Part shown: piece after piece, positions 1 through 64,000 of the stretch
Position numbering within the stretch: the first letter of the stretch is position 1
Layout of the letters: the number at the start of each line of letters is the position of its first letter
Source of the DNA: Escherichia phage T4
DNA length: 64,000 nucleotides
Reading direction: 5' to 3' (one strand)
Sequence record: OL964745.1
The notes under the pieces: generated by a model
The model's database searches: none
Told to the model about the DNA's origin: nothing
The model's input: only the letters and a program-made list of their open reading frames with translations
Made by a program: the position numbers and the translations under genes

Positions 1-271
1 TGATATAGTACTTTTTCTCATCATATTCCATCCACAGTTCAACTAAAAGTTCTTTCTTATTTGTGCTGTTTATTAATTGACCTTTCTTTACATCGCGAAA
101 TGGCTTACCAAAAAGCCCAAATGTGATGGCTTCTAGCATAGTAGACTTACCACCGCCATTTCGTCCAGTAATAAGAGTTTTTTGAACCTTATCTAATTGA
201 ATGTCAATCCCATTTTGACCAACTGACATTATATTTTTATATTTTACTCTATTAAGTTTAAAATTCTTCAC
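1..271 (-). CDS. 46: Recombination endonuclease subunit gp46 (SbcC/Rad50-like ATPase), N-terminal part; gene runs off the window start
   Basis: Minus-strand translation MSVGQNGIDIQLDKVQKTLITGRNGGGKSTMLEA with Walker A GRNGGGKST; start GTG at 271 (AAGGAA SD) or ATG at 229. Confidence 0.8.
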   Translation of the reverse strand, partial: MKNFKLNRVKYKNIMSVGQNGIDIQLDKVQKTLITGRNGGGKSTMLEAITFGLFGKPFRDVKKGQLINSTNKKELLVELWMEYDEKKYYI

Positions 272-531
272 AAAAGATTCCTTTTAATGTATCTTTTAGA
301 CCATTCTATCATATCATCATAATCTAAAAAGTATTCATCAAATTCAGCCATGCAAACAACGCCTTGTGCTGTTTTTGATGTGATATAAATTATTCCAACA
401 TATCTAGAATCTTCTTCGGTATAATCAATATTTGCTATGAATTCATCATTAATGTCAAATGTCGAAAACTTCACAGTATGCATCCTTAATACAAGATACA
501 GCCATATCTCGTAATGATTTAGGTGTGTCAT
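268..531 (-). CDS. Hypothetical small protein (46.1-like); may be one gene with the 455-718 ORF
   Basis: 87-aa ORF overlapping the next ORF by 77 nt in another frame. Confidence 0.35.
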   Translation of the reverse strand: MTHLNHYEIWLYLVLRMHTVKFSTFDINDEFIANIDYTEEDSRYVGIIYITSKTAQGVVCMAEFDEYFLDYDDMIEWSKRYIKRNLL

Positions 532-718
532 TATCTAAAATGTTGAAGTTAAAAGATACAGCCCAGTCAGTGCAGACAGTAACCTTTTTAATACAATTAT
601 CTTCAACCTCTAACGGTTCAAACCAGTATTCAATAATTTCTTTATGACCAATATCATCTTTTACTTCACATTTAAAATGCTGACTCATCATAACATTTTT
701 AAATTCATCAAAAGTCAT
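455..718 (-). CDS. Hypothetical small protein (46.2-like)
   Basis: 87-aa ORF; stop overlaps repeat GACATTTGACATT. Confidence 0.35.
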   Translation of the reverse strand: MTFDEFKNVMMSQHFKCEVKDDIGHKEIIEYWFEPLEVEDNCIKKVTVCTDWAVSFNFNILDNDTPKSLRDMAVSCIKDAYCEVFDI

Positions 719-1734
719 TGTGTTGCCTCTACATATAGCTGATTTGCATATTGAATAAGTGCTTCACGGTCAGAATCAGTGATGTCTGGAATTGCATTAA
801 TATACTCTTCCATTAATGTCTGAAGCGATTGAACTTCAACTTCTTCACTGTCATCTGACTCGACAGAGTTATCAATCTTTGACACAACTCGTAATGAATG
901 CACAACTTTTTCTAGTTCAGATTCGAACTTCGTCAGATTTTTGTCTACTTCAGTTACTATAACACGTACTGATAGATTTGTAAAATCTTTATAGTCAATT
1001 TTTCCTTTAAATGGATAATGAATTCTACGATGCCAGGTAGTATTGTTTGGAATAAATTCCGTTCGTTCTGTTTCTGTATCAAACATCCAGAACCCACGAG
1101 GGTCATTCTCGTCACCTGCGGTTAGTGTCCATGGTGTCCCAATATATCTGACGTTTGCAGCCTCAGAAATAGTATGGAAGTGACCAGACCACACTTCTTT
1201 ATAAGTCTTAAGGAAATCGGGTTCAAGACCATGAGATTTCATTCCTTTATAAAAATAAAATCCATTCAGTTCCCAGTGACCAACACAAAAAGAAGCAGAT
1301 GAAGTTTTGATATGCTCAAGAATTTCACCAGTATTTTCTTCGCACATCCAAGGAATCAAATCAATCAAACACCCGTCAAAATCTACTGTAGTAGGCTTAT
1401 CATACACTTTAACATTAGGATATTTAGCCAAAAGCTCAGTAGAAGCATTTGGATGCATTACATTTTTATAGTGGAGATCGTGATTTCCTACAATAGTGTG
1501 TAATGTAATTCCAGCATCATCAAGCGTTTGAACTATTTCACGGGCAAACTCCATAGTTTTATGTGTGATCGCTTTTCGCACATCAAAAATATCACCGTAT
1601 TGAATCCAGGTAGTAATTCCATTTTTCTTAGAATATTCTATCGCTTGCTTAATTCCATCAATTTGAATACCGCGAATCCACTCATCATCAGCTTTAACGC
1701 CTAAATGCCAATCACCTAAATTTAAAATTTTCAT
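715..1734 (-). CDS. 47: Recombination endonuclease subunit gp47 (Mre11/SbcD-like phosphoesterase)
   Basis: 339-aa ORF; calcineurin-like motifs GDWHLG, GNHD, GHWE; ATGA-type overlap with next ORF. Confidence 0.9.
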   Translation of the reverse strand: MKILNLGDWHLGVKADDEWIRGIQIDGIKQAIEYSKKNGITTWIQYGDIFDVRKAITHKTMEFAREIVQTLDDAGITLHTIVGNHDLHYKNVMHPNASTELLAKYPNVKVYDKPTTVDFDGCLIDLIPWMCEENTGEILEHIKTSSASFCVGHWELNGFYFYKGMKSHGLEPDFLKTYKEVWSGHFHTISEAANVRYIGTPWTLTAGDENDPRGFWMFDTETERTEFIPNNTTWHRRIHYPFKGKIDYKDFTNLSVRVIVTEVDKNLTKFESELEKVVHSLRVVSKIDNSVESDDSEEVEVQSLQTLMEEYINAIPDITDSDREALIQYANQLYVEATQ

Positions 1735-1894
1735 ATATCAAGAACCGTCATTGAAATGCAAAATAAAATTATTGAAATAAATCCATCTGGAGTGCTAAAG
1801 AACCCAATCCAACATGCTCTAGTGAATAGATAAAATGCAAGAAAAAGTATCACATATCCAAGAAATATCATTATATCAAACTCCGTATAAAGCT

Positions 1895-1912
1895 AAAGGG
1901 CCGAAGCCCTTT
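1895..1912 (-). terminator. UUCG-tetraloop hairpin at 3' end of a-gt
   Basis: Forward AAAGGGCCGAAGCCCTTT, minus-strand RNA stem with UUCG loop, U-rich flank. Confidence 0.4.
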
Positions 1913-3110
1913 ATTTTGTAATAATGTCAAACTGTTCTTTAAAGCAGAAGCTTGAATCTTGATGCTGATACAAAAATTCATATGCTTTTTCTCGCTCACG
2001 GTCATAAAGAGCTCGGTCAGATGACAGTTCTTTAATACGTTCAAATGTTGATTCCATATCATTTTCATCAAACCAAATGATACCGCTATCATGCGAGGTC
2101 AAAGGAGTATTATCAACACGGAATTTTAAATTTTCGCCAGTAGATTTCCAAAATACCGGAATTGTTCCACATGCACCAAGCTCGAGATGAGTATATTCGA
2201 GTGAGCGTTGTAAGTATTTCTGGTTAAGTTTACTCAACTGATATCCAAAGCCAGATTTACTCATTCGTTCAAGCATTTCACTATTAATATAACAATCTAG
2301 GATTTGTGCCGGTTGATTCGGCGCGAGATTCATTTTATCAATCTCACGATTACCGTAATATTCATACGGAATACCTTTTTCCTTAATTGCAATAAAAGCA
2401 GGGGAACGTTCCAGACCTTCCATTACAGTGGATTTACCAGCAGGTTTTAAGAATTTTTCATGAAAATCAAACATCTGGTAAAAACCTTTCCATGTAGTCG
2501 TACGACCAATCCAACGGTTGATATTCATGTTAATTTCAGAAACATCTTTCCAATAAGTTGACCGAACCTTCACAATATCCATAGGAGGCTGAAAATTATA
2601 TACTGTCGGTGCTTCTTCAATATCATCAAACAGAGAAACAGTTTCTGGATACCATTCTTTCATCAGAACTTTATTAAAATCACCATTATCAGAATGGCTA
2701 AAAATAACATCAGCTCGACGAACAGTTTCTTCTAATCCCAAATTTCGACGCAAAGAAAGAACAGAATGATCATGCTGATAAACTACAACACGAATAGAAG
2801 GTTTAATATTATCTAAAAGTTTTTTATAGTTAATCGTAGCTTCTTGAACGGAAGTAGCAGGAACAGAATTAATAATTAGAATATCACAATCATTTACTAG
2901 CTTAAGTGCTTTATCGTATTCTTTAGCTAAAATAACTGGAATTGAAAATGATTTGTGGTCATGAGAACTTGTACGAGTAAATGATTTATCTTTAGCATAA
3001 ACCAAAGTTACTTCATGACCATTTTTAATAAACCAATCACGTTGCTCGAGTGAGAATTTTGTTACACCACAACCTTCAAGACCTCGAGCCATAAAAATGC
3101 AAATACGCAT
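1911..3110 (-). CDS. a-gt: DNA alpha-glucosyltransferase
   Basis: 399-aa ORF matching T4 AGT from memory (MRICIFMARGLEGCGVTKFSLEQRDWFIKNGHEV...). Confidence 0.9.
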   Translation of the reverse strand: MRICIFMARGLEGCGVTKFSLEQRDWFIKNGHEVTLVYAKDKSFTRTSSHDHKSFSIPVILAKEYDKALKLVNDCDILIINSVPATSVQEATINYKKLLDNIKPSIRVVVYQHDHSVLSLRRNLGLEETVRRADVIFSHSDNGDFNKVLMKEWYPETVSLFDDIEEAPTVYNFQPPMDIVKVRSTYWKDVSEINMNINRWIGRTTTWKGFYQMFDFHEKFLKPAGKSTVMEGLERSPAFIAIKEKGIPYEYYGNREIDKMNLAPNQPAQILDCYINSEMLERMSKSGFGYQLSKLNQKYLQRSLEYTHLELGACGTIPVFWKSTGENLKFRVDNTPLTSHDSGIIWFDENDMESTFERIKELSSDRALYDREREKAYEFLYQHQDSSFCFKEQFDIITK

Positions 3111-3158
3111 AGTTTTCCTCTTTTCATTTAATAAATCATGTAAATAATATTTTATTTT

Positions 3159-3940
3159 CTATAAAACGCTACGAATAGGCCCAAACATATCCATAAGCAA
3201 TTTTGCTTTTTCCAGATTGCACTTTTTAATATTAGACATGCATCCTTTAACGGATACAGCTGCGTCTTTAATTCTAGGAAATACTCGTAATAATTTTCCA
3301 GTAGTATCATATTGAAATACTGGCACATTTCTTTTCTGAGTTATCCCACGTAGATTTAGACATTTTTTGTTTAGTTGCATTAGACATCCTAGAGGGCTTT
3401 CCTATGTTATCAGAATAATATTTCCATTGAAATCCTCCAGCGGTTTTCCTTTTACCATCTACACATTGTTTAATTGAAGTTGAACAGCTATGACATATCT
3501 TCTGCAGCATCTGTAATACATCTATATTTGCGAATAAAATTTCCATTTAAATCATATTGATAAATTGGTTTTCCAGCATTTCGTCTAGCGTTAGACATGT
3601 ATTTATTATCATCTTTCCAGAACTCTTTCATGCTTTCCGATATTGAAGAAGATACAGCTGTTTTAATCCATCCATACATTATTATTTAGTCTTGTTCCGT
3701 CAGAACTATAACATCATACGAATAGCTAAAGCCAATTTAGGAAGTCTATAAATTTTAAATAATAAATGCGCGGTAAAATGTTCTTCTGGTGTCAAAAGAA
3801 CTAAATTAGTTTTATCATCTGTACCACCCATACATCTAGGAATTATATGATGTGTTTCAGTATAGTATGTCAAAAGACTTTTATCATTGCCTCTGTTTAG
3901 TCCTTTTTCGATCAGTAAATTATATGTTTAAATAATTCAT
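3159..3940 (-). pseudogene. HNH homing-endonuclease-like gene with IENR/NUMOD-type DNA-binding repeats, split over at least four frames
   Basis: MNYLNI-stop, then HNH motif ETHHIIPRCMGGTDDKTNLVLLTPEEHFTAH in another frame, then three overlapping ORFs (3488-3679, 3307-3546, 3159-3380) each carrying VxQYDxxGxLIxxFxSIxDAA / GKRKTAGGFQWKY modules. Confidence 0.5.
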
Positions 3941-3974
3941 TTTAGTTTATTTTACCAAAAAATTTATAAAGCAA

Positions 3975-3994
3975 TAGGAGCCGAAGCTCCTATC
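3975..3994 (-). terminator. UUCG-tetraloop hairpin
   Basis: Forward ATAGGAGCCGAAGCTCCTAT. Confidence 0.35.
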
Positions 3995-4181
3995 CACATA
4001 ATACGCCATACAGAGGCTCGTTAGAACTTTTAAATTTTATGCGCTTATATGTTATAGTTCCTTCTGCTTTAGCTTTATCATGAGCCTCTTTAAAGCGTCT
4101 CATCATTTCCTCTCTAGAGGAACGAATTTTATTATAATCTATTTCAGAAGTCGGATGTTCATCTTTCACAGTTGCCACCAT
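3990..4181 (-). CDS. Hypothetical small basic protein
   Basis: 63-aa ORF in tightly packed early gene array. Confidence 0.35.
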   Translation of the reverse strand: MVATVKDEHPTSEIDYNKIRSSREEMMRRFKEAHDKAKAEGTITYKRIKFKSSNEPLYGVLCG

Positions 4182-4372
4182 TTTTTGACTTGATAAGAAT
4201 CAACCCACACTTTCATATTAGGGTCTGCTCTTACAATAGGAGGATTAACTTCTTTGATTGAACTATCACGGTATTCTTTTTCAGAAATTTTCACGCAAAG
4301 ATGACCATTCAAAGATTCAGTAAATCCTGCATTAATTTTAAGACGCTTGAATTTTACGTGTGTAAGCATCAA
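4166..4372 (-). CDS. Hypothetical small protein
   Basis: 68-aa ORF. Confidence 0.3.
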   Translation of the reverse strand: MMLTHVKFKRLKINAGFTESLNGHLCVKISEKEYRDSSIKEVNPPIVRADPNMKVWVDSYQVKKWWQL

Positions 4373-4655
4373 TCATATCCTCAATCTGCGATCTAGTAGT
4401 CTTCCAAAGAATACTGATGAGTTCATCGTTATATGGCTGTTTTAGAATATCCCGACTTTTCTTGATAGCATATTCGTATTGAGCAAAATTATTATTTTCA
4501 GCTGCGATCTGAGCGTGCTTATAAAGACGATTCAGTTCGCGTTTGTTTTTAGACAATAACTTATTTGCTTTTCTTTCTGCTTCAAGACGGTTCTTTTCTT
4601 CAATAGAAGAAATAAGCTTTTCCACTTCATCATTAATTTCGGGTTTATCAGTCAT
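4338..4655 (-). CDS. Hypothetical coiled-coil protein
   Basis: 105-aa ORF, charged heptad-like sequence. Confidence 0.4.
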   Translation of the reverse strand: MTDKPEINDEVEKLISSIEEKNRLEAERKANKLLSKNKRELNRLYKHAQIAAENNNFAQYEYAIKKSRDILKQPYNDELISILWKTTRSQIEDMIDAYTRKIQAS

Positions 4656-4656
4656 A

Positions 4657-4875
4657 TTATTTCTCTAATATAAAATAAAAATCATCATCTGTTAAATGAT
4701 ACCGATAGTTTAATTCTACACCATTAGATTTAAAAGCGGTATCATACGGATTTTCTGGATCAATATCAATGTCAAGAGCTAAAACTTCCCTGAGATACAT
4801 TTTAAGTAAATAGGGAATAGCTTCAACTTCAGGTATTTCTTCCAAGAATCCGGAGAGGTTAATCGTTAGCCTCAT
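4657..4875 (-). CDS. Hypothetical small protein
   Basis: ORF 4657-4902 trimmed to internal Met to limit overlap with gene 55. Confidence 0.3.
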
Positions 4876-5416
4876 ATAAAAAATCCAAACTAGGAGAATC
4901 ATCTACAACACTTTTCTTTTCAGCCCCCGGTGTTCTATAGGTTGATTCTTCGTAATGCGTCATTTTATCATAGATGTCTTGAATAAAAGTTTCATCTACT
5001 AACGCAACCATATCGTCGTCACGGCTGTCATAGACATTGTGAACGAAGTAACTATATTTCTTTGCAACTTCCTTACGTTCTTTTTTAATACGTTGGACGA
5101 ATGCATTAAAACAAGCTTGAGTTATATACGCATGTGGGTTTTTATATTTCGTTTCATCAAAATTGTGAAGCCCCTTAATAGAAGCTTCTATACCATCTGC
5201 AATCATTTCTTGTTTCCAAGACTGGGTGTATCCTGAAAAGTTGAAACGTTTAGATAAGCCTTCTGCAATAAGCATAATGGCTAATCCGATAGTATCATTC
5301 TGACGAACTACTTTATTTGGGTCTTTATTATTTGCTAATTCTGTTTTCCAATCAATAATAGCTTGTAAAAGCTCTTTATTGTTTACGTAATTATATTTAG
5401 GCTTAGTTTCTGACAT
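4859..5416 (-). CDS. 55: Late-transcription sigma factor gp55
   Basis: 185 aa from [23 protein letters not shown]..., matches T4 gp55 from memory. Confidence 0.9.
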
Positions 5417-5498
5417 TTTCACCTCTTAGCTCAATTCATAGATCTATTATATCATAATATTTGAAGACCTATCTTAAAGCATAGAGGATGAATCAATT

Positions 5499-5714
5499 TC
5501 AAGCATTCATCAGATTAGCCGCTCCAAGAGCTGCATCTAGTGAATCAAATTGGTCAACATATTCAATTAATTCGCCGTAATTAGCGTATAACCACCATTG
5601 GCTAAATTCATACTCAAGGATGAATCCATTTCCTTCAATTTGAGTTAAACCAATGCCATTTGTATTTACTTCATACCCAGCGAGACGTAAATCGTTAATA
5701 AGAGCTTCGTTCAT
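5499..5714 (-). CDS. Hypothetical protein
   Basis: 71-aa ORF. Confidence 0.4.
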   Translation of the reverse strand: MNEALINDLRLAGYEVNTNGIGLTQIEGNGFILEYEFSQWWLYANYGELIEYVDQFDSLDAALGAANLMNA

Positions 5715-5716
5715 AA

Positions 5717-6043
5717 TTATACCTTAGTAATTTTCAGGTCTGCAAATTTTTTCTTGCGTTGATTTTTCATGCGACGAATAGTTTTATCGGAAATTTCATG
5801 CTTTTGATAAGCTTTAGATTCTACACCAAAAGCTTTAACATCAAATTCTGACAAGATATATTGAACCAACAATTCACGGACAGTATTGCGTCCAATCTTC
5901 TGATCATTCTGTTTCATCGTTTGATGAAGCTCTTTTTCCCATTTATCCAAAATTTGAGGAGTTACAATATCGCCTTTTTCTAGCAAAGAAACTACTTTAT
6001 CATATGCGTAAGAATTGATGGCGTTTTTAATTTGAATAGTCAT
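5717..6043 (-). CDS. Hypothetical protein
   Basis: 108-aa ORF. Confidence 0.45.
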   Translation of the reverse strand: MTIQIKNAINSYAYDKVVSLLEKGDIVTPQILDKWEKELHQTMKQNDQKIGRNTVRELLVQYILSEFDVKAFGVESKAYQKHEISDKTIRRMKNQRKKKFADLKITKV

Positions 6044-6081
6044 ACATTATCCTCAATTACGTTAAAATTTTATTATCCAAA

Positions 6082-6097
6082 AAGGGCCGAAGCCCTT
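6082..6097 (-). terminator. UUCG-tetraloop hairpin
   Basis: Forward AAGGGCCGAAGCCCTT, U-rich on minus strand. Confidence 0.4.
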
Positions 6098-6296
6098 AGC
6101 TAAACTTTTTGGCACCCTTCCAGCCTTCGTACATCATTGCGACTGACAATGACAAAGCTCCTTCACATGCTGCATACTTATTATTCCAGAACCAATTTAG
6201 AAAAACTTCATCCTCAATACCGTTGTGTTTCATGTTCTGGAAAAATTTGGCGCGTTCTTCAGCAATTCGCTGCGATAATTTAGATTCAGGATTCAT
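6096..6296 (-). CDS. Hypothetical protein
   Basis: 66-aa ORF. Confidence 0.4.
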   Translation of the reverse strand: MNPESKLSQRIAEERAKFFQNMKHNGIEDEVFLNWFWNNKYAACEGALSLSVAMMYEGWKGAKKFS

Positions 6297-6512
6297 TTAA
6301 ATTTCCCAATTGCCATTTTCATCAATAAATTTAATCCAGTCATTTACTGACCACTTGGTCGTATCGCCTTTTGGAGTAACATTTAAAGTGTATAGCCCTT
6401 GCTTAAAAAGCATGCGTTTGATATTCATATTTTCCTCAGCTGTAACGATAACACTCGTTTGATTTACGTTTAGCAACTCGTTGAGAAGTATTATAATCAA
6501 AATCATCATCAA
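6297..6512 (-). CDS. Hypothetical protein
   Basis: 71-aa ORF. Confidence 0.35.
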   Translation of the reverse strand: MMMILIIILLNELLNVNQTSVIVTAEENMNIKRMLFKQGLYTLNVTPKGDTTKWSVNDWIKFIDENGNWEI

Positions 6513-6729
6513 TGTAAACTGATTTTTTCAACTTTCTTACTTCACCGCGTAATTGACGATTTAACTCATCTTTAACTTCTGAATCAATACCTTTCATTCT
6601 ACGCCATTTATCTGAGCGAAAAATGTTTTCAACCATATCTTTATGACTTACCCCATCAGGAGCTTTACGCTTTCCGAAATAGTCATAATCACGCACTTTT
6701 AAGTCTTTACGACGATACGTTTTACCCAT
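6436..6729 (-). CDS. Hypothetical basic protein
   Basis: ORF 6436-6774 trimmed to internal Met (MGKTYRRKDLKVRDYDYFGKRK...). Confidence 0.35.
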   Translation of the reverse strand: MGKTYRRKDLKVRDYDYFGKRKAPDGVSHKDMVENIFRSDKWRRMKGIDSEVKDELNRQLRGEVRKLKKSVYIDDDFDYNTSQRVAKRKSNECYRYS

Positions 6730-6904
6730 GGAGTTTAATTTCCTTAGCAACTGAACTAAATACAGCACGATCACAAATCATACGTTTATGTAACTTGAGT
6801 ATAAGATAGTAAACATCAAAACCATTTACATAAGTAACACGAACAACATTACCATTCACGAGATAATACTGTCCCTTTTTAATCTCTTTATCAACCACAA
6901 CCAT
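6722..6904 (-). CDS. Hypothetical small protein
   Basis: 60-aa ORF. Confidence 0.3.
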   Translation of the reverse strand: MVVVDKEIKKGQYYLVNGNVVRVTYVNGFDVYYLILKLHKRMICDRAVFSSVAKEIKLHG

Positions 6905-6929
6905 ATCAATTCCTCAAAGGTAATTCATA

Positions 6930-6965
6930 TGTTAATAATACCACGGTTTGAACTTGTTGTAAACA
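6930..6965 (-). promoter_or_regulatory. Early-type promoter
   Basis: Minus-strand GTTTAC -35 (forward GTAAAC 6959-6964), A/T-rich -10, upstream TTTCACAAAG element. Confidence 0.4.
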
Positions 6966-7045
6966 ACTTTGTGAAAAATATTTTAGGGAATGATAAGAAA
7001 GGAACGATAGCTTAGAATGGTAATATACAGAATGTGAGAAAGAAA

Positions 7046-7059
7046 GGCCCAGAGGGCCC
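7046..7059 (-). terminator. Hairpin terminator after nrdH-like gene
   Basis: GGCCC-AGAG-GGGCC stem-loop followed on minus strand by UUUCUUUCU. Confidence 0.4.
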
Positions 7060-7062
7060 GTC

Positions 7063-7371
7063 TTAATCTTCTATGATATCTCTATCATATCCAAGTGAAA
7101 TGAGAGTTTCTTTGAAGTGTTTAATGTTCTTTTGTCTAGAATCATTAATGAAAATGACTGGATAACGAATGTTAAGAGATGTGAATCCAGCGCGTTTAGC
7201 AAGAGATACAATCAGCGGACGATCATACTCAATCTTACCATTATTTGTAAGAACTTTATAGAAAGTAAAAGGAGCATTGAGCTCCTTTAGAAGTTTTGTA
7301 ACTGATTGACATCCAGGACAACGACCTACTTCATCTGGAATTCCATAGACTTCAATCTTATTTTGTTTCAC
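7063..7371 (-). CDS. nrdH: Glutaredoxin-like redoxin (NrdH-like)
   Basis: 102-aa ORF with CPGC redox motif near N-terminus; adjacent to RNR genes. Confidence 0.6.
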   Translation of the reverse strand: MKQNKIEVYGIPDEVGRCPGCQSVTKLLKELNAPFTFYKVLTNNGKIEYDRPLIVSLAKRAGFTSLNIRYPVIFINDSRQKNIKHFKETLISLGYDRDIIED

Positions 7372-7373
7372 AA

Positions 7374-7586
7374 CTATTCCTTACTAAGAGCAGCATTCAG
7401 CTTGTTAGTAATTTTATCCAGACGCTCATTGAATTCACTAGAAGATAAGCCCTTTTCTGGAGAAATCAAACTAATCACGAAAAATATAGCAATAAAAGGA
7501 ATAAGGAAAATAGCTCCAACTGCCATAAACAGAAAGAATGTTACAGTTGTAAGAAAATCAGCTAAACCTTTACGAAATTTATACAT
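7374..7586 (-). CDS. Small membrane protein
   Basis: 70-aa ORF with hydrophobic TM segment. Confidence 0.45.
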   Translation of the reverse strand: MYKFRKGLADFLTTVTFFLFMAVGAIFLIPFIAIFFVISLISPEKGLSSSEFNERLDKITNKLNAALSKE

Positions 7587-7701
7587 TTACATTTACCTTT
7601 AATTGATTAACCAAGCATTGATAAGCACTAAACTCTGCGAATAAAATTCTGGACCAAAATGAAAAATCATATCATTTATAGTATCCATAATGTAATTCAA
7701 T

Positions 7702-8028
7702 TTAATCATGTTTCCACACCCCATCGGTATTTGACCAAAGTCGCTGATTATCTGATCCTCGCCACAGCTTTTTGGTCGGAAGATTTTTCTCATACTTCCC
7801 ATCAATAATAACATCAACATATTTAAGCATTTCTAGTTGTTTAATATCTTCAAACTTATATCCTGTCCACAACCAGATATCTTTCTCCGGAAATCTTGCT
7901 TTAACCCAAGAAACTAAATTTGAAATCTCTTCTCGGTTCTGTGGATAAAGTGGGTCACCGCCGGTTAAGGTAAGGCCTTGGATATACGATTTGCTTAAAT
8001 GGGACGCAAGTTCTTTAACGGTATTCAT
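7702..8028 (-). pseudogene. nrdG: Anaerobic RNR activase NrdG, C-terminal ~108 codons only; radical-SAM Cys motif region absent
   Basis: GLTLTGGDPLYPQNRE...KDIWLWTGYKF...LWRGSDNQ matches the E. coli NrdG C-terminal region from memory; NrdG-like frame opens only 12 codons upstream, after a stop. Confidence 0.6.
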
Positions 8029-8822
8029 AGTGAATAACTGTCCGTTACGAGCATTCCCCGTTTATATGAAACAATGTAATTTGGATAATTGTCATCTAAA
8101 CACAAATCTTTAATACGACTTGGGTGGAGTTTTAAATCTTTAGCAGCATCCACAAATGATTTATAGATATTGTCATTTATTTTAACATATTCTGGGACGG
8201 GATGAATTGTTATTTTTATATCTATAACATTTGGATGATTACTAACCTGTTCTTCAGAGCATTTAAGAAATTTTGCAGCTGATTTAAAACTTCTAAATTT
8301 ATTTCCGGATTTTAAAGCTATAGAAACAGTCTTTTTAGCCGTTCTACTACCAATATTATTTTTAACATGAGCTTCACTTCTACTATTATTTTTATAATGC
8401 TCAATCAATTTCTCTCGTATCTTATCTTTATGTTTTAAAGATAAGATTTTACCTTTATGGGCATTACTAAGTTTTTGCTTATGTTCTTCTGAATCCGGAT
8501 ATTTGTTAAATTTATATCCACCTATAGATTTATTAAGAATAAATTCGTTATTAAAATATTTCCTAATAAGCATTTCTTCATGTTTAAGGGCCGATTCATA
8601 AGAATCAAAAACTTGAAGAATTATCCACTTAGCTTTATAATCTTTAAGCTTTTCTTTAACAAGCTTAGATGACGAATTGTATTCTTTCCAATTTGTATCT
8701 TTACCATATATAGTTTTGAATTTTTTAAAACCTATATAAAAAGACTTATCAGGAAATCTTACCATATAGGTAAATGCTACAGAATTGGCAATTTTTAAGC
8801 TTTTTCTTAATTTCCATTTCAT
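8025..8822 (-). CDS. Intron-encoded GIY-YIG homing endonuclease (I-TevII-like)
   Basis: 265-aa ORF with GIY-YIG-like FTYMVRFPDKSFYIGFKKF, NUMOD-like HKQKLSNAHKGK and IENR-like KSFVDAAKDL; directly follows a group I intron core. Confidence 0.7.
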   Translation of the reverse strand: MKWKLRKSLKIANSVAFTYMVRFPDKSFYIGFKKFKTIYGKDTNWKEYNSSSKLVKEKLKDYKAKWIILQVFDSYESALKHEEMLIRKYFNNEFILNKSIGGYKFNKYPDSEEHKQKLSNAHKGKILSLKHKDKIREKLIEHYKNNSRSEAHVKNNIGSRTAKKTVSIALKSGNKFRSFKSAAKFLKCSEEQVSNHPNVIDIKITIHPVPEYVKINDNIYKSFVDAAKDLKLHPSRIKDLCLDDNYPNYIVSYKRGMLVTDSYSL

Positions 8823-9055
8823 CGTTTCACCTCGTATTCATATTTATACGAGGATAAACAGCTGCATGTCACCATGCAGTTCAGACTATATCTTCAACTC
8901 TTAGAGTTGTCTGCCGTTTCGGGTCGCTTGACCCTACTCCCTTACATTCATCAGGGATAGTCGTTGGGCATTTACAGCTACTGCTGATTTAGCAACGGAT
9001 TGTCTCAGTGAGAGTTTCCCGTTTTAGGCAGATTTTACATGAGCTTGACTTACGT
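8025..9055 (-). mobile_element. Group I intron (nrdD/sunY type) with homing-endonuclease ORF; 3' end and downstream exon not present
   Basis: Minus-strand core AAAATCTGCCTAAAACGGGAAACTCTCACTGAGACAATCCGTTGCTAAATCAGC (P3/P4-like) after the nrdD exon-1 reading frame ends. Confidence 0.65.
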
Positions 9056-9595
9056 TAACTCATAAGCTTGGAATGCATCGTATACGTCTTTTTCTGTTTT
9101 AGATTGAGCATAATTCAACGCATCAGCGATTTGCCATTTTTCTGCATCCTCAATATGTTTTGCATAGGTGCGTTTAACATAAGGAGAAAGTACTTTATCT
9201 ACATTCGCAAAAGTCGTTCCGCCGTATTGGTGAGAAGCAACTTGCGCAGTAATTTGTGCCATAATTGCAGTAGCAACTCCAATTGATTTAGGAGTTTCAA
9301 TCTGCGCATTACCAAGCTTAAATCCGTTTTCAAGCATTCCTTTTAAATATACTAAACAGCAATTAGTAAATGGAAGAGCAGGGGAATAATCAATATCATG
9401 CACGTGAATAATTCCGCTTTCATGCGCTTTCATAATAAAAGACGGGACCATATTTTTGGCAATGTGTTTAGACACAATACCAGCCATAAGGTCCCGTTGA
9501 GTTGGAAAAACACGAGAATCTTTATTAGCATTCTCGTTTAAAAGGTCTTTATTAGTTTTATGAATTAATCCTTCAATTTCTTTTTCAATTGTCAT
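9056..9595 (-). CDS. nrdD: Anaerobic ribonucleotide reductase NrdD, exon 1 (N-terminal ~180 codons)
   Basis: LLNENANKDS...PTQRDL...HVHDIDYSP...NCCLVYLKGM...AQITAQVASHQYGGTT aligns with the E. coli NrdD N-terminal region from memory. Confidence 0.75.
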
Positions 9596-10065
9596 TTTAA
9601 ACTCTTTCTAAGCTGCTTCTTGAATGAAGCTATTAATTGTGTTTTGGTGTCAGATTCATTATATTCAAATCCTCTTTGAAGCATCTCGGCCATCATTTCC
9701 TCTTTTCCTAAACGAGAAAATTCCTTTGATTTATCTCCAACAAAGTTAGGGTGAATATTATTTTGGGTGTAATCGGATTTTAAATAAGTAAGTAAATTTT
9801 CTAACCATTCAAGATAATCAACACCTTGTCCCTTTAAGCCAGAACGATTAAATTTATGCTTCATTTGACCTTCTGCAGCATTGCATAGATTACAAAGCAA
9901 TCCACGCACCTTTCCTGCTTTTGGTCCATTTAATTCATGGTCATGGTCGAGGTGATTAGCTTGAACATCAGGATTTAGTTCTCGTTGGCAAATTAAGCAT
10001 TTACCGTTTTGTGCATCATAAAATTTCTGTTTTTCTTCTTTGTATAATTTGCCAGTCAATAACAT
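9592..10065 (-). CDS. 49: Endonuclease VII (Holliday junction resolvase)
   Basis: 157-aa ORF matching T4 gp49 from memory; ATGA overlap with nrdD start. Confidence 0.9.
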   Translation of the reverse strand: MLLTGKLYKEEKQKFYDAQNGKCLICQRELNPDVQANHLDHDHELNGPKAGKVRGLLCNLCNAAEGQMKHKFNRSGLKGQGVDYLEWLENLLTYLKSDYTQNNIHPNFVGDKSKEFSRLGKEEMMAEMLQRGFEYNESDTKTQLIASFKKQLRKSLK

Positions 10066-10106
10066 AATAAACCCTTACCTTAAATAGATAAGGGTATTTA
10101 TTATTT

Positions 10107-10592
10107 TCAAGTATTGTAAAACATTTGATGCAATCGCTTATATTGCTGAATCATTCGGTCAGAAAAAGAAATTTGAGTTTCAAGCCATTCAATGTACTCT
10201 GCGGCAGCTTGCATTAAATTTCCTTCATAGCCATCGTTATTTTCTTGTGCAGCTAATTTAGCTAATGCGTATGAAATACGTTCACCTTGAAAATCGGCTT
10301 TAGGCTTCTGAACAACTTGATTAGTTCGCTCTACAACTTCTTCAATTTCGCCATTTTCTACTGATTCAGTATTCCACAAACACCAATACGTAATTGGCTT
10401 ATCGTAGATGTTAATAATCTTTCCATCAGAAAGTTCAATTTCAATAATTCCAGTGTCAGGCTCTATATCATCTTCACATTCTTTTACAAGTTCACGAACT
10501 TTAAAGACAGTACCTGCACTAAGTTCCGGCCAGTAATTACACAGCCCTGTATCAGCACGATTAATTCTAAACCATTTATCTACTGTAATCAT
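10107..10592 (-). CDS. pin: Hypothetical protein, possibly protease inhibitor Pin
   Basis: 161 aa from internal Met of ORF 10107-10610; position between 49 and nrdC as in T4. Confidence 0.45.
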   Translation of the reverse strand: MITVDKWFRINRADTGLCNYWPELSAGTVFKVRELVKECEDDIEPDTGIIEIELSDGKIINIYDKPITYWCLWNTESVENGEIEEVVERTNQVVQKPKADFQGERISYALAKLAAQENNDGYEGNLMQAAAEYIEWLETQISFSDRMIQQYKRLHQMFYNT

Positions 10593-10715
10593 GTCCCATC
10601 TCCATATCAATTAAGTCATTTATCGTTGGTTCATTATACACCGTTTCTTCATCAGTGTAAACCGGTTCTTCCGGCTCTGGCTCTACAGTTTCCCATCTAG
10701 CCGCCCACCAAGGTT

Positions 10716-11036
10716 TTATAGCGTAATCCATTCTCGTACTGTCTGAGTTACTACACGTTCTCGAAGCTCAACCAGTTCAACAGTAGGAACTGCATAATAC
10801 CAGTCAGAATGGTAAGAACCTGAGCGAGATTCATTTACAGCCACATGTACATTATGTTTTGGACTAAAATAAACACACTGACGATATTGGCATTTACCAT
10901 CTTGCACCCAGTCTTCTATTTCGATAGGTTTAAGATAGTCGGAAAAATCGAAATCATAGTTTTCCGAAAATGCATCATGGTCTTCAATGATTTCGCTCAG
11001 AACTGCATCAACATCTAATTTATTTTCAATATTCAT
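10716..11036 (-). CDS. Hypothetical acidic protein
   Basis: 106-aa ORF. Confidence 0.4.
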   Translation of the reverse strand: MNIENKLDVDAVLSEIIEDHDAFSENYDFDFSDYLKPIEIEDWVQDGKCQYRQCVYFSPKHNVHVAVNESRSGSYHSDWYYAVPTVELVELRERVVTQTVREWITL

Positions 11037-11341
11037 TTTTCACACCACCAACTGCTTACTTCAAAATCGGGTTCGCCATGTTCCCAGAACCAGGGGCCGA
11101 TAGGAATCCACTTACCTTCATCGGTGACGTCATATTCTTCGGATTTAAGCCCAACGTATCGCCATTCGACTTCATAAGCGGTACCACCGATTACAACTGT
11201 GTTCTCGCCATACGGGTTAGACACAACAAAGTCTATACCTTCTGCTTTAGCTAACCAAATCATGTATTCATAGAGTTTATATTCCAGGTCGCCTTCTGTT
11301 CCATCGCCTAGAAAAATAATTTGTTCATTTAATTCTATCAT
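11033..11341 (-). CDS. Hypothetical protein
   Basis: 102-aa ORF, ATGA overlaps on both sides. Confidence 0.4.
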   Translation of the reverse strand: MIELNEQIIFLGDGTEGDLEYKLYEYMIWLAKAEGIDFVVSNPYGENTVVIGGTAYEVEWRYVGLKSEEYDVTDEGKWIPIGPWFWEHGEPDFEVSSWWCEK

Positions 11342-11601
11342 TTAAAGTATTCCCGCAATTGGTCAAATCCACCAATATGACTTCCATCAGGAGCAAATAC
11401 CTGAGGCATTGTTAAGCCGATTTGAGTATCACGACCTAGTTTAGTCAGAAGCTCAGCAATTTTCTCATCATCAAAAACACCTTTTTCCGGCATAATGTTG
11501 ATAAATTCAAACGGCTGTTTCTTCACAGTCAAAAGACGTTTTGCATTATCGCAATACACACATTTATGAATGTTGCTATCATAACCATATACTTTAAACA
11601 T
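11338..11601 (-). CDS. nrdC: Glutaredoxin (thioredoxin) NrdC
   Basis: 87-aa ORF with CVYC active site, matches T4 glutaredoxin from memory. Confidence 0.85.
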   Translation of the reverse strand: MFKVYGYDSNIHKCVYCDNAKRLLTVKKQPFEFINIMPEKGVFDDEKIAELLTKLGRDTQIGLTMPQVFAPDGSHIGGFDQLREYFK

Positions 11602-11825
11602 ATTATTCCTTAATTCCTAGTACTTGTTTAAAAGTCTCGTCGTAATCAAGACTTTGGCCCGTTTGTTCTTTATGCTTGTATATAATCACTTACTTCTGAT
11701 AGCATATTTTTATATGAACGAGTTAAAGCAGATTTAAGCACGCTGTATCTATCAGGAAATTTACCGTGTTCATTATAATAAGCTTGCTAATTCACGGACT
11801 GCCTTTTCAGCAGTCTCCATATTCT

Positions 11826-12136
11826 TTACGCTTTGTCATTTTCTTCTCGGTCAAATCGGTGTTTACAATGGCGACATTTAACGAAGATTATTAGTCTGCC
11901 AATGGACCAATTGCACCTGTTCAGTTCCACATTCAGGGCAATTAGGAACGTTTTTAGAAGCCCTTTCGCGACGTTCAACCATGACCATTACAGAATCCCA
12001 ATTAACAGGAGGGCTAATCATCACAACCATAAATCTTTCCACGCATTTCCAGATCGTCTTCTTCACCAGCCATAATAATTTTAATTAGACTAGAATTACT
12101 TGAAGCTGCAATGTCTTCTAATAGACGCTTTTTCAT
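11826..12136 (-). pseudogene. Small zinc-ribbon ORF region with reading-frame discontinuities
   Basis: CPECG in one frame and CRHC 19 codons later in another frame; three short pieces. Confidence 0.3.
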
Positions 12137-12208
12137 TTCAATACCTCAATAGCAGTTCTTCTCACTTGGTTAATGATTTATACTCCGAGCCATCCTTGGC
12201 TTTAAATT

Positions 12209-12499
12209 TTACTTAATTAACTGCAAAGCTTGTTCTAGACGATCAAGACGATTAACGGATTCTTCCCAAATCTTTTTAGCCTGCTCATATTCTTTCTGCG
12301 CTTTATTAGAAATTTCTAGAACTTCTTTATAAGCTTTTTCTAGTGCAATAACTTCTGGACGAATTTCTATCGGTTCAGGTGAATCATCAAGACATTCCAT
12401 TAGTTCCTCAAGGGTAGTTTCTTCTTTAGGAGTATTCACAATTTCATCACATTTTTGTTGGTAAATTTCTTTACTAGTAGGTGAATAAGCACATTTCAC
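12209..12499 (-). CDS. Hypothetical protein
   Basis: 96-aa ORF. Confidence 0.4.
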   Translation of the reverse strand: MKCAYSPTSKEIYQQKCDEIVNTPKEETTLEELMECLDDSPEPIEIRPEVIALEKAYKEVLEISNKAQKEYEQAKKIWEESVNRLDRLEQALQLIK

Positions 12500-12900
12500 T
12501 TCACGAAGGCTAATTACGAGTTTATATCCTTCCCAACCGCATATTCTTAAAAGGATATGTATGAATTTCTACTGTTTCCATACAAAGTAATGCGGTCTCT
12601 AATTGACGAGTTAGTGCTAGCAATTGAGAAAAATTTATTAATATTCTTTTGGTTAGTTTCTGGTGTAAAAAATCCATAATTCACAAATAGATACTTTATT
12701 TTTATCAAGTTCATATTCTTTTATGATAATCATATCAGAAGCCAAAGGATGAATTTGACGATAATCGCCAACATAATTTAGAAGCTGATTTTAGAATTTG
12801 CTTCTTGAAAAGTCTGAAATTACTAATCCAACGACGAGTAAAAATATTCTCAGGGTCTTCTTTATTATTGAGATGATAAGAATTAACATCACCGAACCAA

Positions 12901-13155
12901 TTATCCTACTACATCTTTAGTTCGTTTAATTTCTTTCCCAAAATTACCAAGAATATCCCGATTAACCAAATATGAAAGAAGACGAGACTCTTTAAAGGTT
13001 TTCTTGATAACATCTTTATCTACACGGCTAGAAATTTTACGAATTTCATGAATAAATTTAGTAGAAGAAACAATACTTGCATCAACACTATTGAGCCACT
13101 GATTGATAATAGAAAGAACGCTATTTTGGCCAAACATCGGTATAGCTATCATCAA
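12901..13155 (-). CDS. Hypothetical protein
   Basis: 84-aa ORF. Confidence 0.3.
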   Translation of the reverse strand: MMIAIPMFGQNSVLSIINQWLNSVDASIVSSTKFIHEIRKISSRVDKDVIKKTFKESRLLSYLVNRDILGNFGKEIKRTKDVVG

Positions 13156-13250
13156 TAACGCTATTGAATGATTTGATATTCGTTACGAGTCATATTAATC
13201 TCCTCAGTAGAAAGTAAGAACATTATACCACATCCTTGTGGCAAAGTAAA

Positions 13251-13511
13251 CTAGTTCAGTGCATTTAGTGCATTGTTCAGTTTAGAACGTTGCTTTGTCA
13301 GATTTTGAACCCTTGACTGAGCTTGTTCTAACGCCTTTTCAGCTTCTAGCACTTCATTGGTCGCTTTAACTAATTCAGCATCTACTGCCTTAAGAGACTT
13401 CTCAATCGCATCCGCGTGCCATTTTTCAACAGGTTTAAGACTTGGATTTTCAACAGGAAGAAAATTCACTTTATTGAATTTCCATGCATCTTTATTACCT
13501 GAGCTATACAT
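13251..13511 (-). CDS. Hypothetical coiled-coil protein
   Basis: 86-aa ORF. Confidence 0.4.
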   Translation of the reverse strand: MYSSGNKDAWKFNKVNFLPVENPSLKPVEKWHADAIEKSLKAVDAELVKATNEVLEAEKALEQAQSRVQNLTKQRSKLNNALNALN

Positions 13512-13539
13512 CCAAAATTTAGGATCGTTTGATAAGTAA

Positions 13540-14271
13540 TTAGATATTTAAGTTATCTTGCACTTCTTGCTTTTTCTCTTGTGTGACTTCGTCCTTTCTC
13601 AAAAATTCATATTTAAATGAAACGATCATATCAAGTTCATATGATGTTGTATCTAACTTAAATCGTTCAAAACGAGGTAAAATCTTAGATTGAACAGCAG
13701 CAACAACATCCATATACTTAAATGCTTCTGTCAACTGCGATTTAAGGCATTCGCAAATTGAAAGAGAATTTTTTGTATTAGGTTTAAAGCTAATTCGTGC
13801 AGTTCTATTATTTTCTTTTAACGGTCTTACTTCCATCTGAAGAGTATAACCATCAAATTTCAGATTCTTTAAGTTAATGTCAGAGCCTTTTAATCGACTA
13901 GCAGTAGACAAAATTTGCTTTAATTGTCTACGGAACAGAGCAATAAATCTCCATTCAATACGATAATGATTTGGATTGAAAAATCCAGATGATAAATCGA
14001 CCTTACTTTGACCAACGCCTTGAACAAATAGAGGATTTTTATAATCAATAGTTTTACAGAAATCGGTGAGCTGTTCACGAGCAGTCATTTGAGTAATATA
14101 CCCTGCTTTACTAAAATTACGCACCCATTCACTGCTATTCGTATACTTAAAGTGATGAATAACACGATTAACTTTATCAGGGTCTAAATTATTTTCACAC
14201 AAAAATGTCATAACATCACGAGTATAGCTGGCATTACGAACCATATCTTCAATTTGAGAACGAGTTTTCAT
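13540..14271 (-). CDS. Hypothetical protein (243 aa)
   Basis: Long uninterrupted ORF, no motif recognised. Confidence 0.5.
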   Translation of the reverse strand: MKTRSQIEDMVRNASYTRDVMTFLCENNLDPDKVNRVIHHFKYTNSSEWVRNFSKAGYITQMTAREQLTDFCKTIDYKNPLFVQGVGQSKVDLSSGFFNPNHYRIEWRFIALFRRQLKQILSTASRLKGSDINLKNLKFDGYTLQMEVRPLKENNRTARISFKPNTKNSLSICECLKSQLTEAFKYMDVVAAVQSKILPRFERFKLDTTSYELDMIVSFKYEFLRKDEVTQEKKQEVQDNLNI

Positions 14272-14279
14272 GGTGTTCC

Positions 14280-15191
14280 TTAAGATTTAAGTAAATCAAC
14301 AATTTTAATTAACTTTTCACGCTCAGATTTAGCTTTACTACTCAATCCAGATAGTCTGAAAATTTCATCATATTGTTGAATAGAAATATTCAGCTCTTCA
14401 ATTTGCTTATTAAAATAATCAATTTGTTCAGAATGTTTTTCGTTACTACGAACTGGTACAGGTTTTGTAGGCAATTTAGTTGAACTGGATTCATTCGGGC
14501 GATAAATTAAAATGCAATTTGAACCAATCGGGCATTTAGCACCAGATGAATATTCTAACGTTCCAGCTTCTTTTAAAACTTCAAAAGCTAAACAGAGATG
14601 ATGCCCCATATTAACATAATCAGTAGAGCGAGCTCTGATGTAATAATCATCTCCACGAGTGCTAAATTTAAAGCATTTAAGGTCTTCTGTATTATTAGTT
14701 TTAAAAATCATTTGTTTATCTAGACCTTTAGCCAATCGAGCACCTAATGCTAATAATCGTCGTTGATTTTCCCACAAATCTGCGATCATTTGGTCAAATG
14801 ATAATTTCGGCATTAGCCGACCATAAAGGTCATATCCTTTATTATAATTGCGAAGGATTTCACTCGCATTAATACGAGACAACGCTCCAATTTTATTAAG
14901 GGCTTTCATAATACGATTAGATAAACTCATTCCAGACCCGTTTGTTCGCTGTAAATGTTTTTCTAATCCAAATCCAATATCAACTTTAAATTTATCTAAA
15001 ATTTCAGCATGAACATCTCTGTCAATAACATTCAAATCCAAAGTTGGGTTAAATCTATGAAAAAATTTATCTGGCTCTCCACGACGTAAAACAGTCCATT
15101 CATTCATCATTTTTTTATTAACTAAAGATTTAATTACTGCGTTGACATTATTAATTACTACTGACATATTTTCCTCACTCAATTTTACCAA
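14280..15191 (-). CDS. Hypothetical protein (303 aa)
   Basis: Long uninterrupted ORF, no motif recognised. Confidence 0.5.
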   Translation of the reverse strand: MVKLSEENMSVVINNVNAVIKSLVNKKMMNEWTVLRRGEPDKFFHRFNPTLDLNVIDRDVHAEILDKFKVDIGFGLEKHLQRTNGSGMSLSNRIMKALNKIGALSRINASEILRNYNKGYDLYGRLMPKLSFDQMIADLWENQRRLLALGARLAKGLDKQMIFKTNNTEDLKCFKFSTRGDDYYIRARSTDYVNMGHHLCLAFEVLKEAGTLEYSSGAKCPIGSNCILIYRPNESSSTKLPTKPVPVRSNEKHSEQIDYFNKQIEELNISIQQYDEIFRLSGLSSKAKSEREKLIKIVDLLKS

Positions 15192-15408
15192 TTACGCGGA
15201 ATAAGATTGAACAGACTATATAAGTACCACATATAGATTGAACTAATGCCATTCCAAAGAACCAAACAATATTATCAAACCATGTCTGTTTTACGTCGAA
15301 AGGACGTAAACTTACAGTAATATTATCACCTTTTTCTATTGAAGAATACATCTCTGGGGGAAATATATTCACTAAATCTATAACCGTCTTTGAGTTCATA
15401 TACAGCAA
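15175..15408 (-). CDS. Small membrane protein
   Basis: 77-aa ORF with C-terminal hydrophobic segment. Confidence 0.35.
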   Translation of the reverse strand: MLYMNSKTVIDLVNIFPPEMYSSIEKGDNITVSLRPFDVKQTWFDNIVWFFGMALVQSICGTYIVCSILFRVIGKIE

Positions 15409-15577
15409 TAAACGATAAACTAGACCCCTTTCCTTGAGTTCCTGTAAGGGTATTAACTACAGTAACATCATAATCTTTATAATGCATATAATCATTAATT
15501 GCGTAATAACCATATGCAATTACTATACATAAACAACATATCAATAAATTCAATCTTTTAATTATCAACTGTTTCAT
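15326..15577 (-). CDS. Small membrane protein
   Basis: 83-aa ORF with N-terminal TM helix. Confidence 0.35.
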   Translation of the reverse strand: MKQLIIKRLNLLICCLCIVIAYGYYAINDYMHYKDYDVTVVNTLTGTQGKGSSLSFIAVYELKDGYRFSEYISPRDVFFNRKR

Positions 15578-15632
15578 AATAATCTCAATTAAAAGGGCTT
15601 AGAACCATTATACCATCCTTGGTATAAAGCGG

Positions 15633-16160
15633 TTATGCGAGTACCGTATTTAACCGTTCTTCAAACTTCCGAAGAGTGTTCTGGCGTTCAGCTCTTTGCT
15701 TTTTGTAAGTTTCAATACGCTCTGAAATGAGAGTGTATCGTTCATTTACTGATTCTTTCATAAAATCAGGAATTTCACGAGAAGCTTTAATCTCGTCAAA
15801 TTTATCAATAACAGCTTGCTCTTCAGCAATTAAGTTATCATACATCAAAATATCTTTCTTGATGAACTCAATATCTTCTTGAGTTACACGAGATAATTTA
15901 GATGCTTTATCCTTTTTGTACTGTTCGTTAGTATCACGAGACCAGTGTAATGTACGATTTTTATTCGTATTCTTGTAAATTTCTACAATACCAATCTCAT
16001 CGATAATAACGATCCAATTCCAACGGGATTTGTAAATTTGTCCTCCATTAACAGTGATTTCACCTCCGATTGAGATGTCATTAAAGAACTTGCTTTGTGC
16101 TTCTGATTTAAATTTACCATCGTTGTAATTTACCAGGTTGAAAATATCTTTAGCGTTCAT
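15633..16160 (-). CDS. Hypothetical protein
   Basis: Start at internal Met (MNAKDIF) with GGAGGA SD; the track ORF start at 16220 reads through the promoter. Confidence 0.5.
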   Translation of the reverse strand: MNAKDIFNLVNYNDGKFKSEAQSKFFNDISIGGEITVNGGQIYKSRWNWIVIIDEIGIVEIYKNTNKNRTLHWSRDTNEQYKKDKASKLSRVTQEDIEFIKKDILMYDNLIAEEQAVIDKFDEIKASREIPDFMKESVNERYTLISERIETYKKQRAERQNTLRKFEERLNTVLA

Positions 16161-16185
16161 TTTGTGTTCCTCCGTAGTTGATAGT

Positions 16186-16219
16186 TGTATAGTACCACAG
16201 AGGAACGGTCTTGTAAACA
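16186..16219 (-). promoter_or_regulatory. Early promoter
   Basis: Minus strand GTTTACA -35, 17-nt spacer, TACTAT -10. Confidence 0.5.
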
Positions 16220-16220
16220 A

Positions 16221-16535
16221 CTAAAAGAAACTTCTTTCACAATTTTTTCCACTGAACCAAGCGCTCACTGCTTTCTTAGTTTCAGGAGCAGTGTTATCCA
16301 TAAACCATTCAAAGGCAGCCTTTTTATGATTCTGGAGGGCTTCTCGGGCTTTAATCTGCTCACGGTCTATTAACACTAACATATGAGCCTTTCTTGTCAC
16401 CAGGGGCTTCTTATGATTTTTTGAATACTCCCAATCATTTGTCCATCGCATCGTTGTTGCGAATTGAAATACAGCTTCTTTAATCTTAGTTTCGTAAATT
16501 TCACGAGCCTTTGAGTATAACATCATTACCTCCAT
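16221..16535 (-). CDS. Hypothetical protein
   Basis: 104-aa ORF. Confidence 0.45.
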   Translation of the reverse strand: MEVMMLYSKAREIYETKIKEAVFQFATTMRWTNDWEYSKNHKKPLVTRKAHMLVLIDREQIKAREALQNHKKAAFEWFMDNTAPETKKAVSAWFSGKNCERSFF

Positions 16536-16625
16536 TTACCAGTTTAATTCTAGTCATCTTTTTGATGGCAGTCCATATAATCTATTTCTGAACTGCCTTT
16601 TTGTCTTAGAAGGCCTCTTATGAAT

Positions 16626-17606
16626 TTATTTCAGAAGAGTAACCGTAGCGATTTCTTCCCAACCGTTTTTGTCGGTCATAATAAAGTCAGCAAGATAAAG
16701 TGCAGTACGCAGTGAAACATTACGTAAACGGTTAACATTGACTTTCATCCATGATAATGCTTTATAAGTTTCTTCATCAGAAAGACCACGCTTTTGCATC
16801 ATGTCGGTTGAAAGAATAACATCTTCAACCCTGACCATAATTTCTTCATTAGTGTGAACACCCAAATCCAAATAAACTGAGCGGGACACTAATGCTTGTA
16901 AATGTGGAGCAAGTTTAGTACCACGGTCTAATTCGCGGTCAATGTCAACGTTTGTGATAAAAACAATTGTTCCTTTAAATTCAAACTCACGCTCAATGCC
17001 TTTTTCTTCTAAGTAAGAAGATGCAGTGCTCCAGCAGACTTTACGGGTCTCTCCAGTGTCCAGAGCAGCTTTCAGAAGATTAAGAATGTCCATATCAGAG
17101 AAAACATCCACATCATCAATCAAAAGGACAGAATTCTCTTCACGATTATTCCAAAGCTGTTCATAAAGACCGATACCAGAGATTTTACCGTTAATGCTTT
17201 TATACTCAATGTATCCAATATCATTTGCTTTATTCAAAGCTTTATCTAAAGAATATGTTTTACCAATACCCGCCGCACCAGAGATAATTAATGAACGAAT
17301 ATTTCCGTTAATAATACCATTCGTCATCATTCCCATAACATTAAATCTTTTATTAATGCGGGTTTTCATATCTTCATATGATTCTTTAACTTCTTCAACT
17401 TTTACACCATCATATGAAATGTCTGATTTGTAAACCCAAACACCGCGACGTTTACCGTCAATTTCAACAAAAACTTTACCATCTCCTTGTGCATCTACCG
17501 GAGCATTATCAGGGAACCATTCACCTAAGAGCTCAAAAGTTCCAGAGATTTCTTTACCGAAGTAGATACCCTTATTGATAGTTACAGTTTTCATTTTATT
17601 CTCCAA
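16626..17606 (-). CDS. P-loop NTPase (AAA-type) of unknown function
   Basis: 326-aa ORF with Walker A GAAGIGKT and Walker B VLLIDDVD. Confidence 0.55.
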   Translation of the reverse strand: MENKMKTVTINKGIYFGKEISGTFELLGEWFPDNAPVDAQGDGKVFVEIDGKRRGVWVYKSDISYDGVKVEEVKESYEDMKTRINKRFNVMGMMTNGIINGNIRSLIISGAAGIGKTYSLDKALNKANDIGYIEYKSINGKISGIGLYEQLWNNREENSVLLIDDVDVFSDMDILNLLKAALDTGETRKVCWSTASSYLEEKGIEREFEFKGTIVFITNVDIDRELDRGTKLAPHLQALVSRSVYLDLGVHTNEEIMVRVEDVILSTDMMQKRGLSDEETYKALSWMKVNVNRLRNVSLRTALYLADFIMTDKNGWEEIATVTLLK

Positions 17607-17625
17607 ATCCGTATCAGTTGATAGT

Positions 17626-17659
17626 TGTATAGTACCATAAAGCTTTATGCTTGTAAACC
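17626..17659 (-). promoter_or_regulatory. Early promoter
   Basis: Forward TATAGTA 17628-17634 and GTAAAC 17653-17658 (minus-strand -10/-35). Confidence 0.5.
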
Positions 17660-17687
17660 GTTTTGTGAAAAAATTTTGAAATAAAAA

Positions 17688-17707
17688 AGGGAGCCCGAAG
17701 GCTCCCT
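17688..17707 (-). terminator. Rho-independent terminator (UUCG hairpin)
   Basis: AGGGAGCCCGAAGGCTCCCT followed on minus strand by UUUUUUAUUU. Confidence 0.55.
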
Positions 17708-17708
17708 A

Positions 17709-18056
17709 TCATTTATAATAACTTCGATGGTTTTCAAGATAAACCCTCTCAAGGAAGTCATCCCAGAAACTCATGTCTACTTTTTGCTGCATACCGTTCT
17801 TAGAAGCTTCAGTAGATGCTGCTTCTATAAATCCTGGGCATGAAGAATAAAAATGAATTTTATGCTCATCATTAATGCTTACAATTTTATCAGTGTAAGC
17901 ATATTCAATTTGGGTTAAACGAACAATTTCGCTAGGCGTAAAATATAACATGTCATCTTCTTGCGTCAAACGATACATGTTATTTACTTTTTCTATAGCC
18001 AATTCACCAAAAAGTGGACTAACTTCTAATACTAGTCGTTTCGCCTCGCTCATCAT
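17709..18056 (-). CDS. Hypothetical protein
   Basis: 115-aa ORF. Confidence 0.45.
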   Translation of the reverse strand: MMSEAKRLVLEVSPLFGELAIEKVNNMYRLTQEDDMLYFTPSEIVRLTQIEYAYTDKIVSINDEHKIHFYSSCPGFIEAASTEASKNGMQQKVDMSFWDDFLERVYLENHRSYYK

Positions 18057-18185
18057 TACATACTCCTCTGAATCATATTAATAATGTTATTCACCAGATT
18101 ATAAGTAAACATTGGGTAATTATATTGAATCATCACATATATAACAAACAAAACTTTCATTCTCTTCTCCTTGGCAGTTGACAAG

Positions 18186-18219
18186 ATTACTATACCATAA
18201 TCTTGTCAACTTGTAAACC
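18186..18219 (-). promoter_or_regulatory. Early promoter
   Basis: Forward GTAAAC 18213-18218 with ACTATACCA -10 complement. Confidence 0.4.
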
Positions 18220-18383
18220 ATTAAATGACGTTTTCGATAAAATTTTGAAGCTTTGTATGAGCATCAACCATGATTTTCATTTCTTCCTTGGCAAAAGCTG
18301 TGCCTCTTTCCCGAGAAGAACATTCATAGTCAGAAACTGCATTAGCATATTCTTCAATTAGCTTCATTAAAAACATCTGTTTT

Positions 18384-18578
18384 TCAGTTTTCATTATTCC
18401 ACCTAATCATTTCAAGATATTGAACTAACTTAGCTTTGGATTTATCCAAATCCCTTTTAGCTGCTTCTATACCGTCGTATGAATATCCTTCACAATGCTC
18501 AACTGCTAATTGATATGAATCTATTTCAATATCATGCGCTAATTTAATGATTTTTTCAAACTGTTCGCGTGTTAGCAT
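18384..18578 (-). CDS. Hypothetical small protein
   Basis: 64-aa ORF. Confidence 0.35.
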   Translation of the reverse strand: MLTREQFEKIIKLAHDIEIDSYQLAVEHCEGYSYDGIEAAKRDLDKSKAKLVQYLEMIRWNNEN

Positions 18579-18580
18579 AC

Positions 18581-18799
18581 TTAAACTCTCGTATTATGAT
18601 CGATAATTTCATCAAGAAACATATCTAACGCTTCTACAGCATTATTAACTTTAGCTTCAAATTCTTCAATACCTGATAAGGCAAAGTTAATGCGTTCCTC
18701 ATCTGCTTTACGAATTAAAGCTACCAATTCCTTAATTTTATCCGCTTGTTCGATACTAATCATTATTCCACCACATATGAAAGAGAGAATATTGCACAC
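18581..18799 (-). CDS. Hypothetical small protein
   Basis: 72-aa ORF. Confidence 0.35.
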   Translation of the reverse strand: MCNILSFICGGIMISIEQADKIKELVALIRKADEERINFALSGIEEFEAKVNNAVEALDMFLDEIIDHNTRV

Positions 18800-18974
18800 G
18801 CCATGTGAGTTGCAACTTCATCACACATTATAACGTTTCTTAAGAAGTTCTACAAGTTCTTCACTAGTAACTTCATCCATGTCGACGAAAAAATCACCAT
18901 TAATGATGACGTAGATATTTCCTTCTTGATTGAGTGCTTCAATTTTCATGATGTTCTCCTCTTTATCCGATGGT

Positions 18975-19008
18975 TGTATAGTACCACAGCTCAAACGGAA
19001 AGTAAACC
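18975..19008 (-). promoter_or_regulatory. Early promoter
   Basis: Forward TATAGTA 18977-18983 and GTAAAC 19002-19007. Confidence 0.45.
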
Positions 19009-19024
19009 GGTAAAATGAAAAAAA

Positions 19025-19040
19025 GTCTCCCGAAGGAGAC
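19025..19040 (-). terminator. Rho-independent terminator (UUCG hairpin)
   Basis: GTCTCCCGAAGGAGAC followed on minus strand by UUUUUUUC. Confidence 0.55.
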
Positions 19041-19045
19041 TAATG

Positions 19046-19432
19046 TTATTCGAGGGAAAGAAGATACTTACTCTGGTAAAACATTCCAGTAATATCATCT
19101 ATCGTGCTTTGGATGGCTGGAGGCATTTCTTTATAAATGCTGTTAGATTGGTCTAGTATGCGATCAATCATTTTAATTGTGTCGGTAGGAAGTTTACTGG
19201 CATCTGGAATTGAAGGCGTGTATTTTCGACCAGAATACCCCAAATATTGCTCACCAAATTTATCAATCAAATCTGGCAACTCGGAAAAAATAAAATCGTA
19301 TGCTTTGTGTCTAGCATAACTTTTAGTTTCAAAATGTGCAGAATGAAAATAAGCTTGTGCAGCCATTAATAAACCTAAGTATTCATCTGCCTTTGAAGGT
19401 TTTCCACTTTGTGAAAAGTCGCTGAATTTCAT
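19046..19432 (-). CDS. Hypothetical protein (rI.-1 position)
   Basis: 128-aa ORF immediately downstream of rI. Confidence 0.4.
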   Translation of the reverse strand: MKFSDFSQSGKPSKADEYLGLLMAAQAYFHSAHFETKSYARHKAYDFIFSELPDLIDKFGEQYLGYSGRKYTPSIPDASKLPTDTIKMIDRILDQSNSIYKEMPPAIQSTIDDITGMFYQSKYLLSLE

Positions 19433-19722
19433 TCAGTCTCCAATTTAATGTTCATAATTCTAGCGTATGATTGTGCCATCTCCGCGCCTCGCTCTATACA
19501 TTCAAAATCAGAAGAGCACGGGTCATTTTTATAGGTCGTTCTCATAAAACTATAGAATTGTTCAGACGATTCTACGCTTTTATTTTCAAAAAGCATATAA
19601 ACGTGCCTAATACCAGATTCCATAAATTTATCAAAATGAGGATCGACATTCGCTTCAATCGATGGAGATAAAACAAATGACAATCCTAGCATGGCAAAAA
19701 GTGCTGTTGCTTTTAAGGCCAT
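19429..19722 (-). CDS. rI: Lysis inhibition regulator rI
   Basis: 97-aa ORF with N-terminal signal-anchor, matches T4 RI from memory. Confidence 0.8.
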   Translation of the reverse strand: MALKATALFAMLGLSFVLSPSIEANVDPHFDKFMESGIRHVYMLFENKSVESSEQFYSFMRTTYKNDPCSSDFECIERGAEMAQSYARIMNIKLETE

Positions 19723-19980
19723 AAAGGCCTCCTATCATTTTTGTCCTGTATTTACTTTGTGCCGATGCACGGCCTTAACATCAAGGTATTTTTCAAAATT
19801 TCGCAATAGTATAGTCTGCCGGAGATTGGTTGAGTGATACTTCTCGACGCAAAGCTGAAATGATATTTCCAACTTCCCTACGAATTTCATCTAATTGAAG
19901 AACAGTAAGATTGCGAAGTTGCTTTTCAGTTAATTGTAGCATATACCCCTTTAGTTAGATACCTATTTATAACTTTTGCA

Positions 19981-20562
19981 CTAACCGAGCTTTTTAGTTA
20001 ATTCATTCCAATGTTTTCTACACAAAGAAACATAAATTTCATCACCAATACAAATTTGATTACCTTCTTTAACTGGTGTTCCATCTTCCATTAATCGAGC
20101 TGTCATAATCGCTTTTTTACCACAATGACAAACTGCTTTTAGTTCAATAAGTTTATCTGCAATCGCTAAAAGTTCTTTAGAACCTTCAAATAATTTTCCA
20201 GCGAAATCAGTCCTTAGCCCATAAGCCATAACAGGAACATTATATGTATCAACAATTCGGCTCAATTGATGCACCTGTTCAGTTTTTAAAAACTGAGCTT
20301 CATCTACAAATACGCAATGAATATCTTTTTGTGCTTCAGCCCATTTATAGAACTCGAAAATATCCATATCATCTGTAATAATATTCGCTTCCTGCTTAAT
20401 TCCAATGCGAGAAACGACTTCACAGACAGAATCGCGAGTATCAATAGCAGGCTTAAGAACTAATACACTCATTCCACGTTCTTTATAATTATGTGCAGCA
20501 GTCAAAAGAGAAGCAGATTTTCCAGCATTCATTGCTGCATAAGTAAAAATTAAACTCGCCAT
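19981..20562 (-). CDS. tk: Thymidine kinase
   Basis: 193-aa ORF, P-loop AAMNAGKS and Zn-ribbon CHCGKKA...CxxH. Confidence 0.9.
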   Translation of the reverse strand: MASLIFTYAAMNAGKSASLLTAAHNYKERGMSVLVLKPAIDTRDSVCEVVSRIGIKQEANIITDDMDIFEFYKWAEAQKDIHCVFVDEAQFLKTEQVHQLSRIVDTYNVPVMAYGLRTDFAGKLFEGSKELLAIADKLIELKAVCHCGKKAIMTARLMEDGTPVKEGNQICIGDEIYVSLCRKHWNELTKKLG

Positions 20563-20563
20563 C

Positions 20564-20752
20564 TTAGTCCTTAGTTAAATTTTCTAAATATGTTTCTAAA
20601 TCATTTTCAGCTTTATCGATAGATTTTACTAATTCGTAATATGTTTCGGCATCTCCATATTCAGAAGATATTTCAAAAGACAAATCCTTTTCTAAACTAA
20701 TAATTTCACCAACTAAAAATAATATTTCGTTCTTTTGTTCGCGAGTAATCAT
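20564..20752 (-). CDS. Hypothetical small acidic protein
   Basis: 62-aa ORF. Confidence 0.35.
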   Translation of the reverse strand: MITREQKNEILFLVGEIISLEKDLSFEISSEYGDAETYYELVKSIDKAENDLETYLENLTKD

Positions 20753-20940
20753 AAGGAATTTATATAATCAATGAGTTCTTGTTCTTTATTATCGAATTCT
20801 TTAGAAAGTTCTTCGTACTCGTTTGCGCTAAAAGGACCGCATTCATTACAAACTTTTTCCAATTCACTATTTTTATCCATAACTTCGTGGATAAGAGAAA
20901 AGAGTGTGTCTTTTTGTTCTTTGCTTAAACTCATAACCAT
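20749..20940 (-). CDS. Hypothetical small acidic protein
   Basis: 63-aa ORF, resembles the previous one. Confidence 0.35.
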   Translation of the reverse strand: MVMSLSKEQKDTLFSLIHEVMDKNSELEKVCNECGPFSANEYEELSKEFDNKEQELIDYINSL

Positions 20941-20962
20941 GTCACCTTTAAGCAGTATTCTT

Positions 20963-21154
20963 CTACATGCTGTTTACGACCTTTCTTATCAATAAAGGTA
21001 TATTCAACGAATGTTCCAATGTAGTCTTATCTACATCATGTGGACTATTAATTGGACATTTAGTGCGACAAATGCGTTCCCATTGACGAATAATTACTGC
21101 CTTATTCTTTGGGTCATATGGATGTGGATAATGTATATTCATAATAGTTCCCAA
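20963..21154 (-). CDS. Hypothetical small protein
   Basis: 63-aa ORF. Confidence 0.35.
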   Translation of the reverse strand: MGTIMNIHYPHPYDPKNKAVIIRQWERICRTKCPINSPHDVDKTTLEHSLNIPLLIRKVVNSM

Positions 21155-21571
21155 TCAACAATCACAATTTCTAATTTAGAGGAATATGTATCTAAAATCC
21201 CCTCAATAATATCCCAGTTCCCTTTACCTATGCCTGCACCAATCCTAGGCATATAGATTGTAGGTTTAATCAGTTTATTTTCACCAAACTCATTTAATTC
21301 TAACATACAATTCATTAAAGCGGAATACTCAATTTGGCCCTGGTTGAAATTGAGTATAAAGATTGAAGCAGTAAGCTTTATGAGTCCTAAAGTATTTTTC
21401 ATAGACTGAGTAAGAACCGAGTTTAGTTACATCACCCCATTCAGTCTGTAATTTATCAGCTTCCAAAATTTTAGGGAAAGCTTTGGTTAATTGACCCGCT
21501 ACGCCTGAACCCATAGTATGAAAACAATTATCCATGTGCAATATTTTTACCTTCAGCGAAAAGGGCGACAA
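21139..21571 (-). pseudogene. Macro-domain-like ORF split by a frameshift
   Basis: Two overlapping same-strand ORFs (21329-21571, 21139-21402); glycine-rich HTMGSGVAGQ and IGAGIGKGNW segments. Confidence 0.35.
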
Positions 21572-21593
21572 TATCGCCCTTGATATTTTACAA

Positions 21594-21941
21594 TCATCTA
21601 GTACTCAATCCTCGATTATAAGAATCTACCAAACGGTCAACCATTGAATGACAAGCGGCTTTATCTTTCTCCTCCGCAACTGAACATTCTAAGGTATTCC
21701 ACTTTTTAGCATATCGTTTTAACAATGTATCGTTTTTGTATCTGCTTGATTTATCTCTTTCTCCGTCTTTATATGCATATATTAATTTCTGTGCAAATTC
21801 AGCTTGGCATGCCTTATTTTTCCCACAATAATCTGCCGCAGTGCGGTTTACATATTCTCTAATTTCAGTATATGATGTATCTGCTGACGCAGAAGCAGAA
21901 AATGAAATTAATCCTATACATAAAACCAAAATTTTAGTCAT
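21594..21941 (-). CDS. vs: Secreted small protein, possibly Vs
   Basis: 115-aa ORF with signal peptide; length and position match T4 vs from memory. Confidence 0.45.
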   Translation of the reverse strand: MTKILVLCIGLISFSASASADTSYTEIREYVNRTAADYCGKNKACQAEFAQKLIYAYKDGERDKSSRYKNDTLLKRYAKKWNTLECSVAEEKDKAACHSMVDRLVDSYNRGLSTR

Positions 21942-22479
21942 TTACTATTTCCAAAAGTTTATTATTTTTAAGGTAATTAGCCTTTTCTAGGACTTCAGAA
22001 GCATATTTAGAACCTGCTTTAACATTCCATCCCGAATTATAAGAGGATATTGCTTTTCTTATATCGCCCTTATGTATATTTAACCAATAAGAAAGTTCAA
22101 TGTACGCCCAGGAAGCTGAATTGGATCGTTTATTCAACATTCTTTTTATTTCAGCATCGGTCATATTATAACCAAGTTCCTTAACTCTTGCTCGCATAGT
22201 AGGCAAATAATTTTGGAACATTCCGTAGGCGTGATGCTTTGGTTTAGATTTTAAATTAACTCCGCCAGAGCTTTCTTGCCATAAAATGGCAGCCATTATA
22301 TGACCTAATCCGCTCTTGTGGATATTTTTGTGTGTTTTATATTTTCCATCCTTAGAAAATTGTTCCCCGAATTGATACGCGTAACGCATGTTATCGAGTT
22401 GGACATTACTGAAATTATGCTCGGAGCTATGTGCCATCATTGAAATGGCCAATAGACCAGCGAGTAGTGCTTTTCTCAT
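21934..22479 (-). CDS. Lytic transglycosylase-like periplasmic protein
   Basis: 181-aa ORF with signal peptide and SLT-like motifs QESSGG and YGMFQ. Confidence 0.55.
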   Translation of the reverse strand: MRKALLAGLLAISMMAHSSEHNFSNVQLDNMRYAYQFGEQFSKDGKYKTHKNIHKSGLGHIMAAILWQESSGGVNLKSKPKHHAYGMFQNYLPTMRARVKELGYNMTDAEIKRMLNKRSNSASWAYIELSYWLNIHKGDIRKAISSYNSGWNVKAGSKYASEVLEKANYLKNNKLLEIVND

Positions 22480-22486
22480 GCTTACC

Positions 22487-22948
22487 TCATTGAGTTTTAA
22501 TTACTGCTTTAGAAGCCTTTCCTGGTAAACGACGACTGTTGATAATTGCCATCCTACATTGAAGTGACGGGTCTTTGAACTTCTCGTTAGGTTTACAAAC
22601 TGTAAATCCAAGCCAAAGATTTCCATCTGTGATTTCTAAACGTCCAGGACGATATTCAACCCCATCAATAAAATCCTCGTCAATGTCAGGACGCGGAGGC
22701 ATACTCAGGAATTCATTAACTTCTAAAACATGGTCTTTTATTTTATGGAATAATTCAAAAACGTATGTCTCATCAATCTCCCGTTGAATTGCGCGATCAA
22801 GAAGATGTTGAGAATATTTTAGATGAAACGATGAGACTCCTGCTGCTTTTGATGCCTCACGAATCTCATTGTTAATTTGACGAAACTCCGACTCAAAGTG
22901 ACGACGAAGCTTATTTCGACGGATAAAAACTTCTGTATTGATAGTCAT
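22487..22948 (-). CDS. regB: Endoribonuclease RegB
   Basis: 153-aa ORF, matches T4 RegB length and sequence from memory. Confidence 0.8.
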   Translation of the reverse strand: MTINTEVFIRRNKLRRHFESEFRQINNEIREASKAAGVSSFHLKYSQHLLDRAIQREIDETYVFELFHKIKDHVLEVNEFLSMPPRPDIDEDFIDGVEYRPGRLEITDGNLWLGFTVCKPNEKFKDPSLQCRMAIINSRRLPGKASKAVIKTQ

Positions 22949-23092
22949 GTTATTCTCCTCTTAACTGATAGAAAAATTATACCACAGTCAAGAGGAGTCC
23001 ATTTCTGTATTTACCCATTACCGCGCTTGGGCTCGACCTTATTACAGGTTGGCGGGAATCCCTCATATAATCATGAGGTCCAGGTTGTTCCC

Positions 23093-23509
23093 TTATGCAT
23101 AAATCGCCTTACCGTAGTATTTGTACCAAGTAGGACGTTGTGCAATTTTTTCATCTAAACGAGCTTGTGATATAGCAATAGAAGCTTCATGGGGAATATA
23201 ATCACCACGGAATTCCTGAGGAATATCACTAATATCCTGGACTGTAGTATCCTTGATATTAAAACCACGTTTTAAACATTCAGCTATAAGCTCAATTTGA
23301 CGTTTACGTAAGAACTCGAGCTTATCGTAAAAGAATGTAACATGACCTGCGCCAAGGATAAAAGTAGGACTGATTTTAAAATCACGAACACGTTTACCGT
23401 TAGCAACATGCTTACGAACTGCACCAAAAACACGCGGCAATTCACGATATTCAGCCATTAAGTGTTGGTCAGCCAATTCAGATACTAAAGTAAGGTTGAT
23501 ACGAGTCAT
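23093..23509 (-). CDS. denV: Endonuclease V (pyrimidine dimer DNA glycosylase)
   Basis: 138-aa ORF matching T4 endo V from memory. Confidence 0.9.
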
Positions 23510-23535
23510 TTTAGTGTTCTCCTGTAGTTGATAGG

Positions 23536-23568
23536 TCTATAGTATCATACCTACAGGAGATGTAAACT
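23536..23568 (-). promoter_or_regulatory. Early promoter upstream of denV
   Basis: Forward TATAGTA 23538-23544 and GTAAAC 23562-23567. Confidence 0.45.
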
Positions 23569-23569
23569 G

Positions 23570-23872
23570 TTATTTATCTTTAATTGCTTTAGCTGCTTCG
23601 ATAGCCGCTTGCTGAAGGTCATCCATAGACATGCCGAACTTAGAAGCAAAGTTATCAATTTTCTTTTCGACGGCATTCAAAGGCTTGGCCTGTTTACCTT
23701 CATTAGCGCCAGGAAGAGCGAGAATACGCTCTCTGTCAATATAAAGGCTTACAAGTTTCTTACGGTCTTTATCGGGCAAATCATGAAATGAATGGGCCTT
23801 TTTATTTACAGCGGCTTCTAATTTACCTGCGCCCACTCGCGCTTCGGCAATAAATTCTTGATATGTTTTCAT
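23570..23872 (-). CDS. ipII: Internal protein II
   Basis: 100-aa ORF with MKTYQEFIAEA capsid-targeting N-terminus. Confidence 0.8.
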   Translation of the reverse strand: MKTYQEFIAEARVGAGKLEAAVNKKAHSFHDLPDKDRKKLVSLYIDRERILALPGANEGKQAKPLNAVEKKIDNFASKFGMSMDDLQQAAIEAAKAIKDK

Positions 23873-23917
23873 ATGTTTCCTTTAAATGTAAATATTTTTA
23901 TTATTCTATCCTAGAAT

Positions 23918-23954
23918 TGTGATAATATATTCACAATTCTAGGAGTTGTAAACT
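23918..23954 (-). promoter_or_regulatory. Promoter upstream of ipII
   Basis: Forward GTAAAC 23948-23953; shared leader with ipIII. Confidence 0.4.
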
Positions 23955-23987
23955 GCTTTTATTTAAGCGTCCCAAGTATAAGCTTTA

Positions 23988-24569
23988 TTAAGAATTACCA
24001 CGGGCTGCATTAGCAACGGCGTAAGCGTACTGAATATTAGCGTCTTTAAACTTACCTTTAGAGGTATCTATTTCTGCCTTAAAGCCGCCTTTAGTCATAA
24101 CATCGGCAAATTCTTTACGGAAAGCCATTGCATCAAGACCTTTCCATGATGATTTATGCTTGGCAAATTCAAGACCTGCGAAGTTGACAGCTTTAGCCAA
24201 TTTATTATCAATGACCCATTTACCGGCTTTAGGCACAAACTTCGGGCCTTTCTGTTTAGAGAACAGTTTTAAATTCCAGCGGCGAAGGTCTGCATCAGCT
24301 TTAACAAATTCTGAGTCTAAGTTACTAGCAACAACATCTTCAATATGAGCAAATTTAAGTCCGTCAACTTCAATATTTAAATCGGTACGCCAGCGAAGTC
24401 CTTCCCAAGCGAAGGCTTTAAAGTCGGAAGCCTTTGTAGCTAAGTACCGTTCAATAGGAGCTGTTTTAGGGTCAAAGCCGTTTCCTGATCGGTAGGTCCA
24501 CTCATCTTTGTTAATGCCTTTGGCCTTTACTACAGAAGCTTCGGCAATAAATTCTTGATATGTTTTCAT
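23988..24569 (-). CDS. ipIII: Internal protein III
   Basis: 193-aa ORF with MKTYQEFIAEA N-terminus. Confidence 0.8.
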   Translation of the reverse strand: MKTYQEFIAEASVVKAKGINKDEWTYRSGNGFDPKTAPIERYLATKASDFKAFAWEGLRWRTDLNIEVDGLKFAHIEDVVASNLDSEFVKADADLRRWNLKLFSKQKGPKFVPKAGKWVIDNKLAKAVNFAGLEFAKHKSSWKGLDAMAFRKEFADVMTKGGFKAEIDTSKGKFKDANIQYAYAVANAARGNS

Positions 24570-24617
24570 ATGTTTCCTTTAAATATTTTAATTAGTAATT
24601 GTCTATTCAAGTAATTG

Positions 24618-24653
24618 TGAATATACTATCACAATTCCAAGAGAAAGTAAACA
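24618..24653 (-). promoter_or_regulatory. Promoter upstream of ipIII
   Basis: Forward GTAAAC 24647-24652. Confidence 0.4.
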
Positions 24654-24656
24654 GCT

Positions 24657-25620
<964 letters not shown>

Positions 25621-25793
25621 TTTAATTTCCTGCATTCAGTGATAAAGTTATTTAAATTTTGAGCATATTTCTTTTCATCAAAAATCTTTTGCTGTCTGCG
25701 TAACCGCCATGGCATTTCAATGAACATACGCCATATTCCTGATAATACTGCTGCTGTAAAAATATTAACAAGTAGTTAAAAGAATCCAATCGC

Positions 25794-26102
25794 CTATTCT
25801 GTCCATTGGATTTTTATAAAAAAGTAAAATACGAATGATGATATAGGAAGACTAATGATATACCACAGAAGAACCTTCTTATCTGTGAACCAATCAGCAT
25901 TCGTTAACTTAGCGCGACCATTTTGAATACACACGAATTTATCATCTGTTACAGTAAATGGCTTAGCTGCTTGATATCCCATTCTAAACTCCCTAATTAA
26001 TCGTTTCTTTGTATCTTCGGAACAACCATTCCAATCAACTCTATCAACTGGAATGCCATCATCCCCATCATCTAAATCATACCAGCGAGTTTTTAAAATC
26101 AT
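25794..26102 (-). CDS. Hypothetical membrane protein
   Basis: 102-aa ORF with C-terminal TM segment. Confidence 0.35.
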   Translation of the reverse strand: MILKTRWYDLDDGDDGIPVDRVDWNGCSEDTKKRLIREFRMGYQAAKPFTVTDDKFVCIQNGRAKLTNADWFTDKKVLLWYIISLPISSFVFYFFIKIQWTE

Positions 26103-26461
26103 TTAATTTTCCTGCAATCAATCACAAACTCTTTCATTGATTCATTTTCAATATAAGACATGTAGCTATTATATTCTTTTAATTGTATTTTGTAATCCTT
26201 TTTTCTTTGCCAATTTATTTTAAAATTATCATAATGAAAATATAAAATGATACCAAAGAATGAAAACAATGAAATAATTTTAGTATAACAAAGCTCGCTC
26301 CAAACTTCTATTATATCTACTGTACCACTGATTTTTAAAATAAAACAGTCAATTAATAGTCCAATAAGACTACCTGTAAGAGCTGCAGCCAACGCCACAG
26401 CAAAAATTAAAAATGACTCAGAAAACGAATATTTGACTTTATTTAGCTTTGGCTTTTGCAT
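26099..26461 (-). CDS. Hypothetical membrane protein
   Basis: 120-aa ORF with two hydrophobic segments. Confidence 0.4.
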   Translation of the reverse strand: MQKPKLNKVKYSFSESFLIFAVALAAALTGSLIGLLIDCFILKISGTVDIIEVWSELCYTKIISLFSFFGIILYFHYDNFKINWQRKKDYKIQLKEYNSYMSYIENESMKEFVIDCRKIK

Positions 26462-26838
26462 CGTGATTCCTTAACAAATTTCATAATTTCATTAAATTCA
26501 TACTCAGCAAGTTTAAGCTGGTGTTCCTTTTTAATCTTTTTGCACTGGGCTTTCCAATCACGTACGCGTTTACGATAATGTCTTCCTTGATACCAGTATC
26601 CTATCCAATTTACGGGTACTAATAAAAATGGAACTACCAATGGAAGAGTTAGCATTAACATAATTATTACGCCAGAATCAATATCAGTCATAACATCTAA
26701 AACACCTCCAATAATCAATAGAATTACAAATGATATAGCTATCACAGGACCTATTAATACATCAGTAGAAATTATCTGGCGCTTTAATTCATACTTCAAA
26801 GGTTTACTTGGAAGGTATAGTGATGGCTTTGACATATT
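26443..26838 (-). CDS. Hypothetical membrane protein
   Basis: ORF 26443-26856 trimmed to internal Met. Confidence 0.4.
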   Translation of the reverse strand, partial: NMSKPSLYLPSKPLKYELKRQIISTDVLIGPVIAISFVILLIIGGVLDVMTDIDSGVIIMLMLTLPLVVPFLLVPVNWIGYWYQGRHYRKRVRDWKAQCKKIKKEHQLKLAEYEFNEIMKFVKESRCKSQS

Positions 26839-27412
26839 CTCTACATTCCTTAACAAATTTTTCTAGTAATAAATCACTTTCAAAATTAGGATTTTCCACT
26901 AATTTATCAAAAAGATCATCAACAATATTCAAGATATTTCTTTTACTAAGAATACGTTTATTTTCATGCTTCGTTTCAGAATCAACTATAAGAGTAAAGA
27001 AATATTTCTTTCCCTGAAATTTTACCGTAGTATCAATATAAAATAAATTTGACTTTTGTAAATTACGTTTAAACCATGCGTCACTTAAACTATAAACACC
27101 GAGATAATCAAAATCGTCGTTTAAATAACAAACTGACCATTCAGGAGAAATGAAATCAGTAAATTCAACATCAAAATCACATGTCAATGAATGAATTGAT
27201 TCAATACTGTTAATAAGTATTCCAGGACGTATTAAAGACTTTTTACCTCTGGAAAATCTTCCAGAAAGACTTTCATCAGTTTCATATGAAGAACCCCAAT
27301 AATAATTACGTCCTTTTGCCATATGTTTAAGAGCATTTAGTAATTGGTCTGGAACATCAACGTGTCTTTGGAACTCTTCAAACATTGAATTGAAATCACT
27401 TTGCATTTTCAT
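26804..27412 (-). CDS. Hypothetical protein
   Basis: 202-aa ORF. Confidence 0.45.
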   Translation of the reverse strand: MKMQSDFNSMFEEFQRHVDVPDQLLNALKHMAKGRNYYWGSSYETDESLSGRFSRGKKSLIRPGILINSIESIHSLTCDFDVEFTDFISPEWSVCYLNDDFDYLGVYSLSDAWFKRNLQKSNLFYIDTTVKFQGKKYFFTLIVDSETKHENKRILSKRNILNIVDDLFDKLVENPNFESDLLLEKFVKECREYVKAITIPSK

Positions 27413-27432
27413 TCCTATTTACTCCAAGTAAT

Positions 27433-27450
27433 AGGGGGCCGAAGCCCCTT
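27433..27450 (-). terminator. UUCG-tetraloop hairpin at gene end
   Basis: AGGGGGCCGAAGCCCCTT; no clear U-run. Confidence 0.3.
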
Positions 27451-27454
27451 ATCA

Positions 27455-28048
27455 TTATTTCAGAGAATTAATATATTCCTGAACATCGGCAGAGGTAGTT
27501 TCAACCCCAGAAATATTACCATTAAAGGTTTCAACTCGAGCAAGAGTATCTTCAATATCAACCTTAGTCAGTGCTGCAATTTCAACTACATCATCAGCAG
27601 TACTAATTCCAAGGGCATTTGCTGCACGAGTTTCACGGATATATTCCAATTTAACTGCAAGTTCTTGGCGAGCATCATCTAACTCAACTACTTTCTTGGC
27701 GATTTCAATTCGCATTTCAGCATAACCATCAGCTTTAGTAGTCAGCTGTTCAGCTGTTCGACGATATAGCAAGCCGAGTTTAGCATGCATTGTTACATCT
27801 TGACCTTCGGAAAGAAGCTTGCGAATTTCACGCTCTTTTGATTCGGCCTGTTTATTCTTTTCAACAATAAGTTCACGAATACGTTTTTCTTCATTAATAG
27901 ATTTAACAGAAGCAGTTTTTAGGTCTTTAATTTTATCAAGTAGTTTTGCTGCTGCAGCAGTATACTGTTCTTCAACAGATAGATTTTTAGCCATTGCAGA
28001 ACCAAGTTTAGTGCGAATAAACTCAACAATTTTCTTCAGTGTGTTCAT
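27455..28048 (-). CDS. Hypothetical coiled-coil protein
   Basis: 197-aa ORF rich in Glu/Lys/Ala heptads. Confidence 0.45.
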
Positions 28049-28074
28049 AGTATTTCCTTAGGTTGGTATAATTA

Positions 28075-28111
28075 GATAATATAATATCACGTTTCTAATA
28101 GATTGTAAACT
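28075..28111 (-). promoter_or_regulatory. Early promoter
   Basis: Forward GTAAAC 28105-28110 with TATAAT complement upstream. Confidence 0.4.
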
Positions 28112-28446
28112 TATTCTTCGTCTAGCTCGTCGATAAAGGCGTTGATGGCCTCGATAATGGCATCATTGATAGCCAATAAAATAAAATCATCGTCAGTACC
28201 TTTAGAAGATTCTAAAGCATTGATATATGCTTGGTTGACGAGTTCCCAAGCCTTTTTAAAATAAGGAGCTTCATCATCAGGACAAATATCCCGCACGCCT
28301 TCAAAGATACGTTTGGCATAATCTAACACCCATTGTACAGGCATGTTTTGAGAACGTTCGTTAAACTCTTTAAAGTCCTTAGATTCAAAAAGCTCTTCAG
28401 GATAATTATTTCTATTACAAAAAGCTTTACTAAAGTTACGTTTCAT
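28111..28446 (-). CDS. Hypothetical acidic protein
   Basis: 111-aa ORF. Confidence 0.45.
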   Translation of the reverse strand: MKRNFSKAFCNRNNYPEELFESKDFKEFNERSQNMPVQWVLDYAKRIFEGVRDICPDDEAPYFKKAWELVNQAYINALESSKGTDDDFILLAINDAIIEAINAFIDELDEE

Positions 28447-28502
28447 AATGTTTTCCTCATTTGTATAGGCTCATAATATCTCAATCATGAGCCTATGTAA
28501 AC

Positions 28503-28766
28503 TTATTTCATATTATTGAAATATTCTTCTGCGATTTCGTCGTTATCATGGTAAACTTTAGAAGACAGTTTAACATAACTTTCAGCAGTGAACATGTTAA
28601 TCACAACCTTTACAGTATACCACTGACCGTCTTCATTACCCATTACTGCGTAAGTTTCAAACATCGGATGGTCAGGACCGATAACTTTAATATCATTCAC
28701 CGTACGACCGAAATCTTCTGAAACACATTTCATAAAGAAGTTGAAAAGTTCACCGTAATTATCCAT
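28503..28766 (-). CDS. Hypothetical protein
   Basis: Start at internal Met (MDNYGELF) with GGAG SD; the track start at 28829 lies inside the promoter. Confidence 0.45.
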   Translation of the reverse strand: MDNYGELFNFFMKCVSEDFGRTVNDIKVIGPDHPMFETYAVMGNEDGQWYTVKVVINMFTAESYVKLSSKVYHDNDEIAEEYFNNMK

Positions 28767-28806
28767 TTTATTCTCCAAGTTATTTTCTGTATCAGTAGTT
28801 GATAGT

Positions 28807-28840
28807 TGTATAGTACCATGGAAGAACAAGGATGTAAACA
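28807..28840 (-). promoter_or_regulatory. Early promoter
   Basis: Forward TATAGTA 28809-28815 and GTAAAC 28834-28839. Confidence 0.5.
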
Positions 28841-28972
28841 GTTTTGTGAAAAAATTTTTAAAAAGTTTTAGGGAATTCTAGGGCGGAGAGGGGCAATTAA
28901 AAGATAGGATAATATATTATAAAGGGTATAAACTAAATGATGCCTAGAGAGGTCTGGAAAGGCTTAGATACC

Positions 28973-29000
28973 AAAAAGCCCCAACCTTTCGGTCGGGGCT
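28973..29000 (-). terminator. Rho-independent terminator after the stable-RNA region
   Basis: Minus strand GCCCCGACC-GAAA-GGUUGGGGC followed by UUUUU. Confidence 0.5.
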
Positions 29001-29002
29001 AA

Positions 29003-29314
29003 GCCTTGCGGCAACCTTGTCGGGGTTCCACCTGCCAAGGCAAGTGTTTGTACGAAACGCCGGGATTCGAACCCGGTTATTAAGTAGTTGACGCTACTCA
29101 ATATTTTTAAAAGGCCATATCTCAACCATATCCGAACGTTCCGTCAAAAACGCTACTCGGCTTACGGCAAAGATATTTCCTCGAATCGATAATTTGGTGC
29201 GCCGTTTCTGCTGTGATGTAAGAGGGCATCAATAAACGCAAAGATTATTAACGCAATTCCTTACTCAGGGAACATCAGTCCGACGACTTACCGGTAGCGA
29301 CCCGGTTTCTCATT
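29003..29314 (-). ncRNA. Untranslated stable-RNA region downstream of tRNA-Arg (T4 species 1/2 RNA-like)
   Basis: No ORF; tRNA-like T-arm CCGGGTTCGAATCCCGG; repeated GAGTAGCGT; ends at a terminator; boundaries approximate. Confidence 0.4.
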
Positions 29315-29389
29315 TGGTATCCCGCCCTGGGATCGAACCAGGACCGCAAACTTAGAAGGATCGTATGCTATCCATTACACCAGCGGGAC
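29315..29389 (-). tRNA. tRNA-Arg (anticodon TCT), CCA encoded
   Basis: Cloverleaf folded by hand: acceptor GTCCCGC, anticodon loop CTTCTAA, T-arm GGTTCGATCC, 3' ACCA. Confidence 0.8.
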
Positions 29390-29394
29390 GTAAT

Positions 29395-30054
29395 TTAAAA
29401 TTTCATTTTTCGACCTTTAAACCATCCTTCTGGAATTGGGTCAGTTTTCTTAATACGTTTAGAAACTTTTTCATCTAATGAATGAATCCACATCATACCG
29501 AATTGGGAATTCTTTTCACCTTTCTGGTGATTATTTTTGGCGTGAGATTCTTTCATTTTATTAATAGTTTCAGGAGTATGATGCTTATTTAGATCTGCTA
29601 TTATTTAAAAATTTTTCCCTGTATTCAGGAGTTGACCACAAACGTTTAAATACATTTGAACCAATTTTACGATATTTTTCTTGAAGTAAAATATCATTTT
29701 CAAAACGTGACTTAAACGATAGCTCCTTTTAAGCTAGCATCTTTCTTCTGGTTTAGCATTCCAGGAATATTTACATGATCCCATCCACCTTCACCGCCAA
29801 GTTTTAAATTATACACATCTGGTCTATTTAAAAACTCTTCTGTGACAATATTTTTCTCGGCTTCAAGCATAGATTCTTTATCGTCAAAATACTCTAATAT
29901 TTCTTTAGAAAAATTTTCTATACCATATTTATCTTGGGCTCTTTTTAATAATTTACCAGAACCCATATCCATCATCTAAATTTTCGGTAGAATGCACACC
30001 AATATAAATTTTATTATTAATTTTATTTGTTATTTTATAAGTGTAATAGAACAT
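29395..30054 (-). pseudogene. segB: GIY-YIG homing endonuclease (segB-like) split over four frames
   Basis: MFYYTYKITNKINNKIYIGVHSTENLDDGY-stop; MGSGKLLKRAQDKYGIENF (ORF 29712-29975); IGSNVFKRLWSTPEYREKF; NUMOD-like HTPETINKMKESHAK...PIPEGWFKGRKMKF; every junction a +1 shift. Confidence 0.55.
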
Positions 30055-30095
30055 AAATATCTCCTATTTCTAAGAGTATTTATGTTCTCAAAATA

Positions 30096-30169
30096 TGACC
30101 CAGACCAGATTTGAACTGGTAACCTTTCCCTTATGAGGGGACTGCTGCTAACCATTGAGCTACAGGGCC
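30096..30169 (-). tRNA. tRNA-Ile (anticodon CAT), no encoded CCA, non-canonical D-arm
   Basis: Acceptor GGCCCTG, anticodon loop CTCATAA, T-arm CCAGTTCAAATCTGG; D region GCTCAATGGTTAGCAGCAG lacks a clean 4-bp stem. Confidence 0.65.
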
Positions 30170-30170
30170 T

Positions 30171-30246
30171 TGGTGCTGATTGACGGAATCGAACCGCCGA
30201 CATCCTCATTACAAGTGAGGTGCTCTACCTACTGAGCTAAATCAGC
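30171..30246 (-). tRNA. tRNA-Thr (anticodon TGT), CCA encoded
   Basis: Canonical cloverleaf GCTGATT / GCTC-GAGC / CCTCA-CTTGTAA-TGAGG / GGCGGTTCGATTCCGTC / ACCA; 1 nt from tRNA-Ile. Confidence 0.9.
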
Positions 30247-30253
30247 AAAATTA

Positions 30254-30340
30254 CGGAGGCGATAGGATTTGAACCTATGAGTCGCCGGAGCGACTGCCGG
30301 TTTTCAAGACCGGTGCATTAAACCACTCTGCCACGCCTCC
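30254..30340 (-). tRNA. tRNA-Ser (anticodon TGA), class II, no encoded CCA
   Basis: Acceptor GGAGGCG, anticodon arm CCGGT-CTTGAAA-ACCGG, long variable arm, T-arm GGTTCAAATCC. Confidence 0.85.
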
Positions 30341-30342
30341 AG

Positions 30343-30416
30343 TCTCCATACAAGGATTTGAACCTTGGACCTCCTGATCCCAAATCAGGCGCTCTACCAA
30401 ACTGAGCTACACGGAG
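30343..30416 (-). tRNA. tRNA-Pro (anticodon TGG), no encoded CCA
   Basis: Acceptor CTCCGTG, anticodon arm CCTGA-TTTGGGA-TCAGG, T-arm CAAGGTTCAAATCCTTG; 2 nt from tRNA-Ser. Confidence 0.85.
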
Positions 30417-30426
30417 TAAATTAAAT

Positions 30427-30500
<74 letters not shown>

Positions 30501-30505
30501 AAATT

Positions 30506-30592
30506 TGGTGCGAGAAGTGGGACTCGAACCCACAAGGAAATCATTCCGCAGCATTTTAAGTGCTGTGCCTTTACCAATTTGACCATTCTCGC
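30506..30592 (-). tRNA. tRNA-Leu (anticodon TAA), class II, CCA encoded
   Basis: Acceptor GCGAGAA, anticodon arm CAGCA-CTTAAAA-TGCTG, long variable arm, T-arm GTGGGTTCGAGTCCCAC, ACCA. Confidence 0.85.
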
Positions 30593-30593
30593 G

Positions 30594-30666
30594 CTGGGAA
30601 TAAAGGACTCGAACCTTTGCATCTAGCAGTCAAAGTGCTATGCCTTACCAACTTGGCTAATTCCCA
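30594..30666 (-). tRNA. tRNA-Gln (anticodon TTG), no encoded CCA
   Basis: Acceptor TGGGAAT, anticodon arm TAGCA-CTTTGAC-TGCTA, T-arm AAAGGTTCGAGTCCTTT; 1 nt from tRNA-Leu. Confidence 0.85.
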
Positions 30667-30760
30667 ATTATTAACAAAGGCTCTCTAACAAGAACCCTTG
30701 ATGATAGAGGGTATTAATCAGTGCGGTATGAGTTAATAACAAATAATTCTTAAAGCATAT

Positions 30761-31036
30761 TTACCATTTATGATGATACGTATTTACGATACATTCAAGA
30801 CCCAAAGGATTCTTGAAAATATCATATTCAAGAGGACCTTTTTCTGTTTCAATAAAGAAATCAAAATTTACTGTATTAAATTTACGGTCTTCCTTTACTA
30901 ATTTAACTTGAGAAGATGAACGATCAATGTAAACCTTTTCAACTTCAAAACACGTTAAAATGCCATAATCATCAATCAAGGCTTTAGCTGCTTCTTGATC
31001 ATATTTATCCATTTTCAACGGATGATACTTTCGCAT
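30761..31036 (-). CDS. Hypothetical protein
   Basis: 91-aa ORF upstream of tRNA cluster. Confidence 0.4.
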   Translation of the reverse strand: MRKYHPLKMDKYDQEAAKALIDDYGILTCFEVEKVYIDRSSSQVKLVKEDRKFNTVNFDFFIETEKGPLEYDIFKNPLGLECIVNTYHHKW

Positions 31037-31039
31037 AAA

Positions 31040-31457
31040 GAATCATCATCAACCTCTATCAACAATAGCATGAGTATGGGCATTTACGATTTGCCACCAG
31101 TCGAAACGATTGGAACCATAATCTGGTTTATTTTCATTTTCTTTAATGATATCACGCAGTTTATCTTCTGTTTCAGCATACGCAATTAAATCATCATATC
31201 CACCACAAGGATAATAATTATCACCTGCGAATAAAAGAAAATTTACCTTAGATGGATTTACGTAATAATGGTCTTTAGGATATAGTTCCTCTCCAATCAG
31301 TTACTTCAACATAACGGTAAGAAAATCCATTTTTACTTTCAATCCAACTCCACGCTTCAAAAGGAGTATTAAAAACTTTATCAGGTATTAAATTACCTTC
31401 AAAATGAGAAGGATTTGCATAATCCCCGGCATAAACATAATATTCGTTAATACTCAT
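31040..31457 (-). CDS. Hypothetical protein region, possibly frame-split
   Basis: 60-aa ORF 31275-31457 followed in another frame by 74 codons without a start. Confidence 0.3.
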
Positions 31458-31643
31458 TTATTCACCTTTAGAAATTTTATCCATAACGATAGCAATTAAA
31501 CCAATTAAAAATGCTACTACAAGTGAAAACACATTTTCTGCTGTAGTTAATAATCCGCATATAAATCCAACAAACATTGAAAAACTAAAAGCAGAAGCAG
31601 AAATTGCAATAGCAACATTTCGAATTAATTCACAGCGTTTCAT
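31458..31643 (-). CDS. Small membrane protein
   Basis: 61-aa ORF, two hydrophobic helices. Confidence 0.4.
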   Translation of the reverse strand: MKRCELIRNVAIAISASAFSFSMFVGFICGLLTTAENVFSLVVAFLIGLIAIVMDKISKGE

Positions 31644-31667
31644 TTTATTCTCCTCAGTAGTTGATAG

Positions 31668-31702
31668 GGTAATAGTATCACAGCTAAAACCCTATGTAAA
31701 CA
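31668..31702 (-). promoter_or_regulatory. Early promoter
   Basis: Forward GTAAAC 31696-31701 followed by CAACTTTGTGAAA (upstream element on minus strand). Confidence 0.4.
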
Positions 31703-31719
31703 ACTTTGTGAAATATTTA

Positions 31720-32007
31720 TTACAAAAGATTTTTAGCAATAATCTTGAGATGTGCCGCAGAAATGTGTTTAGCTTTAAACAACGCAGTTTCTTCAGCAGG
31801 AGAGATAACGATTGTAGCACCATCCTTTTTAGCAGACCACCCATCACCTAGGTAAACAGTACCTTTGATTTCTTCGCCATCAACCAGACTAATCATTGGT
31901 TTACCTTCTCGTCCTTTATTTGCTTTAATAACTTCAGAAGTAAGAGTAGCTTCGGTAATGGTAGAAACCGGGGTAGTTGTAGAAGTAAATTCTTTAAATG
32001 TTTTCAT
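31720..32007 (-). CDS. ipI: Internal protein I (injected anti-restriction protein)
   Basis: 95-aa ORF, N-terminal MKTFKEF leader like ipII/ipIII; function from established T4 knowledge. Confidence 0.75.
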   Translation of the reverse strand: MKTFKEFTSTTTPVSTITEATLTSEVIKANKGREGKPMISLVDGEEIKGTVYLGDGWSAKKDGATIVISPAEETALFKAKHISAAHLKIIAKNLL

Positions 32008-32034
32008 TTTTATTTTCCTAATTAATTTTGATGA

Positions 32035-32069
32035 GGTAATAGTATCACTACCTCATCAGTATGTAAACA
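32035..32069 (-). promoter_or_regulatory. Early promoter upstream of ipI
   Basis: Forward GTAAAC 32063-32068 with CAACTTTGTGAAA element. Confidence 0.45.
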
Positions 32070-32080
32070 ACTTTGTGAAA

Positions 32081-32777
<697 letters not shown>

Positions 32778-32778
<1 letters not shown>

Positions 32779-33503
32779 TATAGTACCTTTAGTGTATTTT
32801 TAATTTTAGAAAAAAGTTCTTCAAGAGAACCATCGTTTGTAATTACTAAATCGCCATCACGAATTGGCAATCCAGCTTCTGTAATATGTGTATCATTGGA
32901 TTTTTGACCAGGACGAACTACATGAATTACTGTAGCACCCATCGCCCTAGCCGCATCCATTTCATGATCTTGACGGGTATCAGGAACGATATAATAATCA
33001 TAACCTGAGTTAAATTTATCAAGATAATCTAAAGCAAATAATTTTACCCAGTACATGCGGTCGAAGTTATTAACAATCAAATCCGTACCTAGGGCTTGCA
33101 TCAGACGACGGACTGACCATTGATCTTCAATATTATTTATAACGTCAGTAATCTTATTAAATGCTACGAAATTAACTGATTCTTTTCCTTCGTCATCAAA
33201 AACAAACACACCTTTAATTGGGCTTTTACCATTAAGATAACAAAATGCTTGTTCCATAATCGTGATTACTTCTAATTTAGTCAGATTTAAATTAGTCTCA
33301 CGATCATAGTCAATTCCTTCAAACTCTTTACGAGTTAAGCAAGGATAGTCAGTGTTTGCTGCAAATACTCCCCATGCATAAGCCAATGCATCCTTAATAG
33401 GACCAGCAAGTTGGTATTTAACTGCAGAATAATTGCTCATGATAAAATCAGCAGTAGTATCTTTTCCACTACGCTTTACACCGCTTAAAAAGATTAGTTT
33501 CAT
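32778..33503 (-). CDS. 1: Deoxynucleoside monophosphate kinase gp1
   Basis: 241 aa from MKLIFLSGVKRSGKDTTADF (P-loop GVKRSGKDT); the track ORF start at 33542 is an upstream in-frame extension. Confidence 0.85.
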
Positions 33504-33552
33504 GTGTTTCTCCTCAAATTTAATTAAGATTATAACACACAAAACTGAAGCA

Positions 33553-34083
33553 TTAAACTTCTGCTATAATTTTACCATCTTTTTCTACTTGAAAATAGGT
33601 GTAAGGAATTGTTGCAGTACATACTAAAGCCGGGTCTGAATCTTCCGTGTAGCTAAATTCTACTTCAGATAGGTCAGAAACCCAAGGCTTATAAAAATTT
33701 ATTGACATCACGATTTCAGTTTTGCTATTATCTAAGATGTAAAGCGTAATGTACTCAGGACCTGTTTTTTGGGCAGTATTTTCACCTGTAAGATAGTTGC
33801 TAGTTCCTAGCATCCATTCATACATTCCTATCCACGACTTAAGTTCTTCATCAACTATAAATCTCACAATGAGTGGATCATACTCAAATGTAACACCTGG
33901 ACGTTGTGCTCGGCCCAGTCCAAACGGCCCAGTCACGGTATCAGTAACAGGTATTCTAATTCCTGGAATAGGAACTGACTGAGCATTTAAAGTAAAAGCA
34001 GATGTAGTATTACTATGTGGTATTGATACTACAAAGTTAGTTGTATTTGCTTGGTTAAAAATTTGTTGCAGAGCTTGCGACAT
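33553..34083 (-). CDS. 3: Tail completion / sheath stabiliser gp3
   Basis: 176 aa from internal Met (MSQALQQIF), T4 gp3 length. Confidence 0.7.
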   Translation of the reverse strand: MSQALQQIFNQANTTNFVVSIPHSNTTSAFTLNAQSVPIPGIRIPVTDTVTGPFGLGRAQRPGVTFEYDPLIVRFIVDEELKSWIGMYEWMLGTSNYLTGENTAQKTGPEYITLYILDNSKTEIVMSINFYKPWVSDLSEVEFSYTEDSDPALVCTATIPYTYFQVEKDGKIIAEV

Positions 34084-34189
34084 ATATTCCTCATAATGCT
34101 TTATAACTGTTGGTGGTATAATGGGTCTAAGTCCCTTCCATTCAATTCCATTTAGAACAAACAACAGAAAAGAATGGAAGATAATAGAA

Positions 34190-35014
34190 TTAGATATTTG
34201 ACCAGACTTTGTTTGCAGAGAAACGTTTTCCTTTTGAAACGAACTGCTGAAGTGGCATCAACACAACGTTCGCCCAGTCTTTCGGGGCGATTTCAACAAG
34301 GCTACCCATAATATTACCAGGTATATATGCCTTAATCATTTGGTCTGCACCCCTAAATCCTTTCACTTGACTCCAATCAATTTTTAATTTCGTTTTATTA
34401 GTAATAGTAGGTGTATTTGCATATTGCTTTAAAAGCTCTTCTAGGAATTGCTGACGAGCTTTAGGTGGAATATAGTGCAAGTTTAATCCGTACATTAAAT
34501 TATGCTTACCTAAACCAAGGTAAATTATCAAAGGAAATTTATCCCAGTAAGGAAGAGTTTCCTTGTGTTTAGCATCATAAGCAAAAGCATATATTCGTCC
34601 CGGCTGCGGGCGAACAACTTTATGTCCTTTTACTTGCTTAATAGTTTCAGCAAACCACTTTCTGGTTTTATTATTAATTGCTGCGCCTTCATTACGAATT
34701 TTATCACGCAATGTTTGTCTGAATGAATTTATCATAAGCAGTTGTCTTTCTTGCTTATTGAGTTTATTCATTGGTTTTGATTCAAGTTTTTGAATCTTTT
34801 CAGCCGTTTTAATTCCTGAAGCATATTTTGACATTGCTGAAGTAAACGTAGAGTATTTGATTCCTCTTTCTTCAGCAAATTGCTTTCCTGTCATTCCTTT
34901 TGCTTTGGCCTTTTTATATTCAAGACCTATCTGAATCCATTTCTTTTCGTTTAATGATTGCTTAACCTTTGGAACTTGGGGAGTGCTTTCATTAATTATT
35001 TGAAAAATAGCCAT
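34190..35014 (-). CDS. 2: DNA end-protector protein gp2
   Basis: 274-aa ORF, T4 gp2 length and position. Confidence 0.75.
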
Positions 35015-35466
35015 TATGCCCCCTTAAAGCCAAGAGCTCGTAATCCATCTTCTGTTAGAATTCTAAATTTTATTCCACGCTTTTCAGCTAAAGATTGTGC
35101 TGCTTTCCATTTGTCAGTGTTCACAGACCAGGTATAAATTTCATTCATAAATCTTTTCTTCGCTGCGGTCGTTAGATGTGCTGGTTTAACTGGTGGTTGT
35201 GTTTCTTTTTTAGGTTTTATTTCAATAAAAAATTCTTGTCCAGAAGAATCTTTCATCCAAATATCCATAAAGTATCTACGTTTTTTCCCTTCTGCATTAC
35301 AAAAATAAGGAATTACTGCTGTTTCACTACCCCATGCAATAATTTCTGGATTTTTATCTAACCATTCAAAAAAGAATTTTTCCCAATTTGATCTATACGT
35401 AATTTTTTTAGGGTCACCTCTATACTTTGATATATTTTTAGGAACCCATTTTCCAGAATATGCCAT
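35014..35466 (-). CDS. 4: Head completion protein gp4
   Basis: 150-aa ORF, ATGA-type overlap with gp2. Confidence 0.75.
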
Positions 35467-35477
35467 TGGATTCTCCT

Positions 35478-35485
35478 TATAAATA
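35478..35485 (+). promoter_or_regulatory. Late promoter upstream of gene 53
   Basis: Exact TATAAATA about 29 nt before the gp53 start. Confidence 0.6.
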
Positions 35486-35492
35486 GATAATA

Positions 35493-35500
35493 TATTTATA
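35493..35500 (-). promoter_or_regulatory. Divergent late promoter for gene 4
   Basis: Forward TATTTATA, i.e. minus-strand TATAAATA, upstream of the gp4 start. Confidence 0.5.
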
Positions 35501-35513
35501 AACAGGAGGGCCC

Positions 35514-36104
35514 ATGCTCTTTACATTTTTTGATCCGATTGAATATGCGGCCAAAACGGTGAATAAAAACGCGCCGACTATTCCTATGACAGATATTTTT
35601 AGAAACTATAAAGACTATTTTAAACGCGCTCTTGCGGGATACCGCTTACGTACTTATTATATTAAAGGTTCACCACGCCCGGAAGAATTAGCAAATGCTA
35701 TATATGGAAATCCACAGCTGTATTGGGTTTTATTGATGTGTAATGATAATTATGACCCGTATTATGGATGGATTACTTCGCAAGAAGCTGCTTATCAAGC
35801 ATCTATACAAAAATACAAAAACGTAGGTGGAGACCAAATAGTATATCATGTGAATGAGAACGGTGAAAAATTTTATAATTTAATATCATACGATGATAAT
35901 CCATATGTTTGGTATGATAAAGGCGATAAAGCTAGAAAATATCCTCAATATGAAGGAGCGCTTGCTGCGGTCGATACGTATGAAGCTGCTGTTCTTGAAA
36001 ATGAAAAACTTCGTCAAATAAAAATAATAGCAAAATCAGACATCAATTCATTTATGAACGACCTTATACGTATAATGGAGAAATCTTATGGAAATGATAA
36101 GTAA
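35514..36104 (+). CDS. 53: Baseplate wedge protein gp53
   Basis: 196-aa ORF, T4 gp53 length. Confidence 0.85.
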   Translation: MLFTFFDPIEYAAKTVNKNAPTIPMTDIFRNYKDYFKRALAGYRLRTYYIKGSPRPEELANAIYGNPQLYWVLLMCNDNYDPYYGWITSQEAAYQASIQKYKNVGGDQIVYHVNENGEKFYNLISYDDNPYVWYDKGDKARKYPQYEGALAAVDTYEAAVLENEKLRQIKIIAKSDINSFMNDLIRIMEKSYGNDK

Positions 36105-37815
36105 TAACCTTAATTGGTTTGTCGGTGTTGTTGAAGATAGAATGGACCCATTAAAATTAGGTCGTGTTCGTGTTCGTGTGGTTGGTCTGCATCCACCTCA
36201 AAGAGCACAAGGTGATGTAATGGGTATTCCAACTGAAAAATTACCATGGATGTCAGTTATTCAACCTATAACTTCTGCAGCAATGTCTGGAATTGGAGGT
36301 TCTGTTACTGGACCAGTAGAAGGAACTAGAGTTTATGGTCATTTTTTAGACAAATGGAAAACTAATGGAATTGTCCTTGGCACGTATGGTGGAATAGTTC
36401 GCGAAAAACCGAATAGACTTGAAGGATTTTCTGACCCAACTGGGCAGTATCCTAGACGTTTAGGAAATGATACTAACGTACTAAACCAAGGTGGAGAAGT
36501 AGGATATGATTCGTCTTCTAACGTTATCCAAGATAGTAACTTAGACACCGCAATAAATCCCGATGATAGACCGCTATCAGAGATTCCAACCGATGATAAT
36601 CCAAATATGTCAATGGCTGAAATGCTTCGCCGTGATGAAGGATTAAGATTAAAAGTTTATTGGGATACCGAAGGATATCCGACAATTGGTATTGGTCATC
36701 TTATCATGAAGCAGCCAGTTCGTGATATGGCTCAAATTAATAAAGTTTTATCAAAACAAGTTGGTCGTGAAATTACAGGAAATCCAGGTTCTATTACAAT
36801 GGAAGAGGCGACGACTTTATTTGAGCGTGATTTGGCTGATATGCAACGGGACATTAAATCACATTCTAAAGTAGGACCAGTCTGGCAAGCTGTCAACCGT
36901 TCTCGTCAAATGGCGTTAGAAAATATGGCATTTCAGATGGGTGTTGGTGGTGTAGCTAAATTTAACACAATGTTAACTGCTATGTTAGCAGGAGATTGGG
37001 AAAAAGCGTATAAAGCCGGTCGTGATTCATTGTGGTATCAACAAACAAAAGGCCGTGCATCCCGTGTTACCATGATTATTCTTACGGGGAATTTGGAATC
37101 ATATGGTGTTGAAGTGAAAACCCCAGCTAGGTCTCTATCAGCAATGGCTGCTACTGTAGCTAAATCTTCTGACCCTGCTGACCCTCCTATTCCAAATGAC
37201 TCGAGAATTTTATTCAAAGAACCAGTTTCTTCATATAAAGGTGAATATCCTTATGTGCATACAATGGAAACTGAAAGCGGACATATTCAGGAATTTGATG
37301 ATACCCCTGGGCAAGAACGATATAGATTAGTTCATCCAACTGGAACTTATGAAGAAGTATCACCATCAGGAAGAAGAACAAGAAAAACTGTTGATAATTT
37401 GTATGATATAACCAATGCTGATGGTAATTTTTTGGTAGCCGGTGATAAAAAGACTAACGTCGGTGGTTCAGAAATTTATTATAACATGGATAATCGTTTA
37501 CATCAAATCGATGGAAGCAATACAATATTTGTACGTGGAGACGAAACGAAAACTGTTGAAGGTAATGGAACTATCCTAGTTAAAGGTAATGTTACTATTA
37601 TAGTTGAAGGTAATGCTGACATTACAGTTAAAGGAGATGCTACCACTTTAGTTGAAGGAAATCAAACTAACACAGTAAATGGAAATCTTTCTTGGAAAGT
37701 TGCCGGGACAGTTGATTGGGATGTCGGTGGTGATTGGACAGAAAAAATGGCATCTATGAGTTCTATTTCATCTGGTCAATACACAATTGATGGATCGAGG
37801 ATTGACATTGGCTAA
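36088..37815 (+). CDS. 5: Baseplate hub / tail lysozyme gp5 (cell-puncturing device)
   Basis: 575-aa ORF; N-terminal OB-fold region, central T4-lysozyme-like domain (EMLRRDEGLRLKVYWDTEGYPTIGIGHL), C-terminal VxGxxxxxV beta-helix repeats. Confidence 0.95.
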   Translation: MEMISNNLNWFVGVVEDRMDPLKLGRVRVRVVGLHPPQRAQGDVMGIPTEKLPWMSVIQPITSAAMSGIGGSVTGPVEGTRVYGHFLDKWKTNGIVLGTYGGIVREKPNRLEGFSDPTGQYPRRLGNDTNVLNQGGEVGYDSSSNVIQDSNLDTAINPDDRPLSEIPTDDNPNMSMAEMLRRDEGLRLKVYWDTEGYPTIGIGHLIMKQPVRDMAQINKVLSKQVGREITGNPGSITMEEATTLFERDLADMQRDIKSHSKVGPVWQAVNRSRQMALENMAFQMGVGGVAKFNTMLTAMLAGDWEKAYKAGRDSLWYQQTKGRASRVTMIILTGNLESYGVEVKTPARSLSAMAATVAKSSDPADPPIPNDSRILFKEPVSSYKGEYPYVHTMETESGHIQEFDDTPGQERYRLVHPTGTYEEVSPSGRRTRKTVDNLYDITNADGNFLVAGDKKTNVGGSEIYYNMDNRLHQIDGSNTIFVRGDETKTVEGNGTILVKGNVTIIVEGNADITVKGDATTLVEGNQTNTVNGNLSWKVAGTVDWDVGGDWTEKMASMSSISSGQYTIDGSRIDIG

Positions 37816-37849
37816 TATACTTCCAATGAGCGCTGATTTAGGAGAATCC

Positions 37850-38365
37850 ATGGAAGGTTCTTCTATCGACGTCACCTTTACCGCTCAATTAGAAACAGGT
37901 GAAACGTTAGTATCTATAAATATAACTAGTTACGAAGAAACTCCTGGGGTTTTAGTAGAAGAAAATCGCTTATATGGAACATATGAATCTGTATTTGGTT
38001 TCGGAAATGACGCGTTGAAATATCGTTTAGGCGATGAATTTAAAACTGCTGCTTCATGGGAAGAACTTCCTACTGATTCTGATACTCAGTTGTATTTGTG
38101 GAAAGCTCCTCAAAACCTCCAGAAGACATTCACTTACGAAGTAACATTAATATATGACTACCAAGAACAAAGTGAATCTGGGGGTTCTGGCAGTAATTCT
38201 AGGTCATCTTCTGATACTACTGAACCGACAGATCCTCCTGCTCCAGTAAGAAAAACTCTAGTTAAAAATTATACTAAAACTATAGTTGGAAATTGGAGTC
38301 GTTGGGCTAATAAACTGAGAAAATGCCTATGCAAGACCATAAATATTTTTATTTGTATTCAATAA
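37850..38365 (+). CDS. 5.1: Hypothetical protein gp5.1
   Basis: Start at ATG 37850 with GGAG SD; the track ORF start at 37787 overlaps gp5. Confidence 0.5.
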   Translation: MEGSSIDVTFTAQLETGETLVSINITSYEETPGVLVEENRLYGTYESVFGFGNDALKYRLGDEFKTAASWEELPTDSDTQLYLWKAPQNLQKTFTYEVTLIYDYQEQSESGGSGSNSRSSSDTTEPTDPPAPVRKTLVKNYTKTIVGNWSRWANKLRKCLCKTINIFICIQ

Positions 38366-38910
38366 CTAATAAAACAACAGAAAAAATTTATGTAGGCGTC
38401 CACAAAACTTCAAATTTGGATGATGGGTATGGGTTCTGGCGTTGCCATTAAAAATGCCATTAAAATATGGCATAGATAATTTTTATAAGCATATTATAAA
38501 ATTCTTTGAATCTGAAAAAGCTATATGACGCAGAGGCAGAAATAGTCACAGAGGAATTTGTTAAATCTAAGAAAACTTATAATATGAAACTAGGCGGTAT
38601 CGGTGGCTTCCCAAAACATAACACAGCGGGTGCTAAAAATGGATTTTACGGTAAATCTCATTCGCGTGAAACTAGATTGAAAATTAGCATTAAATCGTCT
38701 AGAAAAAGAGGGCCTAGAGGGCCTAGAGGTAAAACTCTGAAGATGTGTGGCGCCAATAACCCAAGGTATGGCAAAATAGCCCCTAATGCTAAATCTGTTA
38801 TCAACGGCGTTTTATATAAAAGTATTAAAATCGCAGCTAAAGCTCTTAATATAAATTATAGTACCTTAAAGGGGCGAGTTAAAGCGGGGTATTATAAATG
38901 CCAGGATTAA
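38329..38910 (+). pseudogene. segC: GIY-YIG homing endonuclease (segC-like) split by three +1 frame shifts
   Basis: MQDHKYFYLYSITNKTTEKIYVGVHKTSNLDDGY (frame 1), MGSGVAIKNAIK (frame 2), KYGIDNFYKHIIKFFESEKAI (frame 3), then 134-aa ORF 38506-38910 in frame 1. Confidence 0.55.
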
Positions 38911-39191
38911 GTTATGATAAGTGTGTTACTGCTGGCCATGAAGCGTGGCCTCCAACAGTTGTGAATGCTACACAAAGTAAAGTATTCACTGGAGGAATTG
39001 CTGTTCTCGTAGCAGGCGATCCAATTACAGAACATACAGAAATTAAAAAGCCGTATGAAACACATGGCGGAGTGACACAACCTAGAACTTCTAAGGTATA
39101 TGTCACTGGAAAGAAAGCTGTTCAAATGGCTGATCCAATATCATGCGGTGATACTGTGGCTCAGGCATCATCTAAAGTATTCATTAAATAG
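38898..39191 (+). CDS. 5.4: PAAR-repeat spike-tip protein gp5.4
   Basis: 97-aa ORF, Gly-rich PAAR-like repeats. Confidence 0.8.
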
Positions 39192-39199
39192 GATTTAAA

Positions 39200-41182
39200 A
39201 TGGCAAATACCCCTGTAAATTATCAATTAACAAGAACAGCAAATGCTATTCCCGAGATATTCGTCGGGGGTACATTTGCTGAAATAAAACAAAACCTCAT
39301 TGAATGGCTTAATGGCCAAAATGAATTTTTGGATTATGATTTTGAAGGCTCAAGATTAAACGTTCTGTGTGACCTTTTAGCTTATAATACATTATACATT
39401 CAGCAGTTTGGTAATGCTGCTGTGTATGAAAGCTTTATGCGTACTGCTAACTTACGAAGTTCAGTTGTTCAAGCTGCACAAGATAACGGATATTTACCTA
39501 CTTCAAAATCCGCTGCGCAGACCGAAATTATGTTAACATGCACTGACGCATTGAATAGGAATTACATTACTATTCCTCGCGGAACTCGCTTTTTAGCATA
39601 TGCAAAAGATACTTCTGTTAATCCATATAACTTCGTTTCTACCGAAGACGTTATTGCTATTCGTGATAAAAATAACCAATATTTTCCGCGTTTAAAATTG
39701 GCCCAGGGACGTATAGTAAGAACTGAAATCATTTATGATAAATTAACACCTATTATCATTTATGATAAAAATATTGATAGAAACCAGGTTAAATTATACG
39801 TTGATGGAGCGGAATGGATTAACTGGACGAGAAAGTCAATGGTTCATGCTGGTTCAACATCAACGATTTACTATATGCGTGAAACTATTGATGGAAACAC
39901 TGAATTCTATTTTGGTGAAGGTGAAATTTCTGTTAATGCTTCTGAAGGAGCTTTGACCGCTAATTATATCGGAGGTATTAAACCTACTCAGAACTCTACG
40001 ATTGTTATTGAGTACATTAGTACTAATGGTGCTGACGCGAACGGAGCAGTCGGATTTTCATACGCAGATACATTAACAAATATAACTGTCATCAATATTA
40101 ATGAAAATCCAAACGATGATCCAGATTTTGTTGGGGCAGATGGAGGCGGTGATCCAGAAGATATTGAGCGTATTCGCGAATTGGGTACTATTAAACGCGA
40201 AACCCAACAACGATGCGTAACTGCGACTGACTATGATACATTCGTTTCAGAGAGATTTGGTTCTATTATTCAAGCTGTTCAGACTTTCACTGATTCTACT
40301 AAACCTGGGTATGCATTTATTGCTGCTAAACCTAAATCAGGATTGTATTTAACTACCGTACAGCGTGAAGATATTAAAAATTATCTCAAAGACTATAATT
40401 TAGCTCCTATTACGCCATCAATTATTTCTCCTAATTATCTTTTTATTAAGACTAATTTAAAAGTCACATATGCTTTAAATAAACTGCAAGAATCCGAACA
40501 GTGGCTTGAAGGTCAAATAATTGATAAAATTGATCGCTATTATACCGAAGATGTAGAAATTTTTAACTCGTCTTTCGCTAAATCTAAGATGTTGACATAT
40601 GTAGATGATGCAGATCATTCTGTCATTGGTTCATCAGCGACTATTCAAATGGTTCGTGAAGTACAAAACTTCTATAAAACGCCTGAAGCGGGTATTAAAT
40701 ACAATAATCAAATAAAAGATCGTTCTATGGAATCTAATACGTTTTCATTTAATTCTGGACGAAAGGTTGTAAATCCTGATACTGGTTTAGAAGAAGATGT
40801 ATTATATGACGTTCGTATAGTATCAACAGACCGAGATTCTAAAGGAATTGGTAAAGTTATTATTGGTCCATTTGCTTCTGGCGATGTTACAGAAAATGAA
40901 AACATTCAGCCGTATACAGGCAACGATTTTAACAAATTAGCAAATTCTGATGGACGCGACAAATACTATGTTATCGGTGAAATAAATTATCCAGCTGATG
41001 TGATTTATTGGAATATCGCTAAAATTAATTTAACATCTGAAAAATTTGAAGTTCAGACCATTGAATTATATTCTGACCCAACCGATGATGTTATCTTTAC
41101 TCGCGATGGTTCACTGATTGTATTTGAAAATGACTTACGTCCACAATACTTAACTATCGATTTGGAGCCTATATCACAATGA
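39200..41182 (+). CDS. 6: Baseplate wedge protein gp6
   Basis: 660-aa ORF, T4 gp6 length. Confidence 0.9.
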   Translation: MANTPVNYQLTRTANAIPEIFVGGTFAEIKQNLIEWLNGQNEFLDYDFEGSRLNVLCDLLAYNTLYIQQFGNAAVYESFMRTANLRSSVVQAAQDNGYLPTSKSAAQTEIMLTCTDALNRNYITIPRGTRFLAYAKDTSVNPYNFVSTEDVIAIRDKNNQYFPRLKLAQGRIVRTEIIYDKLTPIIIYDKNIDRNQVKLYVDGAEWINWTRKSMVHAGSTSTIYYMRETIDGNTEFYFGEGEISVNASEGALTANYIGGIKPTQNSTIVIEYISTNGADANGAVGFSYADTLTNITVININENPNDDPDFVGADGGGDPEDIERIRELGTIKRETQQRCVTATDYDTFVSERFGSIIQAVQTFTDSTKPGYAFIAAKPKSGLYLTTVQREDIKNYLKDYNLAPITPSIISPNYLFIKTNLKVTYALNKLQESEQWLEGQIIDKIDRYYTEDVEIFNSSFAKSKMLTYVDDADHSVIGSSATIQMVREVQNFYKTPEAGIKYNNQIKDRSMESNTFSFNSGRKVVNPDTGLEEDVLYDVRIVSTDRDSKGIGKVIIGPFASGDVTENENIQPYTGNDFNKLANSDGRDKYYVIGEINYPADVIYWNIAKINLTSEKFEVQTIELYSDPTDDVIFTRDGSLIVFENDLRPQYLTIDLEPISQ

Positions 41183-44100
41183 CAGTAAAAGCACCTTCAG
41201 TCACTAGTCTCAGAATTTCCAAGTTATCCGCAAATCAGGTGCAAGTACGCTGGGATGACGTTGGTGCTAATTTCTACAAAATAGTAGAAATCGCTGAGAC
41301 AAAAACAAACTCGGGGGAAAATCTCCCGAGTAATCAATATCGTTGGATTAATTTAGGATATACAGCAAATAATAGTTTCTTTTTTGATGATGCTGATCCA
41401 TTAACAACATACATTATTAGAGTAGCCACAGCTGCGCAAGATTTTGAGCAGTCTGATTGGATTTATACCGAAGAGTTTGAAACTTTTGCTACAAATGCTT
41501 ATACATTTCAAAACATGATTGAAATGCAATTAGCCAATAAATTCATTCAGGAAAAATTTACTCTTAATAATTCTGATTATGTTAATTTTAATAATGATAC
41601 TATAATGGCTGCATTGATGAATGAATCATTCCAATTCAGCCCATCGTATGTTGATGTTTCATCAATAAGTAATTTTATTATTGGTGAAAATGAGTATCAT
41701 GAAATACAAGGTTCTATTCAGCAAGTATGTAAGGATATTAACCGAGTTTATTTGATGGAATCAGAAGGAATTCTATATCTTTTTGAGCGCTATCAACCTG
41801 TAGTTAAAGTATCCAATGATAAAGGACAAACCTGGAAAGCTGTAAAGCTCTTCAATGACCGTGTAGGATATCCTTTATCTAAGACAGTATATTACCAATC
41901 TGCGAACACAACATACGTTCTAGGATACGACAAGATTTTCTATGGCCGCAAATCTACTGATGTTAGATGGTCAGCCGATGATGTCAGATTTAGTTCTCAG
42001 GATATAACATTTGCTAAACTTGGCGACCAATTACATCTAGGATTTGATGTAGAAATTTTTGCCACTTACGCGACTTTACCAGCGAATGTATACCGCATTG
42101 CAGAAGCTATTACTTGCACCGATGATTACATTTACGTTGTCGCCAGAGACAAAGTTAGATACATAAAAACGAGTAATGCACCTATAGATTCTGATCCATT
42201 ATCTCCAACATATTCGGAAAGACTTTTTGAACCTGATACCATGACTATAACCGGAAATCCTAAAGCAGTATGCTATAAAATGGATTCTATCTGTGATAAA
42301 GTTTTTGCTCTTATTATTGGTGAAGTTGAAACATTAAATGCTAATCCTAGAACATCAAAAATAATTGATTCCACTGATAAAGGAATATATGTTTTAAATC
42401 ATGACGAAAAAACATGGAAAAGAGTTTTTGGTAATACCGAAGAAGAAAGAAGACGTATTCAACCCGGATATGCGAATATGTCAACTGACGGTAAATTAGT
42501 TTCTCTGTCTTCGAGTAATTTTAAATTTTTAAGTGATAATGTTGTTAATGACCCTGAAACTGCAGCAAAATATCAGTTAATTGGCGCTGTTAAATATGAA
42601 TTTCCTCGTGAATGGTTAGCTGATAAGCATTATCATATGATGGCATTTATAGCGGATGAAACATCTGATTGGGAGACTTTTACTCCTCAACCAATGAAAT
42701 ACTACGCAGAACCATTCTTTAACTGGTCTAAAAAATCTAACACACGTTGTTGGATAAACAACTCTGATAGAGCTGTGGTAGTTTATGCTGATTTAAAATA
42801 CACTAAAGTTATAGAAAATATTCCGGAAACATCACCAGATAGATTAGTTCATGAATACTGGGATGATGGTGATTGCACTATAGTAATGCCAAATGTCAAA
42901 TTCACTGGATTTAAAAAATACGCATCAGGAATGCTTTTCTATAAAGCCTCCGGTGAAATAATTTCTTACTATGATTTTAACTATCGTGTGAGAGATACAG
43001 TAGAAATTATTTGGAAGCCAACTGAAGTATTTTTAAAAGCATTTTTACAAAACCAAGAGCATGAGACTCCTTGGTCACCAGAAGAAGAGCGTGGATTAGC
43101 TGACCCTGATTTAAGACCATTAATTGGCACAATGATGCCTGATTCTTATTTGTTACAGGATTCGAATTTTGAGGCATTTTGCGAAGCATATATTCAGTAT
43201 CTTTCTGATGGATATGGAACTCAATACAATAATTTACGAAATTTAATTCGTAACCAATATCCACGAGAAGAGCACGCATGGGAATATTTGTGGTCAGAGA
43301 TATATAAAAGAAACATTTATTTAAATGCTGATAAACGCGATGCTGTTGCGAGATTCTTTGAATCACGTAGCTATGATTTTTATTCTACTAAAGGAATTGA
43401 AGCATCATACAAGTTTCTTTTTAAAGTTCTTTATAATGAAGAAGTTGAAATTGAAATTGAATCTGGGGCTGGTACTGAATATGATATAATCGTTCAATCT
43501 GATTCTTTGACTGAAGATTTAGTAGGACAAACGATTTATACGGCAACAGGAAGATGTAATGTTACTTATATAGAAAGAAGCTATTCTAATGGTAAATTGC
43601 AATGGACCGTAACTATTCATAATCTTTTGGGACGATTAATTGCTGGTCAAGAAGTTAAAGCAGAAAGACTCCCTAGTTTTGAAGGCGAAATTATTCGTGG
43701 GGTTAAAGGAAAGGATTTGCTTCAAAACAATATAGACTATATTAATAGAAGTAGATCATACTATGTAATGAAAATTAAATCCAATTTACCTTCTTCCCGC
43801 TGGAAATCTGACGTTATTCGTTTTGTTCATCCAGTAGGATTTGGATTTATAGCAATTACCCTTTTAACAATGTTTATTAATGTTGGTTTAACTCTTAAAC
43901 ATACAGAGACTATAATTAATAAATACAAAAACTATAAATGGGATTCTGGATTGCCTACTGAATATGCCGACAGAATAGCTAAATTAACTCCAACCGGTGA
44001 AATTGAGCATGATTCAGTAACAGGCGAAGCAATTTATGAGCCTGGCCCAATGGCTGATGTAAAATATCCTCTTCCTGATGACTATAATGCTGAAAATAAT

Positions 44101-44277
44101 AATTCAATATTTCAAGGTCAATTGCCGTCTGAACGACGTAAATTAATGAGTCCTTTATTTGATGCATCTGGAACAACATTTGCGCAATTTAGAGATTTAG
44201 TTAATAAACGTCTAAAAGATAATATAGGAAATCCAAGAGACCCTGAAAATCCAACACAGGTTAAAATAGATGAATGA
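41179..44277 (+). CDS. 7: Baseplate wedge protein gp7
   Basis: 1032-aa ORF, T4 gp7 length; ATGA overlap with gp6. Confidence 0.9.
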   Translation: MTVKAPSVTSLRISKLSANQVQVRWDDVGANFYKIVEIAETKTNSGENLPSNQYRWINLGYTANNSFFFDDADPLTTYIIRVATAAQDFEQSDWIYTEEFETFATNAYTFQNMIEMQLANKFIQEKFTLNNSDYVNFNNDTIMAALMNESFQFSPSYVDVSSISNFIIGENEYHEIQGSIQQVCKDINRVYLMESEGILYLFERYQPVVKVSNDKGQTWKAVKLFNDRVGYPLSKTVYYQSANTTYVLGYDKIFYGRKSTDVRWSADDVRFSSQDITFAKLGDQLHLGFDVEIFATYATLPANVYRIAEAITCTDDYIYVVARDKVRYIKTSNAPIDSDPLSPTYSERLFEPDTMTITGNPKAVCYKMDSICDKVFALIIGEVETLNANPRTSKIIDSTDKGIYVLNHDEKTWKRVFGNTEEERRRIQPGYANMSTDGKLVSLSSSNFKFLSDNVVNDPETAAKYQLIGAVKYEFPREWLADKHYHMMAFIADETSDWETFTPQPMKYYAEPFFNWSKKSNTRCWINNSDRAVVVYADLKYTKVIENIPETSPDRLVHEYWDDGDCTIVMPNVKFTGFKKYASGMLFYKASGEIISYYDFNYRVRDTVEIIWKPTEVFLKAFLQNQEHETPWSPEEERGLADPDLRPLIGTMMPDSYLLQDSNFEAFCEAYIQYLSDGYGTQYNNLRNLIRNQYPREEHAWEYLWSEIYKRNIYLNADKRDAVARFFESRSYDFYSTKGIEASYKFLFKVLYNEEVEIEIESGAGTEYDIIVQSDSLTEDLVGQTIYTATGRCNVTYIERSYSNGKLQWTVTIHNLLGRLIAGQEVKAERLPSFEGEIIRGVKGKDLLQNNIDYINRSRSYYVMKIKSNLPSSRWKSDVIRFVHPVGFGFIAITLLTMFINVGLTLKHTETIINKYKNYKWDSGLPTEYADRIAKLTPTGEIEHDSVTGEAIYEPGPMADVKYPLPDDYNAENNNSIFQGQLPSERRKLMSPLFDASGTTFAQFRDLVNKRLKDNIGNPRDPENPTQVKIDE

Positions 44278-45274
44278 TTCAAGTGTTATCTATCGTGCGA
44301 TAGTTACTTCAAAATTTAGAACAGAAAAAATGTTGAATTTTTATAATTCAATTGGAAGTGGTCCGGATAAAAACACTATCTTTATCACATTTGGAAGATC
44401 AGAACCGTGGTCATCAAATGAAAATGAGGTGGGCTTTGCCCCACCTTATCCAACCGATTCTGTATTAGGCGTAACTGACATGTGGACGCATATGATGGGA
44501 ACAGTAAAAGTTCTTCCATCAATGCTTGATGCTGTTATTCCTCGCAGAGATTGGGGAGATACTAGATATCCGGATCCATACACATTTAGAATTAACGATA
44601 TTGTAGTGTGTAACTCAGCTCCTTACAACGCTACTGAATCAGGCGCTGGTTGGTTAGTGTATCGTTGTTTAGATGTTCCTGATACCGGAATGTGTTCAAT
44701 AGCATCTTTAACTGATAAAGATGAATGCCTTAAGTTAGGTGGAAAATGGACTCCTTCTGCTAGGTCAATGACTCCGCCTGAAGGTCGAGGAGATGCTGAA
44801 GGAACAATTGAACCCGGAGACGGGTATGTGTGGGAATATCTATTTGAGATTCCGCCTGATGTATCTATAAATAGATGCACGAATGAATATATCGTGGTTC
44901 CTTGGCCTGAGGAATTAAAAGAAGACCCGACTAGATGGGGATATGAAGATAATCTCACTTGGCAACAAGATGATTTTGGATTAATTTACCGTGTTAAGGC
45001 AAATACTATCCGTTTTAAAGCATATTTAGATTCAGTTTATTTTCCTGAAGCTGCATTGCCAGGAAATAAAGGATTTAGACAAATATCAATAATCACGAAT
45101 CCTCTTGAAGCTAAAGCTCATCCAAATGACCCAAACGTTAAAGCTGAAAAGGATTATTATGACCCAGAAGATTTAATGAGGCATTCGGGTGAAATGATTT
45201 ATATGGAAAATAGGCCACCTATTATTATGGCAATGGATCAAACAGAAGAAATCAATATTCTGTTTACATTTTAA
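44270..45274 (+). CDS. 8: Baseplate wedge protein gp8
   Basis: 334-aa ORF. Confidence 0.9.
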   Translation: MNDSSVIYRAIVTSKFRTEKMLNFYNSIGSGPDKNTIFITFGRSEPWSSNENEVGFAPPYPTDSVLGVTDMWTHMMGTVKVLPSMLDAVIPRRDWGDTRYPDPYTFRINDIVVCNSAPYNATESGAGWLVYRCLDVPDTGMCSIASLTDKDECLKLGGKWTPSARSMTPPEGRGDAEGTIEPGDGYVWEYLFEIPPDVSINRCTNEYIVVPWPEELKEDPTRWGYEDNLTWQQDDFGLIYRVKANTIRFKAYLDSVYFPEAALPGNKGFRQISIITNPLEAKAHPNDPNVKAEKDYYDPEDLMRHSGEMIYMENRPPIIMAMDQTEEINILFTF

Positions 45275-45279
45275 ATTAA

Positions 45280-45305
45280 GGGAGCCCATGGGCTCCCTTT
45301 TTCTT
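45280..45305 (+). terminator. Rho-independent terminator between genes 8 and 9
   Basis: Perfect palindrome GGGAGCCCATGGGCTCCC followed by TTTTTCTTT. Confidence 0.6.
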
Positions 45306-45313
45306 TATAAATA
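45306..45313 (+). promoter_or_regulatory. Late promoter upstream of gene 9
   Basis: Exact TATAAATA about 25 nt before the gp9 start. Confidence 0.6.
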
Positions 45314-45337
45314 CTATAAACTCATAAGGAAACCGCT

Positions 45338-46204
45338 ATGTTCATTCAAGAACCAAAGAAATTGATTGATACCGGCGAAATTGGTAACGCTTCTACTGGT
45401 GATATCTTATTCGACGGTGGTAATAAAATTAATAGTGATTTTAACGCAATTTATAATGCGTTTGGCGATCAGCGTAAAATGGCAGTAGCAAATGGCACTG
45501 GAGCAGATGGTCAAATTATCCATGCTACTGGATATTATCAAAAACACTCTATTACAGAGTACGCAACTCCAGTGAAAGTTGGCACTAGACATGATATTGA
45601 TACCTCTACTGTAGGTGTTAAAGTTATCATTGAAAGAGGCGAACTCGGCGATTGTGTTGAATTCATTAACTCTAATGGATCAATATCAGTTACTAATCCT
45701 TTGACAATTCAAGCTATTGATTCAATTAAAGGTGTTTCAGGTAATTTAGTAGTAACTAGCCCATATAGTAAAGTTACTTTACGCTGTATTTCATCTGATA
45801 ATTCTACGTCGGTTTGGAATTATTCTATTGAAAGTATGTTTGGACAAAAGGAATCACCAGCTGAAGGTACATGGAATATTTCTACATCTGGATCAGTTGA
45901 CATTCCATTATTTCATCGTACTGAATACAATATGGCTAAATTGCTAGTTACGTGCCAATCGGTAGATGGAAGAAAAATTAAAACAGCAGAAATAAATATT
46001 CTTGTGGATACTGTTAATTCAGAGGTAATTTCTTCTGAATATGCTGTCATGCGAGTTGGGAATGAAACCGAAGAAGACGAAATCGCTAATATTGCATTTA
46101 GTATTAAAGAAAATTATGTAACGGCGACTATAAGTTCTTCAACTGTCGGTATGAGAGCAGCAGTTAAAGTTATCGCTACGCAGAAAATCGGGGTGGCTCA
46201 ATAA
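45338..46204 (+). CDS. 9: Baseplate wedge protein gp9 (long tail fibre socket)
   Basis: 288-aa ORF. Confidence 0.9.
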   Translation: MFIQEPKKLIDTGEIGNASTGDILFDGGNKINSDFNAIYNAFGDQRKMAVANGTGADGQIIHATGYYQKHSITEYATPVKVGTRHDIDTSTVGVKVIIERGELGDCVEFINSNGSISVTNPLTIQAIDSIKGVSGNLVVTSPYSKVTLRCISSDNSTSVWNYSIESMFGQKESPAEGTWNISTSGSVDIPLFHRTEYNMAKLLVTCQSVDGRKIKTAEINILVDTVNSEVISSEYAVMRVGNETEEDEIANIAFSIKENYVTATISSSTVGMRAAVKVIATQKIGVAQ

Positions 46205-48012
46205 TGAAACAAAATATTAATATCGGTAATGTTGTAGATGATGGTACCGGTGACTACCTGCGTAAAGGTGGTATAAAAATAAATGAAAACTTTGATGAGC
46301 TTTATTATGAACTCGGTGATGGTGATGTTCCATATTCAGCCGGTGCCTGGAAAACTTATAATGCTTCATCAGGACAAACATTAACAGCAGAATGGGGAAA
46401 ATCATACGCTATTAATACATCTTCTGGAAGAGTGACTATAAATCTTCCAAAGGGTACAGTTAATGATTACAACAAGGTAATTAGAGCTAGAGACGTATTT
46501 GCTACATGGAACGTCAACCCAGTTACACTAGTAGCTGCTTCCGGCGATACGATTAAAGGGTCTGCAGTACCAGTTGAAATTAATGTTCAATTCAGCGATT
46601 TAGAACTAGTGTATTGTGCCCCAGGACGTTGGGAATATGTCAAAAATAAACAAATTGACAAAATTACCAGTTCAGACATTAGTAATGTAGCTCGCAAAGA
46701 ATTTTTAGTTGAAGTTCAAGGACAAACAGACTTTTTAGATGTTTTCCGTGGAACTAGTTATAATGTAAATAACATCAGAGTAAAACATCGTGGTAACGAA
46801 TTGTATTACGGCGATGTGTTTAGCGAAAACAGCGATTTTGGCTCTCCAGGCGAAAATGAAGGAGAACTGGTTCCTCTTGATGGATTTAACATTCGATTAA
46901 GACAGCCTTGTAATATTGGTGACACTGTTCAAATTGAAACATTTATGGATGGTGTATCACAGTGGAGAAGTTCATATACAAGACGTCAAATTAGATTGTT
47001 AGATTCAAAATTAACGTCAAAAACTTCTTTAGAAGGAAGCATTTACGTTACTGATTTATCAACAATGAAATCAATTCCATTTTCTGCTTTTGGATTAATT
47101 CCAGGAGAACCTATTAATCCTAACTCTCTTGAGGTTCGTTTTAACGGGATTTTACAGGAATTGGCTGGCACAGTTGGAATGCCATTATTTCATTGTGTTG
47201 GTGCCGATTCAGACGATGAAGTAGAATGCTCTGTTTTAGGTGGAACTTGGGAACAATCTCATACCGATTATTCAGTTGAAACTGATGAAAACGGCATACC
47301 AGAAATTTTACATTTCGATAGAGTATTTGAGCATGGTGACATTATCAATATCACCTGGTTTAATAATGATTTGGGTACATTATTAACAAAAGATGAGATT
47401 ATTGATGAAACTGATAATCTCTATGTATCGCAAGGACCTGGAGTAGATATTTCTGGTGATGTAAATTTAACAGACTTCGATAAAATTGGTTGGCCAAATG
47501 TAGAAGCAGTTCAATCTTATCAACGCGAATTTAATGCTGTTTCAAATATCTTTGATACGATTTATCCTATTGGAACTATATATGAAAACGCTGTTAATCC
47601 AAATAACCCTGTTACATATATGGGATTCGGCTCATGGAAATTATTTGGGCAAGGAAAAGTTTTAGTTGGATGGAATGAAGATATTTCGGACCCTAACTTT
47701 GCTCTAAATAACAACGATTTAGATTCGGGTGGAAATCCTTCACATACCGCAGGTGGAACAGGTGGTTCTACTTCTGTTACATTGGAAAATGCTAATCTTC
47801 CTGCAACTGAAACAGATGAAGAAGTTCTAATAGTTGATGAAAATGGATCAGTCATTGTTGGTGGGTGTCAATACGATCCAGATGAATCCGGTCCAATTTA
47901 CACTAAATACCGTGAAGCTAAAGCATCTACTAACTCTACTCACACTCCGCCAACATCAATAACTAACATTCAACCATATATTACAGTTTATCGTTGGATA
48001 AGGATTGCATAA
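46204..48012 (+). CDS. 10: Baseplate wedge protein gp10
   Basis: 602-aa ORF. Confidence 0.9.
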
Positions 48013-48671
48013 TGAGTTTACTTAATAATAAAGCGGGAGTTATTTCCCGCTTAGCCGATTTTCTTGGTTTTAGACCTAAAACTGGCGACATTGATGTAAT
48101 GAATCGTCAATCAGTCGGGTCAGTGACAATATCTCAATTAGCGAAAGGATTTTATGAACCAAACATAGAATCAGCTATTAATGACGTTCATAATTTTTCT
48201 ATAAAAGACGTTGGCACAATTATTACTAATAAAACTGGTGTTTCTCCTGAGGGTGTTTCTCAAACTGATTATTGGGCATTTTCTGGAACTGTAACAGACG
48301 ATTCTCTTCCTCCGGGTTCTCCTATTACGGTATTAGTATTTGGTCTTCCAGTTTCAGCAACAACTGGAATGACGGCAATTGAGTTTGTTGCAAAAGTTCG
48401 CGTTGCACTACAAGAAGCTATTGCGTCATTTACTGCTATCAATTCATATAAAGACCATCCAACTGATGGTAGTAAATTAGAAGTTACTTATTTAGATAAT
48501 CAAAAACATGTATTAAGCACATATTCTACATATGGAATAACTATTTCCCAAGAAATTATATCTGAGTCTAAGCCTGGCTATGGTACATGGAATTTATTGG
48601 GCGCACAAACTGTAACTTTAGATAATCAGCAGACTCCTACAGTATTTTATCATTTTGAGAGAACAGCATGA
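48012..48671 (+). CDS. 11: Baseplate wedge protein gp11
   Basis: 219 aa from [10 protein letters not shown]; ATGA-type overlap with gp10 stop. Confidence 0.85.
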
Positions 48672-50251
48672 GTAATAATACATATCAACACGTTTCTAAT
48701 GAATCTCGTTATGTAAAATTTGATCCTACCGATACGAATTTTCCACCGGAGATTACTGATGTTCAGGCTGCTATAGCAGCCATTTCTCCTGCTGGAGTAA
48801 ATGGAGTTCCTGATGCATCGTCAACAACAAAGGGAATTCTATTTCTTGCCACTGAACAGGAAGTTATAGATGGAACTAATAATACCAAAGCAGTTACACC
48901 AGCAACGTTGGCAACAAGATTATCTTATCCAAATGCAACTGAAACTGTTTACGGATTAACAAGATATTCAACCAATGATGAAGCCATTGCCGGAGTTAAT
49001 AATGAATCTTCTATAACTCCAGCTAAATTTACTGTCGCCCTTAATAATGCGTTTGAAACGCGAGTTTCAACTGAATCCTCAAATGGTGTTATTAAAATTT
49101 CATCTCTACCGCAAGCATTAGCTGGTGCAGATGATACTACTGCAATGACTCCATTAAAAACACAGCAGTTAGCTATTAAATTAATTGCGCAAATTGCTCC
49201 TTCTGAAACCACAGCTACCGAATCGGACCAAGGTGTTGTTCAATTAGCAACAGTAGCGCAGGTTCGTCAGGGAACTTTAAGAGAAGGCTATGCAATTTCT
49301 CCTTATACGTTTATGAATTCATCTGCTACTGAAGAATATAAAGGCGTAATTAAATTAGGAACACAATCAGAAGTTAACTCGAATAATGCTTCTGTTGCGG
49401 TTACTGGCGCAACTCTTAATGGTCGTGGTTCTACGACGTCAATGAGAGGCGTAGTTAAATTAACTACAACCGCCGGTTCACAGAGTGGAGGCGATGCTTC
49501 ATCAGCCTTAGCTTGGAATGCTGACGTTATCCACCAAAGAGGTGGTCAAATTATCTATGGAACACTCCGCATTGAAGACACATTTACAATAGCTAATGGT
49601 GGAGCAAATATTACGGGTACCGTCAGAATGACTGGCGGTTATATTCAAGGTAACCGCATCGTAACACAAAATGAAATTGATAGAACTATTCCTGTCGGAG
49701 CTATTATGATGTGGGCCGCTGATAGTCTTCCTAGTGATGCTTGGCGCTTCTGCCATGGTGGAACTGTTTCAGCGTCAGATTGTCCATTATATGCTTCTAG
49801 AATTGGAACAAGATATGGCGGAAACCCATCAAATCCTGGATTGCCTGACATGCGTGGTCTTTTTGTTCGTGGTTCTGGTCGTGGTTCTCACTTAACAAAT
49901 CCAAATGTTAATGGTAATGACCAATTTGGTAAACCTAGATTAGGTGTAGGTTGTACCGGTGGATATGTTGGTGAAGTACAGAAACAACAGATGTCTTATC
50001 ATAAACATGCTGGCGGATTTGGTGAGTATAATGATTCTGGGGCATTCGGTAATACCCGTAGATCAAATTTTGTTGGTACACGTAAAGGACTTGACTGGGA
50101 TAACCGTTCATACTTCACCAATGACGGATATGAAATTGACCCAGAATCACAACGAAATTCCAAATATACATTAAATCGTCCTGAATTAATTGGAAATGAA
50201 ACACGTCCATGGAACATTTCTTTAAACTACATAATTAAGGTAAAAGAATGA
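48668..50251 (+). CDS. 12: Short tail fibre protein gp12
   Basis: 527-aa ORF. Confidence 0.9.
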
Positions 50252-51711
50252 CAGATATTGTACTGAATGACTTACCATTCGTTGACGGCCCTCCTGCAGA
50301 GGGCCAGAGCCGCATTTCCTGGATTAAAAACGGCGAAGAAATATTAGGAGCTGACACACAGTATGGAAGTGAAGGCTCAATGAATAGACCTACGGTTTCT
50401 GTACTAAGAAATGTTGAAGTTCTTGATAAAAACATTGGAATACTTAAAACATCTTTAGAAACCGCAAATAGTGATATTAAAACAATTCAGGGCATCTTAG
50501 ATGTATCTGGTGATATTGAAGCTTTGGCCCAAATAGGTATCAATAAAAAGGATATTTCTGACCTCAAAACGCTAACCAGTGAACACACAGAAATATTAAA
50601 TGGAACTAATAATACGGTTGACAGTATTCTTGCCGATATTGGTCCATTTAACGCCGAGGCCAACTCTGTATACAGAACGATCAGAAATGATTTACTGTGG
50701 ATAAAGCGTGAACTTGGACAATACACTGGTCAAGATATTAATGGTCTTCCTGTTGTAGGAAATCCTAGTAGTGGAATGAAGCATCGCATTATTAATAATA
50801 CTGATGTCATCACTTCGCAGGGAATACGTTTAAGCAAATTAGAAACAAAATTTATTGAATCTGATGTAGGTTCTTTGACCATTGAAGTTGGTAATCTTCG
50901 TGAAGAGCTTGGACCGAAACCACCATCATTTTCACAGAACGTTTATAGTCGTTTAAATGAAATTGACACTAAACAGACAACAGTTGAGTCTGACATTAGT
51001 GCTATTAAGACCTCAATAGGATATCCAGGAAATAATTCGATTATCACGAGTGTTAATACAAACACTGATAATATTGCATCTATTAATTTAGAGCTAAATC
51101 AAAGTGGAGGTATTAAACAGCGTTTAACCGTTATTGAAACTTCCATTGGTTCAGATGATATTCCTTCGAGTATTAAAGGTCAAATCAAAGATAATACAAC
51201 TTCAATCGAATCTCTAAATGGAATCGTCGGTGAAAACACTTCATCTGGCTTAAGAGCGAATGTTTCATGGTTAAACCAAATTGTTGGAACTGATTCTAGC
51301 GGTGGACAACCTTCTCCTCCTGGGTCTCTTTTAAACCGAGTTTCTACAATTGAAACTTCTGTTTCAGGCTTGAATAACGATGTTCAAAACCTACAAGTAG
51401 AGATTGGTAATAACAGCACAGGAATTAAAGGGCAAGTTGTAGCGTTAAATACTTTAGTAAATGGAACTAATCCAAACGGTTCAACTGTTGAAGAGCGCGG
51501 ATTAACCAATTCAATAAAAGCTAACGAAACTAACATTGCATCAGTTACACAAGAAGTGAATACAGCTAAAGGCAATATATCTTCTTTACAAGGTGATGTT
51601 CAAGCTCTCCAAGAAGCCGGTTATATTCCTGAAGCTCCAAGAGATGGGCAAGCTTACGTTCGTAAAGATGGCGAATGGGTATTGCTTTCTACCTTTTTAT
51701 CACCAGCATAA
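50248..51711 (+). CDS. wac: Fibritin (whisker) Wac
   Basis: 487-aa ORF, coiled-coil heptad segments, C-terminal foldon-like [27 protein letters not shown]. Confidence 0.9.
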
Positions 51712-51714
51712 CAT

Positions 51715-51730
51715 GGGGCCGCAAGGCCCC
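51715..51730 (+). other. GNRA-tetraloop RNA hairpin between wac and gene 13
   Basis: GGGGCC-GCAA-GGCCCC; not followed by a U-run. Confidence 0.4.
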
Positions 51731-51742
51731 AAAGGATTTTAA

Positions 51743-53444
<1,702 letters not shown>

Positions 53445-53485
53445 TAAATATTATAAACTAATTAAAGCCCGGATTAGGAGAAGTC

Positions 53486-56626
<3,141 letters not shown>

Positions 56627-56654
56627 TATTAAAGCATATTAAAGAGGATTAAAA

Positions 56655-58634
56655 ATGACTTTATTATCTCCGGGCATTGAGCTCAAAGAAACTACGGTTC
56701 AAAGCACCGTAGTTAATAACTCTACTGGTACAGCAGCTTTGGCCGGTAAATTCCAGTGGGGTCCTGCTTTTCAGATTAAACAGGTTACAAATGAAGTAGA
56801 TTTAGTTAATACTTTTGGTCAACCAACCGCTGAAACTGCTGACTATTTTATGTCTGCGATGAATTTCTTGCAGTACGGAAATGACTTACGAGTAGTTCGT
56901 GCTGTTGATAGAGATACCGCTAAAAACTCATCGCCAATTGCTGGTAATATTGAATACACAATTTCTACCCCAGGTAGTAGCTATGCGGTTGGAGATAAAA
57001 TCACGGTCAAATATGTTTCAGATGATATTGAAACTGAAGGTAAAATTACTGAAGTAGACGCAGATGGAAAAATTAAGAAAATTAATATTCCTACTGCAAA
57101 AATTATCGCTAAAGCGAAAGAAGTCGGTGAATATCCAACACTAGGTTCTAACTGGACTGCGGAAATTTCTTCATCTTCCTCTGGTTTAGCTGCAGTAATA
57201 ACTCTTGGAAAAATTATTACTGATTCTGGTATTTTATTAGCTGAAATTGAAAATGCTGAAGCTGCTATGACAGCGGTTGACTTTCAAGCAAATCTTAAAA
57301 AATATGGAATTCCAGGAGTAGTAGCGCTTTATCCAGGCGAATTAGGCGATAAAATTGAAATTGAAATCGTATCTAAAGCTGACTATGCAAAAGGAGCTTC
57401 TGCATTACTCCCAATTTATCCAGGTGGTGGTACTCGTGCATCTACTGCTAAAGCAGTGTTTGGATATGGACCGCAAACTGATTCACAGTACGCTATTATA
57501 GTTCGTCGTAATGATGCTATTGTTCAAAGCGTTGTTCTTTCAACTAAGCGTGGTGAAAAAGATATTTACGATAGTAACATCTATATCGATGACTTTTTCG
57601 CAAAAGGTGGTTCAGAATATATTTTTGCAACTGCACAAAACTGGCCAGAAGGCTTCTCTGGAATTTTAACTCTGTCTGGTGGATTATCATCAAATGCTGA
57701 AGTAACAGCAGGAGATTTGATGGAAGCTTGGGACTTCTTTGCTGACCGTGAATCTGTTGACGTTCAACTGTTTATTGCAGGTTCTTGTGCCGGTGAATCT
57801 TTAGAAACAGCATCTACTGTCCAAAAACACGTCGTTTCAATTGGGGATGCTCGCCAAAATTGCTTAGTATTGTGCTCTCCTCCGCGTGAAACTGTAGTTG
57901 GAATTCCTGTAACCCGTGCTGTTGATAACTTAGTCAATTGGAGAACTGCGGCAGGTTCATACACTGATAATAACTTTAATATCAGTTCAACCTATGCAGC
58001 AATTGATGGTAACTATAAGTATCAGTATGACAAATATAATGATGTGAATCGTTGGGTTCCATTAGCAGCTGATATTGCTGGTTTATGCGCAAGAACTGAT
58101 AACGTATCTCAGACTTGGATGTCTCCAGCTGGTTATAATCGTGGTCAGATTCTTAACGTTATTAAACTTGCTATTGAAACTCGCCAGGCTCAGCGCGACC
58201 GTTTATACCAAGAAGCTATCAACCCGGTAACCGGTACAGGTGGTGATGGTTACGTATTGTATGGTGATAAAACAGCTACTTCTGTTCCTTCTCCATTTGA
58301 TCGTATTAACGTTCGTCGTCTGTTTAATATGTTGAAAACGAATATCGGACGTAGTTCAAAATATCGTTTGTTCGAATTAAACAACGCGTTTACTCGTTCA
58401 TCATTCCGCACAGAAACTGCCCAGTACTTACAGGGAATTAAAGCTCTCGGTGGAATTTATGAATATCGTGTAGTTTGCGATACAACAAATAACACTCCGT
58501 CAGTAATTGATAGAAATGAGTTTGTTGCAACATTCTACATCCAACCGGCTAGAAGCATTAACTACATTACCTTAAACTTCGTAGCAACTGCTACTGGTGC
58601 AGATTTCGATGAGTTAACTGGTCTTGCTGGTTAA
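56655..58634 (+). CDS. 18: Tail sheath protein gp18
   Basis: 659-aa ORF. Confidence 0.95.
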   Translation: MTLLSPGIELKETTVQSTVVNNSTGTAALAGKFQWGPAFQIKQVTNEVDLVNTFGQPTAETADYFMSAMNFLQYGNDLRVVRAVDRDTAKNSSPIAGNIEYTISTPGSSYAVGDKITVKYVSDDIETEGKITEVDADGKIKKINIPTAKIIAKAKEVGEYPTLGSNWTAEISSSSSGLAAVITLGKIITDSGILLAEIENAEAAMTAVDFQANLKKYGIPGVVALYPGELGDKIEIEIVSKADYAKGASALLPIYPGGGTRASTAKAVFGYGPQTDSQYAIIVRRNDAIVQSVVLSTKRGEKDIYDSNIYIDDFFAKGGSEYIFATAQNWPEGFSGILTLSGGLSSNAEVTAGDLMEAWDFFADRESVDVQLFIAGSCAGESLETASTVQKHVVSIGDARQNCLVLCSPPRETVVGIPVTRAVDNLVNWRTAAGSYTDNNFNISSTYAAIDGNYKYQYDKYNDVNRWVPLAADIAGLCARTDNVSQTWMSPAGYNRGQILNVIKLAIETRQAQRDRLYQEAINPVTGTGGDGYVLYGDKTATSVPSPFDRINVRRLFNMLKTNIGRSSKYRLFELNNAFTRSSFRTETAQYLQGIKALGGIYEYRVVCDTTNNTPSVIDRNEFVATFYIQPARSINYITLNFVATATGADFDELTGLAG

Positions 58635-58650
58635 TACGGTGCATTCTAAA

Positions 58651-58668
58651 GGCCTGTTTCGGCAGGCC
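58651..58668 (+). terminator. UUCG-tetraloop hairpin after gene 18
   Basis: GGCCTGT-TTCG-GCAGGCC; no strong U-run. Confidence 0.4.
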
Positions 58669-58669
58669 A

Positions 58670-58736
58670 TATAAATACACTATATCCTTAATTCTTTAAT
58701 TCTATATGCCCTAGGTTAAACATAGGGATATAAATA
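58670..58736 (+). promoter_or_regulatory. Two tandem late promoters upstream of gene 19
   Basis: TATAAATA at 58670-58677 and 58729-58736. Confidence 0.55.
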
Positions 58737-58750
58737 CTACAGAGGCTAAT

Positions 58751-59242
58751 ATGTTTGTAGATGATGTAACACGAGCGTTTGAATCTGGTGATTTTGCTCG
58801 ACCTAACTTATTCCAAGTAGAAATTTCTTATCTTGGACAAAATTTTACGTTCCAATGTAAAGCTACTGCTCTACCAGCTGGTATTGTAGAAAAAATTCCA
58901 GTCGGATTTATGAACCGTAAAATTAACGTAGCAGGCGATCGTACATTCGATGACTGGACTGTTACAGTAATGAACGATGAAGCTCATGATGCTCGTCAGA
59001 AGTTCGTTGATTGGCAAAGCATTGCTGCGGGGCAAGGAAACGAAATTACTGGTGGAAAACCTGCAGAGTATAAAAAGAGCGCTATCGTTCGTCAATATGC
59101 TCGTGACGCTAAAACAGTAACAAAAGAAATTGAAATTAAAGGTCTGTGGCCTACTAACGTGGGTGAACTTCAATTAGATTGGGATTCAAACAATGAAATC
59201 CAAACTTTTGAAGTAACTCTTGCTCTCGATTATTGGGAATAA
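58751..59242 (+). CDS. 19: Tail tube protein gp19
   Basis: 163-aa ORF. Confidence 0.95.
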   Translation: MFVDDVTRAFESGDFARPNLFQVEISYLGQNFTFQCKATALPAGIVEKIPVGFMNRKINVAGDRTFDDWTVTVMNDEAHDARQKFVDWQSIAAGQGNEITGGKPAEYKKSAIVRQYARDAKTVTKEIEIKGLWPTNVGELQLDWDSNNEIQTFEVTLALDYWE

Positions 59243-59249
59243 AATGAAT

Positions 59250-60899
<1,650 letters not shown>

Positions 60900-60900
<1 letters not shown>

Positions 60901-61142
60901 TGGAAGGTTTAATTGAAGCTATTAAATCAAACGACCTCGTAGCCGCTCGTAAATTATTTGCTGAAGCCATGGCTGCAAGAACGATTGATTTAATTAAAGA
61001 AGAAAAAATCGCTATCGCTCGCAATTTCTTAATCGAAGGTGAAGAACCTGAAGACGAGGATGAAGATGAAGATGACGAAGATAGTGATGATAAAGACGAC
61101 AAAAAAGACGAAGACTCTGACGAAGACGAGGATGATGAATAA
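60900..61142 (+). CDS. 67: Prohead core protein gp67
   Basis: 80-aa ORF with Asp/Glu-rich C-terminal tail; ATGA overlaps both sides. Confidence 0.85.
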
Positions 61143-61567
61143 TGCTTCTGATCCCTGAAACTCATGAATTAGTTCTCGAGAATGTCGAAGCACTTATTCC
61201 TGAAGCACAGGGTCGCTTTGACGAATTGTCTTCTGCTTTAAATAAAGACGATATAAATACAATTGTCGAGAATATGCTTGATGATGAAACTGATTTAGCG
61301 GTTGCATTAGCTTCTATTAATGAAAATATGCCGTTAAATGAATTCATCGTTAAACATGTTTCTGCCCGTGGTGAAATTACTCGCACTAAAGACCGCAAAA
61401 CGCGTGAACGAAATGCATTTCAAACCACTGGGCTGTCTAAAGCAAAACGTAGACAAATTGCTCGTAAAGCTACCAAAACGAAGATTGCCAATCCAGCAGG
61501 TCAATCTCGTGCTCAGCGTAAGCGTAAAAAAGCTCTTAAACGCCGTAAAGCATTAGGATTAAGCTAA
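61142..61567 (+). CDS. 68: Prohead core protein gp68
   Basis: 141-aa ORF with basic C-terminus. Confidence 0.85.
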
Positions 61568-62205
61568 TGAATGAACCCCAATTACTAATTGAAACTTGGG
61601 GTCAACCTGGCGAAATTATTGATGGCGTACCAATGCTTGAATCTCATGATGGAAAAGACTTAGGTTTAAAACCGGGTTTATACATCGAAGGAATATTCAT
61701 GCAAGCGGAAGTCGTCAATAGAAATAAACGTCTTTATCCAAAACGTATATTAGAAAAAGCGGTAAAAGACTATATTAATGAGCAAGTTTTAACTAAACAA
61801 GCTCTCGGAGAATTAAATCATCCTCCACGCGCTAATGTTGACCCGATGCAAGCCGCTATCATTATAGAAGATATGTGGTGGAAAGGAAATGACGTATACG
61901 GACGAGCTCGTGTTATTGAAGGTGACCATGGTCCTGGAGATAAATTAGCAGCTAATATTCGTGCCGGATGGATTCCAGGAGTTTCTTCTCGTGGATTAGG
62001 TTCATTGACTGACACAAATAAAGGTTATCGTATCGTAAACGAAGGATTCAAATTAACTGTAGGTGTTGATGCAGTATGGGGTCCAAGTGCTCCAGATGCA
62101 TGGGTAACTCCTAAGGAAATTACCGAATCACAGACGGCGGAAGCCGATACAAGTGCCGATGACGCCTATATGGCTCTCGCAGAGGCCATGAAAAAAGCGT
62201 TATAA
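61567..62205 (+). CDS. 21: Prohead core protease gp21
   Basis: 212-aa ORF. Confidence 0.9.
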   Translation: MNEPQLLIETWGQPGEIIDGVPMLESHDGKDLGLKPGLYIEGIFMQAEVVNRNKRLYPKRILEKAVKDYINEQVLTKQALGELNHPPRANVDPMQAAIIIEDMWWKGNDVYGRARVIEGDHGPGDKLAANIRAGWIPGVSSRGLGSLTDTNKGYRIVNEGFKLTVGVDAVWGPSAPDAWVTPKEITESQTAEADTSADDAYMALAEAMKKAL

Positions 62206-62234
62206 TATTATTATCTAAACAACAGGACTACAAA

Positions 62235-63044
62235 ATGCTTAAAGAACAACTGATTGCCGAAGCGCAGAAAATTGATGCTTCCGTTGCTCTTGATAGTATT
62301 TTCGAATCAGTTAATATTTCTCCGGAAGCAAAAGAAACTTTCGGCACTGTATTCGAAGCTACCGTCAAGCAGCACGCCGTTAAATTAGCTGAATCTCATA
62401 TCGCTAAAATTGCTGAAAAAGCAGAAGAAGAAGTAGAAAAAAATAAAGAAGAAGCCGAAGAAAAAGCTGAGAAGAAAATCGCTGAGCAAGCTTCTAAATT
62501 CATTGACCATCTTGCAAAAGAATGGCTCGCTGAAAATAAATTAGCAGTTGATAAAGGCATCAAAGCCGAACTGTTTGAATCCATGCTTGGTGGATTAAAA
62601 GAGCTCTTTGTTGAACACAACGTTGTTGTTCCAGAAGAATCAGTTGATGTTGTAGCTGAAATGGAAGAAGAGCTGCAAGAACATAAAGAAGAATCAGCTC
62701 GTCTGTTCGAAGAACTCAATATGCGCGACGCATATATCAATTATGTGCAGCGTGAAGTGGCATTGAGCGAAAGTACTAAAGATCTGACTGAGTCTCAAAA
62801 AGAAAAAGTCTCTGCTCTGGTCGAAGGTATGGATTATTCAGATGCATTCTCAAGTAAATTGAGTGCAATCGTAGAAATGGTGAAGAAATCTAATAAAGAT
62901 GAAAGCACTATTACTGAGAGTATAAATACTCCTGATACTGAAGCAGCCGGACTGAATTTCGTCACTGAAGCTGTAGAAGATAAAGCTGCACAGGGTGCAG
63001 AAGATATTGTAAGTGTATATGCGAAAGTCGCATCTCGTTTCTAA
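62235..63044 (+). CDS. 22: Prohead core scaffold protein gp22
   Basis: 269-aa acidic coiled-coil ORF. Confidence 0.9.
   Translation: MLKEQLIAEAQKIDASVALDSIFESVNISPEAKETFGTVFEATVKQHAVKLAESHIAKIAEKAEEEVEKNKEEAEEKAEKKIAEQASKFIDHLAKEWLAENKLAVDKGIKAELFESMLGGLKELFVEHNVVVPEESVDVVAEMEEELQEHKEESARLFEELNMRDAYINYVQREVALSESTKDLTESQKEKVSALVEGMDYSDAFSSKLSAIVEMVKKSNKDESTITESINTPDTEAAGLNFVTEAVEDKAAQGAEDIVSVYAKVASRF
62921..62928 (+). promoter_or_regulatory. Late promoter for gene 23, inside the 3' end of gene 22
   Basis: TATAAATA at 62921-62928 within the gene 22 coding sequence (GAGTATAAATACTCCTGATACTG). Confidence 0.55.
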
Positions 63045-63062
63045 TTTTAAAGGTTAACACAA

Positions 63063-64000
63063 ATGACTATCAAAACTAAAGCTGAACTTTTGAACAAATG
63101 GAAGCCATTACTGGAAGGTGAAGGTTTACCGGAAATTGCTAATAGCAAACAAGCGATTATCGCTAAAATCTTTGAAAACCAGGAAAAAGATTTCCAGACA
63201 GCTCCGGAATATAAAGACGAAAAAATTGCTCAGGCATTCGGTTCTTTCTTAACAGAAGCTGAAATCGGTGGTGACCACGGTTACAATGCTACCAACATCG
63301 CTGCAGGTCAGACTTCTGGCGCAGTAACTCAGATTGGCCCAGCTGTTATGGGTATGGTACGTCGTGCTATTCCTAACCTGATTGCTTTCGATATTTGTGG
63401 TGTTCAGCCGATGAACAGCCCGACTGGCCAGGTATTCGCACTGCGCGCAGTATATGGTAAAGACCCAGTGGCTGCCGGTGCTAAAGAAGCATTCCACCCA
63501 ATGTATGGTCCAGATGCAATGTTCTCTGGTCAGGGTGCTGCTAAGAAATTCCCAGCTCTGGCTGCTAGCACACAAACCACAGTAGGTGATATCTATACTC
63601 ACTTCTTCCAGGAAACTGGTACTGTATATCTGCAAGCTTCTGTTCAAGTAACAATCGATGCTGGTGCGACTGATGCTGCTAAATTAGATGCTGAAATTAA
63701 GAAACAAATGGAAGCTGGTGCACTGGTAGAAATCGCTGAAGGTATGGCTACTTCTATCGCTGAACTCCAGGAAGGTTTCAATGGTTCTACCGATAACCCA
63801 TGGAATGAAATGGGCTTCCGTATCGATAAGCAAGTTATCGAAGCTAAATCTCGTCAGCTGAAAGCTGCTTACTCTATTGAATTAGCACAAGACCTCCGCG
63901 CTGTTCACGGTATGGATGCTGATGCTGAACTGTCTGGTATTCTGGCTACAGAAATTATGCTGGAAATCAACCGTGAAGTTGTTGATTGGATTAACTACTC
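63063..64000 (+). CDS. 23: Major capsid protein gp23, N-terminal 312 codons; runs off the window end
   Basis: Open frame from ATG 63063 (MTIKTKAELLNKWKPLLEGEGLPEIANSKQAIIAKIFENQ...) to window end; absent from the ORF track because it has no stop in the window. Confidence 0.9.
   Translation, partial: MTIKTKAELLNKWKPLLEGEGLPEIANSKQAIIAKIFENQEKDFQTAPEYKDEKIAQAFGSFLTEAEIGGDHGYNATNIAAGQTSGAVTQIGPAVMGMVRRAIPNLIAFDICGVQPMNSPTGQVFALRAVYGKDPVAAGAKEAFHPMYGPDAMFSGQGAAKKFPALAASTQTTVGDIYTHFFQETGTVYLQASVQVTIDAGATDAAKLDAEIKKQMEAGALVEIAEGMATSIAELQEGFNGSTDNPWNEMGFRIDKQVIEAKSRQLKAAYSIELAQDLRAVHGMDADAELSGILATEIMLEINREVVDWINY

What the first reader, a model, noticed from the sequence alone, without database searches (positions are those of the whole stretch)
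3159..3940. HNH endonuclease with tandem IENR-like repeats, decayed across four or more frames, between a-gt and gene 55
Seen: a short MNYLNI-stop start, then an HNH catalytic motif (ETHHIIPRCMGGTDDKTNLVLLTPEEHFTAH) in another frame with no start codon, then three mutually overlapping ORFs in three frames that each carry a copy of the DNA-binding module (V/I)xQYDxxGxLIxxFxSIxDAA...GKRKTAGGFQWKY. Inference: a mob-type free-standing homing endonuclease that is a pseudogene, or whose sequence contains indel errors.
Basis: partly seen in the sequence, partly recalled or inferred. Interest (0 to 1): 0.55.

Follow-up and report, generated by a model that had tools for sequence, protein, structure and literature searches.

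The report
T4 mobB gene broken by laboratory micro-deletions
This is the well-known phage T4 homing-endonuclease gene mobB, broken by about ten tiny deletions that arose in a published CRISPR-Cas9 genome-reduction experiment, so it is neither a natural pseudogene nor a sequencing error, and it is not new.

Summary
The window is phage T4 (about 34,714-105,882 of NC_000866). It is not wild type. It is a sibling of the GenBank record 'Mutant T4 clone T4_583L' (MZ375356), made by CiPGr, an iterative Cas9 and sgRNA-library genome reduction (Yuan et al. 2022).

Window 3169-3940 (minus strand) is T4 mobB, which encodes a 264-aa protein with one HNH domain and two NUMOD1 modules. Against the reference it has no substitutions. 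It has ten small deletions in the coding sequence: six frameshifting (five of 2 bp, one of 1 bp) and four in-frame 3-bp losses. An eleventh, of 2 bp, lies just upstream. The first one creates TAA at codon 7, giving MNYLNI-stop.

The gene is dead in this genome. There are two DNA-binding repeats, not three.

Sequencing error is excluded. There are 49 micro-deletions in 5.9 kb of nine dispensable gene stretches. There are none of 2-4 bp in 30 kb of structural genes that hold more of the same A/T contexts. Forty-seven are shared with T4_583L, and none occur in an independent T4 isolate.

Natural decay is excluded, because wild relatives carry intact 264-aa ORFs.

One point stays open. The deletions are not enriched at SpCas9 NGG cut sites, and a third lie outside any NGG protospacer. 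Interest is low.

The parts
3169..3940 (-). Remnant of T4 mobB. It is 772 bp against 795 bp in the reference, which encodes a 264-aa HNH + 2x NUMOD1 homing endonuclease.
   Evidence: The alignment to NC_000866 37885-38679 shows 0 substitutions and only small deletions.
3921..3940 (-). Original start codon and codons 1-6 (MNYLNI). The 2-bp deletion (TA of TATATAT, T4 38658) at the 3920/3921 junction creates an in-frame TAA at codon 7.
3706..3873 (-). ORF fragment (TTG start, 55 aa) carrying the HNH catalytic motif. It corresponds to MobB residues about 25-79 and has lost one Leu through a 3-bp deletion at the 3757/3758 junction.
   Evidence: Pfam HNH PF01844, 24.5 bits, E 3e-5
3488..3679 (-). 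ORF fragment with the linker and the first 26 positions of NUMOD1 copy 1 (MobB residues 91-156). It contains two in-frame 3-bp deletions at 3605-3608.
   Evidence: Pfam NUMOD1, 39.6 bits
3307..3546 (-). ORF fragment whose 3351-3488 portion encodes the tail of NUMOD1 copy 1 (GKRKTAGGFQWKY) and a weak NUMOD3-like stretch (MobB residues 157-204). It has an in-frame 3-bp deletion at the 3413/3414 junction.
   Evidence: Weak I-HmuI_NUMOD-like and NUMOD3 hits
3159..3380 (-). ORF fragment whose 3218-3350 portion encodes NUMOD1 copy 2 (MobB residues 205-249). It then reads out of frame to a stop at 3159.
   Evidence: Pfam NUMOD1, 43.0 bits
3169..3217 (-). Last 16 codons of MobB (ISGKSKIAYGYVWAYS-stop), displaced into another frame by the 1-bp deletion at the 3217/3218 junction.
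3974..3990 (.). Intergenic 2-bp deletion (AT, T4 38713) at the 3973/3974 junction. It is followed by the GGAGCCGAAGCTCC hairpin between a-gt.2 and mobB.
   Evidence: The homologous hairpin is annotated as a terminator in phage fPS-2.
1911..3110 (-). a-gt (alpha-glucosyltransferase), the downstream neighbour. It is intact but carries one in-frame 3-bp deletion (TTA) at the 2829/2830 junction, giving 399 aa against 400.
3990..4181 (-). a-gt.2, the upstream neighbour, identical to T4.

Best explanation
The region is phage T4's free-standing HNH homing-endonuclease gene mobB. It was inactivated in the laboratory.

The window comes from a T4 clone of the CiPGr lineage. In that experiment T4 was passaged hundreds of times on E. 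coli carrying SpCas9 and an sgRNA/donor library with about eight spacers per non-essential gene. Under that pressure the lineage fixed many 1-4 bp deletions, almost all of A/T bases in short tandem A/T repeats, inside targeted dispensable genes.

In mobB, ten such deletions are in the coding sequence and one is just upstream. They put a stop at codon 7 and split the reading frame into seven segments. No functional endonuclease can be made.

Shown here:
- The identity of the gene.
- The exact lesions.
- Their restriction to dispensable genes.
- Their sharing with T4_583L.
- Their absence from wild T4 and its relatives.

Inferred: most of the deletions were selected because they destroy Cas9 target sites, that is, they are CRISPR escape mutations. 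Some may instead be collateral products of break repair.
For: Identity:
- Window 3100-4000 matches every T4 record over 926 bp, with differences only at gaps.
- The reference annotates mobB at that place, between a-gt and a-gt.2.
- Intact MobB gives Pfam HNH (22.5 bits), NUMOD1 x2 (92.6 bits) and I-HmuI_NUMOD-like (30.4 bits). It also matches PHROG 655 'homing endonuclease' at E 4.5e-53.

Lineage:
- The best match is MZ375356 'Mutant T4 clone T4_583L' at 99.4%.
- The window and 583L share 47 small deletions, the precise nrdC.3 deletion and the left ends of two large deletions. Each also has private deletions.
- Yuan et al. 2022 (PMC9825161) describe the method. [quoted passage not shown]

Real mutations under selection:
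- There are 49 micro-deletions in 5.9 kb of nine dispensable gene stretches. There are none of 2-4 bp in 30.1 kb of structural genes that hold 27 ATATAT-type and 463 TATA/ATAT contexts. Poisson P is about 1e-108.
- There are none in the 3-kb e.2-e.8 block, which is itself deletable.
- All 50 deletions of 2-4 bp are absent from the independent isolate MT984581. The 31 events that isolate shares with the window are all single-base substitutions or 1-bp indels.
- Eight of 12 window-private loci have a 583L-private deletion call within 12 bp, against 0.24 expected. The re-alignment displayed six of these for at least one clone. Three show clearly independent deletions, two are nested or partly shared, and one could not be compared.
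- Eight of the 11 mobB-region loci each fall in one or two AT-rich NGG protospacers. That number matches the design of eight spacers per gene.
- a-gt next door carries only an in-frame 3-bp deletion.
Against: - Across all 55 micro-deletions there is no enrichment at SpCas9 NGG cut sites: 18/55 within 1 bp, against a 27% null, p = 0.2.
- 18 of 55 lie outside any NGG protospacer or PAM. That is 67% inside, against 77% for random positions.
- Three mobB loci (T4 38211, 38329, 38335) sit in a stretch with no GG or CC nearby.
- The strong preference for 2-bp losses, including TTTA to TA, is not what the earlier T4 escape study reported. It found substitutions, 2-nt insertions and deletions of hundreds of bp.
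- The sgRNA list is in a supplement that I could not read.
- The window's own record was not identified.
Confidence: 0.9

Rival explanations
1. The indels are sequencing or assembly errors in an otherwise intact mobB gene.
For: Every difference from T4 in mobB is a short deletion in low-complexity A/T sequence. The genomes were assembled de novo from short reads with SOAPdenovo.
Against: - The errors would have to avoid 30 kb of structural genes that hold several times more of the same contexts.
- They would have to cluster in nine dispensable genes.
- They would have to recur at 47 identical positions in an independently assembled sibling clone, while differing at others.
- They would have to be in-frame in a-gt but frameshifting in mobB.
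- The authors saw the same class of deletions in population reads.
Confidence: 0.04
2. This is a natural, evolutionarily decaying homing-endonuclease pseudogene in a wild T4-like phage, as in the usual invasion-decay-loss cycle of such genes.
For: - Homing-endonuclease genes do decay. T4 I-TevIII is an example.
- mobB is sporadic among relatives. It is fully present in 25 records, whereas 539 records match a neighbouring region.
Against: - There are no substitutions in 772 bp alongside ten deletions.
- Wild homologues in G8, fPS-2 and CJY920 (91-96% DNA identity) all keep an intact 264-aa ORF.
- All other T4 records are intact.
- The window carries designed or laboratory deletions shared with a named laboratory mutant.
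Confidence: 0.02
3. The micro-deletions are real and laboratory-derived, but most were not selected as Cas9 target-site escapes. Instead they are collateral products of error-prone repair or replication around Cas9 breaks or bound Cas9 in targeted genes. They would then hitch-hike with one true escape or accumulate in genes that are already dead.
For: - There is no enrichment at NGG cut sites, and one third lie outside any NGG protospacer.
- Clustering is tight and gene-specific.
- The mutational signature is uniform: 113 of 120 deleted bases are A/T, and 2-bp losses dominate.
Against: - Eight of 11 mobB loci do each sit in a distinct NGG protospacer.
- The sites with clearly independent deletions in the two clones that I checked by eye mostly lie in the PAM or PAM-proximal part of an NGG protospacer (sequences, my inspection).
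- Fixing this many neutral changes without selection is unlikely.
- Non-canonical PAMs were not examined.
Confidence: 0.2
4. The fragments are independent small genes, or one gene read through by programmed frameshifting.
For: Several fragments have ATG or TTG starts.
Against: The reference and wild relatives encode one continuous 264-aa protein over the same DNA. The fragments cut through the Pfam domains. Six frameshifts would be needed.
Confidence: 0.01

Closest known systems
Phage T4 MobB (NP_049674, gene mobB / a-gt.1, T4 37885-38679)
   Same: It is the same gene at the same locus (a-gt/a-gt.2). Every retained base is identical. It has the same HNH + 2x NUMOD1 architecture.
   Different: 23 bp are missing from the CDS in ten small deletions. 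There is a stop at codon 7 and six frameshifts, so no full-length product is possible.
mobB remnant of 'Mutant T4 clone T4_583L' (MZ375356; Yuan et al. 2022, CiPGr)
   Same: It shares the same lineage and ten of the window's eleven mobB-region deletions. Only a 73-aa fragment is annotated there as 'MobB homing endonuclease'.
   Different: The window has an extra TTT deletion (T4 38326-38331). It lacks 583L's TA deletion at T4 38247. Overall the window clone is less reduced, with smaller large deletions.
T4 MobE and MobA, and I-HmuI (HNH homing endonucleases with modular DNA-binding tails)
   Same: All have an N-terminal HNH nuclease fused to a string of small DNA-binding modules. MobB matches Pfam's I-HmuI_NUMOD-like family. 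According to the review, MobA, MobE and I-HmuI nick one strand.
   Different: MobB's activity and target have never been determined; the review table lists them as 'ND' and 'unknown'. By sequence, no close solved structure was found; there are only weak HNH-motif hits with E >= 0.04.
T4 CRISPR escape mutants described by Wu et al. 2021 (minihomology recombination and repair)
   Same: In both cases T4 under Cas9 pressure fixes changes that remove target sites in dispensable genes.
   Different: That study found substitutions, 2-nt insertions and deletions of hundreds of bp between 3-7 nt homologies. Here there are 1-4 bp A/T deletions, and a third are not in NGG protospacers.

Membership tests
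HNH (His-Me finger) endonuclease, Pfam PF01844 | The sequence matches the HNH profile above the curated cut-off. | tested here: met
   Intact T4 MobB scores 22.5 bits and the window fragment 3706-3873 scores 24.5 bits, against a cut-off of 21.4.
HNH homing endonuclease with NUMOD DNA-binding modules | NUMOD1 repeats lie C-terminal to the nuclease domain. | tested here: met
   NUMOD1 PF07453 has two stretches totalling 92.6 bits in the intact protein. Both copies are recognisable in the window fragments (39.6 and 43.0 bits). There are two copies, not three.
Functional homing endonuclease gene | A continuous ORF joins the nuclease and DNA-binding domains. | tested here: not met
   There is a stop at codon 7 and six frameshifts.
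Functional homing endonuclease gene | Demonstrated site-specific cleavage or nicking, and homing. | not testable with these tools
   The review table lists mobB activity as 'ND' and its target as 'unknown'.
T4 mobB orthologue | Nucleotide identity to T4 mobB, and synteny between a-gt and a-gt.2. | tested here: met
   All aligned bases are identical, the flanks are the same and the annotated neighbours are the same.
CiPGr (Cas9-reduced) T4 lineage | Derived mutations shared with a named CiPGr clone. | tested here: met
   47 small deletions, the precise nrdC.3 deletion and two large-deletion left ends are shared with MZ375356. None of the 2-4 bp deletions is in the independent T4 isolate MT984581.
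CRISPR escape mutation | The mutation lies in the protospacer or PAM of an sgRNA that was actually used. | tested here: inconclusive
   Eight of 11 mobB loci lie in an NGG protospacer. Overall there is no enrichment over the null, and 18 of 55 lie outside any NGG site. The spacer list is not available.
CRISPR escape mutation | Confined to targeted (non-essential) genes, and recurrent at the same sites in independent clones. | tested here: met
   8.25 per kb in the hit genes, against 0 in 30 kb of structural genes. Eight of 12 window-private loci are re-hit within 12 bp in 583L, against 0.24 expected.
Natural pseudogene | Substitutions accumulate together with indels, and the decayed state is seen in wild isolates. 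| tested here: not met
   There are 0 substitutions. G8, fPS-2, CJY920 and all other T4 records are intact.
Sequencing or assembly artefact | Errors follow sequence context regardless of gene function. | tested here: not met
   The same contexts are more abundant in the structural genes, yet never deleted there.

The most novel reading that the evidence does not exclude
The clusters of 2-bp A/T deletions record a localised, break- or Cas9-associated mutagenic process in T4. In this reading, 'mutation showers' occur within a few hundred bp of targeted sites, independent of the PAM or protospacer. Simple target-site escape would then be only part of the story. The one third of deletions that lie outside any NGG protospacer would be its direct footprint.
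Probability: 0.15. Interest if true: 0.45.

Novelty: already known. Interest (0 to 1): 0.1.

Why it matters
It matters mainly as a caution. A gene that looks like a decaying homing-endonuclease pseudogene, or like a badly sequenced one, is here the scar of a published laboratory CRISPR genome-reduction experiment on T4. It tells us nothing about the natural evolution of mobB, which is intact in wild T4 and its relatives.

The one useful residue is the mutational signature. It consists of gene-clustered 2-bp A/T deletions that are not enriched at Cas9 cut sites. The original authors noted them only in passing. They could be examined against the published spacer list.

Tried and rejected
- **Cut-site test.** I tested whether the micro-deletions sit at SpCas9 NGG cut sites, seeds or PAMs. 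I used random intervals, all slippable di/tri-nucleotide sites, and all A/T-only 2-bp deletions in the same genes as nulls. There was no enrichment. The escape reading therefore rests on clustering and recurrence, not on PAM geometry.
- **Stop-codon design.** I checked whether the deletions were designed to create stop codons. Only the first mobB deletion does so; the others do not (my inspection).
- **Large-deletion junctions.** I checked them for minihomology of the kind Wu et al. describe. Only 0-1 bp was found.
- **Spacer tables.** The supplementary spacer tables of Yuan et al. are not held.
- **Source record.** An exact-protein look-up to identify the window's own record found nothing.
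- **Solved structures.** A sequence search gave only weak HNH-motif hits (E >= 0.04) and no I-HmuI hit.
- **Promoters and terminators.** The sigma-70 scan of 3050-4050 was at chance level (5 sites found, 5.2 expected, no terminator). No TATAAATA late promoter lies in the region. The embedded-promoter statement from the review could not be checked here.
- **Cas12a TTTV PAM loss.** I considered this as an explanation for the TTTA to TA deletions. I set it aside because the study used SpCas9 and the test would not discriminate in AT-rich DNA.

Full report
**What is there**

The minus strand of window 3150-3945 reads MNYLNI-stop from the ATG at 3940. The HNH motif ETHHIIPRCMGGTDDKTNLVLLTPEEHFTAH lies in another frame. 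Three overlapping ORFs (3488-3679, 3307-3546, 3159-3380) occupy three different frames. The flanking ORFs are gp47 (715-1734), alpha-glucosyltransferase a-gt (1911-3110), a-gt.2 (3990-4181) and gp55 (4859-5422).

A megablast of 3100-4000 against phage records hits every T4 genome over 926 bp. The reference annotates mobB there as an 'H-N-H family homing endonuclease', 795 bp and 264 aa, between a-gt and a-gt.2.

**Check of the motifs**

Intact T4 MobB gives these Pfam hits:
- HNH, 22.5 bits (cut-off 21.4).
- NUMOD1 in two stretches, 92.6 bits.
- I-HmuI_NUMOD-like, 30.4 bits.
- NUMOD3, sub-threshold.

It also matches PHROG 655 'homing endonuclease' at E 4.5e-53.

The window fragments carry the following:
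- HNH is in 3706-3873.
- The first 26 positions of NUMOD1 copy 1 are in 3488-3679.
- The tail of copy 1 is in 3307-3546.
- NUMOD1 copy 2 is in 3159-3380.

**The lesions**

A three-way alignment of window, T4 reference and the best hit shows no substitution in the whole 900 bp. There are only small deletions. Mapped onto the gene from the N-terminus, they are:
- -2 bp at T4 38658, which makes TAA at codon 7.
- -3 bp, removing one Leu.
- -2 bp.
- -2 bp.
- -3 bp and -3 bp, changing DDDNKKY to DDNKY.
- -2 bp.
- -3 bp, removing one Tyr.
- -2 bp.
- -1 bp.

That is ten events and 23 bp lost, comprising six frameshifts and four in-frame losses. One further 2-bp deletion lies in the upstream intergenic region, next to the GGAGCCGAAGCTCC hairpin. 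The remnant spans window 3169-3940.

**Where the window comes from**

The only hit with at least 99% identity is MZ375356, 'Mutant Escherichia phage T4 clone T4_583L'. A full-text search traces that name to Yuan et al. 2022, NAR 50:13183 (PMC9825161). The paper describes CiPGr as follows:
- Phages were passaged 300-600 times on E. coli carrying SpCas9 and a pooled plasmid library.
- The library held about eight spacers per gene plus 50-bp-arm donors.
- Structural and known essential genes were excluded.
- For T4 the authors report undesigned large-fragment losses (nrdG-D, nrdC.11-mobD.3, vs.3-denV and others).

Aligning the whole window to T4 shows exactly this picture. There are four large deletions:

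| T4 coordinates | Size | Genes affected |
|---|---|---|
| 42802-44847 | 2046 bp | nrdG / mobC / nrdD |
| 48955-49859 | 905 bp | precise removal of nrdC.3, keeping its last 22 bp |
| 55554-57599 | 2046 bp | nrdC.11 / mobD |
| 62789-64842 | 2054 bp | vs.3-vs.8 |

There are also 65 small deletions.

The window and T4_583L share 47 small deletions, the nrdC.3 deletion and the left ends of two large deletions. 583L has longer deletions and 62 private events, and the window has 15 private events. The window is therefore a sibling clone of the same lineage and is less reduced. Its own record was not found.

**Sequencing error, or real and selected?**

Comparison with an independent modern T4 isolate (MT984581) separates two classes cleanly:
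- 31 events are shared with that isolate. All are single-base substitutions or 1-bp indels, so they are strain background or old reference errors.
- All 50 deletions of 2-4 bp are specific to the CiPGr lineage.

The lineage-specific deletions are strongly clustered:
- 49 fall in 5.9 kb made up of mobB, nrdC.1/.2, nrdC.4, rI.1, tk.3/.4, nudE, segB, trna.2/.3 and segC/5.3. That is 8.25 per kb.
- Not one deletion of 2-4 bp occurs in 30.1 kb of structural genes. Those genes contain 27 ATATAT-type, 463 TATA/ATAT and 663 TTTA/TAAA contexts. Poisson P is about 1e-108.
- None occurs in the e.2-e.8 block or in the a-gt.2-55.8 block.
- a-gt, right next to mobB, carries a single in-frame 3-bp deletion.

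Of 12 window-private loci, eight have a 583L-private deletion call within 12 bp, where 0.24 is expected. The re-alignment displayed six of these eight loci for at least one clone. Their status is:
- Three show clearly independent deletions: T4 48675 vs 48686, 50397 vs 50401, and 60930 vs 60924.
- Two are nested or partly shared. At mobB 38326-38337 the window adds TTT to a shared ATC loss. The 50273 deletion is the same in both clones, and 583L adds one at 50262.
- At 60809 only the window sequence was recovered.

Context-driven sequencing error cannot produce this distribution. Wild relatives with 91-96% DNA identity (G8, fPS-2, CJY920) all keep an intact 264-aa MobB ORF. Together with the absence of substitutions, this rules out natural decay.

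**How the deletions arose**

The authors' suggestion, Cas9 escape, fits several observations:
- The clustering is gene-specific.
- There are recurrent hits.
- The change in a-gt is in-frame only.
- In mobB, eight of the 11 loci each lie in one or two AT-rich NGG protospacers. That number equals the design of eight spacers per gene.

The fit is incomplete. Over all 55 micro-deletions:
- There is no enrichment at NGG cut sites: 18/55 within 1 bp against a 27% null, p = 0.2.
- There is no enrichment in the seed or PAM. 67% lie in any NGG protospacer or PAM, against 77% for random positions, and 18 of 55 lie outside all of them.
- Three mobB loci (T4 38211, 38329, 38335) sit in a stretch free of GG and CC.

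The signature is uniform. Of 120 deleted bases, 113 are A or T. Two-bp losses dominate at 38 of 65. Most are one-unit slippages in (AT)n, (TA)n, AAT, ATC or ATAA repeats, with recurrent TTTA to TA and TAAA to TA. This differs from the escape spectrum of Wu et al. 2021, which consisted of substitutions, 2-nt insertions and deletions of hundreds of bp at 3-7-nt minihomologies.

I therefore hold 'laboratory-derived, real, selected in targeted genes' at about 0.9. The narrower claim, 'each is a target-site escape', I hold at about 0.6-0.7. Collateral mutagenesis around breaks is the live alternative for the orphan third. The spacer tables that would settle this are not held.

**Comparison with what is known**

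mobB is one of T4's five mob genes. The Edgell, Gibb and Belfort review lists it as free-standing, HNH, inserted between alpha-gt and alpha-gt.2, with activity 'ND' and target 'unknown'. [quoted passage not shown]

That could explain why this lineage keeps a scarred mobB rather than deleting it. This is my inference only. My promoter scans were at chance level and found no late-promoter consensus there.

mobB is sporadic among relatives. Twenty-five records carry it in full, whereas 539 match a neighbouring region. That is typical of a mobile endonuclease gene.

**Verdict**

The cause is a published laboratory CRISPR experiment. It is neither evolution nor sequencing error. Nothing here is new, and interest is low. 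The only open thread is the PAM-independent third of the micro-deletions.

Noticed in passing
window 8057, 12154/12155, 17827/17828, 22996/22997: There are four large deletions relative to T4: 2046 bp (nrdG-mobC-nrdD), 905 bp (precise nrdC.3 removal keeping its last 22 bp, evidently a designed 'cassette-gene' edit), 2046 bp (nrdC.11-mobD) and 2054 bp (vs.3-vs.8). The three ~2-kb junctions have 0-1 bp of microhomology. Two are exactly the same length, which is odd for undesigned losses. T4_583L shares the left ends of the first and third but has different right ends.
   Followed up: partly
window 11685-12015, 12541-13176, 19780-19961, 21027-21583, 25234-25773, 29593-29965, 30734-31283, 38323-38798: Clusters of 2-3 bp A/T deletions of the same kind disrupt nrdC.1/.2, nrdC.4, rI.1, tk.3/tk.4, nudE, segB, trna.2/.3 and segC/5.3. 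Neighbouring dispensable genes (a-gt.2-55.8, e.2-e.8) have none.
   Followed up: partly
whole window; e.g. 3489, 3605-3608 (T4 38211, 38329-38337): 18 of 55 lineage-specific micro-deletions lie outside any SpCas9 NGG protospacer or PAM, and there is no enrichment at cut sites. 113 of 120 deleted bases are A/T, and 2-bp losses dominate, including TTTA to TA. Simple target-site escape does not explain this.
   Followed up: partly
window 2830 (a-gt): There is an in-frame 3-bp deletion (TTA of TTATTA) in alpha-glucosyltransferase, giving 399 aa against 400. It is the only lesion in that gene. This fits a tolerated change in a gene the phage needs to keep.
   Followed up: no
window 41278-41283 (gene 7, T4 83159-83164): Four T>A changes turn TATTTT into AAAATA, its exact reverse complement. 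The six bases lie between the inverted repeats ATTTCTAC and GTAGAAAT. This is a hairpin-loop inversion (quasipalindrome template switch) that would change gp7 residues 34-35 from Tyr-Phe to Lys-Ile. It is shared with T4_583L and absent from isolate MT984581.
   Followed up: partly
window 5506, 6084/6099, 7662, 14389, 16643, 18292, 27434, 29273, 38722 and 20 substitutions: 31 single-base differences from NC_000866 are also present in the independent isolate MT984581. These include 1-bp indels that change the annotated lengths of 55.1 and 55.3 and fuse segC with 5.3. They are strain background or old reference errors, not part of the CRISPR lineage. The reference also has an N at T4 70346, which reads G here.
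   Followed up: partly

Follow-up and report, generated by a model that had tools for sequence, protein, structure and literature searches.

Two overlapping reading frames in a bacteriophage T4 clone are fragments of tk.4 (adfM), a predicted macrodomain gene broken by three 2-bp deletions

Two ORFs on the minus strand of the phage T4 record OL964745.1 lie in different frames, overlap by 74 nt (21329-21402) and each carry a glycine-rich segment, which raises the question whether they are two genes or the remains of a single broken one, and what the intact gene would do. Positions refer to the window, the whole stretch of 64,000 nt that was analysed, unless T4 coordinates (NC_000866.4) are indicated. 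The original prediction, made from the sequence alone, was that of a macro-domain-like ORF split by a single frameshift. Both ORFs were recovered with the frames and overlap described there, fragment A at 21329-21571 (80 aa, TTG start) and fragment B at 21139-21402 (87 aa). The glycine-rich segments that had drawn attention, HTMGSGVAGQLTKAFP in fragment A (21473-21520) and IYMPRIGAGIGKGNWDIIEGIL in fragment B (21193-21258), are indeed present and correspond to the two conserved ADP-ribose-binding loops of the family, both of which are still readable in the window.

A 521-nt query around the two ORFs matched 586 phage records. The orthologous locus in the T4 genome lies between vs and tk.3, where NC_000866.4 carries tk.4 as one 468-nt ORF of 155 aa (60922-61389), annotated as 'phosphatase; A1pp motif'; the annotation in many relatives is 'macro domain protein'. 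The gene order vs - tk.4 - tk.3 - tk.2 - tk.1 - tk around T4 Tk.4/AdfM (NP_049723.1) is the same in the window. Nucleotide identity of the window locus to T4 tk.4 is 98.3% and the differences are deletions without exception, and because of these two properties a chance resemblance is excluded. A 530-nt version of the stretch, at most 98.3% identical, was found in all T4, T2 and related records among the matches listed. In the window tk.4 measures 459 nt compared to 468 nt in T4 and runs from its native ATG (21595-21597) to a TGA stop (21139-21141), past position 21571 at which the locus had originally been taken to end. The ATG overlaps the stop codon of the upstream gene vs (ATGA; vs ORF at 21594-21941), and in the wild type translation of tk.4 would be coupled to that of vs. 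The features of the locus are as follows.

21139-21597, minus strand: tk.4/adfM pseudogene, entire remnant, aligning to NC_000866.4 60922-61389
21553-21597, minus strand: all that can be translated from the native start, MIVKYQGRYCRPFR, followed by a stop
21329-21571, minus strand: ORF fragment A, residues 14-80 being Tk.4 residues 24-90
21139-21402, minus strand: ORF fragment B, residues 25-87 being Tk.4 residues 92-155
20963-21154, minus strand: tk.3, the downstream neighbour, with a frameshifting 1-bp deletion at 21027
21583-21586: frameshift 1, 2-bp deletion ATATAT>ATAT (T4 61373) at codon 6, also in MZ375356.1
21529-21530: frameshift 2, a 2-bp deletion (T4 61318-61319) whose junction falls within the conserved HGCNC motif, also in MZ375356.1
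21331-21332: frameshift 3, 2-bp deletion, AAAA>AA on the plus strand (T4 61117), at Asn90/Phe91, also in MZ375356.1
21146-21147: junction of an in-frame 3-bp deletion (T4 60930-60932) that removes Pro153

Alignment to wild-type T4 showed three frameshifting 2-bp deletions in the window copy, so the single frameshift of the original prediction was an undercount, and the shift that parts fragments A and B, expected near 21390, is the last of the three at 21331/21332. Compared to T4 Tk.4/AdfM, these deletions destroy the frame and Pro153 is gone; the 3-bp deletion turns the C-terminus ...WEPLL into ...WELL and retains the start of tk.3. Six-frame translation finds the tk.4 coding sequence spread over three frames, the native frame giving MIVKY from its ATG at 21597, the second frame IKGDIVALFAEGKNIAHG, the third NCFHTMGSG...QPGPN and the first frame again EYSALM...VDWELL. 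Loop 1 (HTMGSGVAGQ, 21473-21520) is held by fragment A, the initial 13 codons of which are out of frame, and loop 2 (PRIGAGIGKGNW, within 21193-21258) by fragment B, the initial 23 codons of which are out of frame. An intact translatable adfM ORF is absent from the window, as the native ATG opens only 14 codons before a stop. The two ORFs are fragments of the known T4 gene tk.4 (adfM), broken by three 2-bp deletions, and the window copy is an adfM pseudogene from which no functional macrodomain product is expected. As a side observation, a Tk.4 homologue from an ENA metagenome (P0012, 95 aa) is independently truncated and loses its frame just after ...FQPG, a few nucleotides from the position of frameshift 3 (21331/21332); GGGCCAAATTTT may be a slippage-prone spot.

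The assignment to the macrodomain superfamily was examined with profiles and with a structure model. Intact T4 Tk.4 scored 27.7 bits on the Pfam Macro profile (PF01661, gathering threshold 22 bits), and the frame-corrected concatenation of the window sequence, the profile check proposed originally, also passed with 25.6 bits, which upholds the macro-domain call. Neither fragment reached this level alone, fragment A scoring 13.4 bits on PF01661, below the cut-off, and fragment B giving a weak ThsA_Macro match without a significant Macro hit. PHROG 335 matched Tk.4 at 1.3e-65. Sequence matches of Tk.4 in the PDB were BT1257 (1.3e-9), Poa1p, SCO6735, DarG and TARG1, and all of them became stronger with a profile of the 57-sequence family. 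Structure prediction was performed on the homologue P0001 (98% identity to T4 Tk.4) and describes that protein, not the broken gene of the window or the concatenation. The AlphaFold2 model (57-sequence alignment) had a pLDDT of 96.3 and a pTM of 0.91. Foldseek searches of the PDB with this model returned the macrodomains of TARG1, Poa1p, BT1257 and DarG at TM 0.7-0.8, and the best 16 PDB matches were natural macrodomains in all 16 cases. A failure to predict a macro fold had been named beforehand as grounds for giving up the call; what was obtained is a confident macro fold with macrodomains as its best PDB matches. Residues G33, A35, P119, I121, G122 and G124 are invariant among the 57 homologues and all lie in the ADP-ribose-binding loops. 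Judged by sequence and model, intact Tk.4 is a predicted macrodomain with ADP-ribose-binding loops. Tk.4 homologues were found in 2846 of 50,697 phage records, and a protein at least 99% identical to Tk.4 is encoded in 157 phage records.

The residues of the predicted active site indicate the class to which Tk.4 belongs. After verification of the TARG1 sequence, alignments by hhalign and hmmsearch placed Gln84 of Tk.4, invariant across the 57 homologues, opposite the catalytic K84 of TARG1. A catalytic lysine of the TARG1/DarG type is absent from Tk.4 and its 57 homologues, Gln84 taking its place, and Asp125 of the TARG1 Lys/Asp dyad corresponds to Gly126 in T4 Tk.4 and to Ala in the family consensus. 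TARG1 K84 and DarG K80 have been equated with Q85 of SCO6735, and the SCO6735 Q85A substitution abolishes hydrolysis of thymidine-ADP-ribose (PMC9411070). The catalytic equivalence of Tk.4 and SCO6735 is therefore transitive, through the TARG1 alignment and this published comparison. Within the ALC1 class, sequence comparison best places Tk.4 in the Gln-type branch (SCO6735/BT1257-like) and not in the Lys-type branch.

SCO6735 of Streptomyces coelicolor (PDB 5e3b) was matched at E=3.3e-4 by the single sequence and at E=3.1e-14 by the family profile (positions 3-151). This stand-alone macrodomain cleaves thymidine-linked ADP-ribose, protects against DarT and has both protein and DNA substrates (PMC9411070). 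By analogy with this enzyme, in which Gln likewise replaces the catalytic Lys of TARG1 and DarG, Tk.4 may hydrolyse the thymidine linkage; SCO6735 differs from Tk.4 in being a bacterial protein encoded by a DNA-damage-induced gene and in having a longer mobile loop. The best PDB sequence match, BT1257 of Bacteroides (PDB 2fg1/2afc; E=1.3e-9, profile 3.9e-18), has the N...Q motif and PRIGxGxxGGxW loop in common with Tk.4, and no function has been assigned to it. The DarG macrodomain (PDB 5m3e, 5m3i) and human TARG1 (PDB 4j5r) share the predicted fold of Tk.4 (TM 0.73-0.80) and its class of ADP-ribose-binding loops, and the DarT2 modification that DarG reverses is also the proposed target of AdfM. 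Tk.4 differs from them by Gln84 in place of Lys80/Lys84 and by Gly126 in place of TARG1 Asp125, and it lacks the C-terminal DarT-binding domain of DarG. The 155-aa Tk.4 falls outside the DarG antitoxins as delimited by NCBIfam NF048014, scoring 30.3 bits against a cut-off of 250 and covering the macro part only (model positions 2-146 of 338). Yeast Poa1p (PDB 6lfq) is an ADP-ribose-1''-phosphate phosphatase and is the origin of the old 'phosphatase' annotation of tk.4.

The function of intact tk.4 has been addressed in the literature. DarT2 ADP-ribosylates thymidine in ssDNA, and the DarG macrodomain reverses this modification (PMC11825919, PMC13309987). An adfA adfN double mutant of T4 remains resistant to DarTG2, from which a further anti-DarTG factor of T4 was predicted (PMC11825919). 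In a T4 transposon screen on a DarTG2 host tk.4 was the sole gene depleted and was named adfM, and a clean tk.4 knockout sensitised T4 to DarTG2 (bioRxiv 10.1101/2025.11.20.689424). A macrodomain of phage PhiKZ, likewise named AdfM, strips ADP-ribose from DarT2-modified DNA in vitro (PMC13309987). The anti-DarTG2 phenotype of intact tk.4 is thus taken from published work, and from these genetics and the homologues we infer that Tk.4 acts by de-ADP-ribosylation of DNA. Intact Tk.4 would remove the ADP-ribose placed by DarT2 on thymidines of single-stranded phage DNA, using a Gln-type active site (H22/N25/Q84) like that of Streptomyces SCO6735, and phage replication would then continue. The clone represented by the window should, by the same reasoning, be sensitive to DarTG2.

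The closest relative of the broken locus is a laboratory phage. With the 521-nt query, MZ375356.1 ('Mutant Escherichia phage T4 clone T4_583L') was the sole record at least 99% identical; this best match was 99.0% identical, and the searched phage collection held no identical record. T4_583L is the smallest T4 mutant made by CiPGr, a CRISPR/Cas9 genome-reduction approach (PMC9825161). Of the 93 differences of the window from T4, 81 were common to T4_583L, including the breakpoints of the large deletions and the three frameshifting tk.4 deletions, which are identical in the two clones. T4_583L carries more lesions than the window, as its tk.3/tk.4 region has an additional five small deletions and deletions in other parts are larger. 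Near 21146/21147 it carries a different 2-bp deletion, 6 bp away, and at 21027, where the 1-bp deletion of the window alters the C-terminal third of tk.3, it has a 3-bp deletion. Four kb-scale deletions were found when the window was compared with T4 38500-105882.

Window junction 8057: T4 42801-44847 deleted (nrdG-mobC-nrdD/I-TevII)
Window junction 12154/12155: T4 48954-49860 deleted (nrdC.3)
Window junction 17827/17828: T4 55553-57600 deleted (nrdC.11-mobD-mobD.1)
Window junction 22996/22997: T4 62788-64843 deleted (vs.3-vs.8)

All four fall within regions on the list of unplanned large deletions in the CiPGr paper, namely nrdG-D, nrdC.1-6, nrdC.11-mobD.3 and vs.3-denV (PMC9825161). By its sequence the window looks like a sister or earlier clone of the T4_583L laboratory lineage, since T4_583L carries more lesions, and the mutations in common, and not an identical record, are the basis for assigning it to the CiPGr lineage. 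The source of this lineage would be iterative CRISPR/Cas9 genome reduction of T4, a procedure in which deletions build up in dispensable genes, some of them designed, others unplanned and kb-scale, and many of only 1-2 bases; the loss of tk.4 would be tolerated, as the host, E. coli MG1655, presumably imposes no selection for the gene. At 8 of the 12 indel sites specific to the window, T4_583L has another indel either at that site or right next to it. Differing indels were seen at T4 42377, 48613, 50246-50273, 50397, 60809 and 60930 (window 7635, 11819, 12541-12566, 12685, 21027 and 21147), and the indel differences between the two clones suggest repeated hits at particular sites and not random drift.

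Differences of another kind were also observed. At 50036/50039 (gene 12), 57097/57106 and 58433/58438 (gene 18), a +1 and a -1 indel lie within a few bases of each other and compensate, and further essential genes contain clusters of substitutions. T4_583L has the same indel pair in gene 12 and every one of the 39 substitutions within the region compared, which did not extend to gene 18. These pairs and substitutions are probably strain differences or errors of the old reference, not products of mutagenesis.

The small deletions of the window follow a distinct pattern. They number 42 (34 of two bases, seven of three and one of four), lie nearly all in A/T micro-repeats (ATAT, TATA, AAA, TTT) and span positions 3921-38798, the left 60% of the window. 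They cluster in the dispensable genes nrdC.1/.2/.4, rI.1, tk.3, tk.4, nudE, segB, trna.2/.3, 5.1, segC and 5.3. The 30.4 kb of essential genes received none of the 42, although 46% of comparable A/T-repeat sites lie there (P about 6e-12). The CiPGr authors, who detected such deletions in population reads, propose CRISPR-escape mutations as their source (PMC9825161). Of the four lesions in tk.4, three fall on a possible NGG cut site or PAM. For the small deletions as a whole no enrichment at potential SpCas9 (NGG) cut sites was found (11 of 42 against 22% expected, P=0.33), and this lack of enrichment leaves a 'CRISPR escape' origin unproven. The recurrent 2-bp deletions in A/T repeats may stem from a mutational process peculiar to T4 under Cas9 pressure and not from simple protospacer escape. 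Beside tk.4, the gene nudE, encoding a Nudix hydrolase active on ADP-ribose, is broken by four small deletions.

About 25189-25640: nudE
25234, 25439, 25486 and 25569: small deletions in nudE

The clone thus lacks two ADP-ribose-processing genes, tk.4 and nudE.

Taken together, it is highly probable that tk.4/adfM encodes in wild-type T4 a macrodomain that counters DarT2, and that the window copy is dead through laboratory-made lesions of the CiPGr lineage. Other origins of the broken frame were weighed against this reading. It is very improbable that the phage itself has an intact tk.4 and that the frameshifts arose in sequencing or assembly. The lesions do all fall within A/T micro-repeats (ATATAT, AAAA), where indels can be miscalled, and the only other record with them comes from the same laboratory pipeline. 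Errors, however, would not spare essential genes as the 42 deletions do; the deletions were also seen in the population reads of the CiPGr authors (PMC9825161), the sister clones differ stepwise at the same sites, and the three 2-bp deletions recur in the independently deposited MZ375356.1. Resequencing is therefore unlikely to remove the tk.4 frameshifts. Natural decay of tk.4 in a wild T4-like phage would have a precedent in truncated Tk.4 homologues such as P0012 (95 aa) and P0120, and yet it is extremely improbable given the 81 of 93 differences and the breakpoints held in common with the engineered T4_583L, the 157 records that encode Tk.4 almost unchanged, and the full-length 530-bp stretch in the other T4, T2 and related records among the matches listed. 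Almost no credence can be given to the view that the ORFs are independent genes or are linked by programmed ribosomal frameshifting. Their overlap on the same strand could be read that way, but in wild-type T4, as in hundreds of relatives, the locus is a single unbroken ORF of 155 aa, neither fragment alone passes the Macro threshold, and frameshifting would require three shifts with a stop 9 codons after the first. Programmed frameshifting, independent genes and natural pseudogenisation were rejected on the single wild-type ORF, the three shifts with an early stop and the kinship with T4_583L.

A further alternative leaves the laboratory origin of the lesions untouched and concerns the substrate of intact Tk.4, which would reverse or trim the ADP-ribosylation made by the T4 enzymes Alt, ModA and ModB rather than that of a host toxin. 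We regard this as quite improbable. T4 does encode such transferases, and the annotation of the reference genome includes alt. The residue modified by Alt and Mod is arginine, however, and macrodomains are not known to cleave this linkage. In addition, tk.4 is dispensable on hosts lacking DarTG2, and DarTG2 sensitivity is the sole reported tk.4 phenotype. The action of the related SCO6735 on protein as well as DNA substrates (PMC9411070) speaks for the alternative. The suggestion in the original prediction that the gene product is a partner of Alt, ModA and ModB found no support, the published genetics giving instead a counter-defence against DarT2 (bioRxiv 10.1101/2025.11.20.689424). It is unlikely, too, that Tk.4/AdfM has two substrates, the thymidine-ADP-ribose of DarT2 and the ADP-ribose or RNA adducts formed by Alt, ModA and ModB.

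Under the preferred reading, that of a DarT2-countering macrodomain gene lost in the laboratory, the discovery value of the window copy is low, as the gene, the fold of its product and the counter-defence phenotype have all been described before and the frameshifts come from a published genome-reduction experiment. The window is an engineered, mutation-laden T4, and any other 'split gene', 'pseudogene' or 'novel small ORF' in it should be checked against wild-type T4. For the protein family, the Gln-type placement points to N25 and Q84 as residues for mutation. If Tk.4/AdfM did act on both kinds of substrate, the clone, having lost tk.4 and nudE, would be a double null in which this could be tested.

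What the first reader, a model, noticed from the sequence alone, without database searches (positions are those of the whole stretch)
29003..29314. About 310 nt non-coding stable-RNA region with a tRNA-like T-arm and an internal repeat
Seen: downstream of tRNA-Arg there is no ORF. The sequence has a tRNA-like T-arm (CCGGGTTCGAATCCCGG), the motif GAGTAGCGT twice about 90 nt apart, and ends in a strong terminator. Established: T4 encodes two small stable RNAs (species 1 and 2) of unknown function at this location. Inference: this is that pair, and their function is still open.
Basis: partly seen in the sequence, partly recalled or inferred. Interest (0 to 1): 0.45.

Follow-up and report, generated by a model that had tools for sequence, protein, structure and literature searches.

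The report
T4 species 1 and 2 RNAs
This interval holds phage T4's two long-known small stable RNAs (rnaD and rnaC), cut out of the tRNA operon transcript; the object is ordinary textbook T4, but comparison with relatives shows both are conserved folded RNAs whose job is still unknown.

Summary
The window is phage T4, 100% identical to a T4 genome record. The interval lies on the minus strand, downstream of tRNA-Arg. It holds species 2 RNA (rnaD, 29313..29195) and then species 1 RNA (rnaC, 29188..29052), as annotated in X03016 and NC_000866. A 50-nt trailer and an intrinsic terminator (29000..28977) follow.

Two details are wrong. The GAGTAGCGT copies are 59 nt apart, not about 90, and both lie in species 1. 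The terminator lies just outside the stated interval.

Thirty distinct rnaC homologues from about nine groups of T4-like phages support a fold. The RNA's own 5' end closes a 7-bp acceptor stem next to the T arm. A long arm and a 10-bp arm carry complementary hexaloops (UUGACG/CGUCAA) that covary. The "94-nt tRNA" reading used by some annotators is not supported.

rnaD is a small hairpin plus a rod. Its base is nearly invariant and its tip is variable. Each RNA occurs without the other in some phages.

No Rfam family, host homologue or ORF was found. Function remains unknown. My best guess is a tRNA-shaped decoy or protein-binding RNA, at about 0.3. The object is already known.

The parts
29315..29389 (-). 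tRNA-Arg (UCU) with encoded CCA; the upstream neighbour in the same transcript.
   Evidence: ARAGORN; Rfam tRNA, 48.8 bits; X03016 annotation.
29195..29313 (-). Species 2 RNA (rnaD), 119 nt. It has a 5' hairpin (nt 8-24) and a long rod-like hairpin (nt 27-117).
   Evidence: Annotated in X03016 and NC_000866.4. The same fold comes out of separate MFE folds of 23 homologues. On A3, 93.3% of cells are paired, against 29-58% in the slid controls.
29290..29306 (-). rnaD 5' hairpin (A/G)CCGG-GUCGCUA-CCGG(U/C). The loop is invariant.
   Evidence: The basal pair covaries: A-U in 12, G-C in 6, G-U in 4 sequences.
29217..29265 (-). Variable tip of the rnaD rod (about nt 49-97). It is replaced wholesale by other hairpins in some relatives. 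It is flanked by a nearly invariant 5' module (nt 4-48) and a 3' module (about 22 nt).
   Evidence: Alignment A3; pair counts; folds.
29189..29194 (-). The 6-nt spacer AAUUAU between rnaD and rnaC; the 5' leader that is removed from rnaC.
   Evidence: In relatives, rnaC starts 5-7 nt after the CCA of the preceding tRNA.
29052..29188 (-). Species 1 RNA (rnaC), 137 nt as annotated in X03016 (139 nt, 29189..29051, in RefSeq). It is a tRNA-shaped four-way junction.
   Evidence: MFE z-score -4.77. On A2, 54 pairs are 91.9% paired against 38-46% in the slid controls, and 28 pairs show compensatory changes. RNAalifold predicts the same architecture. Covariance model R1 scores 163 bits here, the only strong hit in the window.
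29182..29188 (-). rnaC P1 (acceptor stem), 5' strand, nt 1-7 (CGAUUCG). It pairs with nt 130-136 (29059..29053), with a tandem U.U mismatch in T4.
   Evidence: The 3:134 pair covaries: A-U in 14, G-C in 16 sequences. Tegunavirus has all 7 pairs standard.
29112..29181 (-). rnaC arm I (nt 8-77): a 3-bp P2 plus a long interrupted hairpin that ends in the hexaloop UUGACG (nt 42-47, 29147..29142).
   Evidence: Fifteen of its 26 pairs show changes on both sides. Two sequence types of this arm keep the same pairing columns.
29078..29103 (-). rnaC arm II (nt 86-111): a 10-bp hairpin with the hexaloop CGUCAA (nt 96-101, 29093..29088), complementary to the arm I loop.
   Evidence: Eight of 10 stem pairs are compensated. 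The loop-loop helix is 100% paired in 30 sequences, against 16-51% in the slid controls. It has two compensated positions.
29060..29076 (-). rnaC T arm: CCGGG-UUCGAAU-CCCGG.
   Evidence: The stem is 100% paired, with 2 compensated pairs. The loop is not canonical in Kanagawavirus (UGCAUGC) or Tegunavirus (C at position 54).
29048..29052 (-). Discriminator-position U followed by ACAA. The tail U-N-C-A is conserved: ACA in T4, UCA in Tegunavirus, and an encoded CCA in Marfa-type Klebsiella phages.
   Evidence: sequences retrieved by BLAST, not by a pattern that fixes the tail.
29001..29047 (-). Conserved 3' trailer between rnaC and the terminator.
   Evidence: It is retained in JS98, where rnaC is precisely absent. 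It folds with z = -3.2 together with the terminator.
28977..29000 (-). Intrinsic terminator hairpin AGCCCCGACC-GAAA-GGUUGGGGCU followed by UUUUUGG; the end of the tRNA operon transcript.
   Evidence: annotated as a potential terminator in X03016.

Best explanation
**What it is (shown).** The interval is the 3' end of the T4 tRNA operon. It encodes the two classical small stable RNAs: species 2 (rnaD) and species 1 (rnaC).

**How they are made (inferred from anatomy; the enzymology rests on my memory of the 1970s-80s literature).** One long transcript runs through the tRNAs, rnaD and rnaC to the terminator at 29000..28977, and is cut into pieces. rnaC is released like a tRNA. Its annotated 5' end is the first base of a 7-bp acceptor stem stacked on a T arm, which is the geometry RNase P measures. 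Its annotated 3' end is the discriminator position. The AAUUAU leader looks like an RNase E site.

**What rnaC looks like (shown by covariation).**
- It is a four-way junction: an acceptor stem, a long arm I, a 10-bp arm II and a T arm.
- It has no D arm and no 7-nt anticodon loop, so it cannot decode.
- The hexaloops of arms I and II are complementary and covary, so they pair. This locks the body into a fixed shape, or joins molecules to one another.

**What rnaD looks like (shown).** It is a small hairpin plus a rod. The base of the rod is almost invariant in sequence, and the tip is free to vary as long as it pairs.

**What they do (inference, about 0.3).** Both act in trans as folded RNAs that bind proteins. 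rnaC would act as a tRNA mimic that occupies or decoys a tRNA-recognising host or phage protein. Candidates are a processing enzyme or a tRNA-targeting defence nuclease. It would not act as a decoder or as a base-pairing regulator.
For: **Identity**
- 100% match to a T4 genome record; exact mapping onto the annotated species 1/2 and rnaC/rnaD features.
- The transcripts are reported by Northern blot assay (PMC9697503).

**rnaC fold**
- MFE z-score -4.77.
- Divergent homologues, folded one by one, mostly give the same cloverleaf-like shape.
- RNAalifold agrees.
- 54 pairs are 91.9% paired against 38-46% in the slid controls, and 28 pairs carry double changes against 5-11.
- The loop-loop helix is 100% paired against 16-51% in the slid controls. 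It has two independent compensations: A-U to G-C in Marfa-type phages and C-G to U-A in Tegunavirus.

**tRNA-like release**
- The annotated ends coincide with P1 nt 1 and the discriminator position.
- rnaC sits inside tRNA arrays, between tRNA-Trp and tRNA-Gly or between tRNA-Met and tRNA-Gly. It starts 5-7 nt after a CCA and ends a few nt before the next tRNA.
- Four of the eight T4 tRNAs also lack an encoded CCA.

**Selection**
- rnaC is at least 95% identical in 683 of 750 phage records. rnaD reaches that level in only 165 of 734.
- rnaD nevertheless keeps 45 nt and 22 nt nearly invariant, and its tip stays paired.

**Independence of the two RNAs**
- rnaD occurs without rnaC in JS98. rnaC occurs without rnaD in Karam-, Kanagawa-, Moon-, Gelderland-, Teguna- and Marfavirus.

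**Context for a host-interaction role**
- The T6 tRNA cluster is an anti-defence locus (PMC13096335).
- A single SNP in rnaD, shared by three evolved lines, accompanied a large gain of virulence of a T4-like phage on E. coli ECOR34 (PMC12685909).
Against: - No experiment or computation here shows a partner or a phenotype. The functional part is a guess.
- From memory, T4 tRNA-region deletions grow normally on laboratory strains.
- The T loop is not canonical in Kanagawavirus or Tegunavirus. This argues against any role that needs a true tRNA elbow.
- The sequence set is shallow: about 9 lineages, with an effective sequence number of 1.16 in the model.
- Many sequences were retrieved with patterns that fix some columns (CGAGGA, TAAC, GG/CC of the T stem, GCG, GTNCAA). 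The invariance of those columns is therefore partly by construction.
- The kissing loop rests on only two compensatory events.
- Covariation cannot tell intramolecular from intermolecular loop pairing.
- The RNase P, RNase E and CCA-addition steps were not tested here.
- The two database records disagree by 1-2 nt on the ends.
- The SNP shared by the three BW-1 lines could be standing variation in the ancestral stock.
Confidence: 0.8

Rival explanations
1. The 3' 94 nt of species 1 are a degenerate or unusual class II tRNA (called tRNA-Lys(UUU), tRNA-??? or tRNA-Sec-like). In this reading the acceptor stem is formed by the internal segment ACGGAACG (nt 45-52) and the 3' end, and the first 44 nt are a leader.
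For: - Annotators of G2133 and G9062 called a 94-96-nt tRNA here.
- Rfam tRNA-Sec aligns over 29144..29052 at 17.5 bits.
- The 8-bp helix is perfect in T4 and can form in 88.8% of cells across the alignment.
- T4 has CUUUUAA, the tRNA-Lys anticodon-loop sequence.
Against: - The helix has no compensatory change and scores below every shuffle.
- Enforcing it costs 6-27 kcal/mol relative to the MFE fold in nine homologues.
- The annotated 5' end lies 44 nt upstream, at the start of the covarying P1.
- nt 3 covaries with nt 134. nt 48 does not.
- CUUUUAA is not conserved: UUAUCUAA, UUUGAA and UUCUAA occur in relatives.
- ARAGORN and Rfam at gathering threshold call nothing here in T4.
Confidence: 0.03
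2. The two RNAs are stable processing by-products. They would be structured spacers left over when the tRNAs are cut out, with no function of their own beyond punctuating and protecting the transcript (a cis role in processing or in 3'-end stability).
For: - They are co-transcribed with the tRNAs and lie at the operon's 3' end in T4.
- T4's CCA end on rnaD is not conserved in relatives.
- rnaC is missing from JS98 although its flanks are kept.
- No phenotype is known in laboratory hosts (from memory).
Against: - A spacer needs neither two covarying arms with matching hexaloops nor near-identity at 95% or more across hundreds of phages.
- rnaD keeps 45 and 22 nearly invariant nucleotides, including unpaired ones.
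- Both are kept independently in different gene contexts: inside tRNA arrays, after ORFs, and without tRNA neighbours in Tegunavirus.
Confidence: 0.17
3. They are base-pairing regulatory small RNAs. Their conserved single-stranded stretches would pair with host or phage mRNAs.
For: - The literature loosely calls them regulatory (PMC9697503, PMC12685909).
- There are conserved unpaired segments: the rnaC linker ..AAAAU, and the rnaD loop GUCGCUA and internal loops.
Against: - The mature RNAs end upstream of the terminator, so they lack the terminator hairpin plus U tail typical of Hfq-dependent sRNAs.
- The middle of the rnaC linker is variable.
- The best complementary partner of the arm I loop is inside the same RNA, and the two covary.
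- No similarity to E. coli genomes was found. That search detects homology, not antisense targets.
Confidence: 0.15
4. Species 1 forms multimers. The two complementary hexaloops would pair between molecules, hand in hand as in phi29 packaging RNA, to build a dimer or ring that acts as a scaffold.
For: Loop-loop covariation is equally compatible with pairing in trans. The two loops are not self-complementary, so they would allow head-to-tail chains.
Against: - There is no evidence of multimers.
- By rough helix-length arithmetic (inference), arm I has internal loops and a 3-nt bulge that could let it fold back onto arm II.
- T4 packaging is known not to need an RNA (established knowledge).
Confidence: 0.08

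Closest known systems
T4 rnaC (species 1 RNA) and rnaD (species 2 RNA), as annotated in X03016 and NC_000866.4
   Same: Identical sequence, position, strand and order. This is that locus.
   Different: Nothing in the sequence differs. The comparative fold, the loop-loop pairing, the phyletic pattern and the rejection of the 94-nt tRNA call are additions. I could not find them in the searchable literature.
Canonical tRNA (Rfam RF00005)
   Same: A 7-bp acceptor stem stacked directly on a 5-bp T stem with a UUCGAAU loop; a single discriminator base; placement in tRNA arrays; ends where tRNA processing would put them.
   Different: No D arm. No anticodon arm with a 7-nt loop. Linkers of 0, 8, 1 and 0 nt around the junction instead of 2, 1, 4-5 and 0. 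Length 137 nt. Tandem U.U in the acceptor stem. No encoded CCA in T4. Not detected by Rfam or ARAGORN.
tRNA-like domain of tmRNA
   Same: An acceptor stem plus T arm closed by the RNA's two ends, with a large insertion where the anticodon arm would be.
   Different: No G3.U70 pair, no tag reading frame and no pseudoknot series. It is about half the size. ARAGORN finds no tmRNA.
Non-decoding viral or cellular tRNA mimics released by tRNA processing enzymes (murine gammaherpesvirus 68 vtRNAs, mascRNA from MALAT1); from memory
   Same: They are cut out by tRNA-processing enzymes, are not used in decoding, and are stable small RNAs of unclear or accessory function.
   Different: Those are roughly tRNA-sized cloverleaves. 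rnaC has a 70-nt arm and a loop-loop tertiary contact. There is no sequence relationship.
   Same: Two hairpin loops with full Watson-Crick complementarity. Both are 6-nt loops here, as in TAR/TAR*.
   Different: Here both loops are in one 137-nt tRNA-shaped RNA. Whether they pair in cis or in trans is not known.

Membership tests
T4 species 1 RNA (rnaC) | Sequence and position of the annotated gene: downstream of tRNA-Arg and species 2, upstream of the operon terminator. | tested here: met
   100% identity to NC_000866.4 and OZ209023.1. X03016 feature 4741-4877 maps to window 29188..29052.
T4 species 1 RNA (rnaC) | A discrete stable transcript of about 140 nt in infected cells. | not testable with these tools
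   Reported by Northern blot assay using an RNAC riboprobe in PMC9697503. Not testable from sequence.
T4 species 2 RNA (rnaD) | Sequence and position of the annotated gene, directly 3' of tRNA-Arg. | tested here: met
   X03016 feature 4615-4734 maps to 29313..29195. The old record has one extra G. RefSeq rnaD maps to 29314..29196.
tRNA (RF00005) | Acceptor stem stacked on a T arm, with processing-compatible ends. | tested here: met
   P1 and the T stem are supported by covariation. The annotated ends equal P1 nt 1 and the discriminator position.
tRNA (RF00005) | A D arm and an anticodon arm with a 7-nt loop; detection by tRNA models. | tested here: not met
   No hit at gathering threshold, and none from ARAGORN. 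Arm II has a 6-nt loop that pairs with arm I.
tRNA-Sec (RF01852) | A score at or above the gathering threshold, with an 8-bp acceptor stem. | tested here: not met
   17.5 bits against 47. The 8-bp helix it uses has no covariation and costs 6-27 kcal/mol.
tmRNA | A tRNA-like domain with G3.U70, plus a tag-peptide reading frame. | tested here: not met
   ARAGORN reports no tmRNA. Pair 3:70 is A-U or G-C. No suitable ORF.
Hfq-type base-pairing sRNA | A mature 3' end formed by an intrinsic terminator hairpin plus a U tail. | tested here: not met
   The annotated 3' ends (29195 and 29052) lie 195 and 52 nt upstream of the only terminator.
Any curated Rfam family (release 15) | A match at the gathering score within 29003-29314. 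| tested here: not met
   None at gathering threshold. Only chance-level matches at E up to 10.
Protein-coding gene | An ORF with a plausible start on either strand. | tested here: not met
   Only TTG-started frames of 24-53 aa. The 'hypothetical proteins' annotated over the homologous region in other phage records overlap the conserved RNA folds.

The most novel reading that the evidence does not exclude
rnaC is a tRNA-shaped decoy that a T4-like phage produces from its tRNA operon to occupy or inhibit a host tRNA-recognising factor, such as a tRNA-cleaving defence nuclease. rnaD is a second, independent host-interaction RNA, and its fast-evolving tip tunes specificity to particular hosts. 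This would fit the single rnaD SNP that accompanied adaptation of phage BW-1 to E. coli ECOR34. If true, it would give a function to RNAs left unexplained since the 1970s, and it would be an RNA-based counter-defence carried in phage tRNA clusters.
Probability: 0.2. Interest if true: 0.75.

Novelty: already known. Interest (0 to 1): 0.4.

Why it matters
The object is textbook T4, so finding it is not news. What remains open is a 50-year-old question: what these two abundant phage RNAs do.

This analysis gives concrete handles on that question:
- a covariation-backed fold for species 1, with a testable loop-loop contact;
- exact ends that fit tRNA-type processing;
- evidence that species 2 is also under selection, with an invariant base and a variable paired tip;
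- a presence/absence pattern showing that the two RNAs are separate accessory modules of phage tRNA clusters, which recent work treats as counter-defence loci.

It also flags recurring annotation errors: spurious "hypothetical proteins" and a spurious 94-nt "tRNA-Lys" laid over these RNAs in many phage genomes. Finally, no Rfam family exists for either RNA.

Tried and rejected
- **Rfam.** The gathering search of the whole window and the E-value search of 28900-29400 gave no family, only chance-level hits (tRNA-Sec, isrK, anti-hemB).
- **A small hairpin after the acceptor stem.** My first by-eye idea, AGGA-N4-UCUU, was dropped. The "loop" positions covary with a distant 3' partner, which supports the long arm I instead.
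- **Internal acceptor helix, or 94-nt tRNA.** Rejected.
- **Species 2 as a CCA-ended tRNA-like RNA.** Rejected. The CCA is specific to T4, and relatives have CCG, CAG or CCU. Its z-score is only -1.5.
- **Hammerhead-like CUGAUG...GAAAC in rnaD.** Considered by eye and dropped, because the core A9 and the helix topology do not fit.
- **tRNA-Lys or PrrC decoy via CUUUUAA.** Dropped because the motif is not conserved.
- **Host homologue.** None in 5,426 E. coli genomes. A pattern scan of 185,579 species genomes gave only 5 false positives.
- **A wasted scan.** One viral-contig scan used a pattern in the wrong register.
- **Literature.** Older primary papers (PNAS 1981, MMBR 2003) are not held. 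Searches for "species 1 RNA" and "p2Sp1" found nothing useful. The accession of phage BW-1 is not given in the paper, so I could not map its SNP on my alignment.
- **Weak hits of the covariance model.** They are ordinary tRNAs.
Full report
**1. What is in the window**

A 501-nt query around the finding is 100% identical to a T4 genome record (OZ209023.1). It is 99% identical to the 1985 T4 tRNA-region record X03016. All features lie on the minus strand.

ARAGORN and Rfam find the eight T4 tRNAs. tRNA-Arg is at 29389..29315.

X03016 annotates 'species 2 RNA' and 'species 1 RNA' directly downstream of tRNA-Arg, followed by a potential terminator. Aligning those features to the window gives:
- species 2 at 29313..29195 (119 nt; the old record has one extra G);
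- a 6-nt spacer, AAUUAU;
- species 1 at 29188..29052 (137 nt);
- the terminator hairpin at 29000..28977.

RefSeq NC_000866.4 annotates the same two as rnaD and rnaC, 'small, stable RNA'. Its ends are shifted by 1-2 nt, and rnaC is 139 nt there.

**2. Check of the observation**

- The T-arm string is at 29076..29060.
- GAGTAGCGT occurs twice in the whole 64-kb window, at 29158..29150 and 29099..29091.
- The spacing is 59 nt, not about 90. Both copies are in species 1.
- There is no ATG- or GTG-started ORF of 20 aa or more on the transcribed strand.
- The terminator is real: a 10-bp stem with 7 G-C pairs, a GAAA loop and a U tract. It begins 3 nt outside the interval given, and a 50-nt trailer separates it from species 1.

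**3. Literature**

- A 2010 review says the biological roles of RNAC and RNAD are unknown (PMC3014915).
- A 2022 transcriptome and proteome study classifies them as late-accumulating RNAs of unknown function. It reports validating this by Northern blot assay with an RNAC riboprobe (PMC9697503).
- A 2008 paper describes a primary transcript of about 1.75 kb. It runs from the middle promoter through the tRNAs and segB, and ends after species I (PMC2330249).
- A 2025 evolution study reports a single SNP shared by three lines of the T4-like phage BW-1 evolved on E. coli ECOR34. Virulence rose from 0.17 to 0.98 on their scale, and the authors place the SNP in the rnaD homologue (PMC12685909).
- A 2026 paper shows that the T6 tRNA cluster acts as an anti-defence locus: tRNA-Tyr counters Septu, and SegB amplifies the segment. 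It does not mention these RNAs (PMC13096335).

I found nothing that assigns a function to either RNA.

**4. Distribution**

*rnaC*
- It matches 750 phage records and is very conserved: at least 95% identical in 683 of them.
- More distant copies are in Kanagawavirus, Karamvirus, Tegunavirus and Gelderlandvirus.
- A second search, using a divergent copy, adds Marfavirus-type Klebsiella phages, Moonvirus, Edwardsiella and Kosakonia phages, and Citrobacter phage Ursula.
- In several of these, rnaC sits inside a tRNA array: tRNA-Trp, rnaC, tRNA-Gly in Pet-CM3-4 and Melville; tRNA-Trp, rnaC, an inserted ORF, then tRNA-Gly in Ursula; tRNA-Met, rnaC, tRNA-Gly in Moon.
- It starts 5-7 nt after the CCA of the preceding tRNA.

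*rnaD*
- It matches 734 records but diverges much faster: at least 95% identical in only 165, and 80-90% in 402.
- JS98 (Dhakavirus) has rnaD followed directly by the trailer and terminator, with rnaC precisely missing. The covariance model confirms there is no rnaC in that locus.
- The genera listed above with rnaC inside tRNA arrays have no rnaD.
- In Mosigvirus, an ORF separates tRNA-Arg from rnaD.

The two RNAs are therefore separate modules. No similar sequence was found in E. coli genomes. A pattern scan of one genome per bacterial or archaeal species gave only false positives.

**5. Structure of species 1**

The T4 sequence folds far better than shuffles do (-50.1 kcal/mol, z = -4.77, 0 of 200 shuffles). 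The fold is a four-way junction:
- P1 pairs nt 1-7 with nt 130-136, immediately 3' of the T stem;
- a 3-bp P2 leads into a long interrupted hairpin (arm I, nt 8-77);
- an 8-nt A-rich linker follows;
- then a 10-bp hairpin (arm II, nt 86-111);
- one nucleotide;
- then the T arm.

Most divergent homologues, folded individually, give the same architecture. This includes a second sequence type of arm I found in Gelderland-, Marfa- and PEi20-like phages. For three of them (L023, L038, L053) the minimum-energy fold differs; in L038 and L053 it pairs the two loops with each other.

I collected 30 distinct sequences by BLAST and by pattern scans of viral and metagenome contigs and aligned them as A2. 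On A2:
- 54 pairs are 91.9% paired, against 38-46% when partners are slid by 1-3 columns;
- 28 pairs carry changes on both sides, against 5-11 in the slid controls;
- no shuffle reaches the observed covariation score.

RNAalifold independently predicts the same helices. A covariance model built on A2 finds one strong hit per phage. It scores three sequences that were not in the training set above 100 bits.

The annotated 5' end (C at 29188) is the first base of P1. The annotated 3' end in X03016 (U at 29052) is the discriminator position. That is what tRNA-type processing would produce.

**6. The loop-loop contact and the 'repeat'**

Arm I ends in a hexaloop, UUGACG. Its closing pairs 40:49 and 41:48 covary. 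Arm II ends in a hexaloop, CGUCAA. The two loops are perfectly complementary.

In Tegunavirus the loops are UUGAUG and CAUCAA. In Marfa-type phages they are UUGGCG and CGCCAA. Across 30 sequences the six loop-loop pairs are 100% standard pairs, against 16-51% in the slid controls. Two positions are compensated in two separate lineages.

It sits in a different structural context in the two arms.

There are three caveats. There are only two compensatory events. The first retrieval pattern fixed CRUCAA, although the later ones did not. And covariation cannot say whether the loops pair within one molecule or between molecules.

**7. The rival '94-nt tRNA' reading**

Some genome annotators called a 94-96-nt tRNA-Lys(UUU) or tRNA-??? 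on the 3' part of rnaC. Rfam's tRNA-Sec model aligns weakly there (17.5 bits against a gathering score of 47). Both readings use an 8-bp helix between nt 45-52 and the 3' end.

That helix can form in 88.8% of cells. However, it has no compensatory change and scores below all shuffles. Forcing it costs 6-27 kcal/mol in nine homologues. nt 134 covaries with nt 3, not with nt 48. The CUUUUAA 'anticodon loop' is not conserved. I reject this reading.

**8. How tRNA-like is species 1**

*Shared with tRNA*
- A 7+5-bp acceptor/T stack.
- A mostly canonical T loop.
- A single discriminator base (U).
- Location in tRNA arrays.

*Not shared with tRNA*
- No D arm and no 7-nt anticodon loop.
- A different distribution of linkers around the junction.
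- A conserved tandem U.U mismatch in the acceptor stem. It is present in 28 of 30 sequences and replaced by standard pairs in Tegunavirus.
- A T loop that is altered in Kanagawavirus (UGCAUGC) and Tegunavirus (C at position 54).

The tail after the discriminator is U-N-C-A in all 11 homologues retrieved by BLAST. It is ACA in most, UCA in Tegunavirus, and an encoded CCA in Marfa-type phages.

Four of the eight T4 tRNAs (Gln, Pro, Ser, Ile) also lack an encoded CCA. Addition of CCA by the host is therefore a precedent in this operon. I could not establish whether species 1 receives CCA.

**9. Structure of species 2**

The single T4 sequence is not significantly more stable than shuffles (z = -1.5). 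However, 23 homologues give the same fold: a 5-bp hairpin with an invariant GUCGCUA loop, then a long rod.

In alignment A3 (22 sequences), nt 4-48 and the last 22 nt or so are nearly invariant. The central 50 nt or so vary, and in two lineages they are replaced by unrelated hairpins. Pairing is kept throughout: 93.3% paired against 29-58% in the slid controls, with 9 pairs changed on both sides.

The basal helices never vary, so covariation says nothing about them. T4's CCA at the 3' end is CCG, CAG or CCU in relatives, so species 2 is not a CCA-ended tRNA mimic.

An invariant base with a free but paired tip suggests a sequence-specific partner at the base, and either tolerance or diversifying pressure at the tip. 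By the authors' own numbering (about 41 nt from the 3' end), the BW-1 SNP would fall in the 3' strand of the tip. I could not verify this, because no accession is given.

**10. Mechanism**

*Shown*
- The identity of the two RNAs.
- The folds.
- The independence of the two modules.
- The absence of coding potential.
- The absence of any known RNA family or host homologue.

*Inferred*
- The biogenesis: RNase P-type cleavage at C1, an RNase E-type cut in the AAUUAU leader, and 3' trimming. The enzymology is from my memory of the Abelson, McClain and Apirion work and was not tested here.

*Guess (about 0.3)*
- Both RNAs work in trans as protein-binding RNAs.
- rnaC acts as a non-decoding tRNA mimic that occupies a tRNA-recognising factor.

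The guess rests on the tRNA-shaped end combined with a rigid non-tRNA body. It also rests on very strong sequence conservation, on the accessory presence/absence pattern, on residence in tRNA clusters now known to serve counter-defence, and on the one reported host-specific adaptive SNP.

**11. Verdict**

The finding is correct and the object is already known. Interest is moderate. It comes only from the open functional question and from the new comparative handles on it.

Noticed in passing
window 8862-9093 (-): A group I intron: Rfam RF00028, 105 bits, full-length model match. It is one of the T4 introns. I did not work out which gene carries it.
   Followed up: no
window 30096-30169 (-): ARAGORN calls this tRNA-Met(CAU). 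The T4 record X03016 annotates the same gene as tRNA-Ile. The CAU anticodon would need modification to read Ile. Many T4-like genome records carry the 'tRNA-Met' label.
   Followed up: partly
window 30096-30666 (-): Four of the eight T4 tRNA genes (Gln, Pro, Ser, Ile) have no encoded CCA. Leu, Gly, Thr and Arg do.
   Followed up: partly
window 29001-29047 (-); L030 (JS98): The 50-nt trailer between species 1 and the terminator is conserved, and it is kept in JS98, where rnaC is precisely missing. It contains CCCCGAC...AAGGUUG, which recurs in the terminator. Together with the terminator it folds with z = -3.2.
   Followed up: partly
L005 (G9062) 1165-2427: Three terminator copies (two annotated with the same energy, -17.10, and a weaker third, -10.40) flank ORFs inserted downstream of rnaC. 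This suggests the terminator and trailer are a recurrent insertion or recombination point.
   Followed up: no
window 29290-29306 (+): Read on the opposite strand, the rnaD 5' hairpin scores as a terminator-like site (5-bp stem plus a T-rich tail).
   Followed up: no
window 29261-29275 (-), rnaD nt 39-53: AUG UUC CCU GAG UAA is a 4-codon mini-frame. In relatives the fourth codon varies (GUU, GGG, GCG) while an in-frame stop is kept. In JS98-type sequences the AUG is AAG. This is probably a side effect of the UAAG/CUUA pairing.
   Followed up: partly
window 29060-29076 (-): The rnaC T arm contains GGTTCGAATCC. This fits the core GGTTCRANTCC reported as the recognition motif of the neighbouring homing endonuclease SegB (PMC2330249). 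The rnaC gene may therefore be a SegB cleavage site at the DNA level.
   Followed up: no
L055 (Marfa) 1216-1353; L056 542-715; many records: Genome annotations of many T4-like phages place 'hypothetical protein' CDSs, sometimes with ribosome-binding sites, or a 94-nt 'tRNA-Lys', over the rnaC and rnaD homologues. These are very likely annotation artefacts.
   Followed up: partly
L039 4259-4333 (-), L042 2073-2147 (+): Two viral contigs matched the rnaC 3' pattern. They carry what looks like an ordinary tRNA with a GCA anticodon loop (Cys-like), a U discriminator and an encoded CCA, preceded by a G+C-rich repeated segment (CCGGATCGGATTGGCCGACCGG). They are not rnaC.
   Followed up: no

What the first reader, a model, noticed from the sequence alone, without database searches (positions are those of the whole stretch)
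29395..30054. segB-like GIY-YIG gene between the two tRNA subclusters is split over four frames
Seen: the 660-nt interval between tRNA-Ile and tRNA-Arg encodes, in order, a GIY-YIG N-terminus (TYKITN...IYIGVH...NLDDGY), the rest of the catalytic domain (MGSGKLLKRAQDKYGIENF...NLKLGGEGG), and NUMOD-like DNA-binding segments (HTPETINKMKESHAK...PIPEGWFKGRKMKF). Each is in a different frame and every junction is a +1 shift. Established: T4 SegB is a functional endonuclease of about 221 aa at this locus. The span here would encode 219 codons if continuous, consistent with three small indels.
Basis: partly seen in the sequence, partly recalled or inferred. Interest (0 to 1): 0.55.

Follow-up and report, generated by a model that had tools for sequence, protein, structure and literature searches.

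The report
Broken segB gene in lab-evolved T4
This is phage T4's own segB homing-endonuclease gene, inactivated by three separate 2-base deletions; the genome belongs to a laboratory Cas9 "genome-reduction" lineage already in GenBank, so it is a real but ordinary, already-reported pseudogene.

Summary
The window is phage T4, about coordinates 34.7-105.9 kb. The 660 nt at 29395-30054 (minus strand) are T4 segB. They match wild-type T4 at every base except three 2-bp deletions: ATATAT>ATAT at codons 29-31, AAA>A at Lys113, and TTT>T at Phe156. Each deletion shifts the frame by +1. The gene is therefore four segments spread over three frames, not four, and the last segment returns to frame 1. Translation from the native ATG stops after 33 aa, which separates the GIY/YIG motifs from the rest of the catalytic domain and from the DNA-binding part.

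The same three deletions occur in GenBank MZ375356, "Mutant T4 clone T4_583L" (Yuan et al. 2022, CiPGr: serial passage on an SpCas9/sgRNA library). The window shares 39 of its 49 small deletions with that record, and also a precise nrdC.3 deletion. Window-wide there are 51 deletions of 2-4 bp. All sit in or beside dispensable genes, and none falls in the 25-kb structural block (p ~1e-11). The only one found in a gene left readable is an in-frame 3-bp loss in a-gt. This argues for real, selection-filtered mutations rather than base-calling errors.

The small deletions are not enriched near NGG PAMs, and two of the three segB sites lie in no protospacer. They carry a strong A/T microrepeat signature. 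Already known; low interest.

The parts
29395..30054 (-). T4 segB pseudogene: full span from the native ATG to the native TAA, 660 nt instead of 666
   Evidence: identical to NC_000866 71253-71918 apart from three 2-bp deletions.
29965..30054 (-). Segment 1, frame 1: SegB aa 1-30, carrying the GIY...YIG motifs. The ORF runs on to a stop at 29953-29955, giving a 33-aa product ending ...DDGYGFW*
   Evidence: Pfam GIY-YIG scores only 18.4 bits for this fragment, below the 22.6 cut-off.
29965..29968 (-). Deletion 1: ATATAT>ATAT at T4 71827-71832, codons 29-31 (GGA TAT ATG). This is the only one of the three sites that abuts an NGG PAM (on the minus strand)
29721..29966 (-). Segment 2, frame 2: SegB aa 31-112, the rest of the catalytic domain. 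It lies inside the mechanical ORF 29712-29975 (87 aa)
29720..29720 (-). Deletion 2: the coding-strand AAA (Lys113) is reduced to A (T4 71580-71582). No NGG protospacer on either strand covers this site
29594..29719 (-). Segment 3, frame 3: SegB aa 114-155 (SFKSRFENDILL...EKFLNNSR).
29593..29593 (-). Deletion 3: the coding-strand TTT (Phe156) is reduced to T (T4 71451-71453). No NGG protospacer covers this site
29395..29592 (-). Segment 4, back in frame 1: SegB aa 157-221 plus the stop, including the weak NUMOD3-like stretch. The internal ATG ORF 29395-29556 (53 aa) is what the T4_583L record annotates as 'SegB homing endonuclease'
29315..29389 (-). tRNA-Arg (UCU), the downstream flank, unchanged from T4
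30096..30169 (-). tRNA with anticodon CAU (T4 tRNA-Ile), the upstream flank, unchanged from T4

Best explanation
The locus is phage T4's own segB gene, a free-standing GIY-YIG homing endonuclease in the tRNA cluster. It has become a pseudogene through three independent 2-bp deletions at A/T microrepeats.

**How the gene is broken (shown).** The first deletion shifts the frame after Tyr30, and translation ends at residue 33. That separates the GIY/YIG tyrosine motifs from the downstream catalytic residues and from the C-terminal DNA-binding part. The later segments lie in other frames. I saw no obvious Shine-Dalgarno sequence before their internal ATGs; this is my reading of the sequence and was not scanned.

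**Consequence (inferred).** No functional SegB should be made. The flanking tRNA genes are untouched.

**Where the genome comes from (shown by comparison).** The genome is a sibling of GenBank MZ375356 (T4_583L). That clone came from the CiPGr experiment, in which T4 was passaged hundreds of times on E. coli carrying SpCas9 and a pooled sgRNA/donor library aimed at non-essential genes.

**How the deletions arose (inferred).** They were acquired during that passage and tolerated because segB is dispensable in monoculture. The most likely origin is slippage or microhomology-mediated misrepair during repeated break repair in Cas9-targeted genes, with at most a minority being true protospacer/PAM escape mutations.
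For: **Identity of the gene**
- the only differences from NC_000866 across 907 nt are the three 2-bp deletions. MZ375356 has the same three plus one more.
- restoring the bases gives the 221-aa SegB, and the four segments map to aa 1-30, 31-112, 114-155 and 157-221.
- the intact protein passes Pfam GIY-YIG (28.3 bits against a 22.6 cut-off). No ORF in the window does.

**Lineage**
- 39 of 49 small deletions are shared with T4_583L, and across the roughly 35-kb block from the tRNA cluster through the structural genes the two genomes differ by only one substitution.
- both carry the same 905-bp deletion of nrdC.3, running from just after the ATG to 22 nt before the stop.
- the mutant phages were sequenced on Illumina and assembled de novo.

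**Real mutations filtered by selection**
- 0 of 51 deletions of 2-4 bp fall in the last 25 kb, which holds the structural genes (p = 8e-12).
- the a-gt gene carries only an in-frame 3-bp loss.
- the small deletions are polymorphic between the two clones.

**Mutational signature**
- 54 of 57 two-bp deletions have at least 1 bp of microhomology, against 47% expected (p = 1e-14).
- 59 of 71 footprints are A/T-only, against 45% expected.

**Dispensability**
Against: - No read-level data were available.
- No public record is 100% identical to the window. The best match is MZ375356 at 99.8% over the segB region.
- The window carries three deletions of exactly 2046 bp with no junction homology. This looks computational rather than biological, so part of the window may be a reference-guided reconstruction.
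- The mechanism that makes the deletions is not established. They show no enrichment near NGG PAMs. The strong bias to -2 over -1 is, from my own knowledge of T4 frameshift genetics, not the classical spontaneous T4 frameshift spectrum.
- The spacer list (the paper's supplement) could not be read.
Confidence: 0.85

Rival explanations
1. The three deletions are classical CRISPR-escape mutations. Each would destroy a protospacer or PAM of one of the roughly 5-8 SpCas9 spacers designed per gene. This is the original authors' tentative suggestion for this class of mutation.
For: - The lineage was evolved under an SpCas9 spacer library with several spacers per gene.
- Site 1 (ATATAT) directly abuts a minus-strand GGG/TGG PAM, so it lies in a seed region.
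- Several hits per gene match the multi-spacer design.
Against: - Sites 2 and 3, and the fourth site in T4_583L, have no NGG within 20 nt on either strand.
- Across 71 small deletions there is no enrichment relative to matched A/T-repeat controls: abutting a PAM 11% vs 9%, within 3 nt 28% vs 25%, in the seed 42% vs 43%, inside a protospacer 66% vs 66%.
- Nine of the 71 sites are intergenic, outside the coding sequences the spacers were designed to span.
Confidence: 0.15
2. The breaks are sequencing, assembly or consensus-building artefacts, and the physical phage has an intact segB.
For: - No reads were available.
- The window contains three deletions of exactly 2046 bp whose left ends coincide with larger, microhomology-flanked deletions in T4_583L. 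That suggests some computational reconstruction.
- A/T microrepeats are error-prone for some sequencing platforms (my own knowledge, not tested here).
Against: - The identical deletions are in MZ375356, and the paper says the mutant phages were sequenced on Illumina and assembled de novo.
- The class is wholly absent from 25 kb of equally A/T-rich essential genes. It is in-frame in the retained a-gt gene. It is polymorphic between the two clones.
- The authors saw the class in population reads, in T4 only.
- Fourteen other T4-type records lack these deletions.
Confidence: 0.07
3. The gene is still expressed by recoding. Programmed +1 ribosomal frameshifting or transcriptional slippage at the three junctions would rebuild a 219-aa SegB.
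For: - All three shifts go in the same direction (+1) and sum to a whole number of codons, so the last segment returns to frame 1.
- The sites are A/T-rich repeats.
Against: - Every wild-type T4 checked encodes a continuous ORF. The junctions are simple losses of 2 bp from that ORF, not conserved recoding signals.
- Three successive low-efficiency events would give negligible product.
- The same kind of lesion is scattered over about 20 other dispensable genes.
- The junction sequence is absent from IMG/VR and JGI metagenome contigs.
Confidence: 0.01
4. The lesions were deliberately engineered or donor-templated. They would have been copied into the phage from the chip-synthesised homology arms, which carry many synthesis errors.
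For: - Only about 42% of cloned cassettes matched the design exactly.
- T4 is known to recombine with plasmids (my own knowledge, not tested here).
Against: - The published design only makes 100-bp or whole-gene deletions.
- This lineage shows a whole-gene scar (nrdC.3) and no 100-bp scars. Its donor arms would therefore lie at gene borders, whereas the segB lesions are at CDS positions 87-92, 337-339 and 466-468 of 666.
- Synthesis errors are, to my knowledge, mostly single-base deletions without an A/T-repeat bias.
Confidence: 0.03

Closest known systems
Phage T4 segB (NP_049745.2; NC_000866 71253-71918). SegB is a homing endonuclease characterised by Brok-Volchanskaya et al. 2008 (PMC2330249)
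   Same: Same gene, same position between tRNA-Ile and tRNA-Arg, and identical at every aligned base. The domain layout is a GIY-YIG N-terminus with a NUMOD3-containing C-terminus (PMC2330249).
   Different: Six bases are missing, as three 2-bp deletions, so the ORF is broken into four pieces. The native start yields only 33 aa.
The segB allele of the genome-reduced mutant T4_583L (GenBank MZ375356; Yuan et al. 2022, PMC9825161)
   Same: Carries the same three 2-bp deletions. It also shares 39 of the window's 49 small deletions and the nrdC.3 deletion.
   Different: T4_583L has a fourth 2-bp deletion in the spacer between the ribosome-binding site and the ATG of segB. It also has further or larger deletions (e.2-e.7/e.8, ipIII, denV, and larger nrdG-nrdD and mobD deletions). 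Ten small deletions are private to the window.
T4 CRISPR-escape mutants (Wu et al. 2021, PMC8262927; invoked by Yuan et al. 2022)
   Same: They arise in glucosyl-hmC T4 under Cas9 pressure. Site 1 of segB fits a seed/PAM escape.
   Different: Escape mutations are defined by hitting the protospacer or PAM. Two of the three segB lesions cannot do so, and the class shows no PAM enrichment. The passage of PMC8262927 retrieved here describes single-nucleotide substitutions and a 2-nt insertion in the protospacer, not PAM-distant 2-bp deletions.
Naturally degenerate homing-endonuclease genes, e.g. the split segB of Escherichia phage vB_EcoM_PTE-Eco15 (PQ352352.2)
   Same: A segB homologue at the same tRNA locus, annotated as two CDSs because of a frameshift.
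   Different: That one has a single +1 insertion in an A-run, in a gene diverged from T4 segB (85% identity across the 901-nt query region). It is an independent event. The window's allele is otherwise identical to T4 and carries three -2 lesions.

Membership tests
T4 segB (GIY-YIG homing endonuclease gene of the tRNA cluster) | Orthologous sequence at the syntenic position between tRNA-Ile(CAU) and tRNA-Arg | tested here: met
   identical to T4 except for 6 deleted bases, with the same flanking tRNAs.
T4 segB (GIY-YIG homing endonuclease gene of the tRNA cluster) | An encoded protein with a recognisable GIY-YIG catalytic domain (Pfam PF01541 at or above its 22.6-bit cut-off) | tested here: not met
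   the intact T4 SegB scores 28.3 bits. The window's best ORF, the 33-aa N-terminal fragment, scores 18.4 bits. The 87-aa ORF has no PF01541 hit.
T4 segB (GIY-YIG homing endonuclease gene of the tRNA cluster) | One continuous ORF joining the catalytic domain to the C-terminal DNA-binding part | tested here: not met
   four segments in three frames, with a stop after codon 33.
T4 segB (GIY-YIG homing endonuclease gene of the tRNA cluster) | Site-specific cleavage and homing activity | not testable with these tools
   This needs an in vitro cleavage assay or a T4 x T2L cross, as in PMC2330249.
CiPGr genome-reduced T4 lineage (Yuan et al. 2022) | Shares private mutations with a deposited CiPGr clone | tested here: met
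   39 shared small deletions, the identical 905-bp nrdC.3 deletion, and only one substitution difference across about 35 kb.
CiPGr genome-reduced T4 lineage (Yuan et al. 2022) | Identity to a specific deposited record | tested here: inconclusive
   the best match, MZ375356, is 99.8% identical and no record is 100% identical; the 87-aa ORF is not on record.
SpCas9 CRISPR-escape mutation | The lesion lies in the PAM or protospacer of an NGG target | tested here: not met
   this holds for site 1 only. Sites 2 and 3 have no NGG or CCN within 20 nt in the required orientation.
SpCas9 CRISPR-escape mutation | The class of lesions is enriched at PAMs or seeds relative to matched sites | tested here: not met
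   11% vs 9%, 28% vs 25%, 42% vs 43% and 66% vs 66%, with all p > 0.3.
SpCas9 CRISPR-escape mutation | Overlap with the spacers actually used | not testable with these tools
   the supplementary spacer tables are not held.
Programmed frameshift / recoded gene | The shift site is conserved in relatives | tested here: not met
   the other T4 records lack the deletions, and the two checked directly (NC_000866, MT984581) annotate a continuous ORF; the junction sequence is absent from IMG/VR and JGI contigs.
Sequencing or assembly indel artefact | Errors are distributed without regard to gene essentiality or reading frame | tested here: not met
   0 of 51 in the structural-gene block (p = 8e-12); only an in-frame loss in a-gt.

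The most novel reading that the evidence does not exclude
The 2-bp deletions, in segB and in about 20 other dispensable genes, may record a distinct and undescribed mutational process in T4 under Cas9 attack. The process would be strongly biased to -2 losses at A/T microrepeats and would be independent of PAMs. It would act regionally on targeted genes and their immediate flanks, as collateral mutagenesis of repeated recombination-dependent break repair, rather than as escape at the cut site. If so, Cas9 pressure would erode whole targeted genes, not just protospacers.
Probability: 0.3. Interest if true: 0.45.

Novelty: already known. Interest (0 to 1): 0.12.

Why it matters
There is little new biology in the locus itself. 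T4 segB is well characterised, and this disrupted allele is already in GenBank from a published genome-reduction experiment that reported the class of small deletions.

It has three practical uses:
- **Annotation.** The fragments should be labelled as a pseudogene. The sister record calls the 53-aa C-terminal ORF "SegB homing endonuclease", which is misleading.
- **Dispensability.** It confirms that segB is dispensable for lytic growth in monoculture.
- **A side question.** The window-wide pattern is -2 biased, limited to A/T microrepeats, unrelated to PAMs and restricted to targeted, dispensable genes. It suggests the authors' "CRISPR-escape" explanation is incomplete and that break-repair-associated mutagenesis in T4 deserves a direct test.

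A strain lacking SegB would also be expected to lose marker exclusion of the T2-type tRNA region (shown for T4 in PMC2330249). It might also lose SegB-driven segmental amplification of anti-defence loci, which was shown for T6 SegB (PMC13096335). Both consequences are inferred, not tested.

Tried and rejected
- **Exact-protein look-up** of the 87-aa frame-2 ORF in public assemblies found nothing on record.
- **Exact search for the deletion-2 junction** (AAAAGGAGCTATCGTTTAAGTCACG) gave 0 hits in IMG/VR and 0 in JGI metagenome contigs. The allele is not seen in nature in those sets.
- **CRISPR-escape explanation.** I tested it with PAM-distance statistics on 48 and then 71 sites against matched controls and found no enrichment. 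I reject it as the general cause and keep it only for segB site 1.
- **Codon-aware or designed lesions.** The AAA footprints are mostly in codon phase 0, but 57% of isolated AAA triplets in these genes are in phase 0 anyway. Overall phases were 21:14:17. I reject this idea.
- **Every instance of a motif mutated.** Only about 10 of 364 isolated AAA/TTT triplets in the affected genes are hit, so this is rejected.
- **Donor-arm synthesis errors.** Rejected on geometry.
- **Natural strain polymorphism.** Rejected, because all other T4 records are intact.
- **Substitutions relative to NC_000866 in the structural genes.** Most are legacy differences of the old reference: in a gp12 sample modern T4 records are 99.9% identical to the window against 99.2% for NC_000866, and the count of substitution sites falls to 16 against MT984581.
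- **Supplementary spacer tables** of PMC9825161 are not held.
- **Literature.** A search found no follow-up paper that explains the small deletions.

Full report
**What is in the sequence**

The window's minus strand between 29315 and 30666 carries the T4 tRNA cluster: Gln, Leu, Gly, Pro, Ser, Thr and a CAU-anticodon tRNA, then a gap, then tRNA-Arg. The gap holds a 660-nt stretch (29395-30054). It begins with MFYYTYKITNKINNKIYIGVH... and ends with ...PEGWFKGRKMKF*, but it is full of stops in any single frame.

A megablast search of the phage collection shows the region is phage T4. Fourteen T4-type records align at 99.3% over 907 nt against the window's 901 nt. One record, MZ375356 "Mutant Escherichia phage T4 clone T4_583L", aligns at 99.8%.

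**The lesions**

A three-way alignment shows no substitution at all. The window differs from NC_000866 only by three 2-bp deletions inside segB:
- GGATATATGGG > GGATATGGG
- GCTAAATCG > GCTATCG
- CAGATTTCT > CAGATCT

T4_583L has the same three, plus a fourth in the spacer between the ribosome-binding site and the ATG.

In window coordinates the lesions are at 29965-29968, 29720 and 29593. In the coding sequence they are at positions 87-92, 337-339 (Lys113) and 466-468 (Phe156) of 666.

Mapping the 221-aa T4 protein onto the three frames gives four segments:

| Segment | SegB residues | Frame | Window coordinates |
|---|---|---|---|
| 1 | 1-30 | 1 | 30054-29965 |
| 2 | 31-112 | 2 | 29966-29721 |
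| 3 | 114-155 | 3 | 29719-29594 |
| 4 | 157-221 | 1 | 29592-29398 |

It is wrong in detail. There are three frames, not four, and the first and last pieces share a frame. The frame-3 piece was missed, and 29975 and 29712 are ORF ends rather than break points.

**Consequence for the protein**

Intact SegB passes the Pfam GIY-YIG threshold (28.3 bits against 22.6) and has a weak NUMOD3 match. None of the window's ORFs passes. Translation from the native start ends after 33 residues. That is downstream of the GIY/YIG motifs but upstream of the rest of the catalytic domain.

SegB is a site-specific endonuclease that makes mostly 2-nt 3' overhangs. [quoted passage not shown] I therefore infer that homing is lost. 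The flanking tRNAs and the small RNAs rnaC and rnaD show no difference from modern T4.

**Where the genome comes from**

The whole window aligns to T4 from about 34.7 to 105.9 kb.

I compared it with a modern T4 sequence, MT984581. This avoids legacy errors in NC_000866: in a gp12 sample, modern T4 records are 99.9% identical to the window, against 99.2% for NC_000866. Against MT984581 the window has:
- 38 two-bp, 12 three-bp, one four-bp and four one-bp deletions
- 16 substitution sites
- four large deletions

It shares 39 of its 49 small deletions with T4_583L. Across the roughly 35-kb block from the tRNA cluster through the structural genes, the two genomes differ by only one substitution. 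They also share an identical 905-bp deletion that removes nrdC.3 from just after its ATG to 22 nt before its stop.

T4_583L comes from Yuan et al. 2022 (PMC9825161). That study passaged T4 300-600 times on E. coli carrying SpCas9 and pooled plasmids. Each plasmid held a spacer and a 2 x 50-bp donor designed to delete 100 bp or a whole non-essential gene. [quoted passage not shown] They say these were not designed, and that some can "probably be explained" as CRISPR-escape mutations. The window is therefore a sibling clone of that lineage. No record identical to it is in the collection searched.

**Real mutations or errors?**

- All 51 deletions of 2-4 bp lie before window position 38,800, in or next to dispensable genes: mobB, nrdC.1, nrdC.2, nrdC.4, nrdC.5, nrdC.6, mobD.5, rI.1, tk.4, nudE, segB, trna.2, trna.3, 5.1, segC and 5.3.
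- None lies in the final 25 kb, which holds the baseplate, tail and head genes (P = 8e-12 under uniformity).
- The one found in a gene left readable, a-gt, is an in-frame 3-bp loss, INNYKK > INYKK.
- The class is polymorphic between the two clones.
- The study sequenced its mutant phages on Illumina and assembled them de novo.

Taken together, this argues for real mutations filtered by selection or confined to targeted genes. It argues against base-calling noise.

**How the deletions arose**

I tested the escape explanation directly.

For segB, site 1 abuts a minus-strand GGG/TGG PAM. Sites 2 and 3, and T4_583L's fourth site, have no NGG within 20 nt in the required orientation.

Over 71 distinct small deletions from the two genomes, I measured proximity to NGG against A/T-repeat controls drawn from the same genes. 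The two were indistinguishable:

| Position relative to NGG | Observed | Control |
|---|---|---|
| Abutting the PAM | 11% | 9% |
| Within 3 nt | 28% | 25% |
| In the seed | 42% | 43% |
| Inside a protospacer | 66% | 66% |

By contrast, the sequence signature is strong:
- 54 of 57 two-bp deletions have at least 1 bp of microhomology (47% expected, p = 1e-14).
- 35 of 57 have at least 2 bp (18% expected).
- 59 of 71 footprints are A/T-only (45% expected).

Typical events are ATATAT>ATAT, TATAT>TAT, TTTA>TA and AATAATAAT>AATAAT.

Nine sites are intergenic, most of them just upstream of genes that were hit. Codon phase shows no real preference once codon usage is taken into account. Donor-arm synthesis errors do not fit the geometry, because the lesions sit deep inside genes in a lineage whose only designed scar is a whole-gene deletion.

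My best inference, which is not shown, is slippage or microhomology misrepair during repeated recombination-dependent repair of Cas9 breaks in targeted genes. A minority of the lesions may be true escapes. The strong preference for -2 over -1 remains unexplained.

**Comparison with what is known, and verdict**

The gene is T4 segB by sequence and by synteny. It fails the tests for a functional family member, which are an intact ORF and a detectable catalytic domain in a single product. It is best filed as a laboratory-acquired pseudogene.

A natural phage, PTE-Eco15, also has a split segB. That split comes from a different, single +1 insertion.

The allele and the class of lesions are already public, so novelty is "already known" and interest is low. 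The only mildly interesting residue is the PAM-independent, -2-biased microrepeat signature.

One caution on provenance. The window's three other large deletions are each exactly 2046 bp with no junction homology. They start where T4_583L's larger, microhomology-flanked deletions start. That looks like a computational length cap rather than biology.

Noticed in passing
window junctions 8057, 17827/17828, 22996/22997: Relative to modern T4 (MT984581), three large deletions are each exactly 2046 bp: nrdG..I-TevII, nrdC.11-mobD.1 and vs.3-vs.8. Their junction overlap is only 0-1 bp. Their left ends coincide with the left ends of larger deletions in T4_583L (3328, 2688 and 2608 bp), which do have 10-20 bp of junction microhomology. 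Three identical sizes (2^11 - 2) look like a length cap in a reference-guided reconstruction rather than biology.
   Followed up: partly
window 12154/12155: A precise 905-bp deletion of nrdC.3, running from just after its ATG to 22 nt before its stop. It preserves the overlapping nrdC.2 start and is identical in T4_583L. It looks like the designed 'cassette-gene' edit of the CiPGr method.
   Followed up: partly
window 2830-38798 (clusters at 3351-3974, 11685-12015, 12541-13546, 19780-19961, 21147-21583, 25234-25773, 31006-31283, 38323-38798): There are 51 deletions of 2-4 bp relative to wild-type T4, clustered in mobB, nrdC.1/.2/.4/.5/.6, mobD.5, rI.1, tk.4, nudE, trna.2/.3, 5.1, segC and 5.3. 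They occur almost always at A/T microrepeats, show no NGG-PAM enrichment, and are absent from the structural genes.
   Followed up: yes
window 2830 (a-gt): An in-frame 3-bp deletion (TTATTA>TTA) removes one Asn from alpha-glucosyltransferase (INNYKK>INYKK). Among the genes I checked, this is the only small deletion that leaves its gene readable.
   Followed up: partly
window 41278-41283 (gene 7): The 6-nt loop of a hairpin is inverted: ctacTATTTTgtag becomes ctacAAAATAgtag. This changes gp7 residues YF to KI. It is shared with T4_583L and absent from NC_000866 and MT984581. It looks like a quasipalindrome template-switch mutation.
   Followed up: no
window 50027 and 50030 (gene 12): Two substitutions change CAT GAT to TAT AAT. 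By my codon arithmetic this is His454Tyr and Asp455Asn, in the C-terminal third of the short tail fibre gp12. They are shared with T4_583L and absent from both wild-type references. This may be adaptation to the MG1655 host.
   Followed up: no
window 30734: A 3-bp deletion in a TAATAATAA repeat lies about 70 nt upstream of tRNA-Gln, between the tRNA cluster and trna.2. It is shared with T4_583L and might touch the cluster's upstream regulatory region.
   Followed up: no
L002 843-1004 (MZ375356 53786-53947): The GenBank record of T4_583L annotates only the 53-aa C-terminal internal ORF as 'SegB homing endonuclease'. It is a pseudogene fragment.
   Followed up: yes
L009 445-1111 (PQ352352.2): The natural phage vB_EcoM_PTE-Eco15 has its segB homologue annotated as two CDSs because of a single extra A in an A-run. 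This is an independent frameshift, and could be either natural decay or a sequencing error.
   Followed up: partly
whole window vs NC_000866: Most of the roughly 50 substitutions and the paired +1/-1 indels relative to NC_000866/AF158101 are not present relative to MT984581. In a gp12 sample, other modern T4 records are likewise 99.9% identical to the window. These are legacy errors or strain differences in the old reference, not features of this clone.
   Followed up: yes

Follow-up and report, generated by a model that had tools for sequence, protein, structure and literature searches.

In nature, the homing endonuclease SegC cuts segC-less relatives near the junction of genes 5.1 and 5.4, and its gene is copied in by recombinational repair. 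Wild-type T4T (HM137666) carries segC as a single 597-bp ORF that encodes 198 aa (locus T4Tp152, ADJ39869.1); the ORF shares 20 bp with the end of 5.1 and also overlaps the start of 5.4. In T2, 5.1 directly abuts 5.4 and segC is absent. The gene has been described as a free-standing optional insertion, and SegC is listed as an active endonuclease (Edgell et al. review, PMC2988022).

T4 has also been the subject of CRISPR/Cas9 iterative genome reduction (CiPGr), which yielded clone T4_583L as its smallest T4 genome (Yuan et al. 2022, PMC9825161). Under CiPGr, T4 went through up to roughly 600 passages on E. coli with SpCas9 and a plasmid library that provided up to eight guides per non-essential gene and 50-bp homology arms (PMC9825161). 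Besides the planned edits, large unplanned deletions were reported (nrdG-D, nrdC.11-mobD.3 and vs.3-denV), together with 1322 unplanned one- or two-base deletions, found in T4 only and regarded as 'probably' CRISPR-escape mutations; the small deletions were seen in population reads, and the genomes were assembled de novo (PMC9825161). It is also known that T4 rejoins Cas9 breaks via minihomology of 3-13 nt (Wu et al. 2021, PMC8262927).

The window analyzed here, that is, the whole stretch of 64,000 nucleotides from Escherichia phage T4 record OL964745.1, holds, between 5.1 and 5.4, a GIY-YIG/NUMOD3 gene that is split over three reading frames and that, by its sequence, is T4 segC itself. We consider it quite probable that segC was broken by deletions during CiPGr passage and that these were most likely kept as Cas9-escape mutations.

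The split gene between 5.1 and 5.4

The locus and its neighbors are laid out in the window as follows.

36088-37815: gene 5, baseplate hub/lysozyme
37850..38365, + strand: gene 5.1, C-terminus altered and lengthened by the 2-bp deletion 38322/38323
38323..38910, + strand: whole segC remnant, T4T segC (597 bp, 198 aa) minus 9 internal bases
38323..38451, + strand: segC piece of 42 codons, the sole piece with the native start codon
38506..38910, + strand: 134-aa ORF, C-terminal two thirds of SegC, without the catalytic domain
38898..39191, + strand: gene 5.4 (PAAR spike-tip protein), overlapping the segC stop codon, intact except for S2P
39200-41182: gene 6

The initial annotation had described a GIY-YIG gene lying in pieces over three frames between 5.1 and 5.4, and six-frame translation together with the ORF list reproduced this arrangement. 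Frame 1 reads MPMQDHKYFYLYSITNKTTEKIYVGVHKTSNLDDGY and closes with GFWRCH and a stop codon; MGSGVAIKNAIK stands in the next frame and KYGIDNFYKHIIKFFESEKAI in the one after it, whereupon the reading returns to frame 1 as the 134-aa ORF (38506-38910). The 42-codon piece contains 36 native residues, including the 'GIY' half KIYVGV, before GFWRCH and the stop codon at 38449-38451. Between 38449 and 38530 there are stops in every frame, and segC is thereby interrupted.

In a megablast search of the phage collection, 36 T4-type phage records match positions 38200-39000 at full length, and the locus is annotated in them as segC or as a homing endonuclease; T2-type records cover just 31% of the query. 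The absence of segC at 5.1/5.4 in T2 confirms segC as a free-standing optional insertion. The split gene has the position of T4 segC (5.1, segC, 5.4) and its domain order, namely an N-terminal GIY-YIG domain, then NUMOD3, then a C-terminal DNA-binding region, and its DNA is the same except for nine in-gene bases and one synonymous change. It differs from T4 segC by three breaks in the frame, by the loss of one Ile codon and by 2 bp missing just upstream of the start. The same 5.1 and 5.4 flanks agree with the earlier placement of a disrupted homing endonuclease gene within the baseplate cluster from gene 5 to gene 6. The earlier label 'segC-like' was correct as to GIY-YIG similarity but fell short on identity, since after repair of the nine bases the DNA is that of segC itself.

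The lesions were mapped against wild-type T4T by a four-way alignment and a base-by-base difference list.

38322/38323, + strand: 2-bp deletion immediately before the segC start codon and inside the end of gene 5.1
38427/38428 (tract 38426..38430), + strand: 2-bp deletion, TATAT to TAT, first frameshift
38461/38462 (tract 38458..38465), + strand: 2-bp deletion, A6 to A4, second frameshift
38523/38524 (tract 38522..38525), + strand: 2-bp deletion, TG/GT lost in GCTATGTATGAC, third frameshift, original frame regained
38797/38798 (tract 38795..38801), + strand: in-frame 3-bp deletion, TTATTAT to TTAT, one Ile of VIING (...SVIING...) lost
38901, + strand: T>C, synonymous in segC (Cys), S2P in gp5.4

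Alignment to T4-family segC, a check that had been proposed, explains the frame changes by three 2-bp deletions relative to T4T. The 3-bp deletion, the 2-bp deletion at 38322/38323 and the T>C at 38901 had not been noticed before. Three losses of 2 bp amount to -6, so that the last segC piece is again in frame 1. When TA, AA, TG and TTA (the nine in-gene bases) are put back, the 198-aa SegC is restored exactly, with one synonymous difference in the DNA. The three 2-bp deletions lie within 100 bp and scatter the catalytic domain over three frames; the tract of the first codes for Y-M in the catalytic GYMGSG ('YIG') motif. Upstream, the deletion at 38322/38323 changes the end of gp5.1 from the wild-type ...NKLRKYAYARP to ...NKLRKCLCKTINIFICIQ, each followed by the stop, whereby the last six residues are replaced and seven are added.

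The near-duplicate TGCCATTAAAAATGCCATTAAAATATGGCA that had been remarked on is present at about 38443-38472; it is normal T4 coding sequence (AIKNAIKKYG) from which two A's have been lost. This region also forms a 7-bp hairpin (38454-38473) with the arms ATGCCAT/ATGGCAT; its loop is the A-run in which the second segC deletion lies. Scans with Rfam and for promoters and terminators around the locus, on both strands, returned the coding-sequence hairpin alone; the closest late-promoter consensus, TATAAATA at 37915, lies within gene 5.1.

Because the shifts cancel out and the pieces follow the order of SegC, one might suppose that three programmed +1 ribosomal frameshifts yield the full-length protein. 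This is next to inconceivable: segC of wild-type T4 is one frame, the 'shift sites' are missing bases, a zero-frame stop stands six codons past the first lesion, and no recoding-like signal was found around the locus.

A fragmented segC has appeared in database records before. In the historical T4 reference (NC_000866/AF158101) the gene is split into 'segC + 5.3', and that split comes down to a single missing C in GGGCCTAGAGGGCCTAGAGG, where the window has the intact T4T version. The comparison places the C missing from the reference, in NC_000866 2051-2221, against window 38720-38735. As the C is present in the window, in T4T and in re-sequenced T4 records, '5.3' is most likely an error of the old reference.

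Domain content was assessed against Pfam cut-offs of 20.4 bits for NUMOD3, 25 for SegE_GIY-YIG (PF19835) and 22.6 for PF01541. The repaired 198-aa SegC reaches 28.3 bits for NUMOD3 and 26.4 bits for SegE_GIY-YIG, both above the cut-off, and 18.8 bits for PF01541, below it; the profile search of the repaired translation thus found the GIY-YIG similarity that the initial annotation had anticipated. The GIY-YIG domain rises above the cut-off only once the missing bases are restored, the 42-aa N-terminal ORF scoring 16.8 bits. The residue-for-residue fit to the segB-like gene was also borne out, with 53% identity to the N-terminal domain of T4 SegB over 101 residues and no gaps. The 134-aa ORF, previously called NUMOD-like, scores 29.6 bits for NUMOD3 and retains this motif plus an I-TevI-like DNA-binding region, while the matches to I-TevI_DNA-bd (19-24 bits) and NUMOD1 are both below their cut-offs; a start signal of its own is not obvious. 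The Pfam profile scan found no complete catalytic domain in any ORF actually present in the window. With the YIG half of the active site and every catalytic residue after it read in the wrong frame, the segC allele of the window is predicted to lack nuclease activity.

Sister clones and the origin of the lesions

Of the GenBank records, MZ375356.1 ('Mutant Escherichia phage T4 clone T4_583L') matches the locus best, at 99.8%. All three 2-bp frameshifts, the 3-bp deletion and the T>C recur in its segC, so that four of the five deletions at the segC locus are common to the two clones and the deletion at 38322/38323 is extra in the window. In the T4_583L record only the 134-aa ORF is annotated there, as 'SegC homing endonuclease'. 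Across the window, 41 small deletions are common to T4_583L and each clone has private ones, which is the pattern of accumulating, heritable mutations. The window is less reduced than T4_583L: e.2-e.8 and ipIII are still present, and less has been lost in the nrdG-nrdD, nrdC.11-mobD and vs deletions.

In T4_3t3 (OL964735.1), an early clone from the same laboratory, segC is intact and the whole locus equals T4T. Its annotation reuses T4583L tags, and it has a rare gene-7 allele in common with the window. In this allele (window 41278-41283), judged against T4T and the T4 reference, the loop of a perfect hairpin is inverted, from TTTCTAC-TATTTT-GTAGAAA to TTTCTAC-AAAATA-GTAGAAA, and gp7 changes at two codons, from YF to KI; the inversion is a textbook quasipalindrome template-switch change. 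Elsewhere in the phage collection the inverted allele occurs only in T4_583L and T4_3t3, and its confinement to these two and the window makes it a marker of that laboratory's T4 stock. The segC changes are absent in the early clone T4_3t3 and present in the late clone T4_583L and in the window (38322/38323 in the window only). Because segC is intact in T4_3t3, all six segC changes arose during passage, and a laboratory origin of the segC lesions under CiPGr is well supported.

The initial annotation had offered decay of the gene as one explanation. Homing endonuclease genes do decay once fixed in a population, and segC is optional among T-even phages, T2 having none. Natural pseudogenization in a wild T4-like phage is nevertheless extremely improbable, given that among the 36 phage records at the locus only a CiPGr clone has these deletions, that the window is essentially T4 outside the engineered lesions, and that the early clone from the same stock is intact.

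Deletions across the window

Over its 64 kb the window follows T4T 34701-105861 collinearly, with an identity above 99.5%, and differs from it by four large and 55 small deletions. Three of the large ones correspond to the published nrdG-D, nrdC.11-mobD.3 and vs.3-denV deletions.

Window junction 8057/8058: large deletion of T4T 42789-44834, nrdG to I-TevII
Window junction 17827/17828: large deletion of T4T 55541-57586, nrdC.11 to mobD.1
Window junction 22996/22997: large deletion of T4T 62777-64822, vs.3 to vs.8
Window 12154/12155: large deletion of 905 bp, nrdC.3 removed precisely, its last 22 nt (overlapping nrdC.2) left

The removal of nrdC.3 looks like a designed CiPGr 'cassette-gene' edit. 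The other three deletions are each exactly 2046 bp long, and none has flanking microhomology; the repeated size could reflect a design artifact, chimeric donors or the construction of the record. T4_583L has identical left end points for the nrdG and nrdC.11 deletions, but there the deletions are longer.

The 55 small deletions remove 1-4 bp each: 38 are of 2 bp (about 70%), 12 of 3 bp, four of 1 bp and one of 4 bp. Each takes out a unit of an A/T-rich tandem tract of 1-4 nt, and there are no insertions. The spectrum consists almost wholly of -2 and -3 events, e.g., TTT to T, and the hit genes contain neither -1 events nor substitutions. A position-specific composition profile revealed no motif flanking the small deletions. 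Nearly all of them lie in dispensable genes, with 10 in mobB, eight in nrdC.4, four each in segC, tk.4 and nudE, and three each in segB, nrdC.1 and rI.1. The structural block that begins with gene 6 and runs up to gene 23, where the window ends, carries one small deletion only, of 1 bp, at the end of gene 21. It falls in an A-run at window 62204, between genes 21 and 22 and on or close to the stop of gene 21. Tandem tracts of the same kind number in the hundreds in genes 6, 7, 18 and 23, and all are untouched.

The densest cluster in the window is mobB with its flanks (3218-3974), which has 12 small deletions in about 800 bp and no substitutions; the adjoining dispensable genes a-gt.2 to a-gt.5 have no small deletions. 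The segB gene, as segC, has exactly three 2-bp deletions, and the paralogous TATAT(G) tract, which encodes Y-M of GYMGSG, has lost 2 bp in both segB (29965) and segC (38428). Restoration of the frame by three losses of 2 bp is seen in segC and also in segB and nrdC.1. Over the multiply hit genes, five of nine have a net shift of 0 modulo 3 against three expected, which is not significant.

Mis-sequencing was the other explanation that the initial annotation had offered. If the lesions were errors of sequencing or assembly, segC would really be intact; every lesion does lie in a low-complexity A/T tract, and the historical T4 reference does have its 1-bp discrepancy elsewhere in segC ('segC' + '5.3'). 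Against this, the identical lesions, including the three frameshifts, occur in T4_583L, which was isolated and assembled independently, the equivalent tracts in genes 6, 7, 18 and 23 are untouched, the deletions fall mostly in dispensable genes, and the published work reports the deletions in population reads as well as in de novo assemblies (PMC9825161). An artifact of AT bias or low coverage was rejected, since the genes richest in AT are not those affected (e.3, e.5 and tk.1 are unhit while nudE, rI.1 and nrdC.2 are hit), and hits bear no relation to the G+C content of the gene. The untouched structural tracts, the AT content, the de novo assembly and the agreement of the two clones indicate that the deletions are real, and an error that hides an intact segC is very improbable.

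Proposed Cas9 escape and possible collateral repair

In the proposed mechanism, a T4 lineage would have been passaged hundreds of times on E. coli with SpCas9 and guides against dispensable genes. Small deletions in A/T tracts, one tandem unit each, would arise during passage, and those that alter Cas9 target sites in segC would be retained as CRISPR-escape mutations. Such selection would explain why segC was hit further after the first frameshift had killed the gene. We infer Cas9 escape as the selective cause of the segC deletions.

Several of the segC changes can be assigned to possible target sites.

38427/38428 deletion: positions 0-5 of possible TGG/GGG-PAM protospacers
38523/38524 deletion: positions 10-12 of a possible AGG-PAM protospacer
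38901 T>C: position 2 of a possible AGG-PAM protospacer

Altogether, five of the six segC changes can be placed in a possible NGG protospacer, either at its PAM or at positions 1-12. About 70% of randomly chosen positions would fit as well, and with a possible NGG site about every 16 bp, chance alone could produce the agreement seen in segC. The deletion at 38322/38323 is inside no possible NGG protospacer. The T>C at 38901 sits 2 nt from its AGG PAM, and the S2P that it causes hits the PAAR spike-tip protein gp5.4; this neighbor in the essential region may have borne the cost of a segC escape mutation.

Over the whole set of 55 small deletions, 13 lie at distance 0 from an NGG cut site against 13.5 expected from matched tandem-tract sites, and a strand-aware histogram of PAM offsets has no protospacer peak. 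The density of possible NGG sites, one about every 16 bp, gives such enrichment tests low power. At least eight of the 55 small deletions are outside every possible NGG protospacer, examples being those at T4T 38198, 50883 and 51255. That each lesion is an escape mutation is plausible for most of the window deletions but cannot hold for all of them.

A different line of evidence comes from recurrence. Among 10 window-private deletions, five lie within 12 bp of a different T4_583L deletion, where 0.53 would be expected (P about 5e-5). Independent recurrence at this distance in two clones points to site-specific selection, and several of the recurrent sites lie in clear PAM-proximal seeds or destroy a PAM. 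None of the five recurrent sites is in segC itself.

The spectrum of the deletions bears on how they formed. The dominance of -2 events, without -1 events or substitutions in the hit genes, is unlike the classic escape spectrum, and it resembles joining at homologies of 1-4 nt more than polymerase slippage. The escape mutations described by Wu et al. 2021 (PMC8262927) are similar in that dispensable T4 genes under Cas9 pressure acquired deletions bounded by short repeats. They differ from those of the window in size, being tens to thousands of bp with repeats of 3-13 nt spanning the cut, as opposed to 1-4 bp, and in position, since many small deletions of the window are in no NGG protospacer.

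The lesions might have been acquired in the laboratory yet without selection, as collateral micro-deletions from the repair of repeated Cas9 breaks that then spread by hitch-hiking or drift; the route would be joining at very short homology or error-prone repair synthesis around targeted genes. This fits with the removal of a tandem unit of 1-4 nt by all deletions, with the lack of insertions and of substitutions in hit genes, with the positions of the deletions, which show no association with NGG sites and in several cases are over 20 nt away from the nearest GG or CC, and with the known rejoining of Cas9 breaks in T4 at minihomologies of 3-13 nt (PMC8262927). It is less easily reconciled with independent hits at most 12 bp apart in two clones, several of them in PAM-proximal seeds, and 12 hits in about 800 bp of mobB against none in its neighbors would require strong targeting or selection. 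On balance, we regard unselected collateral damage as possible but unlikely.

A further proposal, distinctly unlikely in our judgment, combines a break-associated micro-deletion process of T4 with, separately, a frame restoration in segC that was kept for the translation of 5.4. The micro-deletions may record T4-specific short-homology end-joining or error-prone synthesis that spreads from Cas9 cuts, a process that would differ from simple PAM or seed escape. The restoration by three losses of 2 bp might have been retained as translation still runs into the overlapping 5.4 start.

The experiment that broke segC has been published, as have the gene and its family, and the finding is accordingly already known. 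The locus is a footprint of published T4 genome engineering and holds no new segC biology. It is important to note, as a caution, that from its letters alone the locus mimics natural decay of a homing endonuclease gene, or recoding, in a baseplate operon. Of modest mechanistic interest is that T4 under Cas9 pressure accumulated deletions mostly of 2 bp in A/T tracts, some of them outside any target.
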